Shown piece after piece: positions 1 to 64,000 of a stretch of 64,000 nucleotides of DNA. Numbering within the stretch: the first letter of the stretch is position 1; each line of letters begins with the position of its first letter. Origin of the DNA: Trichoplax adhaerens (taxonomy: Eukaryota; Animalia; Placozoa). The stretch is taken from positions 3,123,172 through 3,187,171 of the forward strand of contig NW_002060945.1 in assembly GCF_000150275.1 (NCBI RefSeq). The letters run 5' to 3'. The notes beneath the pieces were generated by a model. It was not told the DNA's origin and made no database searches. It was given only the letters and a program-made list of their open reading frames with translations. A program made the translations under genes and the position numbers.

Positions 1-885
1 AGCTAATATCTGCCGTTAAAATCTGCTTTGATTTTTAGCAAATGCAAAATTATTAAAGTCCGAAATTAGAAAATATTGAGAGCAATGAGTAGACTTTGAT
101 AGTAAATTATCGGGGATACTTAAAGAGGAGGTATTGGCATGATCTCATCCTACCTGCCTGCCTGTTTAGAAATTTGGAAGCATCTTGACAGAAAATGGAT
201 GAATGGTTAGATGGATATCATTAACAAGATCAACTCATTGATATCGAATCTATGATTATTTATAATATATTTATGCTGATAGTATAATATGAATGAATAT
301 TGATATCAAGTACGATAACTCTTTTCTTAAAAATGCTGAAAGTTGTTGGCCCAAATTCGTTCTTATATAATTTTGTAATAATTCAAAATAACTATGTTAT
401 AATGTTGCGTTATGATAATAAATTGGAGAATCTTAACTTATTGATACCACTATTGAAGTGATGATAGTTCGAATATCGAAAAGAAGAGCGTAAATTAGTG
501 TTGGTAAAGGAGTAACTATCAGAATTGATTTTCTCACTACTTGATATTCTGCAGTAGCTAGAGAGCTACGTCTGCAATCTGTTTTCAATATTTGCTTCAA
601 TACATAGAGGACAATTGAACATCCTTTTACAGAATTAATTATAAGTATACTGTATACTCGTATGCATTATCTTCCTCAATTTTTACTTTTACTCTATTAT
701 TACCGTCGCTTTTGCCCTATACTATGACTATTGCATATACATTGTATACAGAATTTGTTCTTCATTTTACATATTATAGTTATACGTACATGCATTATGT
801 TTCAAAATTCTTACTTTTACATCATTAAGGTACTACAGCAGATGTCCTATACTATGACTATCGCATATTGCGTACGGCATTCATT

Positions 886-1400
886 TTTCATGATTTACCT
901 TCACTACATTCCTTTGCACCCTATATTAGGACTATTGCGTACTTGTTTTCATGACTTATGAGATCGTAATTTACTTTCACTACATTATTTTGCGCTGTAT
1001 ATTAGGATTATTGCTTACTTGTTGTATACGGTAGTTGTTTTCATGACTTATGTGATCATAATTTACTTTCACTACATTACTTTGCGCCCTACAGTATATT
1101 AGGACTATTGCTTACTTGTTGTATAAGGTAGTTATTTTATGACTTATGTGATCATAATTTACTTTCACTACATTGCTTTGCACCCTATGTTAAAACTATT
1201 GCATACTTGTTGTATATGGTAGTTGTTTTCATGACTTACGTGATCATAATTTACTTTTACGACATTATTTTGTATCCTATCTTAGGACTATTGCGTACTG
1301 CTTATACGCAACATTCATTTTTATAGTTTACGTGGCCATAATTTACTTTCACTACTTTACTTTAGGTATATTATGACTACTGTCGCTTATGATATTCGTT
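886..1400. repeat. Tandem minisatellite, unit about 92-96 bp, about 5 copies, with more degenerate copies extending to about 700 and 1510
   Basis: Recurrent ATCATAATTTACTTTCACTACATT...TTAGGACTATTGC...GTTTTCATGACTTATG at about 962, 1055, 1151, 1243 and 1335. Confidence 0.85.
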
Positions 1401-2069
1401 TTCATGATTTATAGGGTTGCAGGTTACTTTTACTCGATTACCTTCTGTCCTCTATTATGATTATTGCATACTTGCTGTATACGCATACGCTATCAGTTTT
1501 CATGATTTAGAGGGTCTTCATCGCCTACCATGCCAAATTTATTCTATAATACAGGTTCTACTCGTATTCATAATCGCAATCATCCTGTCTTTCGGCAGGA
1601 ATAGTCTATATTATTAATCGAAGGCGGTTATGAAGAAGGAATGCCGATTATAGATTTTGTAGTTACAACTTGATCAAAGACTTTTGCATGCGGGATAAGG
1701 CAGTCTAATTTAATGGATAAAAAGGAAGACCGAGCTATATAATATATAACTGGATCAAGGTCGAAAGCAGATGAAGGAGTATACTATAGTTGATTGGAGT
1801 ATGAGATTACTTTCGTAAGAATTTATTGCACTACACAAATAGATTGAACTGAAGAATAGTATTATAAAATTCGTGATGAGCTCTTACGAGAAAGAATCTC
1901 GCCCGGGCGATGCAGACGTCATCGAGTAAAGTCGAAAGATCACAAGATCGCAAGATCATAACGAAAAGCTCTTAAAAAAAATTAGCAGAGCGCAAATCTA
2001 TTTTCATCGTAAATACTAATTATACAGGCTAATCGCAATTTTTGGAATACTATTTTTCAGTTCACTCTA

Positions 2070-2312
2070 TTACACAGTTATCAAGATAACTTCTTTTTCC
2101 TTTACTATCAGCCAGTACAGTGCAGTATGAGGTTTGCTTCTATTCGAATTTGTACTGCTGTACAGGATCTTAAGGGTAAAGTTATCTTTCCTTAACTTCG
2201 ACAACTACAGTATAAGGTTTGCTTCGAATTTATTGTCCTACACAATTATCAGGTAAAGCTATCTTTCCTTTAGCCTCGATAACTACAGCATGAGGTTGCA
2301 TCTATACGAATT
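2070..2312. repeat. Degenerate tandem repeat, unit about 80-90 bp, 3 copies
   Basis: Repeated ...TCTTTCCTT...ACTACAGYATRAGGTTTGCTTC...CGAATTT blocks. Confidence 0.6.
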
Positions 2313-2796
2313 TAACATCGTATGTTGTTGACTTTTGACTGTAATTGCTGTCGCAAAGCATCAGGTGTCCAATGCCTATTAATAGTATTTCACATCACTC
2401 TATCGGCAATCAAAGTTGCTAAGAGAAAGCATGTCATAGTAAATCATGTTATTACAGGATTAGGTGCCCATTCATTGAGTGTCATTCCATCCTCTAGGCA
2501 ACTTGATGAAAGAAACAGATGCTATAGTCGAGAACAATGTTCTACCGTACCTAATTCACGAGAGATTTGGATCGATACTATTGACTGTACTCTATGATTC
2601 AGATCAATCAAGTTCGATCTCTATGCGGCATTTTTGATGAAAGCTGCTGCCAGAAGTTACCGTCGTTGATTCTATCTATCAATTCTCCATTCATGCATGC
2701 TAGTTCAGCCCTCAAGCAAAGTTATGGAAAGAAATGGATGCCATAGTCGATAATAGTGTTGTACCGCATCGAATTCACAAGAGATTTGGATGGATG

Positions 2797-3222
2797 CTAT
2801 CGACTGTATTCTATTCTTGAGGTCAAGTTTGATCTTTACTGGCTATTTTTGATGAAAGCAGCTATACTGTACTATGGACTGTATTCTATTCTCGAGGTCA
2901 AGTTTGATCTTTACTGGCTATTTTTGATGAAAGTAGCTATACTATCGACTGTATTCTATTCTCGAGGTCAAGTTTGATCTTTACAGGCTATTTTTGATGA
3001 AAGCAGCTAAACTATCGACTGTATTCTATTCTCGAGGTCAAGCTTGATCTTTACTGGCTATGATTGATGAAAGCAGCTATACTATCGACTGTATTCTATT
3101 CTCGAGGTCAAGTTTGATCTTTACTGGCTATTTTTGATGAAAGCAGCTATACTATGGACTGTATTCTATTATATTCTCGAGGTCAAGCTTGATCTTTACT
3201 GGCCATCTTTGATGAAAGCAGC
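2797..3222. repeat. Tandem minisatellite, 70-bp unit, 6 copies, expanded inside the second copy of a larger local duplication (about 2510-2735 vs 2731-3320)
   Basis: GAGGTCAAG(T/C)TTGATCTTTACTGGCTATTTTTGATGAAAGCAGCT recurs at about 2819, 2894, 2964, 3034, 3104 and 3179. A single diverged unit lies at about 2575-2650. Confidence 0.92.
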
Positions 3223-3749
3223 TGTGAGAATAGAACGTGGTTGATTGCATCGATCAATCCATTACCATTCAACTTGATAGCTTAACCGCTCAAGTCAAGT
3301 TGTGGCTAGAAATGGATGCCGCCGCGGTAAACAATCACTTCTTGTGGCCTAGTGGATCAAGATGTGGATCGATATAAATTCCATAGGATTGGAAAGGAAA
3401 GAAGAGTAGGATCCATCTTGACCCATGGAAATGCCCTAGCAACGGATTCTCCAGGGACTGGAGGTGAGCTGATAGAAGAGATGAATTGCTTGAGGTGACG
3501 TCTTGTTGTACACTCGTAACGCACAGCCACTTCAACTTTAGTCAAGACAAAGGTTTTCTTTTCTCGAGTCCATGATGTCCCTTTTGGGCCACCGTACGCA
3601 TAGGAGCTTTAGGTTGATTTTCTACAGTAGTGTACATCATTGTCGGCATTTTGTACAGACATGTTGTCCATGTATTCTTTTACAATTTTCCTCCTATTTT
3701 CGATTCAGTCCTACAAGATGTACGTATTGGTACTGACTGTGTAGTATAC

Positions 3750-4865
3750 AGTACTGCAGAGAAGATTGAGCAAAGACGTCTGTACAGTGTACAGTACACT
3801 GTACTGTACTATACGTTAGTCCAGTGTACTGTACAAGGTTACAGTAGAATGTACAGTACAGTAGCGTCCAGTACTGTACGGTACAAGGATTGAAGTGACT
3901 GTGCAAAAATTGTCTGTCACCGTTTTGCATTGGCAGTCCGTACGTCCGTATTGAAGTGATTTTGATACAGTAAATAAACGAATGATGTCCAATCCAACGT
4001 CTTGAAATAAGTTGCGTCCTTTGCGATACAGTCTATACAGTCCAGTCTATCCAAAAATGGGCTGAAACGGCTGTACACTGTCCAGGACTGTACCGTGTGT
4101 AGTCTCCATTTGACCATTGGTTTCATGTTGGTTGATTTTCCAACTGGCAGCGGCCGATATGTTTAGACAAGTTTATTGAAGGGGCTGTGACCCGGTTGTC
4201 CTTGCTGGCCTAAATTGTAGAGTACAGTAGTCGAGTACTGTACACTGTACACACTCTCCGCCTTTTACAGTACAGTACGTACTGCATCTTGTGTTACAGT
4301 ACTTTATACTGACCATTGGTTTCATGTTGGTTGATTTTCCAACTGGCAGCGGCCGATATGTTTAGACAAGTTTATTGAAGGGGCTGTGACCCGGGTGTCC
4401 TTGCTGGCCTAAATTGTACTTGTAGAGTACTGTACAGTGTACTGTAGAGTACAGTCGCCTACTGTACAGTACTGCACACTGTACTGTACTGTACAGTACT
4501 CCATCTTTGGCAGTACAGTACTTTGTACAGTACTGTCCAATGGGCCTACAGTGTACAGTACTCTCGCCTACAGTAGTCGAGTGCTGTACTGTACAGTACA
4601 CTGTGCGCACACTGCCTTTCGTAGTACAGTACATGATACTGTACAGTACAGTGACTTACAGTACATACTCCATCTTTGGCAGTACTTTGTACTGTCCCCG
4701 GAGTCTACAGTGTACAGTACTCTCGCCTACAGTAGTCGAGTACTGTACACTGTACACACTCTCCGCCTTTTACAGTACGTACTGCATCTTGTGTTACAGT
4801 ACTTTATACTGTACCTGCAGTCTACAGTCCGCAACGGCAGGCTGGCAGGCATACTGTACAGTAGG
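3750..4865. promoter_or_regulatory. TACAG/CTGTA cryptic simple-sequence island directly upstream of PIAS exon 1; putative promoter region
   Basis: Very dense mixed-orientation ACAGT/ACTGT pentamers ending about 240 bp before the PIAS ATG. Promoter function is inferred from position only. Confidence 0.5.
4111..4418. repeat. Near-perfect direct repeat of about 109 bp (4111-4219 and 4310-4418); the spacer is itself duplicated at about 4728-4811
   Basis: TGACCATTGGTTTCATGTTGG...GGCCTAAATTGTA occurs twice; CAGTAGTCGAGTACTGTACACTGTACACACTCTCCGCCTTTTACAG...CTTTATACTG occurs twice. Confidence 0.9.
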
Positions 4866-5099
4866 TTGAAGGCGAGCCGTGCCAACACAGTGACTGGACT
4901 GTAGAGACGGAGGCGAAAGGAGCTCCAGGCAAAGTGGATGTGGTGCGCGTTAAGTTGGATAACAACGCGCAATTTTCCCCTCCAATTCCTCGTCTTGTCT
5001 TGTATCTCTAGCGTAGTCTGCCCATTTGCTCATTCAATCCAATTGATTCTCTCAAGGCGGTAATATGGCGATCATCGTGTAGCGCATTTTGATAGCAAT

Positions 5100-8000
5100 A
5101 TGGCGGTCGATGGTACCGAAAGTGATGAAGAATGTCGGGTAAGTTGCAAGTTGTCCATGGAGTCATTGGGTCATGGCCAATGGCTTGTCTAGTGTCTTGC
5201 TTCTCATTTGTTGTCTCATTCTTGGCAAGATTGCCAATGTTGTCATCATCATTTCCTGGTCATAGACAGCAGATTGGAATGGCTTTAAAAGAGAGTAGGG
5301 GGGGATAATGCCAATTAGGGCAATAGAGTCGAGTCGATACGATGGAGAAATGCACTTTCTTCATGCCTTGTCTTTCAACTGTAATGCATGCTGTAGTCGA
5401 TCCAACGCCAGCACTCTCTCCACTCCATGTTGATCATGGACCGCTGTCAACAGTGGAAAGGACAAGGGATAAAAATCACTTTCGATCTATCCTTCATACT
5501 GATCATCCAATACAGTCGATCGATCAGATCGATATCCTACCCATGCCAGTTCTCCAACTTGAGCTACAAAGGACAGACTATCTTTAACGCAAGTAGAATA
5601 ACCTATCCCATATCGTTACACAACGTCAATACTGCCAATGATAGTCCACATAACCAAGGACCTCTTGATTGAACGCCAAAGTGGATAACCTAAACGACAA
5701 GCAATCCAAACAAATAGTTTACCTACTGGATAAGGTAGTGGCAATCCAAAGGATGGATTGGCCTCTACTTGTCCAACCACATTATCCAATCTCTTCTTGT
5801 TGCATGACAATTTCATACTACATGAACCATCGTCATCCTATCCACTCCATCATAAGGGATCCAATCAACGACTGCATTAGACTCCTCATGATGACTTATT
5901 TCACTATAAAAAATCATCCATCACCTTATTTCACCATGACATAAAAGTTACAATGTAGCAATAGAGACAAGAAGAAGAATTTTCCAGTTGTTTCATTCCA
6001 ACTTGTCAATCACGACGTTGCTTTTACACAAACATAGTACAATCATGAACAGCATGAAGGAGAGAGAGCGTTCAATTACTTGTTGCCTAGAAAGACGGTC
6101 AACTTTGTCTACAATTTTAGAGTCTTACTTTACTAAAAATGAGTGCAAAGATTGCGTCGTAGACATAGGAGTAAAGAACAACATGAATCCCTTGCTGATT
6201 CTTTCTCTCCCTTGAACCTGTTGGACTTGAAAACTTGACGTGATACAGACAACCAGGGGCCACTTTGCGATCGTCGCTACAACTTGTACTGTACTAAACT
6301 ACCAAAGCAGGACTCCTATGGTGATGCATATTATTTTAATTTCCACCCAATCTTCAATTAGAGGACAACATACGGATTCAAACCAATTCAAAAGAATCAT
6401 TTACTTACACTCTCGATCCTTTGACAACTCGCCACTAGTGAAACAATCATGCTTACTTGACGAACAGTAAGGAATAGTAGAATAAAAATCCCTCCACTCA
6501 GGAAATCACTGTTTCTTGCTGGATTCCTGTTGTTATCACGCTACTATACAACAGTCTGAAAGAAGTGTATTTCGGTCCAAATTCCCACAAGTAGTCAACA
6601 GTAGCGAATAGAAATTCAAGATGGACTTGTTTAGTTGATCTCTTTTTTAAGATGGAAGGAGAGACTTTTTAGCCGGAGGGAATAACAATGTATATATACT
6701 TTTCTCCCATGATTGCAGTCAAAAGTCTGCCTACGTCGATAAAGTAGGACAAGCGTTGAATTAAACTATCGTCAAAATGGGGAAATAGAAATTGAATGGC
6801 CACAATCAATCATCCATCAATTTCTTATCAACAACAATTCCCTACAGATGGAAGATTGCTTAGCCAGATATTTTCAAGTCTGATTTTAACGCCGATACCG
6901 CATATTGAAATGGCTTCGGCCAAGGCGGAACATCGAAAACAATCGGACTTTTTTTTTTTTTTTTTTTCATACTATCCTGTTTATTATACGGAAAGCATTC
7001 AATTTCCCCAACTTTGGACTTGTATATACACGTTTCGTAATTTATCCCATCCAATTATTGTTGCTAATCCAGTATATACTCGTAGTCGATTATTAAAATT
7101 ACAATTTTGATCCCATTGCCTATCAATAAAGTGATCACTTTACAGTGATTCCGGTATACCATAGTGCAATGGCTATCACGAGAAGGGAAAATATTACAAC
7201 GCCTCAATCCCTTTCCTAATACAAATCAACCTACAACGAATAGGACGCCGATTCCAATCCATCAAATAGTATACATTAAAATGAATTATTTGTTTGTAAT
7301 AGAGTAGATCGGGAGATAAACCAATCCATACAGTGATAGTTGTACTATCGAGGTTGGCTATCATCATTGTCGTTAACGTCAAACAGTAGTAGTCGATTTC
7401 TTGACAGCAATTTGTAAATGCAGTCCATTGGATTCCAACCACAGCAATAACAGCCACTACACTTAGTAGATATTGAAAAAGAAAGGACGATGGAGTGCAA
7501 TCGATCATCCGCTCAATAAGTACACCATGGTATCTATCAAAATAAACCTGGGACAAATTTCTCCGATCATTCCTTGTATATACTGTAGGTAGTAAAGTAG
7601 ACTACATGGTGTTCTCCATGAAATTACCTTGGGAAATGAGAGTTCTAGTCCATACTCCTTGCTGTCCAATCCTAAAACACACTTTTTATCACTTGTATCC
7701 TTTCTGATCGCTATCAATCATTCTTATCTCCTATCTCGCTATCTTTACTTCATTTTGATCCGTAATCCATCCGATTGTGTTAAACCTTGCAGCCTTGAAT
7801 CTGGTATTCATCTCCTGACGAAAGTTGATTGCACGAAAAGTGTTGTATATCATCACCATTAAACAAGTTTGTTATTGAATGATATGACTAGAAACAATCA
7901 ACAGCATGACTAACAATATGGCAAGCGATGGATGGCATCAATTGTACAAATACTGCCATTTGAAGTAGTGTCGTTTTATTGCAATTTTAAACTGATTAAC

Positions 8001-11000
8001 ATTATGGCTAATAGCAACATTGCTAGCTGATCATCGTCTCATTTGAAGAAATACTGCAATCTTGCATCGTATAGTTTTACCGCAGTTCACATTGATCAAC
8101 AACCTAGCTAGTCGAAGATGGCATCACTTAAACGAATGCTGCGATCTTGCGTGGTATAGTTTAATCGCAGTTTAGACTAATCAACATTGCTGGCCGATCA
8201 TTGTATCATTTGAAGAAATACTGCGATCTTGCATCATGTAGTTTTATCGCAATGGACATTTAATCAACAACCTAGCTAGTCGAAGATGGCATCACTTAAA
8301 CGAATGCTGCGATCTTGCGTGGTATAGTTTAATCGCAGTTTAGACTAATCAACATTGCTGGCCGATCATTATATCCTTTGAAGAAATACTGCGATCTTGC
8401 ATCGTATAGTTTTACCGCAATTCACATTGATCAACAACCAATGCTACGATCTTGCGTAGTATAATTTGATCGTAGTAACGACTGATCAACATCATAGCTC
8501 ACAACATAGCTAGCCGATAAGAGCAACGTTGAATAAATGAAATACTACAATCTTGGGTAGTGGAGTATTATCGCAATAAATCCTGTAAACTAATCAATAT
8601 CATAGTTAACCCTATGATGGCATAGTGTAGAGAAATACTACACTACCTTCTTATAGCTAGCCGATGGTGATTGCATCAATCTGAAGAAATGCGTCATGAT
8701 ACGTTCTTGTGTAGTGTAGTTTTATCGCAATGAATCCTGTAAGCTAATCAACACCATAGCTAGACGATGGTGATAGCATCAATCTGAAGAGAAGTTGATC
8801 ATTAAACTAATCAACAACATTGCTAACGTAGCCAGCCGATGATAAACATAATTGGATAAAATACTACGATATTCAATTACATTGGGTTAAAAACGATAGC
8901 ATGACCTGCAACTAGGGATAGTATAGCAAGGAATGCTAATTAAGCTTCATTTGATGTCGTGATTAGTAATGAGTTAGAAATAAGCTACAAACCTTTTTAT
9001 ATTCCATTGGAATGAACACTTTTAGCCTGAACCCTTCGTTTTACAGTCAACCAGCTGGCCATTTAAACAATAATGTGCTGAAAATCGTTGTATAATACTA
9101 CTGTAATTATACTTAATTTGCTTTATTGGCATGATGGGATCAAAAGTTGATCTACGCAAGATATTGTGCCACAGTTGTTAAAATTAAACAATCTTAGCAG
9201 TAATGATACAGACGTGCAATAGTCTGAATACTTTTTCCTATCATAACATCAACTATCTATGACCTCTGTTTATACTATCTAGTTTCGTTAAACTAGTGAT
9301 AGACAAGTATGAAAAGAAATTAGAAGAAAGATCATTCCATTAATTCAGGCGTCTTAGAGTTATCGCTTTGTGACTTCGAATACATTGAGCGATATTGTAT
9401 TCTATTTTACGTCGATAGTTGTACAATCAGTCTCGAAGATTACTTGTAATATCCAAAAACGATTTTCGTATCTCGTTGAATCTGTAATATGGTCCTTGTT
9501 ATTTATACCTGTGCAAAGTATAGAATCTAGTCTTTATCATAATATGCCTCATTTAATTGTGCCTTTTATTATGATATCCTTACCATTAAACATAAAATTT
9601 TACTTGTAAATGTTAGACAAATACAACTTTTCTAATGTTTTCGCCTGTTTTTCTTTCCTTCTGCTTTGGCCTAATTCATATACCTAGAGAATGCTGAATA
9701 ACTTTCGCGTTCCTGAATTGCAACAATTGCTAACATCCTTCAACAGTAGAAAAACTGGAAGAAAACCTATGTTAATATCGAGAGCGCTAGAATTACTGGA
9801 AACTTGTGATAGCCGTAATGTAAAAATTAAAATCAGAGAAATATATAATTTACGAAATCACTATCATCATCAAGCATCTAACCACGTTGTCATACATAAC
9901 CATAATCACGTTGTGCCTTCCTACTCCAATCAAAGCAATAATAACAATACTAATTTTCATGTTGTAAATAATAATTCGAGAAATCAAATTGGCTGGTATA
10001 TTGGCGATCTCAATAATAGCACAAGTAAAGGCCATCGCGAATTCCATTTTGCACTGAATACGGCCAGTAAACTTGATTTTAAATCATTAAAGATCACCCC
10101 TTTTCATGAGCCATTGGAATCTATTTCTAATACATTCCTATTAGGTAAATAATTCAATAATATTAGTCTTGATAACTAATGAAAATATTGAGTCCAGACC
10201 ATTTTTATTTCATTTTACTTGACCTATTGATGTATTATTGCATGCCATACTTTTAATTGAATTATACTGTAATGATCGCTCAACTGATGTACGTATAACA
10301 ACTCCATCAACGAAATTTAGATATTAAATATAAAGGACGGTATTACGAAAAAGAAATTACTTTTACCTTGTCATCATCCCAAATTGAAATGCTAAATAAA
10401 ACTAGGTATTTATACTATTTTAAAAGGAAAAATTCATTTTCTACAGTCTCTACGTTACTTAATACACGTATGGTATTCTACTAAAAAATAATGACTTATT
10501 TAAATTTGGCACTGTAGACATCACATAAATAAGCCTGAAAATGAAAGCCTTCATCATTTATTTCTCCGGTAAAAGACTAATTCATATTTTCAATTGTAAC
10601 AGTAAATGACTAAAATCATTTATCCAATACCTAATCTAAATTATTAATTACCTCCAATTTTTTCATATTAATCGATCAGATTGGGGACAGTCGATTCAAA
10701 TGGCCTCTTTGCAGATTACTATCCCCATGCATTATGTGTTAAAGCTAACGGATCTTCTTGTCCAATACCGGTATTATAATGTCATACTTACCAAATATTA
10801 ATCAATCAGCCATTAATTTCTAATTCAACTTTTGTAATCAATTTTAAATAAAAGAATATAGCCCCTTCAGCATCTAACAATTCCAAATCTGGTACAGCAA
10901 AAAAATCCAAAAAGCCGATTGATATAACACAATATATTAATATCACTCCAAATTATACTAACCGAGTAAAAGTTTCCTGCACTCCACTGACTGTTGAAGT

Positions 11001-13203
11001 TAGTATAAATTCTTTTATGTCCTCTACCGTATTATTTTATAGTGTACTCACACTGTCCATGAAATTATTGTAATATTGATTTTCTGCATTTTGACCAAAT
11101 TAGAAATATTACGGTAGCATTATATTGGTGCGACAATCGACGCCAGGATTACTTTTGCAAAAAATTCTCGACAAAGATGATGCAAGTCAAGAGCAGACAA
11201 TATCCTTAGGTTAGTTAACATGCACATTGTTATTGTTAAACTTGTACCTTCAGCCCTGTAAAAATAGCAATTGATGTATACTTGCTATATTTCTTTTGTT
11301 CATTATAGTTAAAGAGAAATTGAAGCAAAATTCCGATGTTATTGTTACTACCAAATTAAACATGTCTCTTCAGTGTCCGGTAAGAAAACTTTGTTTTTTA
11401 AACATATATCTTGTTAAAAATATTCCGTTTAATAAGTCACTTGCTATATTTATAGTTAATGAAAAATCTAATGACCTACCCTTGCCGGTAAGTAGTCATA
11501 TGTCGGCCAATTGATATTTCTAGCTTATCAACCATCAATCGCTATATTCTAAAATTGTAATATATCAGTTAATAAATGCTGTTTTGTATCCCTGCTTAAG
11601 ATCTTCTTCATGCAAGCATTTACAATGCTTTGATGCAATGTCATTTTTAAGAATGAATGAGAGGTAATTAGCATTTCAAAAATTTCAATTATTTACACGG
11701 TAGATCATCATTTAGCGACAATTTACTTCAATATCTACTAATATTCAAAACTAGAAAATCAACCTGGACTTGCCCAATTTGTGAAAAAAGAATTGATTTT
11801 GATTCACTGTATATAGATGAGTATGTTGATTTATGGATGATGCAGTTTATAGACAAACTATTATAATTGCTATATTTAGTAAGACGCCATTTTTCTATGT
11901 AGTTATTGTCGTAAAATTATTGAATCGATTCCCGCTAACGTACTCGAGATATCATTCAATGAGGATGGTTCTTGGACTGCTGAAAATGAAGACGAAAGTA
12001 AATAATGACAGCTAAAAAATTTTTTCCCTTCTCGTGTTTTAACGTTTACAATAAAGTCTTACTAACTATATTTTTCATCTCCAAGAATCATCGAATGTGA
12101 TTAAGGATACAGTTGAAATTGCACATGTAGTTAAAGGTACTGTCTAGCACCCAAATGAGATATTATTAATACAAATATTATTAACATCGACCGTCATGAT
12201 TTGTAGACAAGCCCAAAGAACATAATAAATCGGTTGAGGTCATCGACCTGACCGCTGGTAGTGACAGTGAAGATGATAATTATGTTCCATTTGATGATTT
12301 ATTTACTGACTTTCAAGGGTAAGTTTTTGGAAATAAATACCATACATTTATCTATCATTTGTCTCCGTCACCTTTGACACAAAATATCATCCCTCTTGTC
12401 TAAATTTTAACGTTTTCGCTTTAATTACAGTGATACACCAGAACCTAAAAGATTGAAGTCCGATAGTCAACCGGAAAAAAGGGAAAGGCAGGAAATTCCA
12501 AATCATTCTGCTGCTATTACAACCGTTTTCCCTGATTATCATTTATACGCTGTACCTGGTCATAGCCAGAGAAGTAATAATTACTTGCCTAATGCTATGC
12601 CAAATAATTTACTTCCACATTTACCTATAACATCGTCTTTGGCACCTGAAATGAATAATTATGTATGCGGAACTTATGGTACGATAAATTGTCTTTAGTA
12701 TAGGATGCAGCATAAATTCGTCGTGTTTTTGATGTAATGTTACAATTCTATTGTAGATTAAGAAGGGAATCTAATTAATTAACACTAGACTCATTTTATT
12801 GATAAAAGGATATGCTATGTTATTTTTAATGCAATGCATCCGTATGTATTAGTGTAGTCGATTAAGCCTTGTCTATTAATAGTAATTTATCCATGATGTA
12901 ACATGAATGGCATCATAATGATAAGATAATTAATAGCTGACATTTGAAGTATAAAAGATCCTATTATTTCAATTTTTTTAGATACAGTAGATTCTGAATT
13001 TGCTAATACAATGTATCCTGACGAACAAGAAGTAAGCAAAGCCATCTTATTACCGGAACTATCATAACTGATGTTACTGTTTATTAAGAATCATTTATTT
13101 TTGATTTTAATAGTTTATACGCAATTGCCTTGGCAACCTGGCGTCAATAATAACACCTTCATCTAATCCTCCTAGTAGTAATAGACCTTCGAAAGATGTT
13201 TAA
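5100..13203 (+). CDS. PIAS: E3 SUMO-protein ligase PIAS (SAP, PINIT, SP-RING/MIZ, SIM), about 17 exons
   Basis: Exon 1 5100-5138 (MAVDGTESDEECR|gtaagt) joins in phase 0 to 9688 RMLNNFRVPELQQLL (SAP domain). PINIT-like KPIDIT at about 10915. SP-RING spliced as [40 protein letters not shown] (11329-11820), then EDGSW. SIM VEVIDLTAGSDSEDD at about 12232. Last exons 12982-13031 and 13114-13203 (...RPSKDV*). Exon 1 and the terminal exons are less certain than the core. Confidence 0.93.
8015..8870. repeat. Tandem repeat in PIAS intron 1, about 168-bp unit built from two related ~84-bp halves; about 2.5 conserved copies plus a degenerate tail
   Basis: CAACATTGCTRGCYGATCAT...TTTGAAGAAATACTGCRATCTTGCATC at about 8015, 8182 and 8351; CAACAACCTAGCTAGTCGAAGATGGCATCACTTAAACGAATGCTGCGATC twice. 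Confidence 0.85.
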
Positions 13204-15347
13204 AATTATTGAAATCAAACCATCAAAAGAGACGCTGTCTTTAAACTATTCAAAATGTCCTACTGTTATATCAACGAACCATTAATACTACTATGGATAA
13301 AAATGAAGCTTTGGCAACATTTGCACTTATTTATTAGAATTGATCGTCACACTACAGGTTGCAAAATAACAGAGTTCCTAAAAGTGTTGAAGGAATCGAG
13401 AATCGATCAACAAACACATTGGGGTATTATAAATTCTTATTCTTATAAGCTAGCGATTCGTTTATCCCATCTCTTACTGTATGATACTGTAAATATTTGT
13501 TTCGATTGTTGTTGTATACTGCAAAAGTTTATAACGACATGATATCTATATATCATGTCCTTTCTGGATTGGTGCGCTGATTACTACTATGATTGTCGGA
13601 TATCTTTTTTGATTTATAGTAAAGTTCAACTGTATGCAGCATTATTTGTACATCTAATCATGCTTCAGTTATATTTGATTATATTGTAGCCTTTTTCATT
13701 CAAATGATGTTGCCAAATAGTACATGTATATTTAGTTATTTAATTTCTACCGTAACTGGATCTAATGATTAAAAAATTTAACTTTTGTAATCAATGTCTA
13801 ATTTGGTCGTAAACTTAACCCTCATCGGTATAGACTTTACGAAGTACTAATATGACTTAATTCCTCTGAAAGCTTATCACAACACTCTAAAAATAGGATT
13901 TGGTTACGAAATTACGCAAGGGTGATTTGTTACCTTGAATTTCAGAATTACACAACAGGCTCATTGTAAAGCCTAAGCTTATTAGGACCCTAGACGCCTA
14001 GTTTGCGTTCCTAATATGTACATGATGTATTCGTCGTATGTACAAAGGCAAGAATGTACTTTTTTAGTCACCTTTACATTCAGAATCGGTTAAATAACCC
14101 AATTATAGTATGAAAAGTATTACGATGAGGTATAGTGTGTCATCACTTTGATTGATGAATTTAAGTATGGACTACTCTAGATACGTATATCTAGTAATCC
14201 ATGGTTTGAGTAATGCTTGAATTGAGTAAAAAGTCGGTTACACCTTTTGCTAAATATTTTACATCGTTTGTTAAGCAAAAGAAGAGTCGTATTAAGCGTA
14301 ACATATACATACTTATAAACGGTATAATAAATGCCTACGGGGAAATATGCGATGAACGTTAAGGAAAATTTATTTAGTGTACCTTATGTATCCGATATAA
14401 TATTTATATAGGGTAGCAAGACATGGTATTATAACTTCTAACAAAGTTTCTTTCATCTGTTTCCTTGGTGGTATGCTTTACAAGAAATGCAAGCCAAAAT
14501 TCTACACGTAGAATCTTATCCCTGAGTTTTATGCATTATTTAAATAAGCTTTAATTTTATAATTTATAATTGTCTCTGCAGGAATACGATGGCTTGCAGT
14601 TAATTTACTTTTGAAACTAGAAATATACTTTGCTACTAAGTTTTTTCTATTACGATACAACTAGATACATTAAGTAAAGTTTATAAAACTGATCTTGATA
14701 TAATTTATTAAGATGACTCTTTCCGATACCTTGTCAGTATGTGAGTGGTATAATCTTAAAATTGGCACCGAGAATTTATCGACATAATTTTAAAGTTTCT
14801 TTATCAGATCTTACTGCAGAGATTGATAGCATGATTTTAAGTTTTCATTTGTTAAAACTTCCTTGTTGCCTTGCCCACCACTTATACAATTAGTCTATAA
14901 ACGAATTGGGTGGGAATTATCGTATAGAGAAGAATATGGACGTATACAAGATATCTCTTCAATAATTTTGTATTTTTAAAAACTTTATTTAACAGCAGTA
15001 ATGAATATATTTCATGATTGTTTCATCATATGAGAACTTATCTTATGAGCATATATTAACAATGATAAAGTCACTGAGAGGAGATATTTATTCCATGTGA
15101 CAGTATATTGCCAATAACTTTTATACGATTTTATGCAGTAATTGTTATTAGTAACTGCTCACTAACACAGATAATTTTTCAAGGCAAATCTTAAGTATTA
15201 AAATAGTGTACAGTATGTATATATAGACGTAATCTGTATGTACAACTGGACTAGGCTATCTTTATCAACTGTTCTAGTACACCTTCTCATATTGAATTTA
15301 AAGGTTTTAAGAAAAGCTACTCAGAACCTGTTAAAAATGATCTTTAG

Positions 15348-15583
15348 AGATTTGCTATAGTAAATTCGTAATTCTTAGAAGTTTAAAAGTTAAAAGTATT
15401 GATATAATCATCCGATATCGAGTCGATAAATGGAAATTTATTTTCCCCTTTCTATAGCCATGCCTACGTAAAGATTTGCTATAGTAAATTCGTAACTATT
15501 AAAAGCTTATAGTTGAAAAGTATTGATGTAATCATCCAATATCGAGTCGATGAATGAAAATCTATTTTCCCTTCCCAGCTATA
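15348..15583. repeat. Direct repeat of about 124 bp, 2 copies, in the 3' region of Hv-A
   Basis: AGATTTGCTATAGTAAATTCGTAA...AAAAGTATTGATRTAATCATCCRATATCGAGTCGAT at 15348 and 15472. Confidence 0.85.
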
Positions 15584-15602
15584 GTTACACTACAGCTGTA
15601 TT

Positions 15603-17359
15603 TTAAACGATAGAAATGACAGATGAGCTGTTTGGAGGTATGGCAGTTGGATACTCCGTTGCATCTAGCTCATCAGGTAATAACAAATCTTCAGGAATAG
15701 GGATATCATTTTCGACTAGTAGCGCCTATATGAGTATCCAGTTAGCCCAAATGAGTGGAAGTAAATCAATGATAAAATATACGGTAAATAGTAAAGAAAC
15801 TTATACACTTTTACCACCTAAACAGACGAAACTTAAACTATGATGGTTACTTATATCAAGCATTGCAAGAGTATCGACCTGACAATGATGCAATTTCGAT
15901 GTCAAATTGGCAATAAGTATCCGCTTCTGCTTTAGTTTATGATCGTGTTTTTCTTCCATTTCAGCTTTAACAGATACTACAATACCTATATAAAAGCAAA
16001 AGGCATGAATTGATCAACTGCATAAAAGTAAACGTCAAATATATCAGCTAGTTCATCGTTTAATAGTTGGTCTTATAGATCTGTGTTGTTATAAGATAGA
16101 ATTATGATAGTTTCAAATTGGCCTTATATTGAAGATCATTGTATCTATCATGCCTACTGTTGATAATCCTTGTAATACGCCATAGCCGCAATATCATTAA
16201 TAAGTTGATACCTTCAAATGCTAAATGGGAATAGTGGACATGACTAGAATAGAAAAATTAAATGAACAGATAAATCAATCGTTGAAATTCTGTTAAAGTG
16301 CAAATTAATATTGTTCCAAAATATACTATGATTGCTCACATGTAAAAAACATCTAGAATAAGGGAGATACAAACTATGAGGGCATCGAAAACTTCCAAAT
16401 AATACAAGAAAAATACAAGCCTAAAGGCGTAAATCTTCAATACAAACTGGAAGAGAAAATGAGAAAACTTAAAAAAAGTACTCCAATTTCAGTCATAGTT
16501 CAAATTCTTACTTCAATAACAAAGATGCCCAATATGGATATGCTAATAAAATGAAATCCAAGTACCACTGGACTATCATGATGGGCTAATCAAAGTAAAT
16601 TATCAAATATTAATATCTTTTAAGCGATTCCCTTGATAATATAACGCAGAGATACAGGATTTATGTAAAACAAATTATGCGATGATTATCAGAAAATGGC
16701 ATTGATTAGGATAGTAGTAGAGTTTTGCCTGCAATTTCCGTTCTATAGTCGCGTACTTACTTTCAATAACTTGTAAATCGATTAATAATTCGGCTATAAC
16801 GATTAGGAGGTCAATGACTACTAAAATAATAATTGTAGTATGGAACTTATGACTAAAAACAATTCGCTGCAATCGCTCCCTTTAGTAGAACAGAATCAAG
16901 GACACAATTAATATCAAGTGTATATTGCCAACGTTGAGACTCCTTGCCAGAGCAATAGCATTCTATTGATTTATAAAAGAGCTACTGTTTTGTACTAGTT
17001 AAATCAGATTTTAACAGTATTATTTTATTTGATCAATTATCAAAAGATATCCAGTAAAATAAGCTATGAGTCGTATATCTGACTTGAAATCCTCTACTTT
17101 TAATTAAAACAAAACGTAATTTCCAATAAGGGGTAGAAAATCATTTTGCTTTTAAGATCATAGCATCAGAGTTGGCATATAATTGTATCTAACATTGAAA
17201 CAAACTATTCCTAATTATAGCAGTTTCAAAGTATAATTTATTTTTTATAGTGAAATAACTTATTTTTAGATCTTTATACCTGGTAGACAGGTCTTCTATC
17301 GGTCCTGTTGGTACGACTGTAGATAGCCCATCAACGATATCTGTCTGGGAGTTACTCAT
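15603..17359 (-). CDS. HVCN1: Voltage-gated proton channel Hv1-like, paralogue A (7 coding exons)
   Basis: Spliced translation: MSNSQTD...(17359-17280); RERLQRIVFSHKFHTTIIILVVIDLLIVIAELLIDLQVIE (S1, Asp filter; 16879-16761); THHDSPVVLGFHFISISILGIFVIE (S2); FVLKIYAFRLVFFLYYLEVFDALIVCISLILDVFY (S3); IHVHYSHLAFEGINLLMILRLWRITRIIN (S4, RxWRxxR); coiled-coil exon; last exon ALLVENDIPIP...SVISIV*. All junctions are GT-AG and in frame. Confidence 0.93.
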
Positions 17360-20300
17360 ATTGAAATCCTAGAATGGTTTGACAATAATTTAATTTTCTA
17401 TAGTGGGTTTCGTTTAGCAAAATAACAGTAGAGTTGAAGACTTTAAATCCAATCACTGTTATGTTTTATTTCTTGAAATGACTAGAAATATCATTGAATA
17501 ATAAGCTCTATTCCATTAACTTGCTGGTAATAGCTTACAGTACTAAGCAAAACTAATACCGATCGATTTAGACCATCAAAATGCTATTTGACTAAAGGTA
17601 AAGATTTACTCCTTCTGAATTAAAGACTGAGTAGCTAAGATATCAGTCATAGCTTGATGCAAGTTATAATGTCCTAAAAATAATTCGATACAAACAATTA
17701 ATTCGGGGTATCGGATAGCGTATCTTCTAACGCTAATATATAATGCAAATAGAAGCCGTATATCTTGACCGTAGATCACTTTGATATAGATTAATAACTA
17801 AGAGTAAAATAAATACCGATAGTTTAATGCTGCAAACCGTTGTGATGATTACGAATTGAAGGTAACAAAAATTTCTCCCTTTTTTTATAATGATAATCTG
17901 AACAAGCAAAGAATCAGTTTTGGCTATGAAAAGCTATTTTATATGACGACTAGTAAAAACATATAGTATAAATAATTGCTAACTATAATAATGTTGTATA
18001 AATAATTAGCACTATAAGTACAATAAATGACGATAGCCTTACATCTCTAGGCTGATGATTGCTCAATGGTAAGGATTTCTCGCCTTTTGTCATCAAGACC
18101 TGTCTGATTTAGCAAGAAATCTGTAGTGGCTGGCTGGCTGATATTTCCTGGAAATATTAGTGATAGGGAACAAATGAATACTTTTCATTAAGCCACAGCT
18201 AGGTTGGGTCTTCAAGGACTGATTTGCTCGTTTATACTTCTTTTGATCTACTGATATTGGAAAATATGGTCGCATAAAAGGAAAATATGCCTACCATATG
18301 ATAGAGAATAGACCTTACAACCAACTTCACTAGTCGTGATATTCATGACTTATAATAATTACGTCATTCAAATGTAATAATAATTATAAATTAATAATTC
18401 TTTCTACTGATATTTACTTATTTATTAATTATTGCTTCAAGGAATTGTTTAATAAAATTTTATAGAGTATGAGTATTCATTAGAATAAAGATTTTACTGT
18501 ACCTCATTAAACATGATCATCACGATAAAGATTTAGTTTTATCGCCTATATGTTAGATAACCTTAAAATCAGAAATTTTGATAGCTATAGCTTGTAGTAA
18601 GTGAGTAACTTTTACTATCGAGATCTTCTTATGCAATCGTAATGATTCATTAGTATACTTAAAACCTACCTTAATCACATTCAAATCATATGTGGATTAG
18701 ACAGTAGTGTCATGCACTTAATGAATAATTTTTAATATTGACACTTTTATGATGATCAATTACTGCTTTAAAGTGCCGATTAATGATATTTTCAGAATAG
18801 CATTCGTTATGGTAAGAAACTCCTTTACTACTCGATGAATTTACATTCCAGACAAATCAATAGACTTTCACTATTAATACTTGCTTAAAGTACTAGTTGA
18901 TTATATTTTTTGGAATATTTATATTCACCATCTATACATTAGCCATCCTGAACTCTCGTTAGGGTTGGACAGCAGCATCTTGCAGTAAATGAATAATTAC
19001 GAGTATTAATACTGACTTATATAGCCAGCGTTATTGTGTTTAAGGTATAATATCAATTTTGGTGATATTCTTCTGGATATACCATTCGATGCCCATACTT
19101 CAACCATATTGAAATTCCAACAAGATTGACACTAGTATGATAAAGTAAATGAATAATTAGGTAACAATATTTGCTTATACAGTGGCCATATTTAATGATT
19201 GTGTTTAAAATATCGTCAAATGTATTCTTACCCTAACCCTAACAAGAAGCCTAAGCTGATACTTTTAGAATATCAATGTTCCTGAAGATATATAATTTGT
19301 TATAAGATGGCTTAGATTTGATCATTGTGATTAAGCTATAGTTCTGTTATTAAAGAATATATTATAACCAAGCTAAAATTTTATAAAACTGAATAGTAGT
19401 GCCTTGCGGGGTTTCTTATTATTGCAATATTAACGTGCGAAAACTTGTTTACTACATACTTGCGTATAGGAAGATTCCTACCAAGTTTTGTATTTGATCT
19501 TCACATGTTTGTTTGTTAATCCGTATCACATGATGACTATATTGCATCATGCTCGTTACTCAACCAGATAAGTAGCTAGTAATAACACCAAAGGTACCGT
19601 TGTAATATCGTCCAGTAATCATCTATTAGAGAATTCTTCTGTTACAATAAAATTTTACCATTACGGTGAAAAAACTATACAAGCATTCTAGCAGGTGTTC
19701 ACATAACTTGAAATCGAACCTGTAAGCAAAAATGGTACTAAGGACTCGCAAAACTAGTGTCCGATAATGTAATAGATTAATATTCATATTTGTTGCTAAA
19801 TTTAAGTAAAGATTTATTTATACTACAAATGAATACCAGAATGATATTGTACATTCAGTTATTTTCTTTAGTATTTACCGAATAGTAATTTCTTCATATA
19901 AGGATTAAAAAAGAATAAGAATTATAGCGATTGAATCATGTATATGTTGGTATTACAATACGTTTTATCATGACTTTAGTAACACTAATGTATTTACTGC
20001 ATATACTTTCTTTTAAATCCTTTCTTATTTTTATACATAAGCTACTCGACATACATGCATAATTACTGGCTTACTATCAACGATTTATAAAGTTACAGTA
20101 CTTACTTTCTCTCTTACGACATATATAAGAAAGGAGATTATGTTAATTTCATCAACATTTAAAAAATTTTTAAATAAACATTGCTATATGTAAATTAAAT
20201 GATTACAAAAAAACTATTTCTCTTTCTGATTTCTTAAAACTGCACCATCTTAATTGAGTAAAGTATATTAAGTACAGCTCAATCTTTATTCCATAGGCTT

Positions 20301-21556
20301 ACATAATCCATCATAGAGTAATTTTTCAAGTTTAAACGAAGCACAGTATCTACAAACCTTGGCATTATAATTATCAGTGGATTAATAGTTATAACCCAAA
20401 GCAAACTCAAATAACCATCACTAGTATCCTCCATTAAATATTTAAGTGTAGTAACCAATAACAGATTGATCCAGTATGCCATAGTATCGCTGATACTATG
20501 GACTGACAAAGTCTTCAGTGGCAATAAAAATGGATCTGTAACATGTGTATCTTGCTATTCGTCATCAGCTTCAAGTCATGCGATAAAGTTATTATGCTTA
20601 TATATAATTAACAATCATTCATCGTGGCATGATCACGCAACATTTTTTTGCTTTTAAAACGCTAATCTGTAACAGAAGGATTGACAATACAATAGAACAC
20701 TGTTTTTATTGCCCATAGTCATAACTTGAATTTACATATTCAAAAAATGAACATTTTCCTTTGTTAAAGGGCCCAGTAAGTAACAAGATTAAAATTAAAA
20801 TCACTAATTACACAAAGGATTAAGATATCTTTTAGTTATAGTGGATATGTATACTCTTAAAATAGAATTTCGTAAAAAAAAGTTACTTCTAAGTGAATAA
20901 GATAAAGTCAAGATCTTTACACCACATAGCACAACATGTTTGTGCAAAGTCGCCTTATACTGTGCGTCCTCGTTTAAGCATTTCGAAAATACTTTTATAT
21001 TGAGTGCGAACGTCGCAAATATCAATTACTCAAGCTAAATATTCGTATAAAAAGAAATCCTACATAAGTTAAAGGATGAAGTCATTGAACACTCCAATAA
21101 AACAAAATGTTAAATGCAGAATTATCGATTTGCAACAGGTTATCATAAACGTACAACACCATATGTAGATTTATAATCGCTACATAAGTCACACACCCTG
21201 GGAAATAAATTTTAAGATATAGTACATAATAGAGCACAATCTATAGTGTAAAAAGTTTGTAGGCTAAAATACATTTTACTGTCTAGGTTATAACAGCTAT
21301 ATCTATAATAACTGCATCGTTAGGGTAATAGTAATACTAAATTATTGCTAGCTTCATTTGTACACTAAGTTTCTGTTACAATAGCAATTAATTACCTGAC
21401 TATTTCGAACTGTTTTAACTTTATTGTGTGTTTCTATTCTATTAATTTTTGTAACGTACTTACAAACACATAACGATTATTTTGTTTTAATAAAAGCAGA
21501 TTTCAATCTTTAACAATTTAACGTTAAACGTACTGTAATAGCTCAGATTTATAATC

Positions 21557-23479
21557 TTAGCCAATGTAAGCCGATGATGTAGACTTTGCTGACGAGCCTG
21601 CAATATCCTATAATTAATTAATTCGCATGAAAAAATTACTGAATGTAATGAATGATTTATTAATATCAAGTAACTTATTCGTTGTCAAATTTTCATGCTA
21701 CTGCATCGACTTATAATATACAGTATTTAATATTATTAATGAAAATTTTTCCTTACTAAATAATCCATGTAACTTACAACAGTAATTTCTTCCGATGCTG
21801 AACCGTTGGCTTGAGCAGTACTGTTTCCATTTAAATCTACCTCGAGAAGGGGTTTCGGAATTGGTATATTTCTGTCCGTTAATACCTTTTTCAGCAGCTG
21901 AATTTCAGCCTAAAGGAAAATTTGACGATCATATATGTTTTATTGTTGTTAATTTATTGCTACAATCTTGTAAGTTAATTTCAATGCAAATTTTAACCTC
22001 TTTACGATCTAATTTTTGTTCCAGGTATGAACGTGTTTTTTCAAGTTCGCGCCTTAAATGATGTATTTTATCGTTGGCTTGTGATTTAACGGAACTTATA
22101 ATACCTGAGATAAATTTATTCCATAGTAGAATATGTTAGAAAGAAAGCTACAAGAATAACATGTGAAAGGAGGATTTCACACTATTTCCGTACCATTGAC
22201 AATCCTTGCTATACGCCACAACCGAAGTACTACAAGTAATCCGACTCCACTTAAGGCTTCAGAATTTCTAAATGGAACATAGTCATTGAAATAATATTCT
22301 TTAAATTGCAACATTAATTATACTCCTATATGACAGAATTCCTATCGAAAATTCTATTCCTTACGAGTATGCAATATCCAAGACAAAAGAAACAATAACG
22401 ATCAACGCATCAAAAACTTCAAAATAATGTAAGAAGAATGCTAAATCGGATGCATATAGCTTCAGTACGATCTAATAAATAGAATCCATTTAAAAGAACA
22501 TCAGGATTTTACTTTGTCGCCAGATTAGAAATGTATAATTTTTATTCAAGATATATCCTCAAGTACCTACCTCAACAAGAAAAATTGCCAAAATAGCAAT
22601 ACTGGTGAAATGGAATGCACGTGCAAGTGGACTTGTATGATGTACTAAATATTAATTCATCGATCAAATCGATGATGGAAAACCAAACAGGGTCATGAAA
22701 TTATCAAAACTTAGTAGTAGTAATCATTGTCGTTACTAATCATAACAAAACAGCTAATTTGTATGCTTTCAAAACGTGGAAATTTCCCAGTTAATTAGAT
22801 ATACTTACCTTTTATAACACTTAAATCTATCAATAATTCAGCAATAACAATAAGGGCGTCTAATATTACTAGGACCACTATGGCGATATGAACTTTGTGG
22901 CTATATATTAGTTGTCTTAATTTGGCACGATGACTAGAAATAAAATAATGGAGGAGAGATACGTTATTGAATCTTACGACATTGATACAATCACTATTGT
23001 GCTATATTAGCGGCGTATATTCAATAGCACTAATATAGCTACCAACTACTGTATCAAGATATAAGTAACTTACTCAGATCTCCATGTTACTGATTGAGGC
23101 GGATTCATTCCTTCATTATCACCATGTACCGCAAATAACGTTTCACTATTATTGTCACCATCGTCAATCATCTTTTCATAGCTAGATAGAAAGATTGTCC
23201 GTGTTACTGACTAGTATTAGAGCATAGACCATTATCCAATAAAATTACATAATAATATTAATTAAGACAAGATAGTCTAAGCAGTTAATTAATAGCAGCG
23301 GATTTCTACTGAACAATAACCTATAGGATAATATTTCCGTCAGTATTATTTTGTATGTGGCTGCAAATCGTAAACTACCATCCCTCTAAAGACAATTTTT
23401 TAGTCATCGTATTGAAGCCCTTGTTACGTTCTAATCCTTGGTATTGTACATTGGTATTCACTAATCGTTTGATTTTCAT
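21557..23479 (-). CDS. HVCN1: Voltage-gated proton channel Hv1-like, paralogue B (about 9 coding exons)
   Basis: HRAKLRQLIYSHKVHIAIVVLVILDALIVIAELLIDLSVIK (S1); VHHTSPLARAFHFTSIAILAIFLVE (S2); IVLKLYASDLAFFLHYFEVFDALIVIVSFVLDIAYS (S3); ALSGVGLLVVLRLWRIARIVNGIISSVK (S4); coiled coil IHHLRRELEKTRSYLEQKLDRKEAEIQLLKKVL; ends DIAGSSAKSTSSAYIG*. The start could instead be the second Met in exon 1 (about 23407). Confidence 0.94.
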
Positions 23480-25569
23480 CAATAAAGTAATTGCAAGGAA
23501 GGGAAAAATTCAATTCAATGATGTTATTGACTAGTCCTATGCAATATGGTAATAATACACGTATAAGAGTATAGGGTAAGCTAGACTAAAAATATCTACT
23601 GTAGCTAGCTCATAGTAAATTTCAAGTGTAGTTTCTAAAAATTCTGTAGTACAGTATATCGTAGTCACTAAAAAGTATCGTTACAGAGTATTGGTTTGAC
23701 TAAGTTGCTCGTTAGCAATAACTTTCAAATATCGTTTCATAAGCTTTACAATAATTATGATAAATAAGCAAAAGTATCATACAATCAATAAACTATTAGC
23801 AGACCAACAACTAGCCCGTTAATAATAAGTTTAAAATGGAATTAGTAATACGCCACAGTATGTTGTAATTATAATAAATTACTTCTTTTCATGACATTGT
23901 ACGTCTTTGCGTAGCTTTAATGATTCAACAACCACACAATCTATTGATGGTGTAGCTGAATACTGAAATTACAATGTGCCCTAACAGGTTATGCAATAAC
24001 CGTAATGTTATTCAACTTGAGCAAGCCATCTAAATGAGAAAGCAAGGCGTTGGTACAGATCGTCGAAAAAGGCCAATAGAAGAATATTTTAAGCTCTAGT
24101 ATAACTCTATCTTAAGCCCATCAGTTTAACTCCAAGTCATGTATAACGAGACTGAGGAGGTTATGTTTTATTCATGTGTTTAAAGACTACAAATAGGCAG
24201 ATTGATGAAGAAACTAACGCCTGTCTATTTTCAACTACGAGTAAAAGCCATTCGTTTTTCATCTATTTGGTGATATAACAGTTTTGAACTTTACTACAAG
24301 TGAGAAATTGTCTAGTTTTGACTTTCAATCAGCCTCGTTGGCTGACTACATATTTAGATTGTAATCGTCATGATGACAATGGCTTGTAACTGCGATGGAA
24401 ATGAGTGATTCGTTTCTACTCGTAGGTTTCATATTCTATTATTAATATGATTACTATATTATTACAGTCAATCAACTTTCAATAGTGCGTATTTTAATAG
24501 CATATCTAGCCATGATTCCAATTTGGATGTTTATTCTTCCATTCATTAGAGTATGGCTACGTGAGTGCAACTATAAAGGTGAAAATAATGACCATCCTGA
24601 ACAGCAACTTCTTGATGGCGATGTTGGGATGGATACTACAGTATTAGCAGGTTTAGCAAGCATCAAGCGCAGCCATTGACAGTTAAAGGGAGTTATTATT
24701 GCCATCCCTATACCTTATAGCGTTAATATAATAGTAATGGTTAGGATACTATTATCCTGTCAATAAAGAAGTTACTCTTAGCCGCATCAAAAGCCAATTG
24801 ATTGGCATGGCATTAGGGAAACGGTGTTTTGATGCACTTTGATGTATACTTTTGACGAGGAGGGAGGTACCGACTGCTTCATCACTTTCAATAAAGGCCA
24901 TCATGATCGTTGATCATGAAGGCTATCGATTATGGTAAACTGTATCTTGTATCCCATTAAGATAGAACTATTCTATTGGGATTGGATCTCCAACAAGACG
25001 GTCAATGAGAAATTTGGAGATGGTTTAGAGAACGATTGGAATGGACATAATAATATACTGTACAAGAGATATGCAATTTTCGAAATGATTATGATCACCA
25101 TCATCGATTGTCAACACGATCGTAGAACAGTACAATAATGACAGGTCCTTATTCAAGATCGTTAAGATAGGAAAATCATGAGTAAGAATAAAGTGTGCGC
25201 ATAAGAGAAAGAGAGGGAGAGAGAAAAAACTGAAGTAGAACATGGTGCATGCCATAACATTGGACTTATTTTGTTCAGGTTAGTGTGAAGAGAGAACGCT
25301 TACCCTGTCTCCATGTTGAATGTTGAAGGATTGGTGGATCGATCGGGTAACTGTCCCTTGGTGTTGATTCACTTAATTGTACGGAATAATTTCGCGTACT
25401 AGACGTCTACTCCACCAAATAGTAGATTGATGGAAGGAATAGAAGCTGTTCAACGGCAGAATGAAGAAATAGAAGTCCAATCTCGCTATGAAATCATTTG
25501 TTTAGCAGCAAATCATGGAGGAGAAAATGGCTCCAGATCAAGGCGTTGACTTGACAAACAAGAGGGTGG

Positions 25570-26010
25570 TTAGGGGCCAGGCCGAGCAAGTCCTGTACAC
25601 CTATTACAGAAGACCGGCGGGTAGGACACTCTCCAGTACTAGTATAGCACGGTACGTCACGGTACGGGACGCATGATAGTGTACTGGTATCGTCGTGGAC
25701 GACTGGACGACCAGATGCAGTCCTTTGTAGGGGCCAGGCCAAGCTACTCCTGTACAGTGTCGTACACTAGTGTACGACACTGTTAAGTACCAATACGGTA
25801 CGGTACGTTACGGCACGTTACGGTATGGTACGTATGATAGTGTACTGGTATCGTCATGGACGACTGGACGACTAGATGCAGTGGAGTGTCCTTGACTCCT
25901 TGTGAGTACGGGATACGGGGCGTCCAGTACAGTGTCTTGTATGACTGTACAGTACTGTACTGTGCTGTAGGTAGCAGACCAGACCACTAATTAGCAGTGG
26001 TCTGGTACGT
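25570..26010. repeat. GC-richer composite element: diverged ~155-bp direct repeat, perfect 30-bp palindrome and 11-bp-stem hairpin
   Basis: TAGGGGCCAGGCC..CCTGTACA at 25571 and 25728; ATGATAGTGTACTGGTATCGTCRTGGACGACTGGACGACYAGATGCAGT twice; palindrome 25754-25783; hairpin 25978-26006. Confidence 0.75.
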
Positions 26011-27261
26011 ATCAGTCCCGTGTCCTGCATTGACCATGGAAGGCATTGGACGGACTTTTTTGTACCAGATAAGTCGCTCAGTATGGATCTTCCGCGTCTG
26101 TTATCCAAATCACTCGTATTTATTTGAATCACATTGATGATCTAAAGTTACTGCTTCCAAATAGAGCTTAGCAACAGGTAATGGAATGCAATGTAACTGT
26201 ATTTCATTGAGAAAAAAGCAGGCAGTCAATTCACAATCGACTGCCTGCATACTAAAGTACTGTCGTACCAAGCGTTGATCTTGCTGTAATTTGTTGACCA
26301 AATGAGGCCCAGATGTCTGTCCGTCCAAAAGAGTGGTACGTACTATGAGCCCATGACTTGACTGTGCAAGTGCCTATAGTAACATAGATACTCCAGTTTC
26401 AAGTCACGTGAACGCCGATGAAAGCGCTTGAACCTACAGTACTGTACGATGTCGGTCTGTATAGCAATTTTGTCATATTAAATAAACGAAGGAGAGAGCG
26501 ATACTGCCAACAGATCAGAGACTGATTAAGCCCCCTGAGATCACCACAAATTGGAACTTAAAGTTGAATTTACAGCACTTTTCACGACTTAGTATGACAG
26601 GTCTATATACAGTACAGTATACTGTAAATCTGCTGAGCATTCTGATGGCATTTGGCACGGACCACTTCCAGTAGTCCATGGGCAATTGGGCATGGGTGTA
26701 TGCAACTGTACATGTCGCTAGGCAACAGGATCCTCACGCTTATGACCACCGACCGACTTTGTTGTAATAGAACTTCTATAAATCTTGGACTATACATATT
26801 CATCATATAATGAATGAAGTATATAGAGAACTAATTTCTGTTACATAAAAGTTGTCACTTAATCACTGCAAACATTGATATCAATTACTACTAATTTGCA
26901 ATTGCTATTTGATGATTATCAATCATCAATTAATTATCAAGCATGACAATCAAGCCAACATCAATTAAAAGGCAAGAAACCAACAATGAATTCAATCAAG
27001 CCCACGACAACTACTTGTCAGCATCCTTGATTAGTAAAACGCTACGGTAAAATCAAGTCAAGTCTAGAATATGCAATCCCATCTTAGTATAACCGCAAGA
27101 AGAGCTTTAGTAATCGATCCTCCTAGGTTGGAACTATTTTTCTTCTGTTTTAAAGTGAGAACGGACCTGAAACGATAAGGTATACTTTGCGTTTCTCTGA
27201 AGGATAGTAATCAAATTGAGCTCACTCAACAGAAGGTAGTTTCAAAACCTGGCGTTAAACT

Positions 27262-28329
27262 ATGAACACGAACCAGCTGATAGCAAACCCTGTTGACGAG
27301 CAAGAGCCATTACAAGAAGACATTAATCAAGAGGTAGACACTTCTTCTATTGTGATCATACCTTTCAGATTAGAAGCTACCATTAGACCAGCCGATCAGG
27401 TCAGAGGGTCTTTTTATGATCATTACTTAACACGTAAAATTACAAATCATGTAACTGCTACGATTATAGTCGAAGGCATGATAAGAACTCAACCAGAAGG
27501 ACAACCTGATCTACATCCAATACATATACTTAACAATTATCATCAACAGCTTTCTTATAATCTTGATAACCATGCAAATTGGCCCGAGTATATCTTAGAT
27601 GATGAGTTAGGTCAAGATCAATCATTTGGCTTGCTACTGATCCCAGGTATGGCTAGAAAGACAATAGAAAAGCTACCTAATCACTGTCAACTTCGCCAAG
27701 AATTAGAGTCGAGAGCAATCAGGAAAGCACGACTAAGAGGTCAACCAATTCTTGGTATTTGTGCGGGCAGCTGGCGTATTTGGGAGATTTTTGGTGAGCT
27801 TTATGTGGCTACACCAAATGGCTATGAGCTAAGAAGAACATTACAACTTCAAGACGTTCAGGATCATATGTATTATAGAATGACCTCTTTAAGTAGTCTA
27901 GGAGAGACTGTAGGTAATAATGAAATGGTTCATTATGTACTAATACAACAAGATTCTCTTCTAAGTTGTATTATGGACTTTCAGCTGGATGCTGAAGTGC
28001 AAAAAATTCCAGTGAATAGCGTACATTGGAAATCACCTGTAGATGCGGACCATCCAGTTTTAAGTGTTTCAGCAATATCTATAGGAAATTGTAATGCTAA
28101 ACATAGACATGGGGAAATGATGCAGCCAGAAGAAGAAATAGTCGAGGCTTTTGAATCTAAATATGGTGCTCCAGTGATAGGGATACAGTGGCACCCCGAA
28201 GCTTTTTACAACAATACAAATGTTGAATTTCATCCAAATAGCCAATTGAATGTACTAAAATTTATGACAAAAGCTGGTGATGCCTATCAAAGCAAGCGTG
28301 CCTTTTTAACAATGTTTTCAGGTTTTTAG
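27262..28329 (+). CDS. Class I glutamine amidotransferase-like protein, peptidase C26 / PuuD (gamma-glutamyl-GABA hydrolase) family; intronless
   Basis: 355-aa uninterrupted ORF with family motifs GLLLIPG, PILGICAG (nucleophile Cys), VNSVH, IVEAFE and IGIQWHPE (His-x-Glu). Confidence 0.9.
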   Translation: MNTNQLIANPVDEQEPLQEDINQEVDTSSIVIIPFRLEATIRPADQVRGSFYDHYLTRKITNHVTATIIVEGMIRTQPEGQPDLHPIHILNNYHQQLSYNLDNHANWPEYILDDELGQDQSFGLLLIPGMARKTIEKLPNHCQLRQELESRAIRKARLRGQPILGICAGSWRIWEIFGELYVATPNGYELRRTLQLQDVQDHMYYRMTSLSSLGETVGNNEMVHYVLIQQDSLLSCIMDFQLDAEVQKIPVNSVHWKSPVDADHPVLSVSAISIGNCNAKHRHGEMMQPEEEIVEAFESKYGAPVIGIQWHPEAFYNNTNVEFHPNSQLNVLKFMTKAGDAYQSKRAFLTMFSGF

Positions 28330-31300
28330 CAATAATTTGAAATGTCGTTGAAATTATTAATTGTTGAAAATAGATAAATAATTTTGCTTTATCCTACTAT
28401 TCGCAACAGATTTGGTTAAAAATTTACAACATACTACTTCGCTTGTATCAATTGTACCCTCGGTACTGAAAAGTTCTTGAAGCACTTGATTTATCTGAAG
28501 TCATGCGTCTTGAAAAATTGGAACCAAAGTCCTTATATAGTGGCATATATCGAGTGATAATAAATATAATCTACTTGTATTACAATTACGTTAAGGTATA
28601 AGAAGTTTTACATGTTTTGATCGAGATTATTTTACTAATGTTAAAATCTTCTCAGAGAGTGCTCCTACACAAGATGGTCTACACTTGATAATGAGAAGAG
28701 CAGTTGTTTTATACCTAAGCCTAGGAGATCTATATATTGCACATTGGTGTTTGAGATAGTCAAGGTCCATGTCTTAACCAGCTTACCCTTGAGTAATGAC
28801 AGCTGTTTATAAATAATTATAGGTTCTATCTGCCCAAAACCTTATGATAGCTAACTTCAGCATGGATAAGATAGCATGATCCTGGTAGGATGAATGATCA
28901 ACATTAAATTGCTAGAGGTGACTATCCACATTTAAACCATAACAACGGATATAAAGCCGATGAGTACCAACGCTGAAGTATTGCTGTCAATCATTTTATT
29001 ATATAGTAAAGGCAAAGGTAATCTTTGGATAAGAAGATTATTTACATATAACTATAAAAATTAGGAAGTAAAAATATCGTAAAAGATTGAAATATCTCCA
29101 ATCGCATTTGCTTCCTGGTACCATTCTTTGGTAGTATATTAGGGAGCCGATCTATAGCAATATTTAACAGCCGCTACTCCTGAGTTCTAATATAACACTA
29201 ATATCAACTAGGTACAACTGAAATCATGAATATTTTGTTGAACCGATTCTTAAAGATCTATTTAATACTTCAATACTAGAATATATTGTACTACACTGCA
29301 CACCAAAATCTATAATAACATAATTTTATACTTCATTTCACGATTTATGTTTGAATCGATCCAGAGTGTTCAAACGTTTATACGTTGCAGAAATGGTGTA
29401 ATTTCACTGTAATATTTATGTTTTTTAATGTATGATAAAATTTTATGCTAATTTTTTTCTGTCCTGCTATCTAATTTTGTTCCTACATTTCAGTTGATGT
29501 TATGATTTTTATAGAGGACAGCGTGAACCCAAATGCTTGATCTGGGTTCTAATTTAAGAATGCTGGTCTGTCTTAATTTTTAGTTTGTATACTGTATACC
29601 GTAGACTCACTCAGTTTTTTTGATAGTTAAATACTATATAACAGTCTATCATTTGTTGATGACCTTATATACTGTACACACTCGATATTAAATGAATACG
29701 ATGAAGCAAATAACATCAACTAGATCAACTTGCCACATGATTCATATTTTACGGTAGCGTGATGATATTTGTAGATGTTTGGTTGTAAAGAAGGATCGAT
29801 GTTTTGGAGTAGTAGTAGACTACAAACATATTTTATTTATTCAAAACAACTATTTAATGTATTGTAAACTGCAAATTTTAAGACTTTGCAACTGCTCCTA
29901 TAGCTTTGCCTAAGATTTTTTATTTTTACTGTAAGATATGAAAACATAAACAAAATGGTTGTATGGATATGCTGAAATCTTCCTCAATGCGATTATGGAA
30001 TCACAATTATGAGTTATTAAAAACTTCATAAATTCCTTTACATTACTGTCCAACCCTTTTCTTATATAAAGATGTAAAAACTGTCAATAAGGCGGTTACA
30101 TTTGCTTCAATTACAGTAATTCATTGATGGAAATACTAAATGTAAACAATTATACCACTATTTATCATAAAAATAGCCACTTAATCCAAATTCTTATTTC
30201 TACTCTACTTTCAAAACCTAGTATTGAACAATTTTATTGAATTTATCATCTGGAATAACCGCCCATGTAATAACAGATAAATGCGTACAGGCTATCTATA
30301 TTACAGCATTTTGGCATTAAATAATACAAAAACTTACGCATTCGTTTGAAGATGTGTACGTGTTCTAATAGTACTACTGTAGAATTATACAAGTACTACA
30401 ATTGAAATCTTGTACTCTCTAAATTATGTTTCGTAACTGCTGGTGAGGAAACACCACTAAAAAGAAATAGATCCGCTCAGTTCACTGTTCCTTTGTCACT
30501 TGCATCATTATTCTTGTACGTATCTGCAAAAGTGTGCTAACTCTGTGCCTGTACAATTTTTAGAAATAAATAGCTTGGGATTAATTATAGGGTTATCACG
30601 ATAGATTGTTAAGATACTTTATACATTTTTAGATTCTTTAGGAAGACTAAATGAAGAACTCGGACAATGTGATCATTTTACACTATGAAACAACGTGTAA
30701 CAGTATTAAAATTTCAAAAATAGCAATATTCGTCATATAATACGGATTAGTTCTATGCTTGAAAGCAATTGAACATTTTATTGTAGGAATTGTAGCCATG
30801 CAATAAAATTTTAAAAGATCACAGCATCAATACAAAGTACAAACGCATAGAAAACTGTATGTGAAATACTTGTTTACTGTTACAGTAATTATTTATTATA
30901 ACCTAACAAAAATTGAACCCACCAGAAACATTACATTAGGTAAATAAGACTAAAAAATAATATTTCAATGCTCAATTGCGTTCTGGACTTGACCAGACAC
31001 CATTCACTGCAACCCAGAGTACACAACCGACAATGTAGTTATTCAGATTATTTACTTTGCGTAGGGTATTTTAGGAAGCTTTGTAGGAGCATATGTTACA
31101 TCTCCTACAATTTATACGAACTCGCTGCCTTTTTTTCTATTCCATCCAATCATCCTACGGATATAATCATACAATCAAATCTTCCCAAGGCTCTGGCGTT
31201 AAAAAAACACGCACGCTAACTTATCAAATATATTTTTGCCAAGTTATTCTGTATTTCTGAATTCTGTAGGTATAAATTGCATTATACTCTGAACAATAAA

Positions 31301-31466
31301 GCTCATAATAAATAAGATACGAAGCTATAAGTTACATCACATGCTTATTGAATTTTCCATAAAAAATCTATGATTGCTCTAAAGACAGTAACTAGCTATT
31401 AATGAAAATGTTCTCTATATTAATTATAACATTTCCTTTTATCGATGTTAGAAGTGTTCTATTAAA

Positions 31467-33627
31467 ATGTCTAAAAAGGTGAAAACTGAAGATAAAGATT
31501 CTTATATCGATATTCTTGATGAAGAAAGTGCTTCAGTTCGTATTGATCATGCTAATCAGTGAGTATTATCACGTTATCCGTATGGTTATTTATCATACGA
31601 ATCGTAAACACTTTTAAATAGTTTAAAGCACTGAAAGGATAAGATCGACCGTACTTTATTTAATTTTTATATCGAATGAATTTTACTAACGTTAGTACTT
31701 TACAACAAAATAGTGACTGTCTGCATAAAACAGAGGAAATCATGGAGCACCCTATAACTCAATTAATTCTCATCCTACTGGTATTCATTGACTGTGGAAT
31801 TGTTATTGCAGAGTTGCTCATAGACAGAGATGCAATTCGAGGTATTCATTTCCAACATCTTTCATTTGTATTACTATCTTGAAAAATGCTATTTTAATCC
31901 AAGCTAAGTATTGCTAAATGAACAAAAATAACGATGTCATCGATTGAATTTTACCTGATAAACCTTATTTTGTCGTATCTATAGTTGAAGACGTCGAAGA
32001 TGTGAAGGAAGCTTTCCATTATACCAGCATAATGATATTAGGAATTTTCTTATTCGAAGTCAGTAAATCAATAATGTTTTTACATTATGCACCTTTTCAA
32101 ACATTATTCTATAGTCTACGATCACATTTCATTCGTCTTTAACTTTCTATTTAATATATCCATATTGCATGGCTAGGTAGCATTAAAAATATGTGTGGAA
32201 GGATTAGCGTTCTTTCTTCACTATATCGAAGTACTCGATGCCTTAGTTGTTATTATATCCTTTATTGTGGATATTATGTCGCTGTAAGTAAAGTAAAATA
32301 CTGTCACTAAATATCTATTAATTAATCTATCAATCAATCAGTTGTGCCAATAATTTACATATGATACTGAATTGTACACTACTATTATTATATCTAGAAT
32401 AGTCTCTTATTATTGTAGAATGACATGATTAATTTCGTTTCTTACCGTCAATTATCTTTTTAAGAGTACCTTACTTTTATAATCATGTATTTAATCTAAT
32501 TTGTTACGCAAGAGCTGCTGAAAATAAGCTTCGAGGCATCGGACTGCTTATAATTTTACGTCTGTGGCGTATTGCAAGAATCGTCAACGGTAGCTTAAAT
32601 AATTATAAAGAATATGCGTTTGCTACAAAAAAAGTTTCTCGTAATATGCATTTATTAGATTGCTTGTACCCTAATTGAGTCTGTATCTATTTTGAACTGG
32701 CTGTAGTTAGAGATTTAATATAATTTTGAGATGGTATCTAACTTTTAGGAATTATAGCATCCGTCAAAAAGCATATGCGTAAACGATTAGAAACAATAAC
32801 AGAGGATAGAAATCGGTGCAGAAGAAAATTAAATCGAGCTATTAAAGTAGCGCGTGCCAAAGTGGTAAGATTAGTAGGGTAATTCGAAACTCTGAGTGTT
32901 CGCTTAGTTTCTTCTTCCTAGTAAAGTCATATAATGTAACACAACATGTACGGCGTACGTTGAGCAAGAGACATGGTATTAAAATATTTATTTCTATACT
33001 CTTTCTTTAGTAATGTAATATAACGATTTTGATTTATAATTCTTATTAGGAGGAAATAAAATTACTAGAAGGTATACTAGAAAAAGAAGGTATCGAATAC
33101 CGTCAGATTGTAGCTAAAACAGAACAAGGAGATGGAGATCCTGCGGAAGTTAAATTAGTTATTGAAGAAGGTAAACCTTGAATAATTTATACGTAACTAG
33201 CAGACTAGCTACTCATTTGACATTTATATGATCTTAAAGTATATTGATTGAGCTGAATACTAAAAATTTATTTTAATCATCTATTCCAGATATTATTGAT
33301 GACAAAGATAATCTAGAAGAAGAGCACAAATCTATCGATGGAAAAGAAGAAAGCAAAAGCAATCAGGAAGAGAAAAGTAAATCTATCGATGAAAAAGAAG
33401 AAGGCAAAGGTAATCAGAATGAGGAAGGTAAATCTGTAGATCATAAAGAAGAAGATAAATCATTAGAAACTGGTCAAACAGAGAAGAGTGAGAAAGATGC
33501 TCAAGAAGGTGATAAACGAAGTAGTAGAGGAGATAGTGATGCTGCAAGTCACCATTCTGAGAGGAAGGCAGACGATGCTAAAGATAATAAGGAAGAAGTA
33601 GAACCCGAAGTACTTGTATATACATAA
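31467..33627 (+). CDS. HVCN1: Voltage-gated proton channel Hv1-like, paralogue C, with long charged C-terminal tail (8 coding exons)
   Basis: MSKKVKTEDK...(31467-31558); MEHPITQLILILLVFIDCGIVIAELLIDRDAIR (S1); VEDVEDVKEAFHYTSIMILGIFLFE (S2); VALKICVEGLAFFLHYIEVLDALVVIISFIVDIMSL (S3); LRGIGLLIILRLWRIARIVNGIIASVKK (S4); basic coiled coil; final exon about 33290-33627 rich in E/K/D, ending EPEVLVYT*. Confidence 0.93.
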
Positions 33628-35593
33628 ACAAGTGATGGCGATATATAGGGCGAATAATGTGTTGCAGCTCTCAATTACAACTTAGTACAATGAACTTATG
33701 AGATCATTTCTAAATTATCTGTTCTAAAATATTGTGCCTTCGATGGTATCTGCAGTGCTAATATTACAATTATCTTAGCGTAAGCCCTAATGAGTACGTC
33801 GAATGATATACGCCAATAATTTTATTTATTACAGATTTAGATTATATTACCAAAACTTGTAACATCTTCTGATAGTTAATCCATTTTTGATGTTTATAAA
33901 AAAATAAGATTTATGGGTTGGTAAACATGTATAAATTGCCGTGATAGAATGGTAACGATTCCTCGTGCAGTATATCCTGTACATTACAAAATACATTACA
34001 TGATGCATATGGATTACTAGAACAAGAAACGATTTTTTCTCGTAGATTATGGTACCGGTAACTAAGCATAGCATAAGCTGCATACGTATATCCACTACAA
34101 GTTGATTGTCAGCTAAATTGTTTACTCTTACTCGCAAGATTTGGATAGTACAACATGATTTGTGTATCGCAACAAGAGTATGCCGTATGCGCAGCCGATT
34201 CTACCAGGACTGCGGAAAGCTCAAATGGGGTAATAAAGTATAGATCCGTAATACCTAGAGACGGTAAATAATGTAGTACTTCACGAGTACAATATATGAT
34301 AAAAGCAATGATTTATATAACCATTTTTATAATTATAACTACTTAATATAAAAGGCTAAGTGCATAAATACGTATAATTTACGCGTATATCAAATGCATC
34401 CACTTTATCCGATTATACCATGACTTTGGAGGAGTTAACAGGTGGCGGTTACTGTAAACAATTAGATAGAAACACGGCACTAATGAATATACGCATGCAT
34501 ACAGTCAGAAAATGTCTCTGATATGCCATATAGCCTGAATAAATGATATACCAGTACAGTATATTTACCCAGTTTGTATATGAAAAGAAGTGAAGCTTAA
34601 CTACCGTATCTTGTCTAACCTGCATCTGACGACGGATAAAGAACAGAATACTGTTTTGAAAGTATTAAAAAGATATTCTATTACTAAATTGAAGGACTCT
34701 ACGTCAAAGATCCTTATTGCAGTCTTTTAGGAAAAGGAAGCATTAAAAAGGATCGTACGAACTATATTATGTAGAATAAAGTTTGTCGCATAGAATTGTA
34801 TATGTTGTATACATATACTCGTACGTATACAGTACAGTATAATAAGAACACACGTAAAGTATTGCAGATTTCTATTGCTGAATTTATAAATTCTGCTGTG
34901 AAAGCCTCTGCCATACCGCAGATTTTCTGGAAATAAGGAGGATTATCGAAGAAGATGGTACAAATGATGTAGAATATAATAGTTAAGTCATTAATACGGT
35001 ATAAATATGTATCTACTAGACCATAGCACCATCGATTTCTGTTGCCTAAAGAATTTCAATAGTACAATCAACCAGCGTATTCATAGAATATTACAGTTAA
35101 AATTGTCCATCATGTACATAAAAATAGTGTGCTAAGGCACTGCAGTACTTCTGAGACTAGATTATATCATCTACAGCCGTATACATTAAAGAATTTAACT
35201 AGATAGCCATTCCGTCGCCAATATACTGTACTAACATCGTTTTAATCCAAAGGGCAGCTGAGAGGGTCCGGCTGTCTGGTCTGATGCTCAAGAACTGTAA
35301 ACAAAGCCAAAACGATGGATCACCTGGTGCCCCCATACAATGTACTATGCATTGTCGCAAAACAGTAAACTTTAGTATACTGTATTAGTACTGTCAGCAT
35401 TTCTAGACGCCTCTGCAAGGTCCTTGAGCATGTTTTCCTGGGAGCTCAGCTCGCATGCAGCATTTAGCAATCACGGATTAATTATCGAGACTATCTAGCG
35501 AACTTGGCCTCCACGTTGCAATCCCATTAATCGTGGCCTGGTCCTTTCACTTTAGTAAAAGAATTCTATTTGATGTTTTGGTAGCTTTTCAGT

Positions 35594-38247
35594 ATGCCTG
35601 AAGGTCCAGAAGTACGTCTTGCAAGTGATTACATAAATCACATTTGTTGCAATGTGATCTTCTCAGGTCAAATTGTCAAGTCTGATGTTAGCAAGAATCC
35701 ATCCATTACATTTGCGGCACCTTTTTATACCATTACTGGTCAATCTCGTGGTAAAGAGTTGCTTTTGACATTGAAAGAAGCTGATGCTAACAATGGCAAT
35801 AGCGAGGAAATGAACCATCGTGTTAAGAAAGAATGTGATTCTAGATTGGAAATGAGGATTTTATTTGGATTTGGTATGTCGGGTTCGTTTTCTGTAACGG
35901 ATAGCGACAACATTCCTAAACATTCTCACCTGAGGTTTTATGCACATAACAAGTCATCGATGGTGTTAAACTTTGTCGATCCGCGTCGATTTGGTACCTG
36001 GAGAGTCACTAATAACTGGTCACCAAATCGTGGACCCGATGCAGCTTTTGAATACGAGCTATTTTGCAACAATATTGCAAGCCATTTAAATGCTTCTCTA
36101 TTCAATAAGCCAATATGTGAAGTTCTTCTTGACCAGAAATATTTTAACGGTATCGGTAATTACCTGAGAGCTGAAATCTTGTATAGGTAAATGCAAGCAA
36201 GTGCAGTGTTTCATTTCAAGAATGTATGTATGGTTAATAAGAACGATGTTGTATTATTCAGCGAAATAGTAGATAAATCCAGTCCGCGCTGGCTTTCAAC
36301 GTAATCTTTAGTGTGCAAGTTTACTACTATAGGACAATTATTAACAAAATTTGTTGTATGCTATATTCAGCCTGCTGTCTGAGGTAAAAGTAGCGATTGA
36401 GTTGATGTTATGATTTACAAGTTTATGGTCTCGATACAGTGATTAACAGTAAACGTTTAAAATACACCATTTGTCCGTAGCAGCTAAATTACAGAATTAC
36501 TTGAATCTGCTGCAATTATAAGAGGCAAATCGCGGTCTTGAGTATCCAGAAGATGACTGACATAAAATGCAAATAAATGATAAAAATTAATGATTCACTA
36601 TGCACTGTACTTTGCCTTAAAATATGTGTCATATTTAGTAAACTTGACTCTTTTTCTTCGATTTTTGTTTTATGTTTTGGCATAATGGTAATTCAATGAA
36701 TGCAATTGCATAACCAGAGCTGGTATCCCTCCGTTTACTATGGCAAGGAATGTATTTGATCCATCAACCTCACAATCAAAGAATAAATCTAAGAAGAATA
36801 ATTCTAAGGTATTTCTTAAATAGATTTCAGATTTTAATTCAATCTATAGCGTTTTATTTTGATTCAAAACTTGGCGATCTCGTTGACAAAGTGTACAGCA
36901 TTGTAAGTAAATTAGCAAAGCTATAAGTGCGATGCCATGTAGAAATATATTCTGATCATGTGTACGGATTTATAGCAAATGTGAGCTATTGACAGTCTCT
37001 TAATTCGGTGATTTATTACGTTATTGAAGAAATTGCAGGATTTTAAATTAGGTGCGGTATGCTTACGCTTAGATATGCTTCTGTAATGGTATGAGATATT
37101 TTCATTGGGGGTAATAATTTACTTTGATGTCTATTTAGCCAAAGCAGGAGACTAAAATGAGTAATGCCGTTAAAATCGAAGGAGGGATCGAAAACAATAA
37201 AGTATTGAGTCTTTGTCGCGACCTGCAATTAGAATTAATTGGATTAAGTATGTGACAAAATTATACCACTTTTTTATTTACTGTGCACTTTTCATAGGAG
37301 CCAGTGTATAATTTTTTATACTGCACAAATATATTCTTACAGTAGTTAACATTTAAAATACTTTTGATGCTATTATGCTGCTACTTCATACTGTAGTTCT
37401 TCTCTTTTTTCATTAATCATTCGTTTCACTAGTTAATATAATCTTTTGACATACGAATATAATATCAAGGTTGTTAATTTTGCGTGTCATTGCAACTGGT
37501 AACCGTATTTAGGGGCAGAATCATGGCATGGATCATTTGATGAGGAGGCCACTGCTAGATTTGGTTCTTGGTTGCAATGTTATTGTAAGCCTGAAATGAA
37601 AAATCTGGTAGACAATATTGGACGGACGATTTGGTTTCTAGTAAGTCTTGCATTTCCATGAAAGGGAGAATATAATCGCAGTCTATTCCAGTGCACAATA
37701 AAATTAACTTAACATTTAACTTTGAGATTGGAGAGCATGTATTTAACCATAGTTTGAATATTGCTATTTAGGGAAATCCGGGACCTTTAGCTCCTAAAAG
37801 TCGGTAGTGTCTGTATAATTTCTAATAGAATTAGTATTGTATATTTGTGTGCTAAGGTCGTTTGTCCCCTCATAGATAAAAAAAGTAGGATGACAGGCTC
37901 AAGAAAAAAGAAATCTGATGATGTTAAAGAAGACTTACCAAAGAATCAAGCTAAAGGAAAAAGTGAGAACGCTATGATATATATATGCTTGTTGTTATTG
38001 ATTGTTGTCGTATGAAGACTGGAAAGGATTCATTTTTATTAACGTAGGAGGCACTGATAAAAAGAGTGGTACTAAAGGTAAAAAGAAAGAGGACATCACA
38101 CCGATAAAAAAGCCTCGTAAGCGTATCAAGGTAGAAGATCCCGACTTTCAGGAATCTTCCAAAAATTCTGAGCCAAAAGGTATTAGTAAGGGAAGTACGA
38201 GAGTACTGAGATCGAGAAAGAATAGCAGTAAAAAGGGAAATACCTAA
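35594..38247 (+). CDS. NEIL1: Endonuclease VIII-like 1 DNA glycosylase (7 coding exons)
   Basis: N-terminal MPEGPE catalytic motif; FGMSG; DPRRFG; H2TH LLDQKYFNGIGNYLRAEILYR|AGIPPF; VLSLCRDLQLELIGL; zincless finger WLQCYCKPEMKNLVDNIGRTIWFLGNPGPLAPK; basic tail ending at 38247. Confidence 0.96.
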
Positions 38248-39234
38248 ACAGACGAGTAATCATTTTTGGTAATTTGACCTCTTCAATCTATCTTCAAAAA
38301 TACATTATTACAGGGTATGTAGAATGTTTGTCATTGTTAGCCACTCACAATTGTAGCGATAGATACAGTTTTACGACAAAGCTTCTAATCTAAAATTTGC
38401 ACGTATTAGTTAAAAATCTGGTATCACTATGATTTTATTCTGAGATTGGAAAGAGTTACAATGGTATATTATTAAGTATTGTTTTATAACATTTGATATA
38501 AATGAAAGAAATATTAAAGGCACATAAAGAATAGTAAAATAGCGATGTGCAGTATGCCTACTACTATTGTACATCTCGAAACACTGTAAATTTAAAAATT
38601 TTCGATGGAAATAACGTTAATTCAATTATAATTTCAAATTATGATTACAGTTTAATTACTGTTGAGATATTAAGAATTTTGGTTTTATTGAGAATGCACT
38701 TTAACCTATTTTATATGCTGTACCATAAAAATGTATCTTCGATACGTATTATATGCAGGTACAGCTAGTTGCACTAATAAAATGCATGAATTTGATATCT
38801 GATTTTTTCGTTAAATAGTGTGTAAAAACAAAAGCACTTTAACTGATAGTGACTATAGAATTCCGAATGAGCAGTTTCTTTTTCATTTATTTCAATCCCC
38901 TACACTGAATGAATGAAACATGCAGCATTTACAATAGCTCTTTACTATTTTGTAGACTGCACAATGATCAATATTATAGCAGTATTTCTATTTATTTTCT
39001 GCTATAATCTTGTAACATTTCTGACTGCTCAGTTCATGACCCACTACGGTATAAAGTTAAATTACAGTATTCTTATTATTAATTTATAGCGACTATAATT
39101 TGTAAAACTATAAAACACAAGTTGGCTTGTTCAATTGGCCTTTATTAGTGCTAGTAAAACCTACTTTCGTTATACTTTACTTCACGTACTGTACGCGTTG
39201 GTACTTGTACTTTTTGCTTTCATTAATAATGTCG

Positions 39235-39790
39235 ATTGGAAGTTGGTCAATACACAGGACAACTATCTTACCATGTTAGTAAGATGCTAGTATCCAATTG
39301 CCATTAATGGAATAAAATATGCCGAAATTCTCTATTTTAGTGAATTATTTCATTTATCACTAGTTGCTACTTAGCACTAGCAGCATAAGGATAGGTAAAA
39401 ATGTAGTCATGACTAGGGTAGCTGGAGTATTCCAAATAAATTTTTCTCCTCAATTTCCGCTAACAGTCCCAGGTAAATTTTTCCAGATGTACTTTCAGCC
39501 AAATCTGATAAAGTCTATGAGTATTTAAATTTCCTGAAAATAAACTGACTTATTAGCATTTACTATCTGTCGGTTGAAAGTAGGTCAATAAAGAGAGCAA
39601 CTATCTTAGGAAGATGGTAGCAATTAGTATCCGATTGGTATTCATGCCGGAATTGCCTTTAATGAATTACCTAACTTATTATTAGTCACTACTCAGCACT
39701 ACTAGTGTAAGGATATGTAGAAGATATTATAGTCACCACAATAGTTCATTTTTTTGCAATATTTCATATAAACTTTTCTTCTCCATCTAT
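39235..39790. repeat. Old degenerate ~340-bp duplication containing one diverged copy of the 41-42 kb satellite unit
   Basis: AAGT(T/A)GGTCAATA...CAACTATCTTA...TAGTATCCRATTG at about 39240 and 39578; TTTCAGCCAAATCTGATA..TATGAG..CTGAAAATAAACTGACTTATTAGCAT at about 39493. Confidence 0.6.
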
Positions 39791-40079
39791 GCTCGTATAA
39801 TATCAAGGACTACTAAAATAATACGCTTATATTAAAACGTTCTGATGCGTATTTCTGTGTGTGTCTGTGCGCAAAAACTGATCATTTATTGATTCGTTAC
39901 TACTCTGTATTATTATTGAATTATTAAATATATAATACAGGACGTAGATTAAAATGAGCAATAACCCACAGCATTGCTAACACTAATTAATACTGCTATC
40001 TTCTACCGTACATTGAGCAGTATTCATAGCAATTGTACCTGTCTTCCTTTCAGAATGCTAAAGAATAGCATTTTTAAAA

Positions 40080-40430
40080 TTGGATCAATTTCGCCATGAT
40101 TTTATTTATTTTTATCGAAGACCTAAGACGTTATTCATTGAGATAAATACCCCCCCCCCTATTTATATTAAATAAGCCAATTTTAGCGTAAGAATATGTA
40201 TTATTGAAACGTTTGTAATTATATACGCATAGATATTGTCAGGTCAGTCTTGGAATAGTATTTTGAAGAGTGGATTAATTTCGCCATCACTTATTACTTT
40301 TTTTAACCGAACACCCAAGACGTTAAATACGTTTAAATAGATAAATACCGCATGTTATTAACTACAAATTAAATAAGTCAATTTCAGTGTATAAAATGCG
40401 TATCATTAAAATGTTTTTAATTATATATAC
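40080..40430. repeat. Degenerate direct repeat, about 190 bp, 2 copies
   Basis: TGGAT(C/T)AATTTCGCCAT...AAGACGTT...AGATAAATACC...TTAAATAAG(C/T)CAATTT at 40081 and 40272. Confidence 0.65.
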
Positions 40431-41029
40431 GCTTGCCAAGTCCGTGTCGGGAAAATAACCAGAGTCTTATCTCGTTTGCAATATAACATTTTAATACCGG
40501 TAATGGCTGTTCTCTATCGATAGTATGTTACATACAGTATATTAGCAGTATCAATAGCCATTGAGACCCGACTGTCACAAGGTTGGGAACGAAAAAGGGA
40601 ATGTCAAGTTGTCCCACTCTGAACAATATCGATAGCAATGGTAGCTGTCTCCCTTTTAGAATGATAAGAATTGCATTTTTGAGAGTGGATTCATTTCATC
40701 GTTTTGACTTCCTTTTTTCTTCTATCGAACTACGAGACGTTATAGAGATGAATACCGCATTTTATGAATTAGATGAATCAATCAATCTTAACGTTAAATA
40801 CACGTCTCATGAAAATGTTTAAAGGTTTATAATGGTTTAAAATGAGTAAATAACTGCGTTGCTGGCGCTATGATGCTACAATTTTTTTTACCGCACTGTA
40901 TACTAATAGCATTGAACAGTTTCTGTAGCGATTGAAATGCGACTGTTGCAAAACTGCCCACTAGAAAAGGAAACATACGAGTAAAACTACCGTAGGTTCC
41001 AACTCGTTTTCGTTCAGAACATATTGGGT

Positions 41030-42075
41030 GAATTTTATAGATCCCATTTCAACCAAATCTGATACTTGTATGAGCATAAAATTCACTGAAAAACAAGCTG
41101 ACGTTTTTGGCATGTATTGTAGGTTAGATATTTTATAGATTTCATCTCAACCAAATCTGATACTTGTATGAGCATAAAATTCACTGAAAAACAAGCTGAC
41201 TTTTTGGCATCCATTGTAGGCTAGTCAACAGGGTGAGTATAAGCTATTTTATAGATCCCATTTCGACCAAATCTGATACTTGTATGAGCATAAAATTCAC
41301 TGAAAAATAAGCTAACTTATTGGCATCCATTGTAGGTTAGTGAACAGGGTGAGTATAAGTTATTTTATAAATCCCATTTCAACCAAATCTGATACTTGTA
41401 TGAGCGTAAAATTCACTGAAAAACAAGCGAACTTATTGGCATCTATTGTAGGTTAGTTATTTTATAGATTTCATCTCAACCAAATCTGATACTTGTATGA
41501 GCCTAAAATTCACTGAAAAACAAGCTGACTTATTAGCATCCATTGTAGGTTAGATATTTTATAGATTTCATTTCAACCAAATCTGATACATGTATGAGCA
41601 TAAAATTCACTGAAAAACAAACTGACTTATTGGCATCCATTGTACTGTACTGTAGGTTAGTTATTTTATAGACTTCATCTCAACCAAATCTGATACTTGT
41701 ATGAGCATAAAAATTCACTGAAAAACATGCTGACTTATTGGCATCCATTGTAGGTTAGTTATTTTATAGATTTCATCTCAACTAAATCTGATACTTGTAT
41801 GAGCATAAAAATTCACTGAAAAACATGCTGACTTATTGGCATCCATTGTAAGTTAGTTATTTTATAGATTTCATCTCAACTAAATCTGATACTTGTATGA
41901 GCATAAAAATTCACTGAAAAACATGCTGACTTATTGGCATCCATTGTAGGTTAGTTATTTTATAGATTTCATCTCAACTAAATCTGATACTTGTATGAGC
42001 ATAAAAATTCACTGAAAAACATGCTAACTTATTGGCATCCATTGTAGGATTGTAGGTTAGTGAACAGGGTGAGTA
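41030..42075. repeat. Tandem minisatellite, unit about 98 bp (some about 116 bp), about 10 copies
   Basis: AAATCTGATACTTGTATGAGCATAAAATTCACTGAAAAACA.GCTGACTTATTGGCATCCATTGTAGGTTAG repeated about every 98-116 bp. Confidence 0.95.
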
Positions 42076-44207
42076 TGGGGGTAAAATGCCAACAATGAGT
42101 ACCGGCTTAGTAGAAGATTTGGGTCGACTGGTCGCGTCATTGTCCATACAGTACAGTATTTCAAGTTGAACCAAAGTGACACCGGTTGCCGTGTTTCAAT
42201 AGTTTGTACCGTAACCTTGGATGGATGACCAGTGAAATACGATCATTTGAGTAGTGTCGTGCATGGGGTGACCCCATCTAGTGGTTGACGCTTGAGGTCA
42301 GAGGTGCACTAGTATCGTCCGTATGAGGTTCAGGCGTTCAGTTCAGCGATTGTCCGCTCACAGTACAGTACACTTTCAATCCTTAGTACTGTAGCAGCCA
42401 GAAAAACCAGTTTGCAGTACCAGTACCGATAGAGTCCGTACCGTGCTGGACTTGGACTTTGGACTGTAACAACTGACTTCAGGCAGTACAGTAGTTGCTG
42501 TCGTTAGAATGGGTACTGTACCATGCATGTCAGAAAGGCATACCGTATTGTATAGGACGATCAACATCAGGTAGCAGCCATCATTCGTTTCTTCTTCACT
42601 CTTAGCAAGCCTACTTCGTTGACCGCTGGCAAAGCAGTCTTTGAAAAAGAATCTGTGGAATATGTTTTCACTTTGTAGGATTTCTTCCAAGTTAAGAACC
42701 ACTCCAGTAAGTGAATAATGTAGTTCATATAGTCTACTAATTAACTCTTGGAAATTTTCATTAGTAGTCACTCAGTTATAGCATGAAGCAACGTCTTCTT
42801 TGCTGCCACATTGACTGCCATTTAGACGTGATTCGATGACTCCATGATGCCAACCCACATGAGCCATCATGGTGTCTTATACAATCAATTCGTTATGATG
42901 TTTAAGCTTTACATTAAGCTGTTCACTATGGAATGTACAGTTATAATATCGATAGTCGCTTTGTGTGTCATAACATACCTTACAAATGCAAATCGATTGA
43001 TCACGGAGCGTAGGAAAATTGATTGTATTGACTGCACTCTATCAGTTCACTCTTCTTCAGTACCCAGCAAAACTCTTCATTTTACTCAATGACTCCATGA
43101 TTGTACTACTGTTGAGCTACAACCTGGACTACACTACACATGGACTTGCAGTAAAGTAAAATTCAGCTTTTTAGTGGGAAATACCAACATCAGTAACGTA
43201 CCGATTGGCCTTTTCATCAGCTAATCCAGGCTATCAATATCATTAATGACATGCTGGAAATCATGAACAACAATGGCGCGACGCTATCTTGCCATCGTAA
43301 ACATAAAACAGTTATAGCAACTTTATGATAAATTGCAATATGGTCGTTGTTGCTATAGTATGATGTGTAATCATCAAGATCAAGCGTTAATCGTATCTCG
43401 AATAGTGATTCTCCTTTGCTATTTACCTTCTCAGATAAAATCTGGACTTTCGGACTTACTTGATGTACTCATATTTGCAGTGGACGATGTGTAAATACCG
43501 TACGTACATCGCGAACATCCTCTGTCTTGCGCCATCGTTATAGTAGCATTGATAAAATACAATGTTATTCTTGTAGTAGAGGCAGGCAGCTAAGAGTAGA
43601 AAGGAGTATATAGCTATCTTTGATTTTTATTCTGTACATTGACATTATTTGTATCTTACAAGTTATTCCATCATAAATAAACGTTCTGAATACTACTGTG
43701 TATTAGACTCAGCATTGTACCTTGTACTTTATCATCATTGTCCGTTATTGCAAGAACGAGCAAAGTGCTAATGCTTTATTAGGTCCAGAAATGAACTGAT
43801 ATATACCTCGTACGTAGTTCATACTCTCTAGACTAGCATCGCACAAAACTGACTTAACTATTTCACTTACTCTTCTATTTTGATAAAATATGAATCTATC
43901 GGCTGCGCATTTGGCCAGTAATATTATTAGCTTCACCGATGTTCACTATTAGAAGCGTTAAAATACATGTTACTCCCTTATTGTAACAGTACGGTCTAGT
44001 AGTAAAATTCATACTTGACGTAAAATGTTGAAAGAATAGGATGTAGAGTACGGAAGGAATAACCTTGATAAGGTTTCAACTATAAGTCAATTAAATATCC
44101 ATTCATTCAATTGTAAATAGAGCTCGTAATTGTACTTTTGATGTGCGTTAGCTAAGAGCTTATTGTTGAAATTAACTTCCTGCTAATTTTTTGATTCACG
44201 AAACTAG

Positions 44208-46208
<2,001 letters not shown>

Positions 46209-47762
46209 GAAGCACATAATGTAATAAAATAATATCATTTTATGTACTTCTCTTGAATGAAGCTTTGCGAACTAGACTAGAGCTTCTACTATACATTATC
46301 GCAATAATTTCGCTGCACAAGCCGTGAAAGCAATGTGCAAATTTTTACAGGATTGAGATTTTTTGTACTCCGACAGAACAGCCATGCTAAGTAACATTAT
46401 AATTATCTTAAGGTTTACAAATCTCAAGAAATTTGAAGTATCAAAAATTAAAAAAGTGGGGAATTGAAACGTATCACGATTGTGTTTATTGTGGTGACTT
46501 CGTGTCAAAGTTCTAAAAGTATTAGTAAATATTGTTTAGTATATGTGAACATATAACCTATGCATGTTATTACGCCTTCAGGTAAATGAAGAATAGAATT
46601 TATAGTAGTTACTTTTATCTCATCAAATATTGTAGCTGTTGTTTACTACTGCTGTACATGTAAATAATTTGACAGCTTGAATCCACGTATGCATGCCGTT
46701 ACATCGAATTTAATCAGTTTAATGCTACTAATGGGAGCATACTGCATATTAAAGTCTGACCTATTTACCTTGCTATTAATTGTTCAGTATTATAGACAGC
46801 AGTCCCTGATATAATTATGATAGGATTCTGAGAAGCACATGCCATATTGTTGCCATTGATATAACTATAGTTATCATGTATAATTGTACATGTATGGTAA
46901 TACAATTAAAAAATAGATACGTACTCGTATTATGAATCTCTTCAGTATCCTGCTAGACAAGATGTTATCATCAACTTTTGCGCTAAAATTTTGAGTGATT
47001 ACAGTACATACAGATTATTTAGATAATTTCCTACATATTGTGGATATTGGCATTTGTGCTTGCACTGAATGAAATTTTGCATCATGAAGGCGTGAGCCGC
47101 TAATACAATACAGTACTGGTAAAAATAACGAACTGCAAATAAGACCGGACGAGACTATTTCAAGTTGATCCGATTATAATTTCTATATAAATAATTAGTT
47201 AACACCTAAACACAGTTGCTCGTCAGTCTATCTGTACAACTGGGCATATAGCAAGACATGCAGTACAAGGTACAGTACAGTACAGTTCAAACGGTACCGT
47301 AGGCACAGGCGTGCGGTAACTACGGCAACAGACTACATCATGTTTGCAAGGAATTATAACTGCTCTCCATAGTTAAAACCGTTAATAAAATAATATTGCT
47401 ATATCTAGTAATTATTGGGTATGTAAATATCCGTATAAAGGAAGATAAGATATTTAGGTTACAGGAGGCAATTTAATCGAAAGTATGATACAGTGGCGGT
47501 TGTCAGTTACTATCAATAGCAAATAATCTCCTGGATCAGATTAACATTGGCTTATGGTTCCGTAATATATAAATCATCAAGAAGTCATTCATACCTATTT
47601 AAATCTCATCGACTGTAATATCACGGGGGTTGCACACGTATTAATCTGTGAAGGTAAATAAACCAACATCGGTGAAGATTGGATTTGTAGACGATTCGTT
47701 TGCTATTAGTGCTGTACATTATACGTGGAACTGGCTAGCTAGTCGTTACGCACAAGCTCACA

Positions 47763-51246
<3,484 letters not shown>

Positions 51247-52314
51247 TCATTTCGGTAAATATACGTACAAGATACAGCTGTTATGGTGTATAAGAAGCTT
51301 ATTAATCGGCAAGGAGAGACTTTAAATTGGTCTTACGGAGAGAGACTTCTGGCTTTACATCGATCATGTCTATTCTTTTAAACACAAGGATTTCAAATTA
51401 TAAGATAACATTACTGTACATTGTGTTATAAATAAAGGCTGATATAACAGTAAATTAATAATCACTTTAGGTGAATATGACTAAAGTAAAGTTTCTAACA
51501 TTTTAATTCATTCAAATTTTATTATACTGTTCTACAAAGATTATGTATAAAAAGATATCGTGAATACATCGTAACCATAACTTTAAAGCTTCAGATTATT
51601 TTCGCTTATAGAAGTAAAAGATTGAAATATTGAAAACGATTTTGCATATCCTCCATTTTTGTATTGCGAGTATAACATTATTTTCAATTAAAATGAAATT
51701 AAACTACCGATAGGGGCGATTCTTAGCTGCTATTTTTAAGCCTTGTAGCACAGTGTTTCTATGCTAGACATTTCTAGATTGATATACATAGTTGAAGATG
51801 CCCCTACAGATAGTTTTTAACACATGATTGATCAATCTTAGATGACGATATTGAGTTAGGTTAAGTTATAAAAAGAATCTGAAATATTGATTTTCCCTCA
51901 AATAACTTTTTTTCGGTATCGCAAGCACTACTGGTATGATCAGTTAGCAATTTTGTAGCGTTTGCATATTGCGACTGTACAATACGAGTAGACGTGCTTG
52001 CATATCGCGTCTGGCATGAATACTACCAAAAGCAGACTAATTTTACAACATTTTATACTGTGTCATGATGGTCATGTTATTCTATTGGTTGATAATTGCA
52101 CGAACTATAGCAGCATAATACAAGTTCCAGGCACATTGCTGTCTATATGGGATGCTTTAGTACTCTACTCGTATGGTATAAATATTATTAATTTACTTAT
52201 TTTCAGTCATGATGCAATCATACTCGATGTCGCTTTAAGTTCTATACAAAAGATAGTGGACATGTATTGATGTTGATTGAACATGTATTTGCGACAAATA
52301 ACTAATGAGTCAGT

Positions 52315-52572
52315 TTAATTACGCTCCAGTACGGCTCGACGAAATTTCACCTTCTCTTTATCACTCTTTTCGCAATCTTCAACCGTGATCCGATTGAGTA
52401 GTCGCTCTTCTCTTTCCTCGACTGCACTCTCTTGTGCAATAGCAGCCCTATTTGACTTGTCACCAAATAAATTTTCGATGTTATATCCTACCAAGCCGAT
52501 CACAAGAGCAGCAGGGAAAACTATTATTGGAGCATAAGTGCGAGCTAATCCCATGATGATCGGTAGTACCAT
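52315..52572 (-). CDS. SMIM12: Small integral membrane protein 12 (UPF0767), single coding exon
   Basis: MVLPIIMGLARTYAPIIVFPAALVIGLVGYNIE...EEREERLL...AVLERN matches the recalled SMIM12 pattern RTYAP-x-FP-x-GY-x-E ... ERRE-R-L ... AVLNRN. First ATG is at 52572. Confidence 0.88.
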   Translation of the reverse strand: MVLPIIMGLARTYAPIIVFPAALVIGLVGYNIENLFGDKSNRAAIAQESAVEEREERLLNRITVEDCEKSDKEKVKFRRAVLERN

Positions 52573-54751
52573 CTTTACAAGGTACTTTAGCCCTCCCAAT
52601 CTTGTTACAAATTAGAATAAATTTTGAAGGAGAAGAATCTAATTTCCGAGTTCCGACCTGCCACGGACCGAGATGATGAAATGAAGATCCTTGCTGAAGG
52701 CAGAATGTACAGTACAGTACGTACAGTGTACAGTGTCCAGTACTGTAAAAGGCAGCGGTCAGCCAAAGTGCAACAACGTAAATTCATGATCCAAAATCCT
52801 GGTCTAAAAGCTGTTAAAATCTGAAAATATTGATCATCTTATTTAATATCTATAGATAGTACTCCCAAACTTATGAGCTTTATTACCCTGTTTATATGAT
52901 ACATGGAAATATTTAACAGATTACGGAGTGGGCCATTGAACTGTTACAAGTTTCGTGCAGAAGTAACAGCCAGCTCTAAATTCAGCCGATGAACATTTTT
53001 ACACGGACGCCATTGTTTTTCGGTCGAAGTCCTCTATTGACGCAAACGTTTTATTTTCAAAAATTTTTCATTTGCAGTCAAATAGTGCTTTATTTGTCTA
53101 TTTGTGTGCAGTAGTCCTTACACCAACATGCCACTCCGATGCAATATTCACTAGTAGCAAAAGTAGACCGGACTTCTACTAGATACCTCTAGAACTACTA
53201 ACATTAAGTATTTGTCTTACCACTATCACTACTAGTGTACTGCACTGTGCCATATTTTTAAAACAAAAATCAGATATCGTAGTGGGCATGTACTGTACTC
53301 GTAAGTACTAGATATACTGTATAGTAGAAGTGGTAGTCCATGACATACAGTACTGTATAGTAGCAGCAAATATTGAGAGTTCTGAGATTGTGCGATGTAA
53401 CCAGTATGATATAAGTACCGACTGTACCGTCAATATTTGCTAAAATAGCACCAGATGATTGCCCGCAACCGCAGCAGTATATTTGCGCGGTGTTTATAAT
53501 TACTAGTACGGTATATCCCTCGCTATCAACGTACAAGGCGAGCGCCGAGCGGGGACGAGTCTATACTGGTTATTTTTCAACTACGGTATACGAATATTTA
53601 TTAATCAATTAATCATATACGCGTATACATAGAATTATAATAGTTCGTTTGTTTTATTTTATGTAGCATGGCCAAAATTATTCATCAAAGCTATCTATCG
53701 TAAACACCGATTAAAGCATAAAATAACCTTGTTATAACAGACTAGTGTATCAACAGCTTAAATGGCGTATTTTTATGTACCTGCAATATGAAGTATCAGT
53801 GTAGGTATGATTTAGCGTAAAAGTTACTGACATATTATTTTTATCCATTAAAAGTTTGGCCTTTCGTATTGATATTATCTGCAAAACAGATATCCTGTAC
53901 AGTACATTAGTTCACCCGAACACTAGAAATTATATTGAAGGAGATTAAATCTGTTAAGGTTATGAACATGTCGTGTCGATATTATAATACGTACAATGCA
54001 AACGAAAATTCTTACATGTAGTCAACTGAAATATCGGAAATTTTCTCCCCAACTAATAAAGCAATATAAATTAATACCACAAGGATATTAACAGGTACAT
54101 CCAGTACAGTTCAATTTCGATATCATACCATTGAAAATACAGAAGAAGGACATGAACAAGTTACAGGATGTACCGTCAACGGTTATCGCAATACAATGGG
54201 GAAAAGCTGCTCAAAAACTGAATTAAATTGGGTAAATAAATCTGCTCCTAGTGGCGTGGTAACTAATAAATCTAGAAGATCTACGTCAATAAAAGTCTAA
54301 TTTAACCATTACTTGCTCGTTGTGCACTATCGTTTCGTATTATTGATATGATAGCAATTTGTATAGCGTTCACTGTAAAATTGTAACAATCATATATTAC
54401 TTATTTTACTAACATAGATATCCTCCAATAGAAGTTATTGGCAATATAAACTGATTTCCGTAGCGTTAGAAATGACTTTTTGTCTTTCAAAATATGGTAA
54501 GCGATATGCAAAAGCAAGTGACGTAAAAAATATTTTACATGAAGAGATACTAGGCTGATATAAAAGTTATAGTACAAGTTAATCCGATTAAGCTGATATG
54601 TGTAAATAAGTATAATTTAGCCCTGAAAAAACGTAGCATTCTTTGACATTCGGGATTTGGTAAAGCTATTTCGACAATGACATGCTTTTGTATCATTCCA
54701 ATTTCTTATGAATGAAAGGATGAATTAACTGATATGCTGACTGCAACAACT

Positions 54752-60471
<5,720 letters not shown>

Positions 60472-61194
60472 CTAATGATAAATACAAACAGTATTGATAA
60501 GAATTACAAAAGTAATTTCTATTTGAAGCAAAAACCTTTTCAGTACATATGTTGATTTTAATTGAATCATGTATCTTTTGAGTCTATGCCGTTTCGTTTA
60601 CATGCCAACACTAGTATTAATCAACCAACAGCCAGTATCTGCGTAGTATGATCACGCCATTGCAAGAACGTTGTATGATACTAAAATTAAGCGTTAATAT
60701 ACCTTTTGCTGGCTTTACGTGCGCATTCGCAAGTCTTAGCTGTCACGGTCTGGTTCTACAGTACAGTATACGCTTATTGATTAATTATATTATCAATAGT
60801 ATCTATGCGTATCTGCCAGAGTGTATAATATACCATGCCGTCAATTGTATAAGTTGAACTATACTCTGCTAGACCGACGTCTAATCGACTTGATCCCGCT
60901 TTTCTTTTACTTGCTCTGCAAGTACAGACTGGGATACTTTTTATTAGTGTTCCATGGCTTGAACGACTGTATTGAAACAAAAGTCTTGTATGGGACACTA
61001 TATGCTACAGCTTCTTTACCAGATCACTGTGTTTTGATGACAATATATATACACTATTGTGCAGTAGATACGTATGCTATAGCAGAGTATACAGTAGAAG
61101 GTCCGTCTAATCGAATTGATCCGAATCTACTGTACAACGCCGTAGGCAAATATTAGATCATCGTCATCCGTGCAATTTAAGGCTTCAAATTTGA

Positions 61195-61985
61195 CATGGT
61201 GACTAATTGTAGTCTTTATACATAAGTAAGGCCAATAATGACGGTAAGTTAACGTACGGAGTAGTGAACAAGAGTATGGATGTTGGCCATTTTACATGAT
61301 GACTAATTATAATAGTCTTTATACTTCAGTAAGGGCCTGTAAGGCCAATAATGATGGTAAGTTAACGTAGGGAGTAGTGAACAAGAGTATGGATCTTGGC
61401 CACTTTACATGATGACTAATTATAACAGTCTTTATACTTCAGTAAGGGCCTGTAAGGCCAATAATGATGGTAAGTTAACGTACGGAGTAGTGAACAAGAG
61501 TATGGATCTTAGCCATTTTACGTGATGACTAATTATAGTAGTCTTTATACTACAGTAAGGCGAATAATGATGGTAAGTTAACGTAGTGAGTAATGAACAA
61601 GAGTATGGATCTTGGCCATTTTATATGATGATAAACTATAACAGTCTTTGTACTTCAGTAAGGCGAATAATGATAGTCAGTTCGTGTACAGAGTAGTGAA
61701 AGAGTATCGATCTTGGTCATTTTACATGATGACTAATTATAAATAGTCTTTGTACTTCAGTAAGGCGAATAATGATAGTCAGTTCGTGTACAGAGTAGTG
61801 AAAGAGTATCGATCTTGGTCATTTTACATGATGACTAATTATAAATAGTCTTTGTACTTCAGTAAGGCCAATAATGATAGTCAGTTCGTGTACAGAGTAG
61901 TGAAAGAGTATCGATCTTGGTCATTTTACATGATGACTAATTATAAATAGTCTTTCTACTTCAGTAAGACCAATAATGATGGTAA
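61195..61985. repeat. Tandem minisatellite, unit about 100-113 bp, about 7.5 copies in two sequence variants
   Basis: GACTAATTAT...AGTCTTT.TACTTCAGTAAGG...AATAATGAT...AGTAGTGAA..AGAGTAT.GATCTTGG.CATTTTACATGAT at about 61201, 61301, 61414, 61527, 61630, 61731, 61833 and 61936. Confidence 0.95.
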
Positions 61986-64000
61986 TCTTGGCAGATCATT
62001 TTCTACCATTACAGTATAAGGTGTTCCCTTTCCAAATACACCCTGGGTAAATGCCGGCTTTTGCTAGCGTAACAAGAGTACCTTCACTATGAGCATGACT
62101 GCGCAATTATGCACTAACGGGTACAAATGATCAACGTTCGGTACCTACTGTCCTAAATGTTTACTCAGTGTATGTTCCACTCACATTGTATCCGCGCCAA
62201 CGATCCAGCCGAAATAACGACTACAGTGGTACTGAAATCGGGGATCTATTTCACCGCAGAGACACAATAAATTCAAGTACTGTACAGTAGAAAATGGAGT
62301 CATATCCTGCATAAAAGCGACAATTTCTCTTTCTAGCAGAAAAGAACAACTGATAGTCCTTTCTGTGATCATTAAAATACTCATAAAAACAATGTACAAA
62401 AATAATGATCATCATCGGTTGTGTCCACTTCTGTACTCTCTCCTTTATCATCACGCCAAAGCAATGTCGTAGAATGAAATGGCTTTTACACTTGTTGAAG
62501 CCAATCGCTACCGGCTACAACAGTATACTATCTTGCAAAGGAGATTTTGATTTGTAATGACTCCAGTAACGGGGGGTCATTGACCAAATCCTACCCTATT
62601 GTATCGGACATATTTTCACCGATAGAAAAATGGTGTTCAACCTATCCAAATTAAGAAGGGATCCACTGTACCTGGTACAAATTACGCCAACCTGGTGTAG
62701 GCAGACTGTATCAACATTGCCATTTCTACATACTGTATACTAGACAGGACAAATTTCTTTTTATTTACTTTATTTGTACGCTACAGTACACATCACGTGG
62801 GGATCCGGCAACTCTCCTAGAATTTCCACCAAGGTAAATTCACCATTAATTATGGTCAAGCAAATCCACTTAACTAAACTATACTCCACATCATACAAAC
62901 TGATGATAATGTAGAGAACATGATCGAGTTTGCCTTAATCAATCAATAAATGAAACCCCCCCAAAAAACCATAACCATGGAACGATTAGCAGTATCGTCA
63001 TAAATCCTTTATTGCTCCTCTATCGCACCATACTGTACAGTGCGGTATGCACTAAAACTATACTGTCTCCAGTATGTGTCAGAGGAGACCGGATGGTTTC
63101 ACGCTGATTAATTCAATGGAAGTAATAATGACTGATCTGGCTGCCATCATCATCATCATCTTATTTTAAGGTTTCGATATCTCGACTTGATATAAGAGGA
63201 AATATGTGCCTCTATGTTAGTAGCAGTAATCCTCTATCGAAGCTAAAAGAACATTGGGAAACGTTTCCACTTTGAGTTGGATATATCGAAGTTCCATCAG
63301 CAGTACTATACTGTCTATGAAGGTGGTTTACCACTGAAAGCTAAAGTTGAAATGAAATGTCTACAACTTGTTTTTGTATCAATTTAGCCGGTTTCTACGC
63401 GTCTTTCGACTACAGTATGAGAATCTTGTAGCGACGAAAAATTGGACAGGTGATGTGCGTTAATACATCTATCAATAAATGAATACTGGATAACAGAAAT
63501 GCAAGACGTTGCCAAGTATTAAAAGGACCACAAATGTATTGCAACTGCAGTGGTTCCTTTTACAAAGAAAAATTGACAATCGATGATATCAAGAAAGAAT
63601 AAATACAGTACGATAGAGGCGATAGTCAAGAAGCATTTGTAACGGGAAGTTATCCATGTAGCAGACACCATTGAAAGCTATTTCTACCCTAGATCAATAT
63701 CGTAGATAGAATAACACACCTAAACCTATTTCAGCACAATGTGTTACTTGCAAGAAATACGCATACATACGACATAGTGTGAACATGGATATCGTCCATT
63801 CTTACGCTATTCTACGATTGACAGTTTGGCTTGCATTACAAACGAGTGGAACAAAAATAGCGCTAAGCATTACAACCTTCAAATACCATGGGATTATCAT
63901 TGCTACTACTTACCGGAAGGCCAAGAGCACTTAAAATAACCATGGGCGAACCAAAAAATCGATTGGACAAGTTTTTAAATCAACAATAAAATGATTTCCA

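What the first reader, a model, noticed from the sequence alone, without database searches (positions are those of the whole stretch)
15603..33627. Cluster of three intact, diversified voltage-gated proton channel (Hv) genes
Seen: three multi-exon genes within 18 kb each encode a stand-alone S1-S4 voltage-sensor domain plus coiled coil and no pore domain. All keep the S1 selectivity Asp (VVID, VILD, VFID), S2 FH...F-x-x-E, S3 EV(F/L)DA...D and S4 RLWR-I-x-R-I-x-N. They share intron positions and phases across S1-S4, yet differ strongly in termini and loops. Established: most studied animals carry a single HVCN1, and RxWRxxR plus the S1 Asp are hallmarks of proton-selective Hv channels; multi-gene Hv sets are reported mainly in molluscs. 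Inference: old local duplication produced a three-channel proton-flux toolkit in a very simple animal, possibly split by cell type or compartment, or forming heterodimers.
Basis: partly seen in the sequence, partly recalled or inferred. Interest (0 to 1): 0.85.

Follow-up and report, generated by a model that had tools for sequence, protein, structure and literature searches.

The report
Three proton-channel genes in Trichoplax
The window holds three real, intact and conserved voltage-gated proton channel (Hv1-type) genes of the placozoan Trichoplax; two are already described and the third is in the databases with a faulty model that drops its voltage-sensing helix, so this is a small correction, not a new kind of system.

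Summary
Observation confirmed. Three multi-exon Hv-type genes lie at 15603-17359 (-), 21557-23171 (-) and 31467-33627 (+). They are the only Hv-like loci found in this 105.6 Mb genome. All keep every residue that is invariant or nearly so in animal Hv channels, have no pore or phosphatase domain, and share six intron positions and phases.

They equal TRIADDRAFT_54340, _54341 and _54343 of Trichoplax adhaerens. A 2023 review lists only two of them (54341 and 54343). The database model of 54340 skips the S4 helix. Spliced RNA contigs from two studies join an 86-nt S4 exon (16158-16243) to the next exon, so gene 1 is a complete Hv.

A second, divergent placozoan has all three orthologues with matching exon structure in the channel core. 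dN/dS is 0.07-0.16 for each gene. The six sequences form one clade (98/92), so two duplications predate that split.

Not tested:
- transcripts of genes 2 and 3
- proton currents
- division of labour between the copies
- heterodimers

Two acceptor sites of gene 3 in the database model are doubtful.

Verdict: ordinary family, modest novelty (a third placozoan paralogue, corrected). The joined gene 1 model was built only inside scripts and never sent to a search tool.

The parts
15603..17359 (-). Gene 1 coding span (TRIADDRAFT_54340); corrected protein 231 aa, 7 coding exons
   Evidence: Database protein P0002 mapped exactly; S4 exon corrected from RNA contigs; joined frame is open, 696 nt
17280..17359 (-). 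Gene 1 exon 1 (start ATG at 17359)
   Evidence: joint 16879/17280; in-frame stop upstream in both 5'UTR forms
16761..16879 (-). Gene 1 S1 exon (selectivity Asp in VVID)
16512..16585 (-). Gene 1 S2 exon, 74 nt
16340..16446 (-). Gene 1 S3 exon, 107 nt
16158..16243 (-). Gene 1 S4 exon, 86 nt (RLWRITRIIN). The public model stops at 16212 and so loses S4
   Evidence: Spliced contigs of runs X5 and X6 join 16158 to 15985; 27 of 28 residues identical in the other placozoan; matches Hv1 S4
15879..15985 (-). Gene 1 post-S4 helix / coiled-coil exon, 107 nt
   Evidence: predicted parallel homodimer
15603..15725 (-). Gene 1 last coding exon with stop codon; the 3'UTR runs on to at least 15300
   Evidence: contigs continuous 15300-15724
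17524..17674 (-). Gene 1 5'UTR exon, spliced to 17367 from either 17524 or 17559
   Evidence: joints 17367/17524 and 17367/17559
21557..23171 (-). Gene 2 coding span (TRIADDRAFT_54341), 255 aa. 8 exons: 23171-23074, 22933-22809 (S1), 22644-22571 (S2), 22471-22365 (S3), 22267-22194 (S4), 22104-21998 (coiled coil), 21909-21778, 21607-21557
   Evidence: P0003 mapped exactly with GT..AG introns; all 8 exons found in the other placozoan, exons 2-7 with identical lengths; no RNA check made here
31467..33627 (+). Gene 3 coding span (TRIADDRAFT_54343), 372 aa as annotated. 8 exons: 31467-31558, 31696-31841 (S1), 31985-32058 (S2), 32177-32283 (S3), 32465-32589 (S4), 32749-32864 (coiled coil), 33050-33170, 33290-33627
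   Evidence: P0001 mapped exactly; orthologue in L008; no RNA check made here
32465..32512 (+). Doubtful 48 nt of gene 3 (16 residues in the S3-S4 loop). The acceptor homologous to the other placozoan would start the exon at 32513
   Evidence: the matching stretch is intron in the other placozoan, with no in-phase acceptor there
31696..31713 (+). Doubtful 18 nt of gene 3 exon 2. The acceptor homologous to the other placozoan would start the exon at 31714
33328..33454 (+). 51-nt tandem repeat (2.5 copies) inside the acidic, lysine-rich tail of gene 3
   Evidence: tail predicted disordered

Best explanation
The window carries the whole Hv (HVCN1-type) gene family of Trichoplax adhaerens: three paralogues in 18 kb. 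They were made by two local DNA duplications of an intron-bearing ancestral Hv gene in the placozoan stem line, and all three have been kept under purifying selection. Each encodes a stand-alone S1-S4 voltage-sensor domain followed by a cytoplasmic helix. By homology, each should work as a voltage- and delta-pH-gated, proton-selective channel. Protons would pass through the voltage sensor itself, selected by the S1 Asp paired with S4 Arg, and two subunits would be held together by the C-terminal coiled coil.

Gene 2 is the slow-evolving canonical copy. Gene 1 has a His-rich S3-S4 loop and a short coiled coil. Gene 3 has a long stem branch, altered residues next to the S1 Asp, and a disordered acidic tail of about 130 residues. 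Genes 1 and 3 are therefore the derived copies, likely specialised in gating, partners or location.

Shown here: gene structures, family signature, transcription and S4 inclusion for gene 1, conservation, and the age of the duplications. Inferred: proton conduction, dimerisation and specialisation.
For: - Identity: the three database proteins are 100% encoded here and are TRIADDRAFT_54340, 54341 and 54343.
- Family: the best solved relatives are Hv1 (3WKV, 5OQK); for gene 2, other voltage sensors are at least 23 orders of magnitude weaker.
- Signature: every column conserved in at least 80% of 47 other animal Hv sequences within the S1-S4 core is kept in all six placozoan sequences, apart from a few conservative changes. 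This covers the equivalents of human D112, E119, D123, H140, F150, E153, E171, D174, S181, D185, R205, W207, R208, R211 and N214.
- Architecture: Pfam Ion_trans matches only profile positions 1-109 of 241, so there is no pore. The gene 3 model folds as a voltage sensor plus one long helix 161-233.
- Gene 1 RNA: spliced contigs in runs from three studies. Two of them span S1 to the 3'UTR with the 86-nt S4 exon. The genome holds no intronless copy.
- Copy number: only these three loci in the genome.
- Orthologues: another placozoan has gene 2 and gene 1 in tandem, plus gene 3.
- Selection: dN/dS is 0.11-0.16, 0.07-0.08 and 0.10-0.14 for genes 1, 2 and 3.
- Tree: placozoan clade 98/92, each orthologue pair 100. 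A shared K-to-Y change in all six sequences. The best non-self hit of gene 3 is gene 2.
- Intron positions are shared with Nematostella Hv1, so they are ancestral.
- Gene 1 C-terminal segment as homodimer: score 0.49 against best control 0.01. The mark was reached by 21 of 30 solved pairs of one chain and 0 of 23 single chains. Runs agree in at least 94% of contacts, and partner pLDDT is at least 80.
Against: - No current has been measured for any placozoan Hv.
- dS is saturated for genes 1 and 3 (1.4-2.7), so those ratios are rough.
- Contigs drop rare variants, so a minor S4-skipping isoform of gene 1 cannot be excluded.
- The crude heptad scan is not significant for gene 1 (p 0.92) and is borderline for gene 3 (p 0.07).
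- The dimer pass may reflect the model's memory of solved Hv1 coiled coils.
- Two acceptor sites of gene 3 are uncertain.
Confidence: 0.82

Rival explanations
1. One or both derived copies (gene 1, gene 3) keep the Hv scaffold but no longer conduct protons. They would act as voltage or pH sensors, or as modulatory subunits of gene 2, in the way some Hv-derived proteins described in the review have lost channel features.
For: Gene 3 has a long stem branch of 1.52. It has changed residues beside the S1 Asp (FIDCG against the usual LDAL) and R for L after the D123 equivalent. Gene 1 has a weak heptad pattern. The review notes Hv-like proteins that have lost the signature.
Against: Unlike those cases, both copies keep the S1 Asp, the S4 Trp, all three Arg and the charge-transfer residues. 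Both are under purifying selection. The unconventional mollusc AcHv3 still conducts protons.
Confidence: 0.12
2. Gene 1 is what the public model says: a truncated protein without S4, that is, a decaying or non-channel copy.
For: The models XP_002110913 and RDD43773 (P0002) use the donor at 16212 and lack S4. As a result they do not match Pfam Ion_trans.
Against: Spliced contigs from two studies use the donor at 16158 and include S4. The S4 exon is 27 of 28 residues identical in the other placozoan and has the same 86-nt length. It matches Hv1 S4.
Confidence: 0.03
3. The triplet is an assembly artefact, made of haplotypes or collapsed copies of one gene.
For: None beyond their closeness. Run X1 does show allelic variants.
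Against: The copies are only 33-41% identical in protein and lie on both strands. Each has its own orthologue in another species.
Confidence: 0.01

Closest known systems
Vertebrate Hv1/VSOP (HVCN1; structures 3WKV mouse chimera, 5OQK human)
   Same: Stand-alone S1-S4 domain with the S1 Asp, RxWRxxR plus Asn in S4, F150/E153/D174 equivalents and a C-terminal helix. Gene 2 is 42-53% identical to vertebrate Hv1.
   Different: Three linked paralogues instead of one gene. All placozoan copies have Tyr where others have Lys before the S3 Glu. There is no clear equivalent of human H193 in genes 2 and 3. Gene 3 has a long disordered acidic tail.
The two Trichoplax adhaerens Hv channels listed in PMC10377628 (XM_002110878, XM_002110360)
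   Same: These are genes 2 and 3 of this window, described as closely linked on NW_002060945.
   Different: The review does not list gene 1 (TRIADDRAFT_54340). Here it is shown to be a complete Hv, transcribed with S4.
Cnidarian Hv1 (Nematostella XP_001626501; coral Hv1)
   Same: Same intron positions and phases. S2 exon 74 nt, S4 exon 74 nt as in gene 2, coiled-coil exon 116 nt as in gene 3. 35-43% identity.
   Different: Nematostella has one extra intron that splits the S3 exon (54+53 nt).
Mollusc multi-gene Hv sets (AcHv1-3, CgHv4)
   Same: Lineage-specific expansion of Hv genes with diverged termini.
   Different: The placozoan copies are all 'conventional'. They have no giant S1-S2 loop, no S4 Pro and no Lys at R3, and they form their own clade.
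Voltage-sensing phosphatases (Ci-VSP, TPTE2)
   Same: Same voltage-sensor fold.
   Different: No phosphatase domain follows S4. Sequence matches are far weaker: E 5e-7 for gene 2, 6e-4 for gene 1, none for gene 3.

Membership tests
Hv (voltage-gated proton channel, HVCN1 type) | Asp in the middle of S1 (human D112), the proton selectivity filter | tested here: met
   D in VVID, VILD and VFID. The column is invariant in 47 other Hv sequences and in all six placozoan sequences.
Hv (voltage-gated proton channel, HVCN1 type) | S4 signature RxWRxxR followed by Asn (R205, W207, R208, R211, N214) | tested here: met
   RLWRITRIIN in gene 1 and RLWRIARIVN in genes 2 and 3. For gene 1 the exon is in the transcript.
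Hv (voltage-gated proton channel, HVCN1 type) | Charge-transfer and counter-charge residues (F150, E153, E171, D174, D185, E119, D123, S181) | tested here: met
   All present in all three genes and in their orthologues.
Hv (voltage-gated proton channel, HVCN1 type) | No pore domain (S5-S6) and no enzyme domain after S4 | tested here: met
   Pfam Ion_trans matches only profile positions 1-109 of 241. After S4 the proteins have only a helix and a tail. The fold search returns voltage-sensor domains only.
Hv (voltage-gated proton channel, HVCN1 type) | Closer in sequence to proven Hv1 than to any other voltage sensor | tested here: met
   Hv1 structures are the top hits for all three genes. In the tree they sit inside animal Hv.
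Hv (voltage-gated proton channel, HVCN1 type) | C-terminal coiled coil that makes a dimer | tested here: inconclusive
   Heptad scan p is 0.04 for gene 2, 0.07 for gene 3 and 0.92 for gene 1. Gene 3 has a long helix 161-233. Gene 1 segment as homodimer: score 0.49 against best control 0.01; the mark was reached by 21 of 30 solved pairs and 0 of 23 single chains; runs agree in at least 94% of contacts; pLDDT at least 80; the pass may come from memory. Pfam VGPC1_C gave no hit.
Hv (voltage-gated proton channel, HVCN1 type) | Depolarisation-activated, delta-pH-dependent, perfectly proton-selective current | not testable with these tools
   Needs patch clamp of the expressed channels.
Voltage-sensing phosphatase (VSP/TPTE) | PTEN-like phosphatase and C2 domains after S4 | tested here: not met
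   No such Pfam hit, and the open reading frames end after the helix and tail.

The most novel reading that the evidence does not exclude
The three placozoan Hv channels have divided their labour and differ in gating. One candidate is the canonical plasma-membrane acid extruder (gene 2). A second has a His-rich outer loop tuned to external pH or metals (gene 1). A third has a long acidic tail that directs it to an internal or secretory compartment used in external digestion (gene 3). They may also mix as heterodimers. That would give a natural set of three paralogues in one very simple animal for swap experiments on delta-pH sensing.
Probability: 0.3. Interest if true: 0.45.

Novelty: new member of a known kind. 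Interest (0 to 1): 0.27.

Why it matters
- It corrects the count of Hv genes in Placozoa from two to three.
- It shows that the public model of TRIADDRAFT_54340 / RDD43773 wrongly omits the S4 voltage sensor.
- It dates the expansion to before the split of two placozoan lineages.

Paralogous Hv channels are scarce in model animals. Three conventional, compact, diverged copies from one early-branching animal could therefore serve in sequence-swap studies of gating and pH sensing, and in asking what proton channels do in an animal without nerves or muscles. None of this changes what is known about how Hv channels work.

Tried and rejected
- Whole-protein word search with the gene 1 database model found only itself, which was uninformative.
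- Pfam gave no Ion_trans hit for the S4-less model and no VGPC1_C hit for any copy.
- The crude heptad scan did not support a coiled coil in gene 1.
- tblastn of the window and six-frame searches of the whole genome found no fourth copy, pseudogene or intronless copy.
- A search of the scan's earlier findings by words was blank.
- RNA evidence for genes 2 and 3 could not be sought. The look-up of sequencing runs and read laying allow one call each, and the 6,000-letter limit cannot span two genes.
- No Logan transcript-derived proteins of these genes are in the protein collection.
- The assembly-artefact reading and the pseudogene reading were both considered and rejected (see the rival explanations).
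- The joined, corrected gene 1 protein was not sent to any search, fold or complex tool. It was used only inside scripts, built from window coordinates.
Full report
**What is there.**
The region is AT-rich eukaryotic DNA with short exons. Three sets of exons encode S1-S4 voltage-sensor segments:
- gene 1 on the minus strand, coding span 15603-17359
- gene 2 on the minus strand, 21557-23171
- gene 3 on the plus strand, 31467-33627

The S1 and S4 exons of gene 2, searched by reference against all solved structures, hit only the two Hv1 entries, 3WKV and 5OQK. A profile of the three S1 exons, searched against 1.84 billion representative proteins, returned three full-length proteins that are encoded exactly in this window: P0002 (213 aa, gene 1), P0003 (255 aa, gene 2) and P0001 (372 aa, gene 3). 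An exact look-up names them TRIADDRAFT_54340, 54341 and 54343 of Trichoplax adhaerens. The models for genes 1 and 3 are identical in Trichoplax sp. H2, and gene 2 has a 262-aa H2 counterpart there. Sources call them 'voltage-gated hydrogen channel 1'. The genome is 105.6 Mb in 1414 contigs.

**Gene models.**
All annotated introns are GT..AG. The three genes share six intron positions with phases 2,1,0,2,1,0. The S2 exon is 74 nt and the S3 exon 107 nt in each gene. Nematostella Hv1 has the same positions and phases plus one extra intron inside S3. The structure is therefore ancestral to these animals, and the copies arose by DNA duplication, not retroposition.

**The third gene.**
The public model of gene 1 uses a donor at 16212 and so skips 18 residues that make up S4. 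That is why it lacks the RxWRxxR motif and does not match Pfam Ion_trans. I laid contigs of four runs on 15300-17700.
- Runs X5 and X6, from two studies, each hold one spliced contig that joins S1, S2, S3, an 86-nt S4 exon (16158-16243), the next exon (15879-15985) and the last exon with its 3'UTR.
- Run X11, RNA on record and from a third study, holds the S1-S2-S3 joints.
- Run X1 covers the region unspliced and looks like DNA or unprocessed RNA.

The genome has no intronless copy, so the spliced form is RNA. The corrected protein is 231 aa. The ATG at 17359 is preceded by an in-frame stop in both 5'UTR splice forms, and the one coding difference seen in the RNA contigs is synonymous.

**Family membership.**
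Against solved structures:

| Gene | Hv1 match (E) | Other voltage sensors |
|---|---|---|
| Gene 2 | 4e-35 | best 1.6e-11 |
| Gene 3 | 2e-19 | none |
| Gene 1 (S4-less model) | 1e-19 | TPTE2 at 6e-4 |

The gene 1 S4 exon alone also matches Hv1 S4.

In an alignment with 47 other animal Hv sequences, every strongly conserved core column is kept in all three genes. That covers the equivalents of human D112, E119, D123, H140, F150, E153, E171, D174, S181, D185, R205, W207, R208, R211 and N214; the human numbering is from established knowledge. The exceptions are conservative, plus one Lys-to-Tyr change shared by all placozoan copies.

No pore or phosphatase domain follows S4. An AlphaFold model of gene 3 (mean pLDDT 67.5) shows four sensor helices, S4 running on as one helix to residue 233, and a disordered tail. 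Its structural matches are Ci-VSP and Hv1 sensor domains.

**Coiled coil.**
A crude heptad scan is Hv-like for gene 2 (p 0.04), borderline for gene 3 (p 0.07) and not significant for gene 1 (p 0.92). The gene 1 segment, residues 139-190 of P0002, folded as two copies gave a score of 0.49 against a best control of 0.01. The predicted contacts are parallel and in register.
- The mark was reached by 21 of 30 proteins solved as pairs of one chain and by 0 of 23 solved as single chains.
- The runs agree in at least 94% of contacts, and the partner's pLDDT is at least 80.
- The tool warns that a pass may come from memory of solved relatives.

This supports dimerisation but does not show it.

**Age and constraint.**
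Two short proteins among the hits (P0004, P0005) proved to be S1 exons read into introns on genomic Logan contigs of another placozoan. I call it PlB in the calls and parts. Its species name is not available to me.
- L007 carries the gene 2 and gene 1 orthologues in tandem, in the same order and orientation as here.
- L008 carries the gene 3 orthologue.
- Exon lengths in the channel core match, apart from the gene 3 cases noted below.

| Gene | Protein identity to orthologue | dN/dS (two methods) | dS |
|---|---|---|---|
| Gene 1 | 68% | 0.11-0.16 | 1.4-1.9 |
| Gene 2 | 89% | 0.07-0.08 | 0.8 |
| Gene 3 | 63% | 0.10-0.14 | 1.7-2.7 |

dS is saturated for genes 1 and 3, so those two ratios are rough.

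A careful maximum-likelihood tree of 55 Hv sequences, rooted on two chytrid sequences, puts the six placozoan sequences in one clade (98/92). Each orthologue pair has support 100, genes 1 and 2 are sisters (90/76), and gene 3 has a long stem branch of 1.52. The best non-self database hit of gene 3 is gene 2. Two duplications therefore happened in the placozoan line before these two lineages split, and all copies have been kept. The paralogues are 33-41% identical. No fourth copy exists in the window or the genome.

**Uncertain details.**
In gene 3 the annotated acceptors at 31696 and 32465 lie 18 and 48 nt upstream of the acceptors that are homologous to the other placozoan (31714 and 32513). 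The 48-nt stretch corresponds to intron there, where no in-phase acceptor exists. The 16-residue S3-S4 insert may be a Trichoplax-specific exon extension or an annotation error.

**What is known.**
The 2023 review 'Voltage-Gated Proton Channels in the Tree of Life' reports two closely related Hv channels in T. adhaerens, less than 10 kb apart on one scaffold (XM_002110878 and XM_002110360). Its supplement lists TRIADDRAFT_54341. By accession arithmetic these are genes 2 and 3. I found no paper that names gene 1. The same review shows that multi-gene Hv sets are common outside vertebrates: three in Sycon, two in Schistosoma, and up to eleven in bivalves. A separate coral study (PMC7941709) reports two Hv genes in Stylophora pistillata.

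**Method note.**
Whole-protein searches used only stored database proteins, and exons were searched by reference. The corrected joined gene 1 protein and the orthologue models were assembled only inside scripts, from coordinates, for alignment, tree and dN/dS.

**Verdict.**
This is a real, intact and conserved three-gene Hv cluster. The kind is known, two members are already published, and the third is a corrected new member. Proton conduction, specialisation and heterodimers remain inference.

Noticed in passing
window 27262-28329 (+): Intronless 355-aa open reading frame between gene 2 and gene 3. It matches Pfam Peptidase_C26 (E 8e-10) and GATase class I (E 9e-7). It sits in a stretch of higher G+C, about 0.39-0.41 at 24-28 kb against about 0.30 around it. 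It is already noted by the scan as a horizontal-transfer candidate; the transfer claim was not tested here.
   Followed up: partly
window 16158-16243 and public models XP_002110913.1 / RDD43773.1: The public gene model of TRIADDRAFT_54340, and its identical Trichoplax sp. H2 counterpart, uses a donor 54 nt too early and deletes the S4 helix. RNA contigs show the longer exon.
   Followed up: yes
window 15348-15571: 124-nt tandem repeat, 1.8 copies, 88% matches, inside the 3'UTR of gene 1. RNA contigs run through it.
   Followed up: no
window 17367-17674 (-): Two 5'UTR splice forms of gene 1. One joins 17559 to 17367 with GT..AG ends. The other joins 17524 to 17367, and the tool reports non-canonical ends for it.
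   Followed up: no
window 16617-16750 and 17321-17442: Run X1 holds two contig versions of these stretches that differ at several bases. This suggests two alleles or strains in that sample.
   Followed up: no
window 24400-26400, both strands: Dense overlapping open frames on both strands in the G+C-richer block, with peptide repeats such as YGT.RYGT. Tandem Repeats Finder reported nothing there at score 60. It may be a degenerate repeat or a mobile element.
   Followed up: no
L007 712-2377 and 5410-7584: In the other placozoan, the gene 2 and gene 1 orthologues keep the same tandem order and orientation, with about 3 kb between them. The contig ends before the last exon of gene 1.
   Followed up: partly
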